A stretch of DNA of 64,000 bases from Mobula hypostoma (GCF_963921235.1 NC_086124.1:28148001-28212000), one strand, 5' to 3'. Numbered from the stretch's first letter, positions 1 to 64,000 are shown. Made by a program: numbers and translations. The notes: generated by a model from the letters alone, not told the origin.

Positions 1-165
1 AGACCTGGACTGAACACACTGTTCCAAGTGAGGTATAACCAGGGTTTTGTAGAACTGCATCATTACCTGTCAGCTCTTGAACTCAATCCCTCGACTAATG
101 AAGGCCAACATACCATATGCCTTCTTAACCACAATTTCAACTTTCATAGCAACGTTGAGGTGACT

Positions 166-365
166 NNNNNNNNNNNNNNNNNNNNNNNNNNNNNNNNNNN
201 NNNNNNNNNNNNNNNNNNNNNNNNNNNNNNNNNNNNNNNNNNNNNNNNNNNNNNNNNNNNNNNNNNNNNNNNNNNNNNNNNNNNNNNNNNNNNNNNNNNN
301 NNNNNNNNNNNNNNNNNNNNNNNNNNNNNNNNNNNNNNNNNNNNNNNNNNNNNNNNNNNNNNNNN
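166..365. other. Assembly gap (200 N)
   Basis: Run of exactly 200 N, a round length typical of a scaffolding spacer. Confidence 0.99.
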
Positions 366-539
366 CCGGTTGTCTTATGAGAAAGGGTCAGACAGGCTGG
401 GCTTGTATCCACTGAGGTCAGAAATGTCCTAATTGGCTTATTACAATACACCGAGGGAGAGTAAAAAGTATTTGTGAGCATGATATCCAAACCATCATTC
501 CATATATACAAGGTAGTACAAAAGCAAGTACTTGGGAGA

Positions 540-1470
540 ACTCGTGGAGGGTTCCCTAAATGTTAATTTGTCAGTTGAATCAATGGTAAGGGAGGCAAAT
601 GCAATGTCAGCATTCTTTTCCTATGGACTCAAATATGAAAGCAGGAATCTATTGCCGGGCCTCATTAGGCATTGATCAAATCCGCACTTGAAGTATTATG
701 AGCAGTTTTGGGCCTCTTATCTAAGAAAGGATATACCGGAATTAGAGAAGGCCCAGAGGAGGTTCATGAGAATGATCCCAGGAAGGAAAGTATTAACCAA
801 GAGAAAACACAAATCCGAGGTGCAAAGGGAATTGGAGGTCCTCGAACAGGATTCTCTAAAGGTTAATTTGCAGGTGGAGTCAGGAGTAAGGAAGGCAAGT
901 GCAGTGTTACCGTTCTTTTATGCTGAGGCTTCATAAGAGATTGGTCTTAAGCAGTTTGAGTATTGGAGAGGGTCCGAATGAGGATAACGAGAATGATCCT
1001 GACAATGCAAGGGTTAACATATGATGAGAATTTGATGGCTCTGGGCCTGTACTTGGTGGAGTTTAGCAGAATGATGGGGGTGGGGGATGAGGGTGTATGT
1101 ATCATTCAATCCTATCAAATACTGAAACGCCTAGACAGAGTGGACGTGGAGAGGATGTTTCCTCTCATGGGGGAGTCGAGCACCAGAGGACACAGCCTCA
1201 GAATAGAAGGACATCCTTTTAGAACAGAGATGAGAAGGAATTTCTTTAGGTAAGTCCCTGAATTCATTGCCACAGACTGCTCTGGAGGCCACGTCACTGG
1301 GTAGATTTAAAGATGAAGTTGAAAGCTTCTTCATCATTAAGGGTGTCAAAGGTTACGGGGAGAAGGCAGAAATACGGGGTTGAGTGGATAATAAATTAGC
1401 CATGAAATGCCTAAGCAGGTTCAATAGGCCAAATGGACTAATTCTGCTCCTATAATTTATGATCTTATGG
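540..1470 (+). mobile_element. CR1 LINE 3' fragments (degenerate)
   Basis: ORFs 688-936 and 963-1253 (YEQFWASYLRKD, ERMFPLMGESSTRGHSLRIEGHPFRTEMRRNFF) match the CR1 ORF2 C-terminus; a CR1-type 3' UTR follows. Confidence 0.85.
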
Positions 1471-2559
1471 TGATCAGCATGGTCCACTTGGACAGAAGTG
1501 CACATATCTGTATTACTCCATGACTGATGTAGAAAGGAGAGATACTAGTCCTCACCAGGTTACAGCAGGATTCTGTTCCTGTGAAACAATCGCAACCTGA
1601 ATGGGTTGAAAATGTGATCCAAATCACCCAATCATGTGGCAGCAACTCAATTCATCAAAGCATGCAGACATGGCCAAGAGGTCCAGTTGTTGTTCAGACC
1701 AAACATCAGATTGGGGAAGAAATGTGATCTGAGTGACTTTCACCATGGAATCTAGTCAAGATGGTGCCTGTGTACAACGTCCCGCTGGTCAACGTCTATG
1801 AGATAGTCAATGAATCTGTTTATTTCACTTCTTTTACGTCTGCTTTTCATCTGAAATGTGTTTCTGGAACTGTTAAGAGCCTGTGATTTACAGTTTGGAG
1901 ATCAATTGAGTGATCTAGTGCTTTGCTGTCTCCAGGAAGATTCCAGGAAGCTCAAACAGCCTCAGGGCGAAGCAGCTTAAAGGTAAGGCAGGGGCCAATG
2001 ATCGACTCCATTTGCCGAGTAAAGTGTCGAGGAAGATTGAATCTGAGGCAACTGCTTGCCTTTTGATTGCAGGGATGGACTTCTCTGCTGTCAGAGGAGT
2101 TTGTGTGGTGCCTTTCACTCTTTGTTGTTGGAGGGCAGGCCTCTGTGTTTGAGTGGTCTCTCTCTCTCTCTTTCACTGTTGGTCAGAGGATATTACCAGG
2201 TTCTGAATTTATGGATTGGACTATGGACTTCCAGTCTTATTTTTTTATATTCTATGTTTTCCCCTGTTCTTTCACCTTGTTATTGCATAGCATGTTTTGT
2301 TAGTTTTTTGTGTGGGGGAGGGGGTTTAGATGGGTTGATGTTCTTGTAGCGTTTTGATTTTTTTGTGCAGGGTGGGGGTTTGGGGGGGTTTGATGTTCCT
2401 GTTCAGTTTTGGTTTTTTTTTGCAGTGGAGGGGTGGGGGTTTGATGTTTATCTTTGAATGACTTCCATGGATTTCTTTTTTTTCCTGGCTATCTGGAGAA
2501 ATGAATCTCAGAGTTGAATACTGAATACATAGTTTGATAATAAATGAACTTTTGAACAA

Positions 2560-2930
2560 TTGCTGATGCATGACAGGTTGGTTTGAGTATCTCAGAAATT
2601 GTTGAGCTCCCGGGATTTTCAGGTACAAGTCTCGAGAGTTTAAAGTGAACAGTGTGATAAACAAACAAAAAAAATTATCTACTGAGTGGCAGTTGTGGGC
2701 AAAAATGCCTTGTTAGTGAGATTTCAGAGGAGAATGGCCAGACTGGTTCCAGCTAACAGGAACACGACAGTAACTGAAAGAACCGTCTGTTACAATGGTA
2801 GTGTGCAGAAGAGCATCACTGAACGCAAACATTTCGAACGCTGAAGTGGATGAGCTACAGCAGCATAAGACCATGACTGGTCACTTTATTATGTAGAGGA
2901 GGTGCCCAATAAAGTGGCCACTGAGTATAT
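2560..2930. mobile_element. Tc1/mariner-derived non-autonomous remnant
   Basis: Ends in CCAATAAAGTGGCCACTGAGTATA (TIR-like, TA end). The same family recurs at about 1630-1750, 3770-4231 + 6983-7080, 16270-16440 and 46290-46510. Confidence 0.75.
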
Positions 2931-3008
2931 AATATAGTTTTGGACAGAGTGTGAACCAGATCATCACCAGTACACTGGACCCCAAATTATTCAGACTCTG
3001 AGCCTTAC

Positions 3009-3290
3009 CCCAAACTGCATGTAGCTTGTCAGGGACGCTCAAATGCTCGATTTCACAAGTGTAAGTGTCACCCTTCTCGGGGTCAATTTCGACCTGTAGC
3101 CAGACTTGGAACGTCCTATCCCGGTTGGGTAAAATTCTCGTCATTAGCACTTCCTGATCGATCGCCACACCATTCCGCAGCCATGTTGCGTGGATTTTCT
3201 TGGGATAAAATCCATGCACTTGGCATGTCAGGGTCAAGGTATTCTCTCCGTTCTTCAGGTGTCTTGAGGTTATTGTGATCATCGGCTTTG
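3009..3290 (-). CDS. MHC-family gene, exon 3: Ig C1-set domain (class I alpha3 / W-category beta2-like)
   Basis: Acceptor ...tccactgcag and donor GTAAGG; 282 nt, phase 1-1, open. (A)KPMITITSRHLKNGENTLTLTCQVHGFYPKKIHATWLRNG...ILPNRDRTFQVWLQVEIDPEKGDTYTCEIEHLSVPDKLHAVW carries the C..GFYP..W, YxC and H C1-set hallmarks. Confidence 0.92.
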
Positions 3291-4231
3291 CTGCAGTGGA
3301 CAGAAACACATTGAAGCTGAACTTGGTTACAGGATCAAAAAAAGTAGAGAGTAACGGAATTTCAAAGTTCAAAGTATGTTTACTATTAAAGCATGTGTAT
3401 ATCATACAACCTTGAGATTACAGCATGACAGAATGGAGGAACAGACACAATGGGTCGAAAGGCCTAATTCTGTTCCTATGTTTATTCACCTCCCTAAATG
3501 CTGCCTGGCCTGCTGAATTCGTGCGGGTGTGTGTGTGTGCTGTTTTGGATTGCCAACATCTGCAGAATCTTTTCTGTTTTGAAACTGTCCCCTGGTCATA
3601 TGCATCCGACCAGGGGTATGGTTCTTTTAATCACTCCCAAGTCACAGGAAAGTTCCAAGGACTGGTGGCAACCCAAAGTTTCCATAAGGTGGAAATACTT
3701 AGAAATGAAAATTTGCATGGTTCAGTTAATTAGCTGCAGGTTAGTGCAGATCAGAATCAGGTTTAATATCATTCAATATCCACTTTATTATGTACACTTG
3801 CTCATTAATATAAACCTCTTATCAGCCAATCATGTTCCAGCAACTCAATGCATAAAAGCATGCAGACGTTGTCAAGAGGTTCAGTTGTTGTTCAGACCAA
3901 ACATCAGAATGGGGAAGAAATGCAATCTAATTAACTTTGACCATGGACCAGATGGGGTGGTCTGAGTATCTCAGAAACTGCTGATCTCCTGGGATTTTCA
4001 TACACAACGGTCTCTGGAGTTCACAGAGAACGTTGCGACAAAGAAAAAACATCCAATGAGCAGCAGTTTTGTGGGTCTTGTTAATGAGAGAGGTCAGAGG
4101 AGGATGGCCAGACTGGTTCAATCTGACAGGACGAGGATAGTAACTCAAATCACCATGTGTTACAGCAGTGGTGTGCAGAAGAGCATCTCTGAATGTACAA
4201 CATGTCACACCTCAAAGTGATTGAGCTACAG

Positions 4232-6982
4232 CAGTGATTCCCAAGGGGAGTGCGGTATTGTATGATGTCATGGGGGAGGGCAGTAAATGGCACCCCCTTA
4301 CTTGAGGCTTGAGACCTGACCGACCGTTAGTAGAGTAGGCACTTCCGACAAAAAGGATGAGGCACTGGAACACAGGAAGAACCACAGCTCAGCAGGCGGT
4401 GAGCACTTGTCCTCACAACAAGTCTGAAATTTGACAATCTCGTCCAACTTTACCAACCAAACAGACATTATTGAGGATGCGCAAATTAGCAACCAGGGTG
4501 TCCAACAGTTACCCTTGACTTGCAGCATGGAACGAGTTCGTGCAATTTAACAGTTAATAGGTCAAGTACACCCTCTCAACCTTCGCAACAGATCTCTAGA
4601 AAACAGGTCACGCAGCCGGAACCAAGTGATGAAATAGAGTCAATCAGTGAACCCGTCAACACTGAGGAATCCTCTTGAGGTGTTCAAAGTGACCTCGGCT
4701 TCATACGTGCGGTCAAGAACCATCTTTGGGGATTACGAGACTTCACGTGACTGGTCAATCGTGCTAACTGGAATAGTAAGAAGATGGCTTCCCAAACACA
4801 AGTTCTGTCCCGACTAACATTTGATTCCAATCTGAATCCTTGTCAATGTAATTTTTGCAGTTGTGATCGTCTTCATCTTTGCCTCGCTGTTCCTTTGCGT
4901 GCCGCTGCCATCGTTCCATCCGTGTCAACTCACTGCCGTCAACATCCGATAGGCATTCCCAGTGGTGTTAATTTATTATTTTAATGTAGCCCCGTTAACG
5001 GTGGGTAAGTACGTACGGTGCGATCTCTACAAGTTTGAAGGCAGTGAAGCCTTGAATTCTAATCCTGCTAAGAAACAGAAACTACACAAAGTGTGCCAAT
5101 ACAAAGTTACGTACCTGAAATATGGTTTTATTCCATCCCATTAGATCAGCAGCGCCCCATGTTTCCTATTTGTAATACTGTACTGTCTAATGAATCCATG
5201 AAACTATCAAGATTGCAGGAACGCTTCTGCAAAAGACACCTTGAAAAGGCTACTTATGGTATTACTCGGTTCCAGAAGATGAAAGAAGCATTGGAAAACC
5301 ATTGCACACGCAAGTCATTTGCCAAGAAATGACCTTGCTTGTGGTCTCGTTGCTTCTTATATCATTTCCAAAATGATAGCAAGCTGTGCAAAATCTCATA
5401 CAATTGGTGGAAGATTAATAATGCCTGCTGCATCAGAAGTGCTCACAACTGTTCTCAAAATGGAAACCAGTATTTTAAAATAATTTCCTCTAAGCAATAG
5501 CTCATCGTATTGATGAAATGAGTGAAGAGGTGGAATATCAACTTTGCACAGAGCCACAAAAAACAGAAGTTGGGATATAACTGGATGAGTCAACTGTGCA
5601 AGCCAACACAGCATTGCTAATGGCATATGTACGGTTTATCTAAAAGGGAGAAGTTTAGGAAGTGATTCTCTTTTGTAAAAAGTTAAAAACATATCAACAG
5701 AGAATCAATCTATGACGACCTCAAAATGCATATTGAGGATGAAAGTATTTCAATTAGGAACATGATTTCTTGTACAACAGATGGAGCACCATATATAACA
5801 GGTTGCCAAGCTAGTTTAGTGGCATTAATGAAAAAATAAATTCCAAGTTTGTTTACATCCATTGTGTAATTCATCATCAACACCTCGCAGCCAAAAACCT
5901 CAGCTAGTGACTTTTTTCAAGCATGACTCCTTTAATATCTGCTATCAACAAAATTAAAGATCATCCATTAAATAGCAGAATATTTCACCATTTATGCCAA
6001 AATATCAATGCAGAGATTGAACGCTTGTTTCTTCACACTGAAGTGTGTCGGCTGTCAAAAGCTGCTCCTTAAAACACTTCTTTGATCTTTTTGCACTGGC
6101 GGAAGTCAATGAGATTGGACTTCTATATGGAGATGTGGCAAACCAAGCCAATCTGTATGACAAACTGAATATTCTAAATATGAAACTGCTGGGTGAAAAC
6201 TTAAATTTAATCCAGACAAAAAGTGCAATGCCCACTTTTATCAGAAAATTGAAAAATATATAAGCAAAACATTGGGAGAAGAATGTTCTCAGTTTCCCTG
6301 CATGGAAAGTATGGCACTCTCTTTCACAGATGGTGATTTGCAAGAGTGCTCCTTACACCTGCAGTCACCGAAGAAAGATTTTCAGAATTGATTCAAGGAT
6401 TTGAACGCTCCAGAAATTCCGGACTGGGTAATTACCCTATTCCTTTGCAAGGTGGAAGAACAGGAAGAAAGCTTGCAAGAAAAAATTATCAAAATTCAGA
6501 ATAAGGGAGAAGCAAAAATGCTTATTTAAAAACATCAACTTTTGTGCTATGTGGCTAGAGGGTCATATGAAGTTTCCTGGTCTTTGAAGATGAGCCAAAC
6601 TGCTCTTCATTGTATTTCTATCCTCCTACCTTATTGAAAGTGCAGTGAACCACAAACTCACAAAAAACAGAAACCGCTTGGATATTGTCATGCGTGGGGA
6701 CTTAAGGCTTTTGCTGTCACAACTTGAACCAGATATTTCAACTCTTGCTAAAAACCTTCAAGCTTAAGGATCACATTCACGTCAAAGCTGCTGTACAGTG
6801 TGTAGGTACTTAGTAAGTTAGTTTTAAAGACCAATAACAATTTAAATCAGAATCAGTTTTCTCATGTCAGCATATGGTAGACATGTTTTTACACCATGGG
6901 GGTGCCAGAAAGTGCGTTGTGCCTTAGAAGAGCATTAGCAAGAATGAAAGTGCTTTAGGGAGGTGTTGGGCTAAAAACAGTT
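4232..6982 (+). mobile_element. Decayed hAT transposon, Buster/SCAND3-ZBED5-like
   Basis: Left end CAGTGATTCCCAA. Transposase remnants across several frames: YLKYGF and C..C..LSNESMK (BED finger), LDEST, TDGAP, HCVIHHQHLAAK, HTEV, KNRNRLD..DLRLLLSQLEPDI. Many stops and frameshifts. Lies in intron 2 of the MHC gene. Confidence 0.85.
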
Positions 6983-7724
6983 GAAAACAGTAGGCTGCAG
7001 CAACAGAAGACCACGAACATACACTCAGTTTCCACTTTATTAGCTACAGGAGAAACCTCATAAAGTGGTCACTGAGTATAAGGTCTTTTTGCTGACAAGT
7101 TTGCTGTCTTCTGCCAGCAATATGGTGTAATACATAAAAGGAATAAATTACAAAAACAAACATATTTAAATGAAATAAATAGTTCGAATAGAGAGCAAAA
7201 ATAGTGAGGTTATGTTCATGGGGTTTTTATGGACTGTTCATAAATCTGATGGGAGAAGGGAAGAAACTTTTCCTGAACCCTTGAGCGTATGCCTTCAGGC
7301 TCCTGTACCTCCTCCCTGAAAGTAGCACTGAGAAGAGGGCATGTCCTGGGTGGTGAGGGTCTTTAATGATGGATGATGCCTTTTTGAGGCATCACTCCTT
7401 GAAGATTCCTGAATGCTAAGGAGGCTCGTACCCATGATGGAACTGAGTTCACAAAATTCTGCAGCTTCTTTCAACCCTTTGCAGTATCTACACCCTCTCC
7501 CCCCATGTGCAGCCAGTTATACCTCTCCACGGTAAATCTGTAGAAATTTGCGCACATCTTTAACATACCAAATCTCCTCAAACTCGTAATGAAATATGGC
7601 CGCTGTCGTGCCATTTTGTAACTGCCTTGACATGTAGGCCCCAGGATAGATCCATAGAGACATTGATGTCTAATAACTTGAAATTGCTCACTCCCTCCAC
7701 TTCTGATCCCTCTTTGAGGACTGG

Positions 7725-8300
7725 TGTGTGTGTTCCCTTGTTTTGCCCTCTCTGTCAGCCTCTGCCACACAGCCTACTTGAACATCGCCTTGAAAACAAA
7801 ACTTTAATTCCACTTCCCACTCCCATGCCATGGCCTCCTCTTCTGTCAGGATGAGGCCGCACTCAGGTTGGAGGAGTAACATCTTATATTCCACCTGGGT
7901 AGCCTCCAACCTGTTTGCAGGACCACCGATTTCCCGAACTTCCAGTAATGCCCCCCCCCACTTCATCATTCCCCATTCCCTTTTCCCTCTTTCACCTTAC
8001 CTGCACATCACCTCCCTCTGGTGCTTCCCCCCTTTCTTTCTTCCATGCCCTTCTGTCCTCTCCTATCAGATTCCTCCTCCTCCAGCCCTGCACCTCTTTT
8101 CCCAATCAACTTCCCAGCTCCTTACTTCACCCCTCTCCACCTCCTAACTCTGACTCCTCAACTTGTTTCTCCAGTCCTGATGAAGGGTCTCAGCCCGAAA
8201 CGTCGTCTCTTCTCTTTTCCATAGATGCTGCCTGGCCTGCTGAGCTCCTCCAGCACTTTGTGTGTGCTGCTTGGATTTCCAGCATCTGCAGATTTTTTTG
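7725..8300 (+). mobile_element. Penelope-derived 3' fragment (GIY-YIG tail + terminal repeat)
   Basis: ORF tail VRMRPHSGWRSNILYSTWVASNL parallels the end of the 38555-39916 element; ends in the common GATGAAGGGTCTC...GCTGCCTGGCCTGCTGAG...TTTGTGTGTG repeat. Confidence 0.75.
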
Positions 8301-8315
8301 TGAAAATAAACTTAC

Positions 8316-8573
8316 CCGTCAGAGCTTGAACAGCCTGGTGAACGATCTCCATGGCAACAGGCATGGCATTAACACAGCAGGTAACATACTTGATAACCTC
8401 CGTATAGTGGTTCAGATCGTCCATGTAAGGCTTCACAATTGGATTGATGGCCACAAACTTTCCTGTTGTATAATTAAAGCGAACGGTCGTTTCTCCATTG
8501 TAAGCAAACTGCAGGGTAGCCATTGAAAACTGTGAACCTTTACCAGAGAAAGTCACTTGACCGATGTGCATTC
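8316..8573 (-). CDS. MHC-family gene, exon 2: membrane-distal domain (class I alpha2 / class II beta1-like)
   Basis: Acceptor ...ctgcttgccag and donor GTAAGT; 258 nt, phase 1-1, open. (G)MHIGQVTFSGKGSQFSMATLQFAYNGETTVRFNYTTGKFVAINPIVKPYMDDLNHYTEVIKYVTCCVNAMPVAMEIVHQAVQALT. GxHxxQ and QFAYxG match class I alpha2; YNxExxVRF...GxFxA...N matches class II beta1. Confidence 0.85.
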
Positions 8574-8699
8574 CTGGCAAGCAGATAATAATCGATCCGT
8601 TAGCCATTTGTGAGAGTGAAATGGCTCATTTTAAAACCTTAAAATTAATCAACCTGAAAGAACAAATTTGTCTCTCCCTTCTGTGGATACCTCACCATT

Positions 8700-9715
8700 C
8701 TGACGGCAACAGGTGCCACTCCTCCAGAGCCACCTCTCCCTCCCACCGTAAAACTCCAATAGCTGGGATTTGGTGGTGGTGCTGCTGACCCTTCACCCTC
8801 ACTCTCGGCACCCACCTCTTCCTCAGTTCGATGCCCACGTCCCCACCCACCTCTTCGCCCAAACCCCTCCTCGCCATTGAAGTGCCCTTCCCTCAACACC
8901 TCTCCCCACAGACATCTCTCCTCACTGTCCACACCCAACTCTCCACTCACTCCCTCTCTCCCTACCCACCCTCGGTGACTACTTCCCTCCCCAAACATCC
9001 TTGGCGGTCCCTCCCCACCCGCTCATCCATGGCCCCCTCTCCTCCCAATCTCTGTGCCCTCTATCCTCCCCACTCTCTGCACCCCAACAACTCCACTCCT
9101 CAGCCTTCAGTCCCACCCTTAGCACCCCTCTCCCTCCCCACACACCTTTGGCACCCTATTTCCTCTCCCACACACCCATCCCCAATATCCCCGCCCCTTC
9201 CGCCACCCCCTCAACAATACTCAATTCACCTCCACTCCCTCCCTACCTGTTCTCTCTCAGTGCCTCCTTCTCTTCCCATGCCCATTCGTTGCCCTCTCCC
9301 CTCTCCTTTGGAACGCCCTTCCCTCCCATTGTGCCCAGTCCACTGCCCTCCATTGGCACCCCCTCCTCCCCACCTTCCCTTTGCACCCCCTCCCCACCCT
9401 CCATTGGCACCCTTCCCCTCAGCTCTCCACCCTTCTTTGGTGCTCACTCCCCACCCTGCCTCAATGTCACTCCCCTCTCCTCCCCACCCTCCATCGGTAC
9501 TCATTCCCCTCCTCTCCCCTCTTAACTCTCCCTCAGTTCCCCTCCCCACCCTCCCTTGGTGCTACTCTCTCCACCTTCCTTCAGCGAGGTCTCCCTTTCC
9601 CTCCTGACCTTTACCTTCCCCTCCCTCCCTAGTTGCCCTCTTCCCTCTCTTGCCCACCCTCCCTCAGTGTCCCCACCCCTCTCTACCTCCCTACGCTCCA
9701 TCGGTGCCCCCTCCC
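8700..9715. repeat. C-rich (G-rich on gene sense strand) low-complexity tract in intron 1
   Basis: Dense CCCT/CCCCA runs for about 1 kb; the Pro-rich ORFs here are compositional artefacts. Confidence 0.9.
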
Positions 9716-10115
9716 ATCCCTGCCGCGCTGCGCTCCTCACCCAGGGCAGTGGAGCCGTTGAGGAGGAGGAGGAGGAAGGCGGCGAGCAGAGAGGGAGAGC
9801 GGCGTCGCCTCACGCCGGCCGGCGGCTCCTGAGACAGCGGGAGGAGCAGCTGGCTCACGGTTCGCGGAGACGGCATCATTCCCCACATCCCTTTCACCGA
9901 AGGCTGAGGACCTTGTCACACAGCCTCTACGCGCGAAACCGATCGCCAGCCGGCAGGTCCCGTAACGGGAGGCGATCGATGTAGAAGTTTCCCCGGCTGA
10001 GTGGACGGCCGCTGCCACAGACAGGCGGGGCGAGGCGGGAGAAACGCCTTCTGTTTCCACATGGCGCTTTATTCTCAACGAGACTCAACAACACTAGACG
10101 AAAAATGATTGGGAT
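9715..10115 (-). promoter_or_regulatory. CpG-island promoter of the MHC-family gene
   Basis: Local CpG enrichment against a CpG-poor background; GC-box-like GGCGGGGCGAGGCGGG near 10025; CCAATCA on the sense strand near 10107-10113; kappaB-like GGGAAACTTC (one mismatch) at 9984-9993. Confidence 0.65.
9741..9888 (-). CDS. MHC-family gene, exon 1: leader/signal peptide
   Basis: ATG at 9888 (in-frame ATGs at 9879 and 9876). MWGMMPSPRTVSQLLLPLSQEPPAGVRRRRSPSLLAAFLLLLLNGSTAL then G|GTGAGG donor, phase 1 (148 nt). Joins exon 2 in frame; basic n-region, Leu core and T-A-L-G cleavage region. Confidence 0.8.
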
Positions 10116-10152
10116 ACCAGCTGAGAGGAGCGTGGATGGGGTCGGGTAATAA

Positions 10153-10620
10153 CAGGTGAGGGGGAGGTAGGTGTGTGGGTGGGACACCAGGTGAGGGGGG
10201 GTAGTTGTGTGGGTGGGACACCAGGTGAGGGGGAGGTAGGTGTGTGGGTGAGATATCAGGTGAGGGGGAGGTAGGTGGAATACCAGGTGAAGGGGAATTG
10301 GGTGGGTGGGACACTAGATGAAGGGGAGGTAGGTGTGTGGGTGGGATACCATGTGAGGTGGGAGGTAGGTGTGTGGGTGGGACACGAGGTGAAGGGGAGA
10401 TAGGTGTGTGAGTGGGATACCAGATGAGAGGGAGGTAGGTTTGTGGGTGAGATACCAGGTGAGGGGGGAGGTAGGTGTTTGGGTGGGATACCAACTGGGG
10501 GGAGGTGGGTGGGTGGGATGCCAGGTGAGAACGGAGGTGTGTGGGTGTAATACCAGGTGAGGGGGAGGTGGAATGGGGTGAAAGCAGGTGAGGGGGAAGG
10601 TGGGTGGATGGGATACCAGT
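10153..10620 (+). repeat. G-rich minisatellite, about 33-35 bp unit, about 13-14 copies
   Basis: Unit approximately CAGGTGAGGGGGAGGTAGGTGTGTGGGTGGGACAC, repeated with variants. Confidence 0.9.
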
Positions 10621-10669
10621 TCATCAATAAGGTGGGTGATAGAAGGAGTATACCAGGTGAGAGGAACAG

Positions 10670-10673
<4 letters not shown>

Positions 10674-10709
<36 letters not shown>
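10674..10709. repeat. (TG)n microsatellite
   Basis: About 18 TG units followed by a G run. Confidence 0.97.
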
Positions 10710-10711
<2 letters not shown>

Positions 10712-11799
10712 GGGGGGGTGTTGTGTGGAAGGGGGCTACCAGGTAAGAGGGGATAGCAGGTGTTTAGATGGTAGACAGGTGGATAGTAGATGGGGGTATG
10801 CCAGACAAAGGGGAAGGTGTGAGTTTCCTCCATTTTCTATTCCTATCAGATTCCTTTTTCAGCCTTAACCTCCTCCACCAATCACCTTCCAGCTTCTTAT
10901 CTCAAAACCTCAACCCATCCCACCCACCTTCCCCCTCTCCTGGCCTCACCTATCACCTGCAAGCATGTTCACCTTCCCCACCTCCCACCTTCTTATTCTG
11001 GCTTCCCCCCACCCCCCAACCCCCACCTTCCTTTCCAGTCCTGGTGAAGGTTCTCGGTGTGAGATGTTGATTGTCCATTTCCCTCTCTGGACATTGCCTG
11101 ACCTGATGGGTTCCTCCGGCATTTTGTGTGTCTTACATTTATGTAGCATCTTTGAAGACATTCCGTGTCAATTAAATGTGTCATCAAACGCTCAGGAGGC
11201 CGATGGCACCTAATGACGACTTCTTTGCTTGCATCTTTGGAAACAGCTCTATTTCTTTTTTTTCCTTTTCAGGGTTCTTTTGAAGATCCTGACCTGGAGT
11301 GACACGCTGACTTCGGTTCTTTGTGGGAATGGGACCTGCTCTCGGGGTCTCACGACTGGCTGCTTTTCAATATGCCACGGACGCGGCCTGGAAGACTCGC
11401 GCACCTTTGGTGTGCCGGATTCCGGTGGCTCTGGAGGCAGGCGGACTCAAGGTCGGTGCCAGTGCCTGGTGTGTTGTGGGAGACCAAAGGGCACAGAGCA
11501 CGGAAAAAGCAACACAGTAGACTTTTAAAAACGCAAACACGAGAGAATCTGCAGATGTTGGAATTTCAAGCTGTGGTAAACCATATATATTGTAACTGGG
11601 TTACCTGTCTGGACACGCCCCTCTGCTGACTGCTCCTGTGGTTCATCCCAGAGACCCCTGAATAAAGGCGATTGTGTCACTGCTCCTCCTCTCAGGCCAG
11701 GGGCAGATACTCAGCATGGTGGAGGTCACACTTTACTGCTAATAAAAGCCTTTCAGTATTTACTCTACTTCCAGTCTTTTGGAGTTATTGATGGTGCAT

Positions 11800-13935
11800 C
11801 ACAAGCAACACACATAAGAGTTGCTGGTGAACGCAGCAGGCCAGACAGCATCTCTAGGAAGAGGTACGTTCGACGTTTTGGGCCGAGACCCTTCGTCAGG
11901 ACCAACTGAAAAAAAGCTAGTAAGAGATTTGAAAGTGGGAGGGCGAGGGGGAGATCCGAAATGATAGGAGAAGACAGGAGGGGGTGGGATGGAACGAAGA
12001 GCTGGACAGTTGATTCGTAAAAGGGATATGAGAGAATGATGGGACAGGAGGCCTAGGGAGAACGAAAGGTGAAGGTGGGAGGCCCAGAGGATGGGCAAGG
12101 GGTATAGTCAGAGGGAGAGAAAGGAGATGAAGAAAAATGTGTGTATATAAATAAATAACTGATGGGGTACGAGGGGGAGGTGGGGCATTAGCGGAAGTTT
12201 GAGAAGTCAATGTTCATGCCATCAGGTTGGAGGCTACCCAGACGGAATATAAGCTGTTGTTCCCCCAACCTGAGTGTGGCTTCATCTTTACAATAGAGGA
12301 GGCCGTGGATAGACATATCAGAATGGGAATGGGACGTGGAATTAAAATGTGTGGCCAGTGGGAGATCCTGCTTACAAGGGTAAGTGCCAGGAGGGAGATC
12401 GGTGGGGAGGGATGGGGGGAGGACCAGTCGACAAGGGAGTCGCGTAGGGAGCGATCCCTGCGGAAACCAGGTGGGGGGGCGGGAGATGTGCTTAGTGGTG
12501 GGATCCCGTTGGAGGTGGCGGAAGTTATGGGGAATTATATGTTGGACCCGGAGGCTAGTGGGGTGGTAGGTGAGGACAAGGTGAACGCTATTCCTAGTCG
12601 GGTAGCGGAAGGATGGAGAAAGAGCAGATATGCGTGAAATGGGGGAGATGCATTTGAGAGCAGAGTTGATGGTCGAGGAAGGGAAGCCCTTTAAAAAAAA
12701 AAGGAGGACATCTCCTTGGTCCTGGAATGAAAAGCCTCATCCTGAGAGCAGATGCGGCGGAGACGGAGGAATTGCGAGAAGGGGATGGAATTTTTGGAAG
12801 AGACAGGGTGAGAAGAGGAATAGTCCAGATAGCTGTGAGAGTCAGTAGGCTTATAGTGGACATCAGTAGATAAGCTCTCTCCAGAGATAAAGACAGAAAG
12901 ATATAGAAAGCGGAAGGAGGTGTAGGAAATGGACCAGGTAAACTTGAGGGCAGGATGAAAGTTGGAGGCAAAGTTAATGAAGTCAACGAGCTCAGCATGC
13001 GTGCAGGAAGCAGTGCCAATGCAGTCGTCGATGTAGCGAAGGACAAGTGGAGGACAGATACCAGAATAGGTTTGGGACATAGATTGTTCCACAAAGCCAA
13101 CAAAAAGGCAGGCATAGCTGAGACCCATACAGGTGCCCATAGCTACACTTTTAGTTTGGAGGAAGTGGGAGGAGCCAAAGGAGAAATTATTAAGAGTAAG
13201 GACTAATTCTGTGAAACGGAGCAGAGTGGTGGTAGAGGGGAACTGGTTAGGTCTGAAATCCAAAAAAAAAGCGGAGAGCTTTGAGACCTTCCTGATTGGG
13301 GATGAAAGTATATAGGGACTGGACATCCATGGTGAAAATAAAGTGGTGGGGGCCAGGGAACTTAAGATCATCGAAAGGTTTCAGAGCGTGAGAAGTGTCA
13401 CGAACATAGGTAGGAAGGGATTGAACAAGGGGGGATAAAACAGTGTCGAGGTATGCAGAAATGATTTCGGTGGGGAAGGAGCAAACTGAGACAATGGGTC
13501 TACCTGGACAGGCAGGTTTGTGGATCTCGGGTCGGAGGTAGAAACGGGAAGTGCGTGGTTTTGGGAACTGTAAGGTTGGTAGCAGTTGATGGGAGATCCC
13601 CTGAGCCGGTAAAGTCTCCCTCTGTCCCTCTCACTATACCCCTTGCCCATCCTCTGGGCATACCCCTTTCCGGTTTCTTTCTCCCTAGGCCTCCTATCCC
13701 ATGATCCTTTCATATCCCTTCTGCAAATCAACTTTAGCTATTGGCTCCATCCCTCCCCTTCCTGTCTTCTCCTGTCAAATTGGATCTCCCCCTCCCCCTC
13801 CCACTTTCAAATCTCTTACTAGCTTTTCTTTCATTTAGTCCTGACAAATGGTCTTGGCCCGAAAGGTCGACTGTACCTCTTCTTGGAGATGCTGCCTGGC
13901 CTGCTGCGTTCACCAGCAACTCTTATGTGTGTTGC
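11800..13935 (-). mobile_element. Penelope-like element, degenerate, with inverted terminal repeats
   Basis: RT remnant 12691-13371 (TKSVAMGTCMG, LRYIDDCIG, LRLRRICSQDEAF). About 11805-12110 is the reverse complement of about 13625-13935. Confidence 0.88.
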
Positions 13936-14579
13936 AGCTGACTTTTAAGTATGTTGTTTATTATACCTCTCCTCTCACTGTGAAACGGGGATACCTCTTT
14001 TCCCCTTATGAGAGAGAGAGAGAGCCCGCGGTATGTGGAATACAGGGTGAATGAGTAGTCTTTGGGGTACTGCAAGTCCGTGTCTTTATTGATGCTTTGC
14101 TGCACACTTGAGTTCTTCGTGGGGGTGGTAAATCTTTTTTACTGGTGGGGGAGAGGGGTGAAATTGCCTTGCTGCTGCTTATGCGTGGGAGGGGTGAGCT
14201 GGGGGGTGGGCTTTGGGGTTCTAACATTTAACCGTCATTCATTTTTTGGGGCATTCCTCTGTTTTCATGGATGTTTGCAAAGAAAGGGAGTTTCAGGGTG
14301 TATATTGTTTACATTCCTCTGACATTCAATGCACCTTTGAAATGTGACATTGAGATGCCAATGGCAAAAGTTGCAAAGGTCAACAGATGTTTGAAGGAAG
14401 AGGTAACTAAGCTACTTAGAGGAGCAGAGAGGTGCAGATATTAGAGGTGATAATTCTTAAGAGCGGCCGACAATGGACTGGGTGGCGTAAGAAACCAGGG
14501 ATGAGTTGACTACCTTCTCTGGAATCTCACTAGGCTGTGGCCTCAGCCTCCTTCTCTGTTTCTTGTACACTCACAACTG

Positions 14580-14960
14580 TGCGGCCACAGTCTGTGCTAA
14601 CTCCATCTACAGGTTTGAGGGAGACACCATTGTAGTGGGCCGAACCTGAAAAAGCAATGAGGGGGAGGAGAGGAAGATACAAGAGAGCCTAGCGGCATGG
14701 AGTCGTGACAACAGCCTCTCCCTGACTGTCAGCAGAACAAAAGGCTTTGTCAGTAACATCAGGAAAGAGGGTGGGGCACATGTTCTTGTTTCCATCTTTG
14801 GTACTGAGGCTCAGAGGGTTAAGAGCTTCATGTTCCTAGGTGTGGACATCACTAATGTTCCATCCTTGTCCAACCACCTAAATGCCAAGGCCAAGAGCAC
14901 TCACCAATGCCTCTATTTCCTCAGGAGGCTAAAGAAATCTAGCGTGTCCCTTTTGACCCT
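14580..14960 (+). mobile_element. Rex1/Babar-type RT C-terminal fragment
   Basis: Degenerate DTIVVGR...NSLSLTVSRTK and FMFLGVDIT-like motifs. Similar fragments at about 48270-48660 and 50730-51170. Confidence 0.6.
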
Positions 14961-14964
14961 CTCC

Positions 14965-15400
14965 AAGGGTCGTCACCTTATCATGGTGGGGAGGCTCGTG
15001 AGTTCCTGAGGTCCTGAGGGTAATGCCGCCTGGAGCTTAGGCCCTGATAGGGTCACCCACGGTGGTAAGGTTAACGGAGAAGTTCCAGACAAAGAGCGAT
15101 GCAACTAAGACCTCAGTTGTAGGGCTGGCAGAAGATAATGACACATCACAATGACAGTGAGGGCCGGGGACGGCTGTAGCAGTGACGGGTCTCCAGTCGC
15201 CTTGCACTCCAGCCACTAGACCCTGACCTGAATCTGTCAATGACCGTGCATCAGCATCTCCACGTCGAACAATGCCACACATAGCTGTGCTCCATTAAGG
15301 GAATAACCCCTTTGGAGAGTGTCATACCCGACTCGAGTAACCGTTCTACCCTCGTAATCAACGGCACCAGAGAATGCCATCATGGCTTGATGGGGCAACG
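14965..15400 (+). mobile_element. RTE/Expander (Rex3)-like 5' fragment
   Basis: Begins GGTCGTCACCTTATCATGGTGGGGAGG...AGGGTCACCCACGG...CCAGACAAAGAGCGA, resembling RTE-clade 5' ends (recognition from memory). Confidence 0.5.
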
Positions 15401-17392
15401 GTTCTGCACGTGACTGCAAGAAACTGTGGAGCTGTGGTGCACAACTCAGCACATCGCGGAAAGCGGCTTCTCCTCCATACACTGCTTGCAGCTTCAGCAA
15501 AACAGCCAGCATAACCAAGGACCCCAGCCACCCCAGACATTCTCTCTTCTCCCCTCTGCATTGGGCAAAAGCCTGAAAGCATGCACTACCGGGCTCACGG
15601 ACAGAGTTCATCCTGGTTATAAGGCCGGTGAATGGCCCTCTAGTCAGATGAGGTGGAATCTGGACCTCATAATCTCTCTGGTTGTTGCCTGTGCTGTGTT
15701 TTCTCTGTTACTGGAAGACCCTACTCTTCATTGTGTGATTGCTTTCCCCTTGTACCATCTCAGTGCGCTGATGTGATAAATGATTTGCTGGTGTGGCAGG
15801 CAAAACCAAATTTTCCCACTCCTTTCAAGATGTTTGAGGCCATCTTCAAAAGGCAATGCCTGAAAAGGGTGGCATCCGTCACTAAGGACCCCATCACCCA
15901 GGACGCACCCTCTTCTCATTGCTACCATCGGAGAGGAGGTACACGGACCTGAAGGCACACGCTCAACATTTTAGGAACAGCTTCTTCTCCCCCTCCACCA
16001 CATTTCCAAATGGTCCATTACCTCATGAGTACTATTTTGCTGTCTTTTCTCTCTACTTATTTATTTTAATGTATTGTCATTTATATATTGAAATCTATAG
16101 CATTTTGTAGGCATTGCAATGTTCTGCTGTTGCAAAACAATCGCTTTCACGACACATGTCAGTGATATTAAACCTGATTCTGTGCTTGGGGTCACATGAC
16201 AATTTCAGTGTGGGAGAAACATGGACAAGCCACACAACATATTGCACATGTTTCCAGTGAATGCTTGATATTCACTCAGGGGCCACTTTATTAGGTACTT
16301 TAATGCAAATATCTAATCAGCCCATCATTTGACAGCAGCTCAATGCATGTGTTTTTGTTCAGACCAAACATCAGAATGGGGGAAGAAATGTGATCTAAGT
16401 GACTTTGACTGTTGGTGCCAGATGGGGTGGTTTGAGTATCTACTGTGAGATCGAGAATCTGCGGAGACGAAGACGAAGGCCCCAAATCCTTGGCTTTGCA
16501 TATCGCCTGTTGCCGGGGCCGGGGTCGAAACGCTCGGCAGAGATGGTGCTTGGTGTCGAATAGGTGGTCGGAGGATCGGAGTTTTTCGGACGGATTCGGA
16601 GTCGGACTGTGGTCAGATTTTTCTGGGATGCTGCATCGGCAAGTTGGCAGCGCTGGAGGTTTACCGTCTGCGTGAGATGATGGGACTTTCGAGAGACTCT
16701 GTGACTTTTACTGTGCCATGGTCTGTTCTTATCAAATTATGGTATTGCTTTGCACTGTTGTAACTATATGTTATAATTATGTGGTTTTTGTCAGTTTTTA
16801 AGTCGGTTTGTCATGTGTTTTTGTGTTATCTTTCTGGAAAGACATTTTTATCATTTCTGAATGCATGCATTACTAAATGACAGTAAAAGGGACTGCGTGT
16901 CCTCATAATCATAATTTGTTAATGAGAGAGGTCAGAGGAGAATGGCAAGACTAGTTCATACTGACAGGAAGACAACAGTGAGTCAAATAACTACACATTA
17001 AAACAGCAGTGTGCAAAAGAGCATCTTGAATGCACAGCATGTGCACCTTGAAGTTTGTACGTTCTCCTTGTGACCATGTGGGTTTCCTCTGGGTGCTCTG
17101 GTTTTCTCCCACTGTCCCCAGACCTACTGGTTGGTAGGTTAATTGGTCTTTGTAAATTGTCCTGTGATTAGACTAGCATTAAAATGGGGTTTCTGGATGG
17201 CACAGCTCAAAGGAGAAGGGCCTAAAATATTTATAACTAAATAAACCTACACTTAACAATAATCAACCAATTTACCAATTTCAAAGTGGAAGAAAGACGG
17301 CAAGCCACACTATATATTACATAAATTTGCATATTTTAAATTCTGTGCATTCTTTGGGGAGATGAGGAACTTAACTCAGCTTTGGGGAAGTT

Positions 17393-18024
17393 TCACATGG
17401 GAGGTCTCGTGTTGGCTCTGTGCCCAAGACACAAAATTATATTCTGCAGCACACTGAAATGCACTGAACCTGACCTGGGGGATTTCTCAAGCTGTGTTCC
17501 TTTGTTCAACCAGGAAATGGTCTCATTGAAATATCCTTACAACCAACTACACTGGATTATCCACATAACAATAATATTTTGAGCGGAGAGCAGCAGTTAC
17601 TCAATAAGATCTGGTTTCTTTTCTATCATATGTCCCTTGTTCAAGGCTCAAAGTAGATGTATTATTAAAGTACATATATGTCACCATACAGAACTCTGAG
17701 ATTCATTCCCTGTGGGACTACGTACATAGTAAATCCAATGTGTCACCAATGTTCCGGATTCTTCTCTGAGAACCCATGAGTCCAAAATTTAAGTGTAGAA
17801 AAGTAGCATCACATACTTAACGTCCATTTTGGGAGATTAACCCCCAGCAATTTAGAAAACTGGAAAAATAGAAGCCCTATGAAGGGTCTTGGCCCAAAAT
17901 ATCAACTCTTATTCCTGTAGCCACTGAGTTCTTCTGGAATCTTGTGTGTGTTACTCAAAAGTGGAAAATACTGGATTTTCCTCCGGCCAGGCTAAAGGAT
18001 TCAGTGTGACTCTGGTCTGAGGTC
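17393..18024 (-). pseudogene. Degenerate Ig C1 exon (MHC alpha2-like) split by a 345-bp insertion
   Basis: Acceptor ...ttttacccag at 18025. Removing 17596-17949 (the 17605-17949 insert plus one copy of its flanking 9-bp direct repeat GTTACTCAA, present at 17596 and 17950) gives one frame of 93 codons. Trp at position 37 (same as exon 3), TTT in place of Cys at 23, a later Cys-x-x-His, and TGA at the terminal Trp position; two internal stops. Confidence 0.5.
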
Positions 18025-18559
18025 CTGGGTAAAACACTAAGCAGAGAAAAGATTATGAGATGACTCATGCGTGAATCCTCTGAATAACAGGAAGGGTGAA
18101 ATGCAACAGATTTAAATAAAGTAGGAGGAACATCTACTGAACTCCATTTTGAAGAATGTTTCTGCCCCAGTGTTTCATGTGTAGATGTAGATTGATCTAG
18201 GAGCAGGTTTAATGGTTTGCACAACATCTTGTGCCAAAGGGCCCATCTGTGCTGTAATGTTCTGTGAAGTCGTGAGGGACAGAGAGAATCTTTTTCTCCA
18301 GGTTGGGTGGAAGTGAGAGAGTGAGAAAGAAAGACTTATAAAGGATCTGAGGAGAAACTTGTCCAACACAAAGTCATGTAGTTATGGGGAATGAGCTGGC
18401 AGAGGAATGTTTGAAGCAGGTATAGTTATGACATTTAAAAGGTGTTTGGGCCATGAAAGATTATATGATCTAAAGATTAGCCTCACTTGTCACATGTACC
18501 TCGAAACACATATCGAATCATAAACCCAAGAGCTTCTTTGGATGCTGGAAATTCAAAGC

Positions 18560-19918
18560 ATGTCACAATGGAGGCACTGGTAGCGGATCAAAATGCAAGA
18601 CACAGACACTAAAGTACAAAGAACAGGACTTGACTAGAGTAGGGACATGACAAGATACAGACAAGGAGCAGGGACAAGAACGTAGACTAGGGTTTGGACC
18701 CCGAGAAGAGACCAGACAAGGACCCAGAAACATGGGTCTCGCCTCGGGCTCTGGCCCCAGAACCAGGCAGGGACATGACATGACTGCAGGACTGGAGGCT
18801 GGGGGCTTGACGCTTGAGCCTTGAGCTTGGAGACAGGCTTGGGTTCTTGAGCCTTGAGCTTGGAGACAGGCTTGAGGTCATGAGGCTTGAGCTTGGAGAC
18901 AGGCTTGGGTTATCGAGGCTTGAGCTTGGAGACAGGCTTCGGGTCTTTGGTCTTGAGGCCTTTAGGTTGGGGTCTTTGGTCTTGACATGCGGAGGCTTGG
19001 GTATGGACTCCGAGCCAGAGACTGAGCAAAGACCCAGAAACTAGGACTTGACTCAGGCTCGGACTCCAGAACTAAGCGAGGACAAGAGGAGGCTACAGGA
19101 CTGGACATGGCTTGGGTGAGGAACTCCTGGGTAGGGCAAGACACACGGACAGGTAAAGGCATATGGACAGGACTCCGATAGGACTGGACTGGGCAAGGAC
19201 CCAGAAACTGGAACTTGACTCGGGCTCGGACTCCAGAACTAGGCGAGGACAAGAGGAGGCTACAGGACTGGACATGGCTTGGGTGAGGAACTCCTGGGTA
19301 GGGCAAGACACAAGGTCAGGACTCAGATAGGACTGGACTGGGCAGAGACTGGACGAGGTCCTTCTGGAGCACGGAGCCTTGGACTAGAAGAGATAGGAGC
19401 ACGGAACACAGAGCTGGGACCCCTCCTTGGGAACAGGACGTGGGGCCGGGACTCATACACAGAGCACTGAACATGAAGAGACAGATCTTAACACAAGGTG
19501 GCAGCAAACAGCCGGACCTATCCAGTGAAGGCGTGGACTCAGAGAGACAATTCCACACAATAAAAGACAGTTCCTTATCTTGACTTAACAAGGCTCCGGT
19601 CTTGCTCCAGCAGTAAGACTTCAGTGATACAGGCGGGGTGTCCAAGCTAGGTGAGCAGGCAGAGAGTCAGGCGAGGTATCCAGGCAGAGAGTCAGGCGAG
19701 GCATCCAGGCAGAGAGTCAGGCAAGGGGGGAAAAGACAGAGAGGGGAACAGAACAGTCCAGCAGGGAATCCCTGCTTTGCAGAGGTATTTATGTCTCAGC
19801 CTCATAATGAGAAACATGTGCCGACAACAGAAACTGGGGAAAACCAGAAACCCCGGAACAAGGAACCATGGACCGGACCGTCAACCAGAACACGGAATTC
19901 ACGGACTGGACTATGACA
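18560..19918 (-). mobile_element. LTR-type element (TG...CA) with internal tandem repeats
   Basis: Termini TGTCA...TGACA; flanks AAGCA/GAGCA (5-bp TSD, one mismatch). Internal 30-bp (GAGCCTTGAGCTTGGAGACAGGCTTGGGTT) and about 185-bp repeats. A related fragment lies at 54900-55347. Confidence 0.7.
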
Positions 19919-20630
19919 GAGCAACGCTTTGTGTGAGCTATGATCACAGACTAAGTGTTGTGCTGCAGGCCTTGCCATGCTTTTGAAGCCTTCGTAGCAT
20001 TCCCACATGGATAGGAAAGATTTAGAGCAGTGGTTCCCTTCCTGGGGTTCTGAGATGCCTCTGTTAATGGTCGGGGTCCATGCATAAAACAATGTTGAGA
20101 ACCCCTGGTTCAGAGGGACATGGACCAAATGCAGGTTTCTGTCCTGCTGTTTGAAGACCATTGAATCGTTCCCTAGTTTGACAAGATGGGCTCTGGATCA
20201 CACCGTGTGCCTCTCCATGGCCTTACATCTTATTGTCTACCTACTTACACTCTGAAATTGTATCTCTTTGTTCTGTATTCTATTATTGTTTTATCCTCGT
20301 ACTACCTCAATGCACAGTTGTAACGAAATGATCTGCATAGATGACATGCACTGTACCTTCGTTAGGCTACTCACTCAGATTAATTCAGTTCAAGATCGAA
20401 AATTATTTATTGTCATTCTTCAGTACAGGAGTGTAAAGGCAAACAAAATGATTGTTACTCCCAGTCCAAAGCGACACAAAACAATACAATAAAAAGACCA
20501 GTAAATATAAAAGCAACTCTATAAAACAGAATGTACAAGTGAGAGTTTGAGTGCAGCCATATATACTCAAGATTAGCTTATACACAGGGACTGATTGTAT
20601 GTACACAAAGTGACAGTAGGTACAGGATTC

Positions 20631-21233
20631 TGTTATCCTCGGCTTCGTAAGTCCAGGGAAGACAATCTCCGGCCCCGCCAAACGTGTGAGACTAAGTCAC
20701 GAGCCCACTCCGAAACCCCCTGTTTGTGTGTAATTCGTTACCCTGTTACAAGTGAGTGCATGAAATTACAGACAGTACAACGCATTCAGTTAAAAGATTT
20801 AGCTTTACAATTCTTAACTTGATGAAAGGGTTAGTAAAGAAAGAACAAAAAAAAAGAAAAGGGCCCATTTTTGTGAAGCAGTCTAATGTGCACAAGTTGG
20901 ACTCTCGGTTTCCCCATCGGTGATCCTCCATCGATCACCCCGGGCTTTGTCGAATCACGGTCCTGCTCTGAGTCCAATCCTACAGCCTCTTCTCTCCCGC
21001 GTCCTCTCTCTTCATCTCTCTCTGACAAGAGCCCCAAGCCCAACCTTAGTATCCCTCACCAGAGAAACCTCCCTTAATCCGACCATCCTAATTGGATGGC
21101 ACACAATTCTCCCATCTCTTATCTTCAACAATAACCCAAACGTAAGCTGAAAACAAGCAGCTCATACAGAACAGCACAAAATGAAATACAAAACAGCATA
21201 ACAGTAAAAAAAAATATGAACCAGGGCATTACA
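20631..21233 (-). mobile_element. Solo LTR-like element
   Basis: Minus strand starts TGTAATG and ends GATAACA; no coding content; no TSD found. Confidence 0.5.
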
Positions 21234-21856
21234 TGTACATAAGATTACTGACAGGAACAAGGCCTGTTCCCGAGCTGGGTGACTCTGATGGACAGCATAG
21301 TGATGATGGACCACAGGGTCTGCTCCTATGCTGACTGACCTTATTGTGTCAGTGCACAGACGGTGGGGACACTGTCAGCCACACCCTATTCATCCTTGGT
21401 CATCCAGTACGGAGGGGCAGGGAGAAAGGCTGATGCCCCAGTTAATCTGCTCCTGGTAGCTGGGTAAGATAATTACCTGTGGGTTTTGGAGGTGGGTAGT
21501 GGAGGGTTCTGACCAAGCTGATTACCTGGCAATGTTTGAGGGAGAGGGGGATGCCCGTGCCTGGGCAGATCTGGAAAAATAACATGCACAGTGATGATGG
21601 GTAGTACAGAGGTACTTCGAGACCTTTGGGCACTCTGGGTGGCAGGGGGCTAAATGCTATCCTCGATGAGGATAGGAATGTGTTAGCTTAAACTGTATTA
21701 GTCATAATTTGCCTGTTTCTGTTTGTAATGCAGTGTATCAGAGCACTGCAGTGGTTTGAATTTATAATAAATGTAGTTTTGTAAATAAACTGGTGGGGGC
21801 GCTGTTGTCAGCAATTTGCCTTGCATTTGTAGAGTTGGCTCTGTTCCAAGTTCAAC

Positions 21857-22100
21857 ATAACTTCCATGATGTTAATGATGTAGACAGCTTGGCATTCAGG
21901 ATCAGAACTTCCTTGGTACGGGTGACTTCAAAGACAGGGTTTGAGGTGGTTCAGACCACTGATAAAGTCCTTCAACAGTGGAATACTGGCCAAAAATTTC
22001 CTGACAGGGAAATCAAAATAGGTGATGTCTTTGCCAATGTAACCAAATCGCAGGCCCGTTTCTGAGAACCACAGAGCTGTGTAGGAGTCGACTGTCTTCC
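21857..22100 (-). pseudogene. MHC alpha1-like exon with a +1 frameshift
   Basis: Acceptor ...gttcatcag, phase 1. (G)KTVDSYTALWFSETGLRFGYIGKDITYFDFPVRKFLASIPLLKDFISGLNHLKP, then +1 frame VFEVTRTKEVLILNAKLSTSLTSWK. GxDIxYxDF..RK..AxIP and KxxLxxxxxLS follow class II alpha1 spacing, and the core aligns to exon 2 (LxFxYxG, KFxA, P, K, LNH). The unshifted frame stops at 21928; the donor is weak. Confidence 0.7.
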
Positions 22101-24699
22101 CTGATGAACACAATTGAGAAGAAGGATAGTTGAAGAGTCGTCTCAAGGGTAGGGTGTGTTGCGAATGAATTGCATGAAACATGGTGATTTATATCTTCTG
22201 AGTTGCAGGTTCCATCTGACTATAAGTTACAATTTCAATCCATTTGCTCCCATGCTAGACAACACACTTGTTAGACCACACTTACGTTGACTGTGTGACT
22301 ATCAGAAATGGCTGAGAGTATTGGATACAACAAAGTTTACGGGAGCAGAAGCCACCCCAGCTGTAGTACTGTAGACCAGAGCTAGGCATGCCCCTAATGA
22401 ATAGTGGGGAGAAGCAAAGGGATCTTGGGGCTCACATCCATAGATCGCTCAATGTTTGGTAGGACAAGTTATCAGATCAGGTTTAATACCACTGGCATAT
22501 GTCATGTAAATTGTTGATTTGTTGTCTTGTGGCAATTATTGACATATAAAACTATGAATCACATTAAGAAGGACACATAGAATTAAATAAGTAGTGCAAA
22601 AAGAGAGGGAAAAATTCTGAGGTGGTGTTCATGGGTTCATTGTCCATTCAGAAATCTGATGGAAGAGGGGAAGATTCTGTCCCTGAAACATTGAATGTGC
22701 CTCCTCAGGCTCCCATACCTCCTCCTTGATGGTAGCAAAGAGAAGACATGTCCTAGGTGATGGATGCTACCTGCCTGAGGTATCGCCTTTTGAAGATGTC
22801 CTGGATGTTGAGGAGGCTAGTGCCCATGATGCAGCTGGCTGAGTTTACAACTTTCTACAGAGTTTTCTGATCCCGTGTCATGGCCCCTCCATAACAAACT
22901 GCGATGCAACCAGTTTGAATGCTCCCCATGGTACATCTATAGAAATCTGCATGTGTCCTTAGTGACATACCAATTTTCTTCCAACTCCCAATGAAATACA
23001 GCCGCCATTGAGACTTCTTTGTAAACTGCATCAATATGTTGAACCCAGATTAGAGCTTCAGAGATGTTAACACCCAAGAACTGGAAACCGCTCACCTTTC
23101 CACTGTTATGCTTTAAGAAAGGGTATGGTGTATTGGCCTTCAATTAGTCAGGGAATTTAATTCAAGGGTGAGGAGGTAATGTTGCAGCTCTGTTAAACGC
23201 TGGTTTGACCCCATTTGGAGTATTGTGTTCAGTTCTGGTCACCTCATAGGAAGGACATGGAGGCTTTAGAGAGGGTGCAGAGGTGATTTACCAAGATTCT
23301 GCCTGGAGTGGTGAGCATGTCTTATGAGAAATGACTGAGCGAGCTCAGGCGTTTCTCTTTGGAGCGAAGGAAGGCGAGAGATGACTTCATGGAGGTCTAC
23401 AAGACGATATCAAGTGGATGGTCACTAAATCTACTCTGTGTTTTTCACTTGCCTATTTCAATGCTTCAAGTCTTTTGCTTCATTCGATATGATTGGGACT
23501 GATACTCTGATTTCAACATATTCTTTCTCTTTACTTACTCATTTTGATAATTTCTACATCCAGAAATCTATCTTTCTTCTTAAAGGTAATGATAAAGATT
23601 AATTTGTCACACGTATATTGAAAGCAAACATGCAGAGTAATATGTCGTTTGCATTAACAACCAACACAACTTAAGGTCGCCACACATTCCGGCGCCAACG
23701 TAACGTTTATCGGAACAATATGAGCAACAAAACAACAGAACAGCAATAAATCAACAACAACAAAGCAGGCTCTATTCCTCCCGACCACACACACACAGAT
23801 GGTCCTCCAACCCCAGGACAGTCCGCCTTTGAGCATCCAACCTCCGATGATCTTGGAGATATCAACCTCCAGACTTCCGTTTGACCTTCAGGCTTCGATA
23901 TTTGATATTGATCCCAGGACCTGCCAGTGAAAGGACCTTGAACTCCAGACTTGCCAACTCATGCACCAAAGGGATCACCTGTCCTCATGCCTCCTGCTCA
24001 CGTGAATCCACAGACCCGGGCAGATTCAGAGGGTCAGTGCATATTGGCCCATCTTGAAGGTAACCCTCTTCATATAAGCTGGAACAGGTGGTTGGCTTTG
24101 AAGGTCTGTGAAACTCAGGAAAAAAATACTGCAGATACTTGATTGGAATTGTCCACGATTTCCAGCATTTCTGTGTTATTTCACTTGCACCTCAAGTCTT
24201 TTGCCTCATTCATTACGATAATGTCTAATCCCATCAAAACGAGATGCTTTTGTTCTTTCCTCACACTCTTCGATGACTTCTACTTGCAGAAATCTATCTG
24301 TCTTCTTAAAGATTAAGGTGAAGATTGGCTTTAGTTGTCACATCTACCTTGACACATACAGTGAAATGCGTTGTTTGCATCGATCAATCAGTGAAGATTG
24401 TGCCAAGGGCAGGCTGCAAGTGTCGCCATGCTTCTGGCACCAGGATAGCCTGCCCACAGCTTGCTAACACTAACTGTACGTGGGAGGAAACGGGAGCTCC
24501 TGAAGGAAACACACACCGTCATGGGGAGAAAGTACAAACTCCTTACAGACAGCAGCAGGAATTGAACACCGATTGGTGATTGCTGCCGCTTTAATGGCAT
24601 TTTGCTAACCGCTACGCTACAATGCTGCAAAATCCTAATGATGTGCCAGACTGGCTGATTTTCTAGGCTGTTGGATGTTGTCTTTTAACGCCCCTGCCT

Positions 24700-27600
24700 A
24701 CTCAATTTTATTTTTAACGTATGAGTGATAATGAAATAATTATTTCCGTGAATAAAGTGAGCCCTGATGAGTTTAAATGAGAATAATTCATTTAAGGAGG
24801 TGTCACAGATAGATAGGGCTGTGAATGTGATTCAGAAATCAGCACAGGAAAGCAAGAGTAACACTGGCGATCATGCAAAGAGTTTAAAGCCGATTCAAAA
24901 GCTGCAGGACCAACTTTCTGCACAACAAGGAATAATATGTGCTTTTGCCTCTGAACAAGGGTAGGAAGGTGAATATGGAGATATTGATTGGCACGATTTA
25001 GCAGATGAAGCTACTAGATATGGCTACGATAACTACTAAGCACCACTTCCCGAGGAACTCCCACCAGCTCCCTGCCCGCGGGAGCTGGTGCTACTGTCTG
25101 CATGATTGGCATCCATAGTTACTATCGGAGAGGGGGGAGCAAGGGGAGAGAATCAAAATCAGAATATAACATACACCACACTTTTTGGGCATTTTAGAGA
25201 TTTTGCTAAGAATATCGGGACATTTGTGCTCAGAAACGATCCTTGAAACCCTTTCCAAGCAACTAGTCATCAGAGTGCTATCCATGGCCTAGATAATTCT
25301 GAGGAAAGGAAATTGATTCTAATGTGTTTACATCCATAAACTCTTTTCTTCCAGCTATAAAATGGCATGGTGAGGGAACAAATGAGGAACTGAAGAACAC
25401 AATTTTCACTGTAAAGGCCAATTTATACTTCTGCGTCGAATCTACGCCGTGGGTGCATCATAGCCGCGTACCCTACTTATGGGGGAGCACCTGGTAGACG
25501 GGCTAGACAAATGTTACCAGAGGAGCGGTGAATATCCCACTGCATTTGCATCCCGTTTGTGGACGGTGTTCCCAGCGGTGTATGGAACAGCATTTAGGAC
25601 CAGAGGCCTTAAATAGATGGTTGAGAACACCGGTGTCTCACAGTACTGATGTATCTAAAAAGGCACTGGAAATGTTTGATCCTTCCAAACCAAACATACT
25701 GGGGCATGGGCACTGAGGAAAATGAGTAGAGCATGGGAAAGGAAGATACGCAGACCAGCTAAACTCTCTGATGGGAAAGTGATGCCTATTAAAAGTCAGG
25801 CAACTATTGGAATTACAGGTAGTGGGTTAGGTTATGCATCAGGGTCAACACCCTTGATTTAACAGAATTAGAAAACCAGATACAGCACAAAACAAGGGAT
25901 ATTACTGGAGAAAATTATCAAGATCAGGTATAAACTAATCAGATTGGTCGAGGTGCCTCCCAGGTAACTCTGGTTGTGGTTAAATTTCAATACATCTGAT
26001 TATTGACCATATAGACCTCATGTCTAAGGAAATGAATAAAACTGAGATCCGTGCTACATTTGCTAGTTGATTGCTTATCATGATTGGCACTAATTTATCG
26101 CAACTTTATGCACATCAAGTACCTGATTGGGTCTCAGATGATTAGCTAAAAGAATGGGTCAGAGAAAGGGCGCCATTGTCTCATATACGGAGTCTTACAA
26201 TACCCAACAGAGTACTGGGTACCTGTGATGATGGTAAAGGAAGGTTTTATGTCGGAGTAGTATTCCACATTCTCTGACAGGGAAATAATTCACCCTACCC
26301 TTTGAAAAGGGTTCACAGTATTCGTAAATATCATGAGAATAGAAGATATCCTCAACTAACCCACCAAGACATGCTATTACTATGAACAGAACTGGGAAAG
26401 GGATAGATTATCAAGATGCCATCAGGGCCACCGGTCTTGTTCAAAAGAAATTACAAAGCAGAAGCTTACAAACTGTGGTTTCAGTACTTATGAAAATTGT
26501 TCATTGTCTATTTTGCCTGTGAATAATCAGTCTATTTACAATATGACTGGTGGGACAGACATATTATAGAGGAACAGGGGCCACAAGTTATACCAAGGTA
26601 TGGAAACAATGCCCTTTGGAAAGTCACAATTTCGCCATAGGGAATGTGTGTTTAGATCAGGCCATTGGAGAATGAACTTTGCCTCACCCAGCAGGAGACA
26701 CAGTAAAGAAGGAGAATTTCAAGATCCAACGCTCTGATACAAATGAATATCCGTGGGATTTAAGTTGTTAGTGAACTGCCACCTATTCCTCACTTGACTG
26801 CAGACTGGACTCATGTTGTGGAGGAGGCAAGGTAGATAATCCATCAATGGACTGAGCTCACTAAAGTAATTAAAACACATGCTGGTAAGGCATGTGAAAT
26901 ATTGAGTGACCCAGGCTTTTAGTGTAAGTTTTGCAATTGGGGAACAAATGTTCAAGTACATCTGTGAGTGAGGGTAGTATCACATGGTGCTGTAATACCA
27001 ATTTTATGTACCTTGATAATTGTATTGCTCAATGTATATCAACTGAGAAGATGGAAGGCTGAAATAATGTAACAAAGTCGAAAAAATAGAGGATAATACT
27101 TTCATGAAACAGCACAAATGATTGTCAGTATAAACTGGGTGAATTTAGTAAGTAACTGCTAATATTATTTATAGAATGTAAGTATTGCACACCTATTGGA
27201 GTTCCACGGCAGTCCTATGGGCAGTCAACTGAATGAGAGGAGGATGATGATTCTGAGAAATATTTCTGGATCAAGAGGAGGGAGATGTTGGCCAGAAGAA
27301 ACTACAATCTGCAATTAGTGGATTTGATGAATCAAGGACAGGGGAAGCAGGCAGTCTTTGGTTCTCTCAATTTTGTAGACTTTGAACTGATTCTTCCTCC
27401 GGGATACCCTAATTAGAACAATTGAAAGTGGGCACAAGCAGCTTCGGGTGATGACCTGCTAAACCTGAGACCATTCTCAGACGAGTAGCTACTTATTATG
27501 TAAAATGCCAGACCTACCAAAGAAGCAACCTGTAATCTCATTAGAGTCTATCTGGGTCACCTCGTTAAACTGGTTTGGACCAGTCAATGTTGAAAGACAC

Positions 27601-28080
27601 ATACACACAAGGCTGAGGTGGGCAGAACCATGAAACAATGTTGGTTGTAGCCCTGGACTAGAACCAGTAAGAAAGAGACACAGGTAGGTCAGGTGAGCTT
27701 GAGTGAATGGGATGGAGATCCACCAGTTCAATTGATGCGGAACACTATAAGAGCCAGGAGCTCTAAATATGTCGGGGCAATAACTCTGCAGCTACCAGAC
27801 ACCAACCATCACGGATAAGGAGAATCCCACGGACACGTGGAAATCGGAACCACGAAGAACACCTCGGCAGTGTAGCCACCTTTCCCTGGGTAATATCTTT
27901 TCTTTTCATTTACTGTTCATGGGGTGGGGGGCATCAGGAATTCTAGTGGGGTCCACACAGGTAGTTAGTTTCTGAACCCCTGTGCTTTTATGATGAGACA
28001 ATAAAAGTTACTTGTCAGTAATTACAGATACTCTGTGCCTCACTGATCTATATTACAAGGGGTGATTCTTGTAATATGTT
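24700..28080 (+). mobile_element. Endogenous retrovirus remnant: gag-like + env + PPT + 3' LTR (pol absent)
   Basis: Gag-like coiled coil and DIDWHDLADEA...PEELPP (24.8-25.1 kb). Env-like RKIRR, IGITGSGLGYA and VNTLDLTELENQ, a Cys-rich block at 26.4-26.55 kb and TM GAVIPILCTLIIVLLNVY-RRWK near 26985-27070. PPT AAGAGGAGGGAGA (27273-27285), then TG-starting LTR 27286 to about 28080 with AATAAA at 28000. Confidence 0.75.
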
Positions 28081-29549
28081 CATGGTTAAAAAGGGTGTCA
28101 AAGGTTATGGGACAAGGATGGAGAATTGGGTAGAGAAGGAAAATAGAAGAGCCACTACTAAATGGCAAAATAGAATCGATGGGCTGAAAAACCTAACACT
28201 GCTCTTATGTCTTATGGTCTCTTTTGGCATGTGGTAGTTGCCAGAAGAGACCATAAAACACAGGAGTAGTGTTAGGCCTTTCGACCCATCATTATGTTCT
28301 GGCTTTCCATCATCACATTTTCCCTCTCTGCTCGATTCTCTAGTCTTGCCCTGTAACCTTTGACATTCTTACGAACCAAGAATCTATCAACCTCCACTTT
28401 AAAGACATCCCTTCTCTCGATCTCCACAGCTGACTTTGACAAATTCAGGAAACTGGGACAAGCTGAGAGGGCGCCATGGTTTGCATGGATTGGCTGGGCC
28501 AAAAGGCCTGTATCCATGCTGGATTGCTCTTTGACTCTTCAAGACTCTATGAGACGAGTTAGAAGCTGTCCAGGACAGTAGTAACAGAAAAGCATGGGGA
28601 AGAAACATGGAAGGACAGGGAAGGGGACAGTAACACAGAGAAAGACAGACAAAGAGAGATACAGAGAGGGAGGGAGATGAAGGGTGAAAGAGAGAGAGGG
28701 AGAGAGACAGAAGGAGGGAGACAAGGGAAGGAGAAGAGGCAGATCGAGGGTAGGAGGAGACGGGAGAAGCAGAGATAAAAGGTTCAGGGAAACAGAGTGG
28801 GGGTGATGGGGGAGATGGTGCAGGGGGAAGACAGAAAAAGAGCGGCCGAGAGACTAAGACCAATTTCAAACCCTAACCCCCATTATTAACCCTACGCCCC
28901 CAGTCGCTGATCTAGTCCTAACTTTTACCTCATCTTCAGTCGTCATGTTACTCCTTACATATTATAAATTTCTGGTAACGTTCAGGATTTAGTTTAGAGG
29001 CTTAGAGTTAGTTCCAGTGCATCTTTTCTTCGATAAGGGGCCCAGAAGTTCCCACAATACTTTCACCAATGCCTTAAAAAGCCTCAGCATGACATTGTTG
29101 CTTTTATATTCTAGTCCTCGTGAAATGAGAGTCTCCCTCACTGTATCTCCCCCACCTCCTGACATTTCTACTCAAGCCACTGACTTCCCTCCAGTGGGGA
29201 ATGGGAGGTCTCAGCTCACTCCCACTGACTGAATTCTGCCACTCACCTAAGCCTTTGTTTGGTTCCTCTGGTAGAAGAAACCACCGTGTGAATATTGAAT
29301 GCTGTGGACTAGACTGGAAAAAATGGAAGTGAATTACTTTCTTGCCCTGTAAGGTGCATTCAGGTCCCACGATGGTGCGACGGGAAGAGGTCAGAGTATT
29401 GTGAGCGGTTTTGGGCCCGTTACCTGAGAACAGATTTGCTGGCATTGGAGGGAGTCCAAGGGACGTTCATGAGACTGATTGCTGGAATGAAAGAGTTAAC
29501 TTATGATGAGCGTTTGATTTTTCTGGGCCTGTACATATCCGAGTTCAAA

Positions 29550-31152
29550 AAACATATACGAGTTCAGAAAATATATACAACATTTCAAGGGGAAAATAAT
29601 GCCATGCCCGATTGTCTCTCACGGCGAGCCACTGAGGCCATACACAGCGGGGTTGATCATGCCTGCGTGTGACCAAGTTACTGACCAGGCTTACTGAACA
29701 GCAGTCATGGACCTGCGGTGGCTGACATTAAGTCCGGGAAGGGTGGGGTTTCTCTCCTGTGTGATGTCTTAACCAGTCGCCCTCGCTCCATTGTGTCCAC
29801 AAACTGAACACGGACTGATTTTGACTCCATACATGGCCTCTCGCATCCGGACCGGAAGGCCTCCTATAAATTGGTTGCACTACAGTTTGTTTGGCACCAC
29901 CTCATAAAAGACGTGTATGATAGGACCGCAGTTCGTGTGGAGTGCCAGCGGGAAAAATTAACCATCATGCTTAGGCGCGATTGACACCTTCTGAGGTCCC
30001 TGAGCGACGGTGTGACCATGTCAATGAGGGCTTTACTGGTCATCTACTCCCTCCTGCGGGTTCACGCACCTTCTTACCATGGTGGACCACCAGGTGGCCA
30101 GAGGTCGTCCCTCTAGAATCGACAATGGCCGCGGACGTGTCCCGGACATTAATCAGCACCTAGGTTGCTTGGTTTGGCACCCCATCTGATATCTCCTTTG
30201 ATCGCCATCCCCATTTAATTTCAGGGCTCAGAGCTGCGATGGCCCAAAACATCGGCTTTAGGATACACCATACCACGGCGTATCACCATCAATTCAATGG
30301 CCGTTGTGAGTGTGTTCACCGTCCTTAAAGGGTGCTCTAAGGGTTTCCCTGGCCGATGATTGTTGGCATGATCGATTTTCATGGGTCCTCCTGGGACTCA
30401 GATCTGCTCCAAAGGAGAACCCGCAGTCGTCTGCGGCTGAGCTGGTATACGGCCAGACGTTAAGTGTGCCAGGTGATTTCATTCCTCACGGCATGACCCT
30501 CTGGAAGCCTCTCAACAGTAAATTCAATTCCTTTTCACCTAGTCCTAACTCCTATCAAGGCATACAACACTCTTGGGTACCTGTTGACCTGCATTCCCCT
30601 TCGTTTGTTTTCGTCCGTCATGACGCACACCAACATCCCCTTAGGCCCCTTACAAAGGCTTCTTCCACGTTTTGGAGCCGGAAGAATATACTTTTATCAT
30701 AGATAAGAGAGGTAAACCTGAACGTTTTCCGACTTAAACCGGCCCAGCAGGATTTGTAATATTCCCCAAGCATCGCAATATTACCATGAGCGTGTCAACA
30801 CACCTCTGGACAAGCCAGATGCACCTGCTGTTCCTCCACCCATGGAACGCAGGACCCGAGCCGGGCGGTTCGTCTGACCTCCAGACAGGTTTACAATGCC
30901 GGTTTTAGCGAATACTGGGGGACTGGAGGTGATGGTGGTTGCGGGGAGGGGTTTCTGTGCAGGGTAATGTGATTGGGAGGAATGTACCCAGTGAGTTGAG
31001 GTTTCACTTTAAGAGGCTGGCCTGACGTGATGACGCTGTTAAGTAACAGGGTTTGAGCGCGGTTTTGTTGTGTAGGTCTCGGAGTTCAAACAATGTTACG
31101 GGTTTCGTTGCATCTAAAACGCCTCACTTTGTTGTATTTGCAGAAACCTACA
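29550..31152 (+). mobile_element. Gypsy/Ty3 remnant: RNaseH end, integrase, PPT, 3' LTR
   Basis: GENNAMPDCLSR, HGLSHP...VECQREKINHH (HHCC), RWPEVVPL, WVLLGLRSAPKE...SAAELVYGQTL. Purine tract, then TG...CA LTR 30956-31152. Confidence 0.85.
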
Positions 31153-34100
31153 AGGGAAAGGCGGTATAGGTTAGGACTTTAGTCTGTGCAGTGCAGGAGC
31201 ATGAGGGGAAATTTGATAGAATTATAAATTATAAGTGGCATGGTTAAGGTAAATACAAGCCTTTCCTCATTGAGGTTGAGTGACTTAAACTAGAGGTCAT
31301 GGGTCATGGGTTAGGGGTGAAAGGTGAAATGTTTAAGGGGAATTTCTTCACTCAGAGACTGGTGCCAGTGTGGAACGAATAGACAGCGGAAATGGTGGAT
31401 GTAGGTTTCAATTCAAGATTTAACAGCGTTTAATTCAATATTTGCATTGGGTACATTTACTATAAACGTAGAATTTTCAATCCTCCGTGATATCAGGATA
31501 TCACTGCCAGTTCCTCTGCTGATGAAAAACCTGGATGTGATGTTTCCTGTAGTGGGTGAGTCTAGGGGCGAAGGGTATAGCTTCAGAATACAGGGATGTC
31601 CCTGTAGAACAGAGATGGCGATGAATTTCTTTAGCCAGCTGTTGGTGAATCTGTGAAATTCATTGCCACCTGGGTTAACATAATAAGCAGGCAAGTTTAG
31701 ATTGCAAATAGAGTGCAGACGGCCCAGGCATAAAAAAAGGTATTTGAAGAAAATTTCCCTTTGAAAACCAGGAGTCTGGAGGTGTGATCAGTGATCCAAG
31801 ACACACACCAACTAAGGAACAAATGTTTACGAGCTTGAAAGTATCATCTATTGCTAGATTGTAGTTTCTAATGACTTTTATCACCTATATTGTTAATAGC
31901 AATTGTTCTTGCACATAGGGGTGGTTCAAACATACATAGTTTATCGAATGGTCAATATCCGTAACAGTGAGTCAATTCTGTATAAAAACGTGAGAGAGAG
32001 AGAGAGTACATTGTCTCAATCCCAACCCCTGTACTTGACACAAACCATAATCTTAAATATGCTGAATCCATTCCTAATTAACCTTAATTCCTAAATATCA
32101 ATTGCTCATAAACACAAGTCTCAACCCACAACTGTCACACCAATCCCTAAGCACTAACCTTGTTCTCCATTAAAGCCTGACTTGTAAAACTAACCATAAT
32201 CCCTAACACTAAACAGTTCCTGACCTGTGGAAATAATTCATGTCTAACTCTAAATCATTACTCATACCTCAGTTTAACAGTAACCCACATCACTAACCCT
32301 AAGCCTTTGTTCCCTGATCCAGAAGCTCAATTCCTGACCCTGATCCGGACCCTTATCTTACCTGTGGTCCAGTCGTCATGTTACTCCTTACATCTATTAT
32401 AAATTTGGGGTATTAGTTTAGGGATTAGGATTAATGTTATAACTTTAGGGTATAGTTCAGGATTTAGTTTAGTGTTTGGGGCTGGTATTGCAAATTTGAG
32501 GTATATTTGAAGATTTAGTTTCAGGATTGGGGTTAGTGTTATAAATTTGGGGTATAGTTCAGAATTTCGTCGTTAGGTCACATCTGGAATTTCTAGTTGG
32601 CGAATGATTTCCCTCTACGCCGCTCTGACAGATTGGGAAATCATGTTCGTGGCAGGTTACTGCGATGGTTTGCCTTTGTCTTCTGCCGGATGAGATTAAA
32701 GAGATCACCACCTCTTGCAGTGGCTGACCAGGACGTCTAAGTGCCTTGTCGTGCTCTTCGCCCTCCACCATGCCTGCTGGCCTGCTTTCTTGACCGTTGG
32801 ACTATTAATTGGTCTCTTCCGCTCAATCCGCCATGGCCAGACTTCGCACGCTGGGACAGGCAGATCACCTACCTCACCGAGGGTCGAAGACCCGTCGGCT
32901 ACCCTCACCTGGTTTGGCCCGTCTGCCGAGATGGTTTACCTGGATGCGGCCGCTGCGCGTGTTACAGCTACTTGGAGCTACAGGTGAGAGCTGAGCGCCA
33001 GGTGGGGACCAAAGGTGGAAGAGCTGTCCTAAAAAGGGCACGGCAGCCCCCCCCCCCACCAGGGCTGCTACCCCTCCCTAGACACCACATACACCCCAGT
33101 TCAGTATTTAGTTTAGGGATTGGGGTTTATGTTATATAGTTGGGATGCAGTTCAGGATTTATGATTCCAACACATCCTTTCTTCGATAAATGGCCCAAAA
33201 GTCCGCATTACCCCTTTATTTTATGTTCTAGTTCTCTAGAAATGAGAGCGTCCGTCACCGGTCATCCCTCTCTCGTTTCTACTCAAGCCACTGACTTCCC
33301 TTCAGCAGACTGGGGGCTGCCCCAGTGACAGGAATGGGCACCGCGAGGTCTCTGGTCACTCCCGCCAACTGAATGCAGCCACTGATCACAGTCTGCGTTT
33401 GGTTCATCCAGCGCAGAGGAGACCACAGAGTGAACACCGAATACAGTGGACTCGTTACTTCACCTGGGCTATATTTCAATAGGAGCTATATCACATCAGG
33501 ATCTGATTTCATCAGCGGCTATATTTCATCACAAGTTTGAGGACATTTGGTCTGTCACCGAAAACACTCGGAAACCTCTACAGATGCACCGTGGAGAGCT
33601 TTCTGACTGGCTGCACTACTGTCTGATATGGAGAAGGGGGCTACTGCACAGGATTGAAGTAGGCTGCAGAGGATTATAAAATTAGTCAGCTCCATCACGT
33701 GTACCAGCCTCTGTAGAATCCAAGGCATCTTCAAGGAGCGGTACCTCAAAAAGTGGCTTCCATCATCAAGGACCCCCACCACCCAGGACACGCCCTTTTC
33801 TCACTGTTACCGTCAGGAAGGAGATACAGGAGCCTGAAGGCACACACTCAGCGAATCAGGGGCAGCTTCTTCCCCTCTGCCATCCGATTTCTAAATGGAC
33901 ACTGAACCCATGAACACTACCTCAGCTCATTTTTGTATTGCATTGTACTGCTGCCTCAAAGTTATCAGAGTTCACGACATACGCCGGCGATATTAAACCT
34001 GATTTGATTCTGATTCTGGAAGGAGGGTTCAGGTCCCTGGATTGTGCAATGGAGAGAGTTTGGAGTATTGTCAACAGTTTCAGGCCCCCTTTCAAAGAAA

Positions 34101-35509
34101 GAATGTGCTGACATTAGAGAAGCCCCAGGAGAAGTTCACAAGAATGATAGCGAACCTCTTCAGGAATGATAGGGTTAATTAATGAGGAGCGTTTAATGGC
34201 TCTGGGCCCATATTCGCTGGAGATTAAAAGAATGAGAGGTGAATCTCATTGTAATTTACCGAATACTGAAAGGGCGTAGAGAGAGTGGACGTGGAAAGGA
34301 TTTTTCCTGTAGCGAGCGAGTCTAGGATCGTAGGGCACAGCTTCAGAATAGCAGGACGTCCCTTTGATGAGGAGGAATTTCCAGAGGGTGAGAATTGTGT
34401 GGAAATCATTGCCACTAGGTCTGTGGAGTCAAGTCATTGATGGATTTAGAGCGGATGCTGAGAGGTTCTTCATAAGTAAGGTCATCAAAGGTTATGGGGA
34501 GGAGTCCGGAGAACGGCGCCGAGAGGGTTACCATGGAATGGCGCAGCACACTCGATTGGAGAAATGACGGAATTCTGCTCCTCTGTCTCATGATCCCTTG
34601 GAGGATATTGTGTTTGAAAGGGAAAGGGAAACTGTTGGAAGAAGGACGGCGGGCGGTGGGACTGAACCAGGGAGTCACCAGTTGATTGTTCCCTATACAA
34701 CCCCCTCGTGACATTATGGTGGGAAGAGGGCAGATCGAACCGAGGGTGTCGCCGGAACTCGAAGGACTGAGCTATAGAGGGAGTTGCGCAGGTGGGGTCG
34801 TTCTTTCTTGCGGCGGAGGAGAATATGGGGTAACCTTGTAGAGGTGCATAAAAGCATTCATACGTTGTTTTACTATTGTCACATGTACCACGGTATAAAA
34901 CAAGCTCGTCTTGCATAGCATTTATGTAGATAAAATTATTACATGTTGCATTGAGGTACAACAAGGTAAAACAATAAAGGAATTCAGAACAAAATGCCAT
35001 AGCAACAGAGAATGCGCAGTGCAGGTAAGTGCAGATACGAAATAACGAGTTGGGGTTGACAGTTGTCTCTGGGAATGACGGCTAGTGACTAGTGGTGTGC
35101 CACAGGGTTGGTTATAAATGCAACAGGCCTCATCACCAAGGTGTGGATGACAAAATTATGTATTCTGGAAAGTCAAACAAATGCAGAACTTGTACAATGA
35201 GAGGGGACAACCTGCAAGAGATTTATTATCATTTTTACCATTGGAGTCTGCCCACACTCTCTGCCCATTTGGCTGTTTTGCCGACACGATATGCACCCTT
35301 GGATCACACACAAAATGCTGAAGGAACTCAGCAGGCCAGGCAGCACCTATGGATAAAAGGTACAGTTGATGTTTCGGGTCTCGGACCAAAACGTCGACTG
35401 CACTATTTTCCATTGATGCTGCTTGCCCTGCTGAGTTTCTTCAGCATTTTGTGTGTGTAGCTTGGATTTCCAGCATCTGCAAATTTTGATTGTACCATTG
35501 GATGTTTAG

Positions 35510-36420
35510 CTCTCAGCTCTGATTTTCTTTCAGCCACAACTCCGTGATGCCCACAGTTTCATGCCTGCGAATCTCTAACTGTGCTACAAGATCATCGACC
35601 TTATAACGTATACTGCGTGCATTCAGATATAACACATTCACGCCTGTATTGGTCACCCGTATCAACTTTGACTCGATCTTACCAGAAGTTAAATTCTTAT
35701 CTCTTTCTAAATGGTTTGGTCTTCTGTATGCTGACGACTTGTGTAACCGCTCCTGCACTCTCCTTCACTTTTACTTGACCCTTACTTTGCCGTGACGTTT
35801 AACGCAACCCTCTACTATTTAGTTCATAACCCTATCCACTTCCCTAGTTAGGTGATTTGCCAGGACCCTGGTCCCGGCATGATTCAGGGGAAGCCCGTCC
35901 CATCTCCACAGCCCCGACCTTCCACAATACTGGTTCCAGTGCCCCAGGAATTCAGCTGACAGCCACACATTGAACTCTCCGATCTTATCACCCCAGTGCC
36001 AATTTGTAAGTGGCTCAGGGAAGAATCTAGTGCTTATTAACTTTTGGGTTCTGAATTTTAATTTAGTCCTAAGCTGCTCAAATTCACCCATCGGAACCCC
36101 TGTCCTTGTTCGTCCTGCGCTGTAGTTATCCAGCTGGACTACAACCACTAGATCTTTCCTCTTCCACTCCAAATTACTCCATAGGTCAGATGAGATGTTG
36201 CGTTCCCGGGCACCAGGCAGACAACGCAGCCTTCAGGGCTCTCAATGCTTGCGACAGGGAGGATCTCGAGCATACATCCCTACGGCCCCCCTTCCATCTT
36301 CACAAGGAGCAGGAAGTTCAGACCTGCTGGCGAGCTCAAGAGCTGAGACTTCCCCCGGCACTACCTTTTGGATCCACTTACATTCCTCACTCACAATTAA
36401 ACCTCGTGTCACTCGCCACA
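35510..36420 (-). mobile_element. CR1 5' fragment (ORF1 esterase end + endonuclease start)
   Basis: GHWNQYCGRSGLWRWDGLPLNHAGTRVLA (SGNH block V-like) and VLYLNARSIRYKVDDL...GITELWL (APE endonuclease motif). Confidence 0.8.
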
Positions 36421-36429
36421 TAAACAAAT

Positions 36430-37170
36430 ATGAAGTATTTTATCTAATGGGTGCAACTGTCTCCTAACACAATCCCACTGCCCCGTACGCCACCCACAGA
36501 TCTGTGTCAGGCCCCAAAATATTCCGACCGTACCACACTCTCGCCACTTCCTGTATCAGTCCCTGAACTAATCCCACAGCCCAACTCCCTCCCCACAGCT
36601 ATGTCTGTCTCTGAACTAATCTCACGTCCTACTGTCTCGACACAGCTCTGACTTAGTCCCCAAATGCACTACACTGTCCCACTCTCACCTCCAGCCATGT
36701 GACAGACCCTGAACTAATCCTACTGCCCCACTCTCGCCACAATCCTTTGTCTGTTTCCAAACTAATCATACTAACTCTTTTACCACAGCTCTCTGCTTGT
36801 TCCTCAAGTAAACCCACTTCCCCACTCTCTCGCCGCAGCCCCGAGTCAGCCCACAAACAGACCACACTGTCCTGCTCTCTTCCCACAACCTGGTGTCAGC
36901 CCATCAACCCATCCCACCGCTTCACCCCCTAACCACAGTCCCGTTTTTGTCCCTGAACGAATCCCCACTGTCCCACTATTGCCACAGCCCCGTACCAGTC
37001 TCCAAACGTACCACACTGCCCTGCCCAGTCTGCACAGACCCGAGTCACTTCATAGATGAATAACACTGCCCCACCCCTCCCCACGACCCTGTCTGTCCCT
37101 AAGCTGAACCCACTGACCCGCTCTCTCCCCCACAGCCCCGTCAGACCCCAAACTAATCCCACTGCGGAGA
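36430..37170. repeat. Degenerate tandem repeat array
   Basis: Recurrent CCCTGAACTAATCCCACTGCCC...CCACAGCCC units with heavy divergence. Confidence 0.75.
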
Positions 37171-37660
37171 CTGTGGATATAGAAAGGCCAAGTGGCAGCG
37201 ACAGAGGCGATAACCCAAATGGATCGAAAGAATTCTAAAGCCGGAGGCACAGAAAAAGATTTGTGCGGTGGATGGTCCAGGTGGAAAGAAAGGACGGAAA
37301 GAATGATACATGGGGAAGAATAAAGTCATTCAAACAAGATACAGAGCGGAGGTATTGAAAATGGGTAAAGCCTCTGTCTCCGACTTGGGAGCAGGAATCC
37401 AGCAGCTCGCTTGACTCCACCACTCTGCGTCCCATCTCAGTTCTTTTCCCCCTAGTGTGAACACTTCCACAGAAAGTCGGTCCCACAGCAATGCCGAGGA
37501 TCAAAGATGCTGCCTGATAGGTTTCGAGCCAAGGAACCAAAAAGGTATCCTGTTTATTTTCAGCCGTTCTGTTTAATACAGACTGCAGGTCTGTTATCTT
37601 GAATTCTCAGAGGTAAAGTCATTGCACGACTTGTACACAGTTGAACATAAGTACTTTGCT

Positions 37661-38143
37661 CTAAGTTAATTGAACAAGTATATTCAATGGATAATTTATA
37701 CAGTTCTTCAGCTCCTCTCGGAATCTTCTCTGTGTTAAGATATAAATACACGTGTTTGTGTAGGAACCGAGAATTTGCAGCATAAATGCACTTGTTTCAG
37801 CCATATAATTTGGGTCAGAATAAGATAAATAAATTACGCCTGCCACTCGTCTGTAAATGTTGAACACAACCTTCGTCATCCACAGCAAGATGAAACTGCT
37901 GGTTATACTGAAGAGCAAAGCGATAGATTTTTTTCGGTTTTCCATCTCCGGATCTTTGTCATTCTCTCCATCCTTACGGCCGCGGAGTCCCCTGCGGACA
38001 AGACTGGCCACTAAAATCCGCCTGACCGTCAGAACATTGAGCAGCAGTATCAGAAAGAACGGGAGGAAAAGGGTTAAAATGCCATCAAACCAGTCAAATG
38101 CGCCGCTTGCTGGAGAAGGTAAGAAGGTACAGTACTTGTTCAC
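37661..38143 (-). pseudogene. GPR139/GPR142-like class A GPCR, TM5-TM7 portion of exon 2 (gene copy 1)
   Basis: AFDWFDGILTLFLPFFLILLLNVLTVRRILVAS...DPEMENRKKSIALLFSITSSFILLW...TNTCIYILTQRRFREELK. An in-frame TAG lies just upstream, a Penelope element abuts it, and the TM1-4 region was not found. Confidence 0.85.
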
Positions 38144-38164
38144 AAACTATATATAAAATTGTAA

Positions 38165-39988
38165 GCAACACACATCAAAGTTGCTGGTGAACGCAGCAGG
38201 CCAGGCAGCATCTATAGGAAGAGGCGCAGTCGACGTTTCAGGCCGAGACCCTTCGTCAGGACTAACTGAAGGAAGAGTGAGTAAGGGATTTGAAAGCTGG
38301 AGGGGGAGGGGGAGATCCAAAATGATAGGAGAAGACAGGAGGGGGAGGGATGGAGCCGAGAGCTGGACAGGTGATAGGCAGAAGGGGATACGAGAGGATC
38401 ATGGGACAGGAGGTCCGGGAAGAAAGACGGGGGGGGTGACCCAGAGGATGGGCAAGAGGTATATTCAGAGGGACAGAGGGAGAAAAAGGAGAGTGAGAGA
38501 AAGAATGTGTGCATAAAAAAGAGTAACAGATGGGGTACGAGGGGGAGGTGAGGCCTAGCGGAAGTTAGAGAAGTCAATGTTCATGCCATCAGGTTGGAGG
38601 CTACCCAGACGGAATATAAGGTGTTGTTCCTCCAACCTGAGTGTGGCTTCATCTTTACAGTAGAGGAGGCCGTGGATAGACATGTCAGAATGGGAATGGG
38701 ATGTGGAATTAAAATGTGTGGCCACTGGGAGATCCTGCTTTCTCTGGCGGACAGAGCGTAGATGTTCAGCAAAGCGGTCTCCCAGTCTGCGTCGGGTCTC
38801 ACCAATATATAAAAGGCCACATCGGGAGCACCGGACGCAGTATATCACCCCAGTCGACTCACAGGTGAAGTGATGCCTCACCTGGAAGGACTGTCTGGGG
38901 CCCTGAATGGTGGTAAGGGAGGAAGTGTAAGGGCATGTGTAGCACTTGTTCCGCTTACACGGATAAGTGCCAGGAGGGAGATCAGTGGGGAGGGATGGGG
39001 GGGACGAATGGACAAGGGAGTTGTGTAGGGAGCGATCCCTGCGGAATGCAGAGAGAGGGGGGGAGGGAAAGATGTGCTTAGTGGTGGGATCCCGTTGGAG
39101 GTGGCGGAAGTTACAGAGAATAATATGTTGGACCCGGAGGCTGGTGGGGTGGTAGGTGAGGACCAGGGGAACCCTATTCCTAGTTGGGTGGTGGGAGGAT
39201 GGAGTGAGAGCAGATGTACGTGAAATGGGGGAGATGCGTTTAAGAGCAGAGTTGATAGTGGAGGAGGGGAAGCCCCTTTCTTTAAAAAATGAAGACATCT
39301 CCCTCGTCCTAGAATGAAAAGCCTCATCCTGAGAGCAGATGCGGCGGAGACGGAGGAATTGCGAGAAGGGGATGGCGTTTTTGCAAGAGACAGGGTGAGA
39401 AGAGGAATAGTCCAGATAGCTGTGAGAGTCAGTAGGCTTATAGTAGACATCAGTGGATAAGCTGTCTCCAGAGACAGAGACAGAAAGATCTAGAAAGGGG
39501 AGGGAGGTGTCGGAAATGGACCAGGTAAACTTGAGGGCAGGGTGAAAGTTGGAGGCAAAGTTAATAAAGTCAACGAGTTCTGCATGCGTGCAGGAAGCAG
39601 CGCCAATGCAGTCGTCGATGTAGCGAAGGAAAAGTGGGGGACAGATACCAGAATAGGCACGGAACATAGATTGTTCCACAAACCGAACAAAAAGGCAGGC
39701 ATAGCTAGGACCCATACGGGTGCCCATAGCTACACCTTTAGTTTGGAGGAAATGGGAGGAGCAAAAGGAGAAATTATTAAGAGTAAGGACTAATTCTGCT
39801 AGACGGAGCAGAGTGGTGGTAGAGGGGAACTGATTAGGTCTGGAATCCAAAAAGAAGCGTAGAGCTTTGAGACCTTCCTGATGGGGGATGGAAGTATATA
39901 GGGACTGGACATCCATGGTGAAAATAAAGCGGTGGGGGCCAGGGAACTTAAAATCATCGAAAAGTTTAAGAGCGTGAGAAGTGTCACG
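38165..39988 (-). mobile_element. Penelope-like element with open RT + GIY-YIG ORF (5' truncated)
   Basis: 453-aa ORF 38555-39916: DVQSLYTSIP, GVAMGTRMGP, RYIDD, then CxxxxCxxC and GVIYCVRCSRCGLLYIGETRRRLGDRFAEH (GIY-YIG); terminal repeat at about 38165-38550. Confidence 0.93.
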
Positions 39989-39994
39989 TCACCA

Positions 39995-40960
39995 CTCAGT
40001 TAGATAACCATAATATACTTACAAAAGTGAAGAAAGGATGCGGTAAGGCTGTGAAAGGATGTAAAGAACAACTGATAATAGATTCTGTAATTCTAACTCA
40101 AGCAGGGAGAAAAAGCAGATATCTTTCAAGTTGTTATATTGATTATTGGTTCTGTCCCACACTCATGGTTAATAGAAGTTCTTCATATACAACGAATATT
40201 TGTGAAATTCTGACAACATCTGATGAAGTATTGGCGTACTATAAACACACTATCTATTAGCAACAAAAAGTAAACCACCAGTAACAAACTAGACCGAGAC
40301 ATTTTTCTTTTCCCCTAGGGCGATTCTCTAGGCCTACTAGAGCTTCAAACCCGCGCTCTAATTTATTGATTTATTGAACTGGACGAAAGTAGGGTATAAA
40401 ATCAGAGACAACCAAACGAATTCTTCATTGACATACCGTCTATACACCTTCGAGCTATTTTCGAAAGATTTAAACATGAACTGAGGACATGAATAGTGCA
40501 GAGCATGAAACATAAAGGAATGTGCAACCGACCCACTAGAATATAAAACAGAGCAACAGAATAAAATGCAGACGACGGTTCAATATGAAACACGTAAGTA
40601 TCTGGAATATCAAGAAGCAAAGAATATAAACCATAGTGTGAAAAAAGAAGAAAAACTTTGGAAAAAATAGTTTCAAGCCTTAAGAAAATCTTCCAAACAG
40701 AGCTCAATGTAAACATATAACAAAGGCAATAAACACTTTAATTATACCTAGACTAACGTATTCTCTTGACATAATATCTTGGTCCGAAACTAATCTGGAA
40801 TTGTTACAAAGAAAAGTAAGTCCTGAAATGATAAATTTTAGAAAACACTATGTACACTCGAATGCGGTTAGATTAACATCGCCTAGGAAAAAGGAGTAAC
40901 CAACATATATAAGAACATACAGAACATAGATAAAACTTCTAAGGATATATTTTCATCACC
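39995..40960 (+). mobile_element. R4/Dong-clade non-LTR retrotransposon RT remnant, AT-rich, heavily decayed
   Basis: KGCGKAVKGCKEQLIIDSVILTQA...YIDY, HLMKYWRT, GDSL, FSKDLNM, RKYLEYQEAKNINH and KAINTLIIPRLTYSLDIISWSETNLELLQRK...RLTSPR occur in the order of R4-clade RT domains. Confidence 0.8.
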
Positions 40961-42181
40961 GAAAACAGGATTCAGCACGCTTTCGGAACATATGCAATTC
41001 TGGTAAGAAGTGCACCGTACTACACTTAATTGAAAGCAAAGATCAAGTTTAAAGTTCAAAGATCAAAGTAAATTTATTATCAAAGTACATACAGGTCACT
41101 ACATGCAGCCTTCAGATTCATTTTCCTGAGGGCATACTCAACAAATCTATCGAATAGTAACTGTGACAGGATTAATGCAAGATCAGCAAAAGCGCAGAAG
41201 ACAACAAACTGAATGCAAGTATAAAGAATTAACGATAAATAACCAGAACAGGAAATAACGAGGTGAAGAGTCCTTAAACAGAGATTATTCGTTGTAGACG
41301 CATCTCAATGGATGGGCAATTGTCGCCTTTTGTTCAAGAACCTGATCTTGAACATGTTCGTCCGAATCCTGAGGCTCTTGTACCTTCTACCTGATGGTAG
41401 CAGTAAAAAGAGATCATGGTGGTGTGGGGGCGAGAGCGGGGGTGTGGATGGTCATTGATGATGGATGTTGCTTTTCTGTAACAGCGCTCTTTGTAGATGT
41501 GCCCAGTGGGCGGGGAGGGCTTTACCCCCGATGGACTGGGCCATATCCATTACTTTTTGCAGGATGTTCCATTCAAGGGCACTGGTAATTTCATATCAAT
41601 GTGTGATGCACGCAAACAGTATACTCTGCAGAAATCATCTGCAGAAGTTTGTTAAGGTTTTATATGTCACGCAGAATCTTCGAAATCTCCCAAGGAAGTA
41701 AAGCGCCTGCAGTGTTTTCTTCATAATTGATCTTACCTACTGGGCTCATAAAGTAAATGCGCATTTGAATAGTGATAAATGACTTAAAATTACCTAATTC
41801 CACACCGCCATCTACAACAAGCCTTCACCAATCAGATAACAACAGCGTAGCAGTCAGCGCGACGCTATTCCAGCTCAAGGCGCCGGATTTATCTGTTCAA
41901 TCCCGGTGTCTTCTATAACGAGTCGTACCTTCTTCCCCTGGAATGAGTGGGTTTCCTATGGGTCTTTCTTTTGAATAAAAAAAACATCCGACACACCTAT
42001 CACCTTTAACCGATAAAATATACCGTGCGAGCAGTCTTCTCATAAGGAGATCACAAACAAGAAAAACAAAGCGGCTCGCTATATTTGGCAAGCATAATCA
42101 ACCATGACAGCCTACTCCAGACATGAACCATGCAGCAACCAACTCCAGACATTAACCGGGCAACAGCCTACTCCAGACGTT

Positions 42182-45100
42182 AGCCATTCCCCTAAATAAT
42201 AAGTGTACCGTCCTGGATACTGTTGGCGGGGACGACCGACCAGGTGTGAGCCACGGTGGCGGGGCCTGCGGCACTGTGTCTGACCCGGTGGTGCAGAAGG
42301 GTGGGACGGAGAAAAGGAGAGCTGTCGTCATTGGAGACTCTATAGTCAGGGGAGCCGACAGGAGGTTTTGTAGACGTGAGAAGGACACCCGCATGGTTTG
42401 TTGCCTCCCGGGTGCCAGGGTCCGGGATGTCTCTGACAGGGTGCACGGCATCCTGGTACGAGAGGGAAAGCAACCAGAGGTCGTGATACATGTTGGGACC
42501 AACGACATAGGCAGGAAGAGGGATGAGGTCCTGAAGTGTCAGTTTCGGGAACTAGGCAGAAGGCTGAAGAACAGGACCTCAAGGGTGGCGTTCTCAGGAT
42601 TGCTGCCAGTGCTATGTGACAGTGATGTTAAGAATTGGAGGAGATGGCAATTGAATGCGTGGCTGAGGAGTTGGTGCAGGGAGCAGGGTTTCAGATTTTT
42701 GGATCATTGGGATCTCTTCTGGGGAAGGTGGGACCTCTACAGATTAGATGGGTTGCACCTGAACTCGAGGGGGAGCAATATCCTTGCAGGTAGGTTTGCT
42801 AGCATGGTTCTGGAGGGTTTAAACTAATTTGCAAGGAGGATGGGACCCGGAGCGATAGAGCAGTGAAATAAGTGCACGGATTAAAGCCGGATCTAACGTA
42901 TAGAGAGGCTTTGAGGAAACAGAAGCAGAATAAACGGTATAAAGGTAGTAAGGTAGAATGGTTGAAGTATGTGCACCTCAATGCAAGAGGTATCAGGAAC
43001 AAAAGTGATGAACTGAGAGCTTGGATACATACATGGAATTGTGATGTGGTGGCCATTACAGAGACTTGGTTGGCACCAGGGCTGGAATGGATTCTCAATA
43101 TTCCTGGATTTCAGTGCTTAAAGAGGGATAGAGAAAGGGGGAAAAGGGGAGGAGGGGTGGCATTACTGGTCAGTGATACTATTACAGCTACAGAAATGGT
43201 GGGTAATGTAGCAGGGTCCCCTTTTGGGTCAGTATGGGTTGAAGTCAGGAACAGGAAGGGAACAGTTACTCTATTGGGGGTATTCTATAGGCCCCCTGGT
43301 AGCAGCAGAGATACAGAGGATCAGATTGGGAGGCAGATTTTGGAAAAGTGCAAAAATAACAGGGTTGTTATCATGGGTGACTTTAACTTCCCTGATATTG
43401 ACTAGCACCTGGTTAGTTCCAAGGGGTTAGATTTGGGCAGATTTTGTTAAGTGTGTCCAGGACCGATTCCTGTCACAGTACGTGGACAGGCCGACTAGGG
43501 GGAATGTCATACTAGATCTGGTACTAGGTAATGAACCGCGTCATGTCACAGATCTTTCAATGGATTTGCATCTGGGGGACAGTGACCACCGCTCCCTGGC
43601 CTTTAGCATTATCACGGAAAAGGATAGAATCAGAGAGGACAGGAAAATTTTTAATTGGGGAAGGGCAAATTATGAGGCTATAAGGTTAGAACTTGCGGGT
43701 GTGAATTAGGATGATGTTTTTGCAGGGAAACGTACTATGGACATGTGGTCGATGTTTGGAGATCTCTTGAAAGTTGTTAGGGATAAATTTGTCCCGGTGA
43801 GGAAGATAAAGAATGGTAGGGTGAAGGAACCATGGGTGACAAGTGAGGTGGAGAATCTAGTCTGGCGGAAGAAGGCAGCATACATGGGGTTAAGGAAGCA
43901 AAGATCAAATGGGTCCATTGTGGAACACAGGGAAGCAAGAAAGGAGCTTAAGAAGCGGCTGAGAAGAACAAGAAGGGTGCATGAGAAGGCCTTGGCGAGT
44001 CGGGTAAAGGAAAACACCAAGAAATTCTTCAATTATGTGAAGGAAAAAAGGATGACAGGTGTGAATGTACGACCAATTAGAGATAAAGGTGGGAAGATGT
44101 GCCTGGAGGCTGTGGAAGTGAGCGAGGTCCTCAATGAATACTTCTCTTCGGTATTCACCAATGAGAGGGAGCTTGATAATGGTAAGGACAATATGAGTGT
44201 GGTTGATGTTCTGGAGCATGTTGATATTAAGGGAGAGGAGGTGTTGGAGTTGTTAAAATACCTTAGGACGGATAAGTCCCAGGGGCCTGATGGAATATTC
44301 CCCAGGCTGCTCGACGAGGGGAGGGAGGAGATTGCTGAGCCTCTGGTTAGGATCTTTATGTCCTAGTTGTCCACGGGAATGGTACCGGAGGATTGGAGGG
44401 AGGTGAATATTGTCCCCTTGTTCAAAAAAGGTAGTAGGGATAGTCAGGGTAATTATAGACCAGTGAGCCTTACGTCTATGGTGGGAAAGCTGTTGGAAAC
44501 GAATCTTAGGGATAGGATCTATGAGCATTTAGAGAATCATGGTCTGATCAGGGACAGTCAGCATGACTTTGTGAAGGGAAGATCGTGTCTAACAAGCCTG
44601 ATGGAGTTCTTTGAGGAGATGACCAGGCATATAGATGAGGGTAGTGCAGTAAATGTGATCGATATGGATTTTAGTAAGGCATTTCACAAGGTTCCACACG
44701 GTGGGCTTATTCAGAAAGTCAGAAGGCATGGGATAAAGGGAAGTTTGGCCAGGTGGATTCAGAATTGGCTTGCCTGCAGAAGTTAGAGGGCCGTGCTGGA
44801 GGGAGTACGTTCAGATTGGAGGATTGTGACTAGTGGTGTTCCACACGGATCTGTGCTGGGACCTCTACTTTTCATGATTTTTATTAACGACCTGGATGTG
44901 GGGGTAAAAGGTTGAGTTGGCAATTTGCAGACGACACAAAGGTTGGTGGTGTTGTAGATAGTGTAGAGGAGCTAGGGCTTTACTCTTTGGAGAGAAGGAG
45001 GATGAGAGAAGACATGATAGAAGTGTACAAGATAATAAGAGGACTAGATAGAGTGGATAGCCAGCACCTCTTCTCCAGGGCACCACTGCTCAATACAAGA

Positions 45101-45366
45101 GGACATGGCTTTAAGGTAAGGGGTGGGAAGTTCAAGGGGGATATTAGAGGAAGGTTTTTTACTCAGAGTGTGGTTGGTGCGTGGAATGCACTGCCTGAGT
45201 CAGTGGTGGAGGCAGATACACTCGTGAAGTTTAAGAGACTATTAGACAGGTATATGGAGGAATCTAAGGTGGGGGCTTATATGGGAGGCAGGGTTTGAGG
45301 GTCGGCACAACATTGTGGGCCGAAGGGCCTGTACTGTACTATACTATTCTATGTCTATGTTCTATG
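42182..45366 (+). mobile_element. Near full-length CR1 LINE (ORF1 esterase + ORF2 EN/RT, disrupted)
   Basis: ORF1 42246-42827 (VIGDSIVRG, VIHVGTND, DGLHLN); endonuclease 42872-43405; RT pieces 43737-44366, 44367-44786 and 44912-45298 with stops and an internal deletion; tail of TTCTATG-type repeats. Confidence 0.93.
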
Positions 45367-45732
45367 TTAACCGTGCAATAGCCTACTACAGACATTAAAA
45401 AAGAGAAAACATCCCGAATGCTAGAAAGGCTTAGTAGGACAAGCTGAAAAGAAAAACTATTTCAGGTTCAGGTCCGGATGCCACGTTTTCATCTCTTTTC
45501 CCAAACACTTCGGGACAGTTCATCCTTTGCAGAGAACAAAACGCTTTCAATGCCAGGGTTGGATTTAAAGTAGAATATGGCATGAAATGTAACTTCTACA
45601 AGGAGCACTGTTCCGCAGGAAACCTCTGTGAGATAACAGACGATGACGGCAAAAAGCCAACTCCCGGAAAGAAATCCGTTCTCCCACGTAGTTAACCCTG
45701 AGCTGTAAATGGATATCGTGTCAGCAACTTAC

Positions 45733-45796
45733 TGGGAACTCCAACCGCCGAGATCACGGGATAATAATTACTTTGGACGCGCAAAGTTATTGGCAT
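45733..45796 (-). CDS. GPR139-like GPCR exon 1 (N-terminus + start of TM1; gene copy 1)
   Basis: ATG at 45796; MPITLRVQSNYYPVISAVGVP followed by A|GTAAGT phase-1 donor (64 nt). The donor falls 11 residues from YY, the same position as in copy 2. Confidence 0.75.
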
Positions 45797-47018
45797 TCCC
45801 TTAACTCAGAGAAACGGTGAATTTCTAATGCGCTGTCAGCGACGGCTTAGACCGGTACTCTGACACGATGCTTTGTAAAAGATCCGGGTTTATAATGGGA
45901 TTGCGATTCCCTTGATAAGGCTCTGTCGTTAATTACTCATCCTTGCTGCCGTGTCAACAAACTCATTATTTCTAAGTACTGACCGTGGTGAAAACAACTT
46001 AGCCTGATTCTTAATGTCATACGGTCATTAAAAGTGTTTTCGAGTTTGCACACGGATTTACCAGTACAGTTAACTTATATATTTAACAATAAATCGCATG
46101 GCTATCCTGGGCTTGTACAAAAATGCGGGAGAGTGAAAGCAACATGTGAGCGGCGTTTACGTCCGCACCTCCGTATTAGCTACTGCGGGGAGATCACTCG
46201 GAGAGCGTCTGTCGTATAGTGCTTTTGGTTTAATTCTGAATTATTCCCCATCTTTCCAGTTTACAGGTTCTTCCTGTGACCCTGGGTGTTCTCCCATGGT
46301 GTCTATTAGATACTAGTGATCTGACGGGATTTTCACGCACGACAGTCTCCAGTGTGTGCAGAGAATGGTTAGAAAAGAAAAACACAAACAATAAACATCC
46401 AATAGGCGGCAGCGCCTTGTTAATGAGACATGTGAGAGGAGAATTGCCAGACTGCTTCAAACTGACAGACTGTCGACAATAACTCCAAGAAGCACGCGTT
46501 ACAACAGTGGTGTGCTCTGTCGGTACGATTTAAACAGGATATAAATAGAGTGGATTCCCGTTAAGGGGGACAAATCGGAACCACTTCAATTTGGCCCAGT
46601 TATGTGGTTGCCCCAGTTGGCATTTTCATGGAAGTAGTCTAAAAGGTATATAAAAAAAGTAAACTACCGTTTAACTGAGTAAGAGATTCTGTATTTAAAT
46701 GAAATACAGAATAAATTCGTAAACTATCAGTACTGCTACAGCACTAAAAAAAACTGTGTATGAAAAAATGCTATCGAAAAATTCATTCTCCAAACAGTCG
46801 ATCAGAAACTACAGAGCAAAACCCAGCATTTAGTATCTCAGGCCAGCGTGCAGGAGAAAGTTACTCCTGCGACCCCGATAGCGGGAGCCCGGCCGCTCGC
46901 TGTCCCGATATTGTAATCTTTAGCGTTGCTTCCCCATGGTCCCCAACTCGAGGTTCAACAGGCTCGAAGGCTCTCGCTCATCGTTAAAAGACGGAGTTAG
47001 AGAAAGAGAAAGGAGTGG

Positions 47019-47036
47019 GAGAGAGAGAGAGAGAGG

Positions 47037-47081
<45 letters not shown>
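47019..47081. repeat. (GA)n microsatellite
   Basis: About 30 GA units with one interruption. Confidence 0.97.
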
Positions 47082-47083
<2 letters not shown>

Positions 47084-50000
47084 ATCACCACCAGACTGTT
47101 GCTGGTGGTGATGTTTGAGGGTATTTGGAACTGAAATGCACACTGCCGGTTTCTCAATCCGAGTTTTATACACGGGATTTAGTAGCTGGGTCCTGGACGA
47201 AGGTTACCCGAGAACGAAAGGAGGTCCAGAGCTAGTCATGTCAAAGGCATGTAATTAAACCTTTCGCAAAGTCACATTGTATCCCAATTATCTGACTTGG
47301 TCAGTTAATCATTCAAATCATTTGCGTCTTCAATAGACCTTTAAAAATAGTGACTGAGTTTGGTTCCTGTTCTTACTCTGTTGGGGAATTCCGAATGCGT
47401 CTCTTTCTTCCCTTATCTGCGTGAGTGGTCTCAGTTGTAAGCGGGTTTGCTGCAGTCGCAGCCTGTGATGCTGAAGGGCTACTTTGAATATCTTTTTCGG
47501 GTTTCCCCGTGTCTGACCGGCTACTCAGCATACACGTCCAGCGGTTCGCTTACTGCTACGCCCAGCGCCACCTCTGGTCTTTGACTGGTGATCCCCAGGC
47601 AGAGGCCGTACCGCTGTAATTCCGTAAATATCTCCCCACTTCTACAGCGAAACGGTTTTGTTTTTTATACCTACTGCGAGGTTTTAGTTTCAGTCGCCCA
47701 TAACATGGAGTGGAGACGATGACCAGAGCACCGCCCTCTCTGGGTACAGGCGTGCGTTTATTGGGCATCATGATGAAGATGAAGATGATGATGATGATTA
47801 TTTTCTTTTGACTTTGCACAGTTTGTTGTGTTTTGCACATCAGTTGTTTGTTCGTCCTGCTTGGTGCGGCCATTCATTGATCCTGGTACGTTTCTTGAAT
47901 TTACTTTGTATGTCCGCATGAAAACGAATATCAAGGTTGTTTATGGCGACGTATACTGCGTCTACTTTGAAAACAAATTCATCTTAGCTTTGAACTTTCC
48001 CGATGCACCTCTACTCCCAATATCGCTATGGAATATCAGGCGTGGCTGCCGGGTCCATGGGCGGATCTCCCCTTTACCTTCTGGTTTCTCCGTCAAGAGA
48101 AATCTTCATCGTCGTGAAGGGATTCATCACCGAACTCCTCAGCTCGATGTTTGTTTTGTTATTATTCTTTAGGTGAGTTTCATTGTCTCTCGTCAGTAAC
48201 GTTTCCCTAAACGGGCCATAATCGCACTTTTCCAACCAATTCATGCAGTTACAAGGAAGGCGCAACAGCGAGTAGATTTCATTTGGAGTTTGAAGCGACG
48301 TGGCATGTCATCAAAGACTCGCAAGTCTCTATACATGTACCGTGGAGACCATTCGAACTGGTTACATCATCGTCTGGTATCTGGTATGGGACGGGGCATC
48401 ACTGCAGAACTGGGAAAAAACCTGCAGAAATGTGTGCCCTCGGCCAGCTCCATCATGGGCACGAGGCACCCCAGCATCGAGGACATTTTCATGAAGGAGG
48501 CACACGTCATGAAAGGCCTCGATCACCCAGGAAATGCGCTCTTCTCATTGCTCCGATCAGAGATGCGTCACAGGAGCCTGACGACCCGCTCTCATTTTTA
48601 TGAAAGGAATCTAACCTCCTTCATCAGATATCTGAATGGACAGTAAACCCGTGTACCCACCTCACTTCATCTTTTCTTTGTTTTAATATCTTTCTGCACT
48701 ACTTATTTCATTAAATTTTACATGTGCAGTACATTTCTTATTGCAATTTGCAGTCGTTTATTATTGTTATGGCTGCTGCTGCCTGCAATTATTTGACTCT
48801 TAAATACCTCCCATCTCTTCATCGCTTCCTTCCATTGAAACAGACTTAGCAATCGGCCGCTGCTAGATGCTGCCTAGTTTCAGCACAGTTAGCCTCATTC
48901 AGGTTTAACGATCTAATCTATAGACCTTTCGCATCTCTTTCTAAGGATTTCGTAAATACATAGAATTATGGTCACTGGTGCCAATGTGCTGCCATTCTAC
49001 CAATTCTGTAACTCGTCTTATCTCGAGGGGAGGATTTGCACCATTTTTAGGAGAGTCCACGTTTTATTGTGTCAAAAAACATTCCTGGACACTATTCATA
49101 AGCCTTTAATACTCTGGGTGAGACAGTCAGATTAAATCTTCCACTCATACGACCCTGGTATCCTTACATGTAAGAGCATTTCCCGATGACTATATGGTCG
49201 TCTACACAATATTCCACTCCAATGTCCTTCTGCGTCTTATGTCTAAGTGCCAAGCGAACGCCGTTCGCCTCTTTTCAACGATGTTTGGTCCAGTGGAAAT
49301 ACCGAGAGTTATTCCTTAATTATGTTACCAGTTTCTCACGTATCGAATTCGAAGGCCTGTGTTTAGAAATCTGTTTTTTTAATTTTATTTAGAGATACGG
49401 CGCAGAACAGACCCTTCCGGAGCAATGAACCATGCCGCTCAGCACCCCAACTACTGAACGCTAGCCTAATCCAAGGACAAATGACACCGACCAATTCACC
49501 GACCAATCTTTTTTACTTTACTTTATTGTCGCCAAACAATTGATGCTAGAGCGTACAATCATCACAGCGATATTTGATTCTGCACTTCACGCTCCCTGTA
49601 GTACAAATCGATAGTAAATACAGTAAAATTCTAAATTATAAATCATAAATAGAAAGTAGAAAAGGGAAAGTAAGGTAGTGCAAAAAAACCGAGAGGCAGG
49701 TCTAGAAATTTGGAGGGTACGGCCCAGATCTGCGTCAGGATCCGTTCAGCAGTCTTATCACAGTTGGAAAGAATCTATTCCAAAAATTACCCTACGGGTC
49801 TTCAAGCTCCTGAGCCTTCTCCCGGAGGGAACTGGGACGAAAAGTGTGTTGGTTATCCTGACAGCACTGCTCCGACAGCGTGCGCTGTAAAGTGAGTCCA
49901 AGGACGGAAGATTGTGGTAAGAAACCAGAGCACTTAGGGAAAACCCACAGGTTCATGGCAAGAACAGGATTGAACCTCGAACTCTGACGCCTCGAGCTGT

Positions 50001-52339
50001 AATAGCGTCGCGCTATCCGCTATGCTATGATGGCGCCCCCGATAAGTCACAGAGCATGACCCACTGACAAAGGAACTAATAGCTTGGAAGACGTGGACGC
50101 GAAAGCCCGGCTTTCACTGCGCTGGAGAGCGAAGATTTTCACATAAAAACGGAAAATAGGCAACGCTGCTGCTCTCTGAGTGATAACAGCGTGATCATAT
50201 ACAACTTTTAAGAATCAGACCGAATAAGACCCGATACAGTTAAACAAATATATATATATATATATAATCAGCAACATATAATATTACCTCCGCTACGGGC
50301 GGTCCCAAGCCACCTATGAAAGGAGGAGAATTGGGAATGGGTCTCGGAACACCATCCCGTCAAAATCTAGAGCTACTGAAACGCCAACAGAAGCTCCGAT
50401 GATTTGTTACCATCTTTCATCGGGCCAACGACAATGGTGTCTTCGCAACATAAATATGGTATTGGAGCTACGCTTAACCTCAGAGTCACAGATATGAAAC
50501 GAGTTAAGCGGTGGGCTCAGCACACAGTCTTTCGGTGCACCTGTTCTGATGGAGATTGTGGAGGAGATTTTGTTGCAAATCCGAAATGACTAGAGTGTGC
50601 ATGTGAGGAAATCGAAGATCCGTTTGCACAAGTAGGTGTTCAGATCAATGTCCTGAAGCTTATTAATTCGCGTTGAGGAGGTAATGGTATTGAATGCCGA
50701 GATGTCGTCAATAAAGGTCATCGTAATGTATGAGAATTTACTATCCTGATGTTCCAGCTTTCAGTGCATTTCTTATCGTGACCAGAGACTCCAAACAGGC
50801 TTTTTTTGAAAAAGAAACCCTGCTCAGTTATCACCAGCATATAACCTGTAGCACCAGAGGTCCCAACATACTAGACCACTGCTACAGTAAGGTAAGGAGT
50901 GCCTACCGTTCCTTGCCCAGACCGAATTACTTTGCTGTCCACCTCCTACTTGCATACAGGCAGAGCCTAAAAGGCAAGGTCCAGAGGTAAGGACAACTAA
51001 GAGGTGGTTGTAGGTGGCAGAGGAACGATTACGGGATTGCTTTGAGTCAGTGGACTGGGCCGTGTTCAGGCTGTAAACTAGATATCTGAATGAACACACG
51101 ATGGTTGTAACGGATCATTCAGTCTTCCACAAACAGAAGTCCTCGATGAGATCCGAAATATGCTGAGAGACTGATCAGAGGCAATCAAGTTCAGATGCCA
51201 AGAAGAGCACAAGAAGTGCAGGTTTGATCGCTGGGCGTCCTGTCTTTGGGGTGTTTATATCTCCCTCTTAATAGTCCCTCACTTATTATTTCTCTTTTCC
51301 AATTGATCTCTGCTAGATGTCGCCTAATTCTCTGAATATTAACCCGGCTCCAGCTTCGGTCCTTGCAGGCGGACCAGTCTTGTCCTTATCCATCGGAAAA
51401 GGAATAATAAATCTTATCGCATCGGATTAGAAGCTGTCTTTGAGCCTGGCGTTACTATTTTCTCCCGATGGGAGAGGGGTAGAAGAGAGAATGTCTGTCC
51501 AGCAAGGTGATTTTATTATGCTGACCGTTTTGCCGTGACAGAGAGTTGTGTAGACAGAGTCTATGGAGCGAAAGCTCTTTGGCCCGATAGCCTTGGATTA
51601 ATTTACAATTGAACCTCCTCCCACCCCATCCAGCCGCCCAACACAAAGCCTGCGTCCGTTTATAGCGCTAGGGAAATTAACGTCGGGGAACGCAGAACGG
51701 GCAGCATCGTCAGTGAATATATGGGGAGGACTGGGGAGGTCATTGTAACGAAAGATCCTTAATACTATCCGTTAAAAGAGGCCTGCATTCTTTTTCCCGC
51801 TCTCGAGCAACCCTCGCTCTCCCTCGCAGTTCCCTTACTACCTATGGCTCCCTCCCCCTCTCTTTGCATCTGGTCCTACTCTGTTCTGCACTCATTGGAC
51901 CCTGTCTCCCCTATTTGCGCCTGTGTTTCCTCACACACAACTCTCCACACTCTCTATCCTTAACCTCTCTTCCTTCCCCTGTCGCTCTCTCTAGCTGTGC
52001 CCCACACCTTCTTGCTGTGTCGACATCCATCGCGCACACACCAGACAGCAGTACAAATGGGGTGCTATGTTGAGGGATGTGTGTATACAACAGAACTAGT
52101 GCACAGGGGCGGTGTGGAGAGGACTATGTACACACCGGATTCAAGCCCACTGGGGAAAGTTTTGGGAAATGCCTGTATAGACCGGAAACCAGTTAACGAT
52201 GACATTTTGTTTTTGATACACCTACCATCGGAATAAATATTTCCGTGATTAATCCCATCTGTACATCTCATAAACGGATGTATTTCGTTCAGGTCACCTC
52301 GCAGGGAAAATACGATCAACCTGCCCAATAGATAGAGTC

Positions 52340-53640
52340 GTCGAGTAATTCAAAAGTACAGCATTGAAACAGATACTTGGGCCACTCCTGTCTGTACCGA
52401 TTTCATTTAAGCTGCTACTCCCCTCGACCTAAACGCGTGCCATAGCCCTCCATAAGCCTGGCATCCGTTTATCTGTCCAAACTTCTGATTAACATCCAAA
52501 TCGTGTTTGCATATAGCACTTCTTTTGCCAGCTCATTTCAATCGCTCACGATCCTCTGAGTGAAGAAATTTCCCTTCATGTTCCCCTGAACTATTCACCT
52601 TCCACCAGTACCCAACCATCTCCGGCTGTAATCCCACCCAGCCTCAGTGAGAAAAACATGCTTCCACTTACCCTATCTACACTCCTCAAAATTCTGTATA
52701 CGTTCCTTGGTATAAAGTCCTAACCCAGTCAATCTTTCCTTATAACTCAGGTCTCCAGACCCGACAAATTCCTTGTAAATGTTCTCCGTACATTTTGAAC
52801 TTTATTTAGATGTTTCCTCTAAGCGGGTGACCAAATCTGCACACAAATCTTGAAAATAGGCCTCACCAGCATCTTATCCAACTTCAATATAATACCCCAA
52901 CTCCCGCCCTCAACAATTTGAGTTATGAAGCCCAGTGTTCCAAATCCTTCTCTCCGGCCCTACCTACCTGTGACCACCTTCAATTGATCTGTATTCCCAG
53001 AATTCCTTGTTCTACCCTTTGCATACCCTTTGGGATGTAATGTTGAAATTGTACAAGGCATTGGTAAAGCCAAATTTGGAGTATTGTGTACAGTTCTGGT
53101 CACCGAAATATAGGAAAGATGTCAACACAATTGAGAGAGTACAGAGATTTACTAGAATGTTACCTGGGTTTCATCATCCTAAGTTACAGAGAAAGGTTGA
53201 ACAAGTTGGGTCTTTATACTTTGGAGCGTAGAAGGTTGAGAGGAGACTTGATAGAGGTGTTTAAAATTATGAGGAAGATAGATAGAGTTGATGTGGATAG
53301 GCTTTTTCCATTGAGAGTGGGGGAGATTGAAACAAGAGGACATGAGTTGAGAGTTAAAGGGCAAAAGTTTCGGGGTAACATGAGGGGGAACTTCTTTACT
53401 CAGAGAGTGGTAGCTGTGTGGAACGAGCTTCCAGCAGAAGTGGTTGAGGCAGGTTCGATGTTGTCATTTAAGATTAACTTGGACAGCTATATGGACAGGA
53501 AATAAATGGTGGGCTATGGGCTGAGTGCAGGTCGGTGGGACTAGGTGAGCGTAAGAGTTCGGCACGGACTAGAAGGGCCCAGATGGCCAGTTTCCGTGCT
53601 GTAATTCTTATATGGGTATATGATTATATGGTTATATAAA
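52340..53640. mobile_element. Two CR1 3' ends in opposite orientation
   Basis: 52340-52980 is a minus-strand CR1 3' region. 53007-53600 is plus strand (LYKALVKPNLEYCVQFWSP; ERRRLRGDLIEVFKIM...GNFFTQRVVAVWNELP). Confidence 0.85.
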
Positions 53641-55456
53641 CTCCAACCCAAGCTATATTCCACAGATTCTCCTCCACACGTAACACAACGGATTCGCATC
53701 CTCCTTTACGTTGGTGATAATAATGACACATAGGATTCTAAAGAGGGGCAAAGCAATGTCATGTAATGACCCACCAAAAAGTTCCCGTTCATGTATCCAT
53801 GTGCGCGCCTGGGAAGGACAGAATTTGGTATCGTTCATCTCCACGCTATAGTCCTGTTCGTTATTTTCACGGATCTGCGGACTAAGACTCCTGCACCCTC
53901 TGTTAACCTGTATTCATTCAATGTCTGATTATACCTGTGAACTATTTGTGGAATATAATGCCATTTTCGAATATCCCATCGAAGTTTTGAAGACACCTAT
54001 GTCCTGCCGTAGCATCAGAAGCTTCACGTTCTTCATACGACTGAGCTGAACACCAATTATTCGGTGTTTCTGCTGTCTAATTCATTTCCACCGCTGAATT
54101 ACTCACGGTCAGGTCACTGGTCTGAGTACTACTTGCACCATGTAACCCAGTGCTACCTGTCGCATTGTCAGGTGGTCGACGACTAAACCGGCTCCCCCAC
54201 CAGGCTTGCCTGCTGAGGAGGGTGGTTAGACACCCGGCAGGACGCAAAACACGTCCTGTGAAAGGGCGGATGAACGGCCATCTGGCAAACACGTGCCGTG
54301 AAGCGCCGAAAGGGCGTCCCTTTCATCGAAACTTGGGCTGGCCATTCACTGCAACAGAACTTCTCCCCGCCGTCGTGGACCCCACCATGCCGCTGGATCG
54401 GGAGAGGATGTCCAGTGTGGGTCTGAACCTGTGGAACCCCCTACTCACCTAAAATCCATTCACGCACACGCTGTTTATTTCTGAGGAGTGGGGTCAACCC
54501 GACTAACTGACTGAAAGGAACCATCATCATCCTATGGGATGGATAGCCAGACGAAGAGACTAAAGATCTATTCTGCATAGCTTAGACAACACAATGTATG
54601 CATAATGTTTGCTCTTTAAGCATGTCTGAATAGAGTGGGCACCCCATCTTCTGTAATCGACGATTTGACTTATGAAGGCCAATGTCCCAAAAGCATCATT
54701 TTCGTGAACCTCATTTGAACCCTCACTACTGCTTTATAAAGTTTTAACATAGCATCCTTGCTTTTCTATTCTAGTCCTCTGGAAACCACCATGATCGCTT
54801 CAGCCAACTTCTTCAGAACCCTGGAGTGTACACTATCTGATCCAGGTGACTTACTCACATGCAACTCTTTCAGTATCCCAATAACGTTCTCTCTAGTTTT
54901 GGTGCCTTCACACACTTCATACCATCTGACATCTGAAACGTCCACCATACTTCCATGTGTCTCGTCCTGTCCATGTGTCTCGCCCAGCCCGGTGCTGGAG
55001 TTCCCTCGTCCTGCCCAGGAGTCTTTCGTTCTGTCCTGTAGCCTCGCCACGACCTGTAGCCACGTCTTTTCCTCGCCTAGATCCGGGGTCCGAGCCCGAG
55101 TCAAGACCTAGGTTTCGGGTAGTTGTCCAGTCTCTGGCTCGGAGCCCTAGCCCAGGCTCCTTGCTCCTAGTTCCTCGTCCGGGTCCTGCGTTTCTAGCCA
55201 AAGTCCTAGCCCTGGTCTGTGTTCCTGTCCCAGCTCCTAGTCTATGTCCAGTCCTGTCTCTAACTCTAGTCCAGTCCAGTTCCCAGTACTTCAGTGTCTG
55301 TGTCTTGCATTTGGGTCCGCCACCAGCGCCCCCGCCCCCATTATGACAGCATACGCCGTCACCGATTGAACGTACAATATTCATAGAGACGGCTGCGGGA
55401 ACTGATACCGCGTATGATGCGCTCTGAAGCGATCAGCGAAACGCTACGCTAATTTT

Positions 55457-56642
55457 TCAACGCGGTGGGCGGCTCTGATTTCTTAGCTCATATTTCCGAT
55501 GAGTCTGTCTCACAATGTGGATGAATGGGGATTTCACCACTTCCCACATCTGCTCTCTAAACTTCCTCTGGGTCAAGGCGTAAAGAGCCGTGTTTGTGCA
55601 GTAGCTCAGTAACTGCAGCATGTAGCCCAGCTCCCACATACTCAAAGGTGGGAATTTAGTTCCAGCGTGAGATATATCAGTAGTGTTATAGTAAGATAAA
55701 ACAATCTCATCTACACAGTTTACACAAAAGAAAGCATCCACAACACGATGAATTCGCCGACACGACCAACAGTAAAGTGAGTGACTTCCATTTCCAGGTC
55801 TTTGGAACTATCCCCGCTGCTGCGAGTCCGGAGTCTCTTCCGGGCTCTGCTCGCCACTAACACGTGTCTCATAGTCAAAGCATTGAGTAGCAGAATCACC
55901 ACAGGCGTGAGGAGGTAGCTGCCAAACTCAACTACGTTCCAGGCGACTGAGATCACGATAGCATATTTTCATTCGCAAAATCAAGGGATGTTAGAAAGCT
56001 CGTAGGGTCCTGAGAGCAAAAAAAGTACCAGAAAATGTTCTTGAAACAGCTCAGGGCGGACACAGTCCCCAGAACCACAGCCACCGTTCTCTCGGTGCAG
56101 TATTTAGCTTTCAGATTCTGGCAGCGAATAGCCACAAATCGGTCAAAGGCGAACATGACGGTGAACCAGACGGAACAGTCGTTAGTTGCGTAAAGTAGGG
56201 CGGTGTGGATATTACACAGAGGGATATTCGTCAGGAAATTAAACGCTTCCCAATAAACAATCGGAATCTGCCTCAGTACCACGTCTATGATAGCAACTAG
56301 GAGATCCGCCATTGCCATGGCCATCAGGTAACGAGTGACGCCTTTAGAAACACCGCACGTTCCCCGCGACAGGATCACGATCGTCAGCACCTTCACTATT
56401 GGGATTGAAAGAAACACAAGCAAGTCAGTGGGCAAGGAGCAAAGTCAGCACAGTCACAGACAGGAAGTCTGGACCGCACCGAGAAATGTAACCGGAGCGA
56501 GACCCAGATAGTAGATGGGCTGAATTGTCAGGACTAAATTCCGGATCGGTCTGTCTGCTGTTATCGAAAACATATAAGCAAGCAGGGGAAAGAACCCCTT
56601 CCCGTCGCCGTAACATTCCCTGATCCTATTTCTCTGAACCAT
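55457..56642 (-). pseudogene. GPR139/GPR142-like GPCR pseudogene (gene copy 2), two exons
   Basis: Exon 1 56480-56642 (...IQPIYYLGLAPVTFL, G|GTGCGG donor); 84-nt intron; exon 2 from 56395 (VKVLTIVILSRGTCGVSKGVTRYLMAMAMADLL...FAFDRFVAI). TM5 and TM6-7 lie in different frames (55720-55956, 55457-55741), so at least two frameshifts. Confidence 0.88.
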
Positions 56643-59600
56643 TTCCCGTCACTGTTCGCAGATGTAACCGTTCATGTAAAATCCCACTTTGATGTTCGTA
56701 ACTCCCCAATTATTGTCTTCCGCTGTCGAGCCACTGCGGACCGTGTGTGACGGAGGGGCTGCTCTCGTTAACACTGTGAACCTTCATCGAAAGCAGGAAT
56801 TTTACATAGAGCTGCGAATCCCCCAGTGACACAACCAGGCTCCGTGCTGGCTGACGTTTATTACTCAACATACATCTACGGTTAACCCCTTTGAATCCGG
56901 TCCGCTGGAGCAACACGTAAAAGGAATTATTTAACAGGGTGGTGATGTCCAGGATGTATGTCCACCGAACCCGGCCATTCGTTCTGCTTCATCTGGCGGG
57001 ACACAGAAAAGCCTGAAATACGTACCATCAAGCTCAGGATGAGCTTCAATCACGCCGTCATAAAAATATTCAACTCCTCACCTTGACGATTAGATGGACT
57101 GGTGATATCGCAATCTACCTCGTTCTGACTTTGCAAATTGTTGTTCGCCTGCACCGCTCCTGCTCTGCAACTGCAGTGTTTTATTCTGCACTCTGTCATT
57201 GTATTACCTGGAAACTCAATGCACTAAGGTAATCATTTTTTTTTCTCTGAGTTAAGAGTATGTAGAACAAGATTGTTTTCTATTTGCAGCATTGGAACAT
57301 GTGTCAAAGGCCCATGTACCATCAATGTCCCATCGGGGCGGGGGCTGCGCAGCGTCCACGCCAGGACCAGCATTCCCGAAAACAGTAACTTTCTCCAAGC
57401 AGTAAGGCTGATCAACGCTTTTAGCTACTAACAGATCCCACTAACTGCCATTGTGTTCATTGTCTTATTGTGTTTTTGCGCTGCATTGAAACTGGAGTAA
57501 CGACAACTATTTCGTTCTCCTTTACACTTGTGAATGGAAATGATATTAACTAATTGTTAATCTTGAATAATAAACAAGATTACCAATTGAGTACTATGCA
57601 GTGGGATGGACCAATAGGATCAGGGAATTGCCTGCGGAGCTGATGAAATCGTCCCGTGTGATAGGGACTGCTGCTAACATTGAGTAGTGTCCTCAGAGCG
57701 AAAGACTCAGATGAGATGCTTTCCGTGGATGGGAGGAGGGTGATATAAACCCGGGAGCTTTAACATATCGAATCTGACGTCACTGCGTGGACGTGATGCA
57801 GTGGATCATACTGTACCGTCTGAAGGACAATTCGGAAATTCTGTGCGGCCAAATTGCTTTCTTTATAAAAGGGAAGGGATTTGAATCAAATCCGTATTAA
57901 AACCCTACCTATTAAAACTCGTTTAAACCCTATGGAAAAAAATGGAAAGAGGTGATCACAAAGGGGAGGTGATATGCACATGAGAAGATGGGGGAAGACC
58001 GGTGACGTGTCGATAATTGAGGAAGAGTGAAGGCAGAGGATGATAATTACCGGAAAACATTAAAAGAATAGCATTTTGTTTTTGCTGCATCTGCCACGGG
58101 TTTAATCAGCGATTTATCCCGTCTATGCATATGAAAAGTTGATATATTTCGTTCCGTTCACGTCGCAGGGAAACTAAGAGCAGAATTTCCAATCTTTCGT
58201 CATCCCCTCCAACCCAAGCAGATTGCCAGAAACTCTTCTCTGCACGCAACGCAGCTGGTTCGCATAATCCTGTCCTCTGGTGACCAGAATTAGAAACAGT
58301 AATCTAAAGTCGGCAAAATAACGTTATGTAATGAAGCACCATGAAGTTCCAGCTCATATATCCCATGTCCGCAGCTATGAGGACATCATGTCTTAACCTT
58401 CATTTTCACACGATGAACATGTCTGATATGTCTAACAGATCAGGGGTCTGTGGACGAGCTCACCTGCTTCCCTCGTTAACCGGTATTCATCCCGTACCAC
58501 AAGAAACCTATACACAGCACAGTGTTTCGTTGAGCAAAACTCTTGATTTCAACATCCGGTCCGATGTCGGCTTCTAAGTGATATAGCTATTTACAACATC
58601 GAGATGAAAACCAATTATTCACGGATCCTATTTTCCAACTTATTAGCGCCACAGATTTAGGAAAGACCAATTGTGCATAAATTAGACAATACCATGAGTG
58701 CATGATATGTGCTCTGGAATCATCGCTGGACAGAGTGAAGGTGGAAGGGATGTTTCCTTTGGGAGTACAGTCCAGCGTCCGAGGCCGTCACGCGATAAAA
58801 GGACGCCCCTCTGTTCCTGAGGTGTGGAGGTGATTGTTTAACCAAAGGTTGTTTCATTGGTGGAATTCGTTAACAAAGAGGGAGCCATTGGTGTACTGAT
58901 GGGACAGATTCTTAGATCCGTGGTTGGTCAGACGGTTTATGATTACAGGAGGGCACATGTGAGTGGTGCTGAAAATAAAACCTTTCATGATGAAACGTCC
59001 TGCTGGACAGAAAAGCGTGAGTATGATCCTATAACATGTGGGTCTAATACCTCACCTTAAGTGCATTTTACCTGCCCGTTTTACCTTCTATAGTACCAGG
59101 TACACCCTGTCCTTCGACCGTTGATGTCGCCCTCTTAATAGTCGAACAGTGGACATTTCTTCTTTCCATTCGACCTCTGCTAGGTCTCACCGAAATTTCT
59201 GGATGTTATCCCCGCTCTAGTTTATGACCTTAACATGCTGATCTGTCCTAGCCTTTTCCATCACAATCTGAAAATCCACAGTCAGTCATACAGTATCAGG
59301 GGACTGCTCAGCGGTCTTGTAACGCCGGGACAGAAGCTGTCTTTGAGGCTCTTTCTGTTTTCCCTCGATGGGATGGAGGAGAAAAGTGAATGTCTGCCGT
59401 TCAAAGATACATTAACGCTGCTTTACTGTGCCAGAGAGGTGTGCAGACTGAGACTATGAAGCGAAGACAAGTTGGCCTGATTGACTAACTGCTGAATGGG
59501 TGCCGCTCGCCTCTTTTAACCCAATGACTGGTCCACCGGAAACACCGACATTTCCTCCAGCATGAAGTTATCATTTTCTCACTTATCGAATTGGAAGATC

Positions 59601-62600
59601 CGTGTGCCTGTAAATCACGGCGTTTAGACTTTTTCCTTATCATCCTTTGAGATTCAGCGTGGAAAAGGCCCTTCCGACCCATTAAACCGCGCCGTTCGGC
59701 AAACTACCTATTTAACAATGGCTTAATCACAGGACAATTCGCAACGACCAGTTAACCTACCAAGTGGTATGTATTTGGATTGTGAGAGGAAACCGGAGTA
59801 CTTGGAGAAAATGCATGTGTTCCCGGGACGGATGTACAAACTCCGGTCAGAGGACGACGGAATTGAACTTCGATCTCCGATGCAACGAGCTGCAATTGAG
59901 TCGTGGAAACCGCGACGCTGCTATGGCTCCGCAGGTAAATTACCGAGTAAGACCCACTGAGTAAAAGAGCAAATATATTGGGAGAGGGAGACACAGTCAC
60001 CGGCTTTCACTGCGTCGGAGATTCAGGGGTTTCACAGAAAATGCGGAAAATAGGTAAGCCTGCTTCTCTCGGAGTCATAACAGGTTGATAATAGGTTTTC
60101 AGAGTCATGCTGACAGAAAGACCGGATACTCAGTTATAAACATGGTAGTGTGCAACAGAGAATATTATCTCTGCCATGGGCGGTCCGAACCACAGCTGTA
60201 AAAGAAGGAGAGTTGGGCGTGGGCCCAGCAAACCAATCACTTAAAAACCTAGAGCTACAGTAACGTCAACAGAACCTCCAAAGAACATCGCTGGGAGAGG
60301 AAAGAAGACATCCGATGTAGTCTGGAAAACGGAGAAGGCATGGGGTCGATTTATCTCCACTCGGCCTTGGGTTGAGGATCCGGGCAAGCTGCTGTTGGCG
60401 GCCGATGCCACAGGAGGGGTGGGCGGCTAAAGAAGAAATGGAAGATGTAATATTAGGTCACTTTGCTGACAACATTCCAGGCCAATTTCTTCAGGAGTGT
60501 GCACACGAGCTGACTGACATTGCAAGGACATCTTCAAAACTTCACCCATCCAGGCATAAGCAATTTGTCCCAGGGAGAATAAATTATTGTCGTAAGCAAC
60601 GTCATTGTGACGATTGTACTTGCATTGAATCACCTACTGATATATCTGATCTCAACGGCCCAAAATAGGAAGTGGTTTTGAGTTTGTGAGATTCCACCAG
60701 TGGGACATAAAGGATGCTTGTTGTGTTGAATACCAACAGCTTCAGAGTGTTTCCGGTGACTTAGTAGGAATAGAAAGGAAAGGACAGAGCCAGTATTTCC
60801 AGTGAGTAGTGTGAGCTTGGACGAACAGTGGTTGGTACCTAGGTGGGACTCTCTGTAGTCGAGAAGGAAGCAAGTACGAAACAAGTGTTGAAAGGGCTTC
60901 AGGATGAGCACAGGTTAGAGGTACAGGAGCATTATAACCTGAACTTCCAGCATGGGCAACGACCTCAAACCTCTGGCTGTGGAACAGCCGAGGACCCTGT
61001 CACGACCGGGTCTCGTCACCAGGACAAGATCTGTTTACAGTTTACTATTTACAGTTTACCTCTGCTGAGCAACTCACCGATATCGAATTATACTCATAAA
61101 CTTACCTGTGGCAACATTTCGTTTCATGCGCTGTGTATCATGTATATTATATATGTTCTCCGTTGTCTCGGGGAACAATGCTTCGTTTGATCGTATATAT
61201 GCACCGCCAGATGATAATAAATGTGAACTTGAGAAGGAGAAAGGTTAAAGACGCGTAGAAGTTCAATTTATCATGCACTGCGTAATTGTTAACTGAAGTG
61301 CGTTGTCAAACAGAGTCATAGATGGTGATAGAAAGGAACATCTGAAAATATATAGACAGACATAAACGCAAGTAGAGGTAGTGGTGACAAGTGTATTTAC
61401 CTATGACAGGATTGCATTGAAAACAGATCAGACCACTTTTTCCTGTGCGGCAATCCTAAACACCAGAGAGTATCGAATTAGAGTGAGAAGGAGGATATTT
61501 CAAAGGAGTCTTACACAAGGGGAGGCTTTCACACAAGAGTGATGGATGCAGGAACGTGTTGCCGGGATAATCGCTGTGGGTAGTTTGTAACTGCAGCGAT
61601 TATGCGATGTTCAGATCGGTTGACATGTGAATTGTGTAATATCCACTATATGGCGGCGCATAGGGTTAGTTTAAAATGTTTGGATAATAATTCAGAATTG
61701 GCGATGTTCTGCATGTTGAGGAAGTTTCTCGAAAGATTCTGCCCGATGTATGCCAATTGCGGATTTGGGAAGCAACATGGCAGATGGTGGTTAATCCGGA
61801 ATTAGTGCCCTTCTGCACACTGTGTGTGGGGTGAGGTTAAATGCAAGGATAAATGCAAGGACTGGAAACTTAGTAGCTTTGATGTACAGTAGGAACTTAG
61901 GCTCCAGCTCGCTTTTTCTGAACGGAACAATGCATGCAGAGATGCTGGTAAAGAAGATTTAATTATTCTATTAAATGGCCGTAATTTTAGTGATGTTCAG
62001 TAAGTCATGCAGCAACTGCGTGAATAACTGTACGTCGATATCTCCGACTTCCAGTTCATTTTCCACCTCTATTCTCCTCTTCTTTAACTGTCCACTGTGC
62101 CCCCAGTTGCTTCCTTTCTCTTCTCCACCGCGCATTTCCTCCGCTCACTGCCCTTTCACTTTCTCCTGTGATCAACTCGCTTTTCCGATCTGATTCCTTC
62201 TTCTGCTATCTGTTTTCCACTTACCACCACCTAATATTAGGTCACACCTCTCTCCTATTTACCTGACTTTAACTGCCACTTTCTAGTCTGTATACTTTCC
62301 CCACCGCCCACCTTATTACTCTGATTTCTTTCCTCTTCCTTTCCAGTTTTGATGAAGGTTCCGGAAACCTCAACTGTTTATTCATTGATACAGATCCCGT
62401 CTGAGCTAATGAGTCCCTCCAGGATTTTGTATGACTTGGTGAGGATGCGTAGCATCTACAAAATCTCTTGGCTGCAGAAATAATTGTTTTGGCCACATTT
62501 AGACCATCACTTAGACAGAGTATTGATTAAGCAGAGATGCACATGAGGAGTTTAAATTAGCGTTACTGTTGGCATCCCAATCATGTGCCAAACGGCCTAT

Positions 62601-63051
62601 TCCTGTGCTGCAGTGATCTGTGTTCATCATTTTTACCCACGTATTTATAACATTGAGTTTAGTTGAGATTATTTGATTCGATTACTGGGCCAGACAGCCC
62701 CGTTCCCTATAGTTCTTGAGAGACAGACAGAATGGTAGAACGTGGCACACATCTGCTAATAATATATTTTGCGGCATAGAAGCTTGTCGTTTTTACTGGT
62801 TCGAGAAATTGAGGAACGAAGTTTCATTTTAACAGTATTGTATTTTTCTTCTTTATCGATACAGCACGGTATCAGCGGTTTCCTCCAGGACCTTCACGTC
62901 TTTGGAATGTGAATGGCACCGAAGCATCTGGAGTAAACCTCCGCCGTCGCCGATAGAACGTACAAAATTCATCGAGACTTCTGCGGGGACTGAAACCGCG
63001 CCTCAGGCGCTGTGAAGCATTGTGCGAACCGCTACGCCACGATCAACTGGT

Positions 63052-63680
63052 AGGCTACGTCCACACCAAACCGGATGATTTTGAAAACGCCGGTTTCGCG
63101 TAAAAACGATAGGCGTCCACACCAGGCGTTTTTGAGAACTCCTCCGTCCACATTAAAACGGGTATTTGGTCGAATCTCCTCCTGCTGGGCATGGGCAGGA
63201 CAGACCCACGGAAAACAGGCGAAGAGGAAACGGTATACTATTTCCGTTTCCGCGGCGGCTTTGTGCTACTTACATTAGTCAAAAGGTAGCGTACCTACAA
63301 CAACAGCGAAAGAAAGTTTTCAACAATGTCTTCGAGGAATACAAAGTAAACCTCCACTGGAAAAAGCAGCTACTAACGTAGACAATAAAGTAAACAACGA
63401 ACGCATGAAGCTGTCCGCCATTTTTGTTCTGGTGTTGGAGGCTGCGGTCAAGGAAACAATGAAATGCCGCGCTGCCGCCGCCATCTGTTCCTGATATCGT
63501 TTTTTAAAAAGCTCTGGTTACCCCGTACACACCACATCGCCCGACCGGCGTTTTCAGATTTGCACAGTCTGGGGGGTGTTTTAGAGAAGCTCCGTTTTCG
63601 GGGGAGGAAGACGCCGTTTCAGTGTGTACGGAGGGTCAAAAGGAAGAGAAAAATCTTCGGTTACGGATTCATCCCGTCTA
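63052..63680. mobile_element. PIF/Harbinger-like non-autonomous DNA element
   Basis: Starts AGGCTACGTCCACAC with subterminal CGTCCACAC repeats; the far end looks truncated against the GPCR stop codon. Family assignment from memory. Confidence 0.55.
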
Positions 63681-63684
63681 GAGT

Positions 63685-64000
63685 TCATCTCACAATGTGG
63701 GTGAATGGAAATTTCAACACCTCCCGCATCTGCTCCCTGAACTTCTTCTGGGTCACGGCGTAAAGAGCCGTGTTTGTGCAGCAGCTCAGGAGCTGCAGCA
63801 TGTAGCCCAGCTCCCTTGTGGTCGAAGGTGGGAACGAGGGATACATCAGATATGATAAACGAAAAAAATATGATCGTGTCCACACAGTGTGCACAACAAA
63901 AACCACCCACAACACGATGAAATTCGCCGACACGACCAACAGTAAAATGAGCGACTTCTTCCGGCTCTGCATCTCCGGGTCTTTGGAGCTATCCCCATTG
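63685..64000 (-). CDS. GPR139/GPR142-like GPCR, C-terminal part (gene copy 3; continues beyond window)
   Basis: Open frame NGDSSKDPEMQSRKKSLILLLVVSANFIVLW...LGYMLQLLSCCTNTALYAVTQKKFREQMREVLKFPFTHIVR-stop; close nucleotide similarity to 55490-55830. Confidence 0.85.
   Translation of the reverse strand, partial: NGDSSKDPEMQSRKKSLILLLVVSANFIVLWVVFVVHTVWTRSYFFRLSYLMYPSFPPSTTRELGYMLQLLSCCTNTALYAVTQKKFREQMREVLKFPFTHIVR

Follow-up and report, generated by a model that had tools for sequence, protein, structure and literature searches.

The 64 kb stretch of Mobula hypostoma DNA analysed here, hereafter the window, carries on its minus strand three exons, 9888-9741 (148 nt), 8573-8316 (258 nt) and 3290-3009 (282 nt), which are very probably the initial coding exons of an expressed gene whose product is a W-category beta chain, within the WB_DS1-like subgroup. 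The W-category is a third MHC group, in which a class II layout is combined with class I-type contact residues (Okamura et al., 2021, PMC8713811). Each exon begins after an AG acceptor or, for the first, at the start ATG, and ends before a GT donor; the borders are thus GT-AG, the joins are in phase 1 and the spliced frame runs for 229 codons plus one base with 0 stops. The features of the gene, from its 5' end, are:

9889..9950, minus strand: 5' UTR of the first coding exon, covered by colinear RNA-type contigs; it extends further 5'
9741..9888, minus strand: leader exon, with the start ATG at 9888 and an open frame up to the GT donor at 9740-9739; joined to exon 2 in contigs
8574..9740, minus strand: intron 1, 1167 nt, low-complexity and C/T-rich, without an MHC-like exon
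8316..8573, minus strand: beta1 exon; Pfam MHC_II_beta E 1e-5, WB clade 97/92, AF2 fold
3291..8315, minus strand: intron 2, 5025 nt, with dispersed repeats throughout; skipped exactly by a 955-nt contig
3009..3290, minus strand: beta2 exon; Pfam C1-set E 8e-19, WB clade 94/92, class I alpha3-type Ig domain
1..3008, minus strand: start of intron 3, with an N run at 166-365 inside it

The 229 residues encoded in the window match without exception (100% identity) the N-terminal part of P0160, a RefSeq model of M. hypostoma with 292 residues; its remaining 63 residues form the connecting peptide, transmembrane helix and tail. Exons for these last parts are absent from the readable window, as judged by a hydrophobicity scan and by tblastn with the RefSeq tail, which gave nothing significant. 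A candidate transmembrane exon downstream of exon 3, consisting of 21 hydrophobic codons between stops, proved to lie inside a dispersed repeat and was discarded. The leader product, identical to residues 1-49 of the RefSeq model, is a signal region of 49 residues that contains RRRR and a poly-Leu core and ends in STALG. An in-frame stop at 9918-9916, 27 nt 5' of the ATG, falls within the stretch that is colinear with the contigs, and the protein therefore starts with the Met at 9888. By eye, a candidate CCAAT, candidate GC boxes and an ISRE-like GAAACAGAAGG can be seen within 250 nt 5' of the ATG.

Both splice junctions are represented among RNA-type contigs. In a 955-nt contig, 8574..8316 is fused directly to 3290..3009, the exon 3 part shows no differences from the window, and the contig continues for 406 nt beyond exon 3. 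Exon 2 of this copy also occurs without differences in a 136-nt contig, which continues into the final 8 nt of the leader. In longer contigs exon 2 is spliced to the leader and the sequence stays colinear with the window between 9790 and 9950 at least; one contig continues for 232 nt beyond that. One contig has a mosaic exon 2, whose variants may be allelic or paralogous. The leader in the long contigs is 3 nt shorter than that of the window and they may come from a paralog; support for the copy-specific leader-exon 2 junction is the contig with only 8-9 nt of leader. Read depth is 0 over 8580-9755 in four RNA-type runs, and the high read depth within intron 2 has repeat families as its only source. 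The gene is thus expressed and correctly spliced. The arrangement given in the preliminary description, a leader, one membrane-distal exon and one Ig exon joined in phase 1 into 229 codons, agrees with the splice sites and with the contigs at both junctions. Its further claim that intron 1 holds no alpha1 exon is borne out by the zero coverage, by contigs that splice leader straight to exon 2 across the proposed 9741>8573 junction and by a tblastn search of intron 1 with 300 MHC-family proteins, in which no match was found.

Elsewhere in the 64 kb, MHC-like matches are confined to one beta1-type remnant. This is a frame at 22188-21931 on the minus strand, about 12 kb upstream, which matches WB beta1 (E 2e-6 to 5e-6) and not alpha1, runs into a stop at about 76 residues and is missing from all listed RNA-type runs under the same species label; it is a decayed beta1-type exon. 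A faint Ig-like frame at about 17400-17650 had no significant match to any family member. With tblastn using MHC-family proteins, no WA alpha-chain exon was found in the 64 kb, so there is no head-to-head WA pair here, and the orthologous gene of the manta M. birostris (93% identity), which spans 18.4 kb, has no neighbour within 10 kb. In shark, a C1-set gene lies head-to-head with the WB relative. Sharks and seven further batoid genera have relatives of the window gene. The chain shares 42-43% identity over 196 aligned residues, and 57% in the Ig domain, with a great white shark sequence that matches the one named WB_DS1-like by Okamura et al. (2021, PMC8713811), and it has the motifs AKP.ITITSR and FAFDGEE in common with the little skate WB_DS1-like rows of the 2021 paper datasets.

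To place the two extracellular domains we used profile searches, domain-wise trees and structure prediction. Exon 2 exceeds the gathering score of the Pfam family MHC_II_beta and also has a weak match to MHC_I, in its alpha2 part. Among solved structures, the Ig exon is closest to MR1 and class I alpha3. A search of the PDB with the beta1 sequence listed designed 'Cake' propellers first, spurious matches that arose because weak repeat scores were added up; the genuine matches, to class II beta, were weak (E 0.2-1.7). The domain-wise trees, a check suggested in the preliminary description, group the window chain with WB and outside class II beta and class I; the class I and classical class II comparators were from tetrapods. 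In the Ig-domain tree the WB clade including the window (94/92), class II beta (87/97) and class I (94/87) are all separate, with the WB Ig clade as sister to class I alpha3, and in the distal-domain tree the same three clades, likewise separate, have supports of 97/92, 99/98 and 98/94. Both domains nest within the WB_DS1-like clade, which spans sharks, skates and rays. AU tests in which the window Ig domain was forced into class II beta or class I were non-significant (p 0.06 and 0.16, respectively; 94 columns). The predicted fold comprises four strands and a helix, then an Ig domain and then a membrane helix, with the beta1 strands at 54-91 and helices at 94-135 in the AF2 model, and the best solved whole-chain matches found with Foldseek are HLA-DR beta chains (E 7e-14).

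We then compared the residues that mark the MHC categories, numbered as in the SI of Okamura et al. (2021), where Q6, A32, G35, 37, P57 and 61 correspond to HLA-A2 96, 117, 120, 122, 235 and 239. The class I-type beta1 residues Q6, A32 and G35 are present as Q55, A73 and G76 of the protein, A32 and G35 being invariant across all WB chains aligned, and H3 is also present, in common with class I. P57 is present as P190; all 19 WB and all 12 class I chains have P at this position, and 7 of the 9 class II beta chains have Q. Two positions deviate. Position 61 is R194, and not W; among WB chains R occurs only here and in the manta orthologue, G being found in 17 of the 19 WB chains and all class I chains and W in 9 of 9 class II beta chains. 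At position 37 the acidic residue (HLA-A2 D122) is absent, with T78 in its place here and a T in the M. birostris orthologue; D or E occupies this position in 13 of 17 other WB chains, and V and A are found in two Mobula paralogs. In the W-category, the acidic beta1 position 37 contacts W61 of the alpha2/beta2m-like domain (Okamura et al., 2021, PMC8713811). Since both are conserved contact residues, the changes D/E37 to T and G61 to R may alter or weaken the pairing of this copy. The beta1 domain also has an N-glycan site (FNYT) and no disulfide, and its helix carries an unusual Cys-Cys pair found only in the M. hypostoma/M. birostris orthologue pair. In the membrane helix, seen in RefSeq model P0160 and not in the window DNA, G239xxxG243 is invariant among 15 family members; a single GxxxG has been reported for W beta chains (PMC13399432). 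The framework is kept throughout, including the Ig cysteines, the core Trp, P57, A32, G35, the glycan site and GxxxG. The residues listed in the preliminary description in HLA class I numbering (H93, Q96, Q115, A117, G120, P235 and W244 present, W153 absent, T at D122 and R at G239) were all confirmed in alignments that followed the numbering of the paper. W244 and Q115, however, are not traits of the WB family and belong to this copy or its subclade.

The RefSeq name of the model, "class II beta chain-like" (e.g. 'H-2 class II histocompatibility antigen, E-S beta chain-like'), suggests a class II beta chain of ordinary kind, whether classical or nonclassical, as do the Pfam MHC_II_beta match and the HLA-DR beta chains as best whole-chain fold. 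We consider this very improbable, because the chain lacks W61 and the beta1 cysteine, both found in 9 of 9 class II beta chains, carries P at position 57 instead of the Q usual in these, falls outside a separate class II beta clade in both trees and has an Ig domain that matches class I alpha3 best, while the HLA-DR fold match reflects only the common two-domain architecture. That alpha3-type Ig domain, together with the groove-type MHC open frame at 22188-21931 on the same strand, could instead point to a class I-type gene with a missed alpha1 exon at about 22100, alpha2 at 8573-8316 and alpha3 at 3290-3009, the 'leader' being internal or spurious. We give this hardly any credence: contigs join the leader to exon 2 and remain colinear past the in-frame stop 5' of the ATG, the RefSeq model begins with the same three exons, and the upstream frame is the truncated WB beta1 match described above, missing from the listed RNA-type runs. 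The replacement of D37 and G61 of the W pattern and the helix Cys-Cys pair of a single orthologue pair might also be taken to indicate an undescribed MHC lineage apart from the W-category, class I and class II, which the preliminary description had offered beside a WB-type gene. This is extremely improbable, as both domains lie deep in the WB_DS1-like clade beside rays, skates and sharks and the departures are limited to one Mobula orthologue pair, paralogs and other batoids keeping G61 and most of them D/E37. The WB-type assignment, which the trees, the layout and the interface residues all favour, stands; the gene is one more copy of the known WB family and not a new lineage, and only interface positions 37 and 61 and the beta1 helix deserve the word "divergent".

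Mobula carries several recent WB copies, and most of the differences among them lie in the beta1 helix (17 of 42 positions, vs 5 of 44 in the sheet); one of them, paralog P0006, has a beta1 domain that is exactly the translation of contig X8. Between this copy and P0006, pN/pS is 1.44 overall, not significantly different from 1, and about 1.4 in both domains. Such values would be compatible with relaxed constraint and with a WB-derived gene that is still transcribed and is losing function, with no adjacent WA, two interface residues lost and neutral drift towards a pseudogene, and they are joined by T37 and R61, by 5 of 7 beta2 differences from the manta orthologue being unique to this copy, and by a window with no WA exon and a decayed beta1-type exon 12 kb upstream. 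We nevertheless regard loss of function as unlikely. The frame is intact in two species, and T37 and R61 are common to both, so that these changes are older than the species split; all framework residues are kept, and the gene is transcribed and correctly spliced. Within beta1, moreover, pN/pS is 0.59 in the sheet and 2.69 in the helix (19 replacement to 2 silent changes, p 0.13, non-significant), which, small as the counts are, resembles a diversifying ligand face and not uniform decay, the beta1 helix being the face that would meet ligand or receptor. A broader scenario, quite unlikely on present evidence, is that devil-ray WB_DS1-like genes have multiplied and become uncoupled from head-to-head WA, with the beta1 helix under diversifying selection, and that this copy, in which both conserved contact residues (37 and 61) are replaced, pairs anew, with a shared WA encoded elsewhere, with beta2-microglobulin or with itself. 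If true, the W-category in devil rays would be an actively evolving, many-gene ligand-binding system and not a relic.

As a WB_DS1-like chain, the product is a type I membrane glycoprotein with a signal peptide. Its beta1 domain forms half an MHC groove, with four strands under one long helix and no disulfide, followed by a class I alpha3-type beta2 Ig domain, a short connecting peptide, a GxxxG membrane helix and a short tail. By analogy with the family, the predicted partner of the chain is a WA alpha chain, which has a beta2-microglobulin-like alpha2 domain; bound non-covalently, the two would form a class II-shaped heterodimer at the cell surface, joined by class I-type contacts. WA/WB pairing and arrival at the surface have been shown only for recombinant chains of tiger salamander (Okamura et al., 2021, PMC8713811), and the Mobula copies are natural variants with which W chain pairing could be tested. 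The gene adds an expressed ray member to WB, full-length and with transcript support, and leaves the overall picture of MHC evolution unchanged. The RefSeq label "class II beta chain-like", carried by the whole batoid family, needs correcting.

The closest known systems are the WB_DS1 and WB_DS1-like genes of banded houndshark, great white shark, catshark, dogfish and little skate (PMC8713811), which have the same layout of leader, beta1, beta2 and CP/TM/CY. The window copy is like WB_DS1-like chains in its beta1 without a disulfide, Q6, A32, G35, the FNYT glycan site, P57, the lack of W61 and GxxxG, and unlike them in having T37 for D/E, R61 for G, the helix Cys-Cys pair, a long signal region and a Mobula-specific multi-copy set. 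Moreover, shark WB_DS1L adjoins WA_DS10L, whereas the window copy has no WA_DS10-like neighbour within the 64 kb. With classical class II beta genes (HLA-DRB, elasmobranch DAB) it shares gene structure, two extracellular domains, a single-pass GxxxG anchor and the chain fold, yet it lacks W61, the beta1 cysteine and the F at position 3, all present in 9 of 9 class II beta chains, has P57 and falls in separate clades for both domains. The alpha2-alpha3 part of class I heavy chains (HLA-A2, MR1, chicken BF2) has in common with it H3, Q6, A32, G35, P57 and an alpha3-like Ig domain. In contrast to class I heavy chains, the window gene is without an alpha1 exon, and its product lacks the alpha1 domain and the alpha2 disulfide, carries R in place of G239 of the HLA-A2 numbering and has a membrane helix of the class II beta type.

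The Mobula hypostoma gene whose first three coding exons lie on the minus strand between 9888 and 3009 is expressed and correctly spliced, and encodes a WB_DS1-like chain, i.e., a chain from a subgroup of the beta chains of W-category MHC. In this chain, an MHC half-groove domain is followed by an Ig domain resembling class I and a membrane anchor resembling that of class II beta.

Exons of the WB-type gene in the window
9888-9741, minus strand: leader exon, 148 nt, start ATG and GT donor
8573-8316, minus strand: beta1 exon (exon 2), 258 nt, AG acceptor and GT donor
3290-3009, minus strand: beta2/Ig exon (exon 3), 282 nt, AG acceptor and GT donor

The three exons are in phase 1 at every join and yield 229 open codons plus one base; exons, phase, open frame and domain types are all as the preliminary description had read them. 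In Pfam, exon 2 matches MHC_II_beta above the curated cut-off (E 1e-5), with a weak match to the alpha2 part of MHC_I, and exon 3 matches C1-set (E 8e-19). When solved structures were searched, the Ig exon scored highest with MR1 and class I alpha3 domains (domain E ~1e-17), while the beta1 exon gave class II beta matches, all of them weak. An AlphaFold model computed from a 15-sequence alignment, with moderate confidence (~80 in the domains), contains four strands with one long helix, then an Ig domain of seven strands and a membrane helix. Among solved structures it matches HLA-DR beta chains best (E 7e-14), a likeness of the predicted fold that reflects the shared two-domain chain architecture. 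The 229 residues are 100% identical to residues 1-229 of P0160, the M. hypostoma RefSeq model of this gene (292 residues); RefSeq has thus already modelled the gene, but files it as class II ('H-2 class II histocompatibility antigen, E-S beta chain-like isoform X3'). Beyond residue 229, P0160 continues with VPKNTYPVYGY, then a membrane helix and a tail of 30 residues. These gave no match in the readable window by tblastn and a hydrophobicity scan, and the exons for the membrane helix and tail therefore lie further downstream.

Exon 3 is present in eight public runs, stored as contigs and assigned to two coded organisms, A and B. These runs behave as RNA. The contigs are spliced, and in four runs the depth over unique intron sequence is zero in all at 8580-9755 and zero or near zero in most at 4400-4800. 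The silent remnant at 21931-22188 upstream is also absent from every listed run of organism A. A 955-nt contig from run X1 fuses 8574..8316 directly to 3290..3009 and extends for 406 nt more; its exon 3 equals the window without change, including residues that only this copy has. Exon 2 of this copy is found with zero differences in a 136-nt contig, followed by CAGGGCAG (the last bases of the leader, plus-strand form), and in contigs of 460, 173 and 283 nt exon 2 is spliced to a leader that is colinear with the window to at least 9950. The 9741>8573 junction is seen in these RNA-type contigs, which splice the leader straight to exon 2; an alpha1 exon always lying in between would have refuted the WB reading. 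An in-frame stop at 9918-9916, 27 nt 5' of the ATG, falls inside the contig-colinear stretch. This fixes the start of the protein at 9888 and leaves no way for an alpha1 exon to contribute, as had been claimed from the sequence.

In the longer contigs, the poly-Leu tract of the leader (GAG/CTC repeat, 9751-9789) falls 3 nt short of the window's length in organism A and exceeds it by 3 nt in organism B. These lengths fit the poly-Leu tracts of P0006, a Mobula paralog, and of the M. birostris orthologue, and on this likeness some of the leader-exon 2 contigs may stem from sister copies. At 8475-8490 of exon 2, the X1 contig also carries a six-base patch that changes TTVRFN to VAVGFD, the P0006 version, which points either to conversion between gene copies or to an assembly that is a chimera of two transcripts.

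Long C/T-rich low-complexity tracts lie on both sides of the leader exon (8600-9700 and 10150-10760), the upstream one with tandem units such as CCTCACCTGGTGTCCCACCCACACACCTACCTCCCC. The 250 nt 5' of the ATG contain one CCAAT box, two GC boxes and an ISRE-like GAAACAGAAGG (9990-10120, minus strand); these may belong to a promoter or to the 5' UTR, as one contig reaches 232 nt past 9950. Dispersed repeats at 3800-4200 and 7200-8300 (intron 2), 2716-2880 and 16954-17172 show RNA-type contig depths of up to tens of thousands; copies of these families recur across the window with the common frame '…DALLHTT.VT…'.

Relatives were collected by searching 1.8 billion representative proteins with the Ig exon and then by cluster look-ups and BLAST. 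Identity is 93% to the M. birostris counterpart and 84% to two other genes of M. hypostoma; a fourth M. hypostoma gene is 60% identical. Related genes occur in batoids (Hemitrygon, Hypanus, Pristis, Amblyraja, Leucoraja, Rhinoraja) and sharks (Carcharodon, Cetorhinus, Stegostoma, Heptranchias, Hemiscyllium, Chiloscyllium). In two Mobula RefSeq isoforms of sister genes (P0005, P0165), the prediction skips the beta1 exon and joins the leader to the Ig domain; since all exons are in phase 1, such isoforms stay in frame. Two cyprinid proteins of 263-269 residues from Garra and Labeo (P0185, P0186), named 'zinc-alpha-2-glycoprotein', have Ig domains that group with alpha-type chains rather than class I (100/100 with a class II alpha-like chain of Anabarilius); they could be alpha chains under a wrong name, possibly WA of teleosts.

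W-category MHC is defined by a class II alpha/beta layout, class I-type interdomain residues and WA/WB gene pairs (Okamura et al., 2021, PMC8713811). The shark WB_DS1-like sequence of that paper is, scanning errors aside, P0155, the Carcharodon member of our set; its 'whale shark WB_DS1-like' fragment is close to the Stegostoma member, and a partial 'little skate WB_DS1-like' row in its datasets has the same AKP.ITITSR and FAFDGEE motifs. Over 196 aligned residues, the window protein shares 42-43% identity with the shark sequences (57% in the Ig domain). Trees were built from the Ig domain and the 92 residues before it in 19 WB-type, 12 class I, 9 class II beta and some alpha-type chains, the comparators for class I as well as class II coming from tetrapods. 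The Ig tree places the window protein inside one WB clade (94/92, 97% of bootstrap trees), separate from class I alpha3 (94/87) and class II beta2 (87/97); a first run recovered WB and class I as sisters (90/87). In the distal-domain tree the corresponding values are 97/92* for WB, 98/94* for class I alpha2 and 99/98* for class II beta1. AU tests on 94 columns were weak, with p 0.06 for the window's Ig domain forced into class II beta and p 0.16 for class I. Both domains thus fall in a WB clade apart from tetrapod class I and class II beta and, together with the W-category residues, bear out the main reading of a WB-type gene. The alternative of a further, undescribed MHC lineage is unsupported: the gene is an additional member of the WB_DS1-like family, published in 2021 with skates included.

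The residue map of the W-category paper equates alpha2 H3, Q6, A32, G35 and D37 with class I positions 93, 96, 117, 120 and 122, and alpha3 P57 and G61 with 235 and 239. This copy has H3, Q6, A32, G35 and P57, in agreement with the class I-type residues first noticed, and A32, G35 and P57 are invariant across all WB chains aligned. The two departures reported at D122 and G239 also appear in the alignments. Most WB chains carry D or E at position 37; two Mobula paralogs have V or A there, and this gene and its orthologue have T. At position 61, G occurs in 17 of 19 WB and all class I chains and W in 9/9 class II beta chains; R is restricted to this gene and the manta orthologue. The W244 of the preliminary description is confirmed, but no other WB chain compared has it. 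The beta1 disulfide is missing from every shark and Mobula chain, and a helix Cys-Cys pair (C115, C116) is confined to this orthologue pair.

A run X8 contig differs from the window at 30/259 bases in exon 2 and 13/222 in exon 3, and its exon 2 translates to exactly the beta1 domain of P0006, which means that the P0006 copy is also expressed. Nei-Gojobori replacement:silent counts between this copy and the P0006-type copy are 25:5 for the whole of beta1 (pN/pS 1.44), 6:3 for its sheet (0.59), 19:2 for its helix (2.69, p 0.13) and 10:2 for beta2 (1.5). The proteins differ at 17/42 helix and 5/44 sheet positions; against the manta orthologue there are six differences in the helix and none in the sheet. 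This clustering in the helix fits a diversifying ligand- or receptor-facing surface, and relaxed constraint as the cause of divergence between the copies is likewise compatible with the counts.

When about 300 MHC-family proteins were compared with the 64 kb by tblastn, only the three exons and one further match were found. The latter (22068-21931, minus strand) is to WB beta1 domains, with 39% identity over 46 residues to Pristis (E 2e-6). Its frame (21931-22188, minus strand), 12 kb upstream of the gene, runs for about 76 residues to a stop and occurs in none of organism A's listed runs; it is therefore a decayed beta1-type exon, probably of a former tandem WB copy. It is thereby rejected as an alpha1 exon of this gene and as an alpha-chain partner. 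A faint Ig-like frame at about 17400-17650 (minus strand; …ISWLNKG… / …ILCLGHRAN…), interrupted by stops, has no significant match to any family member and, if real, would represent that decayed copy's Ig exon.

By analogy with its family, the partner of the chain would be a WA chain with a beta2-microglobulin-like alpha2 domain, and the pair would form a class II-shaped cell-surface heterodimer with class I-type interdomain contacts. T37 and R61 fall exactly on the contacts that define the W-category, so pairing of this copy may be altered. These two changed contact residues, a Mobula expansion and the lack of an adjacent WA gene are the modest twist of this gene. Shark WB_DS1L lies head-to-head with WA_DS10L, whereas the same tblastn comparison found no WA exon in the 64 kb around the Mobula gene. 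In the membrane helix, G239xxxG243 is invariant, in keeping with the single GxxxG that has been reported in the beta chains of W molecules (PMC13399432).
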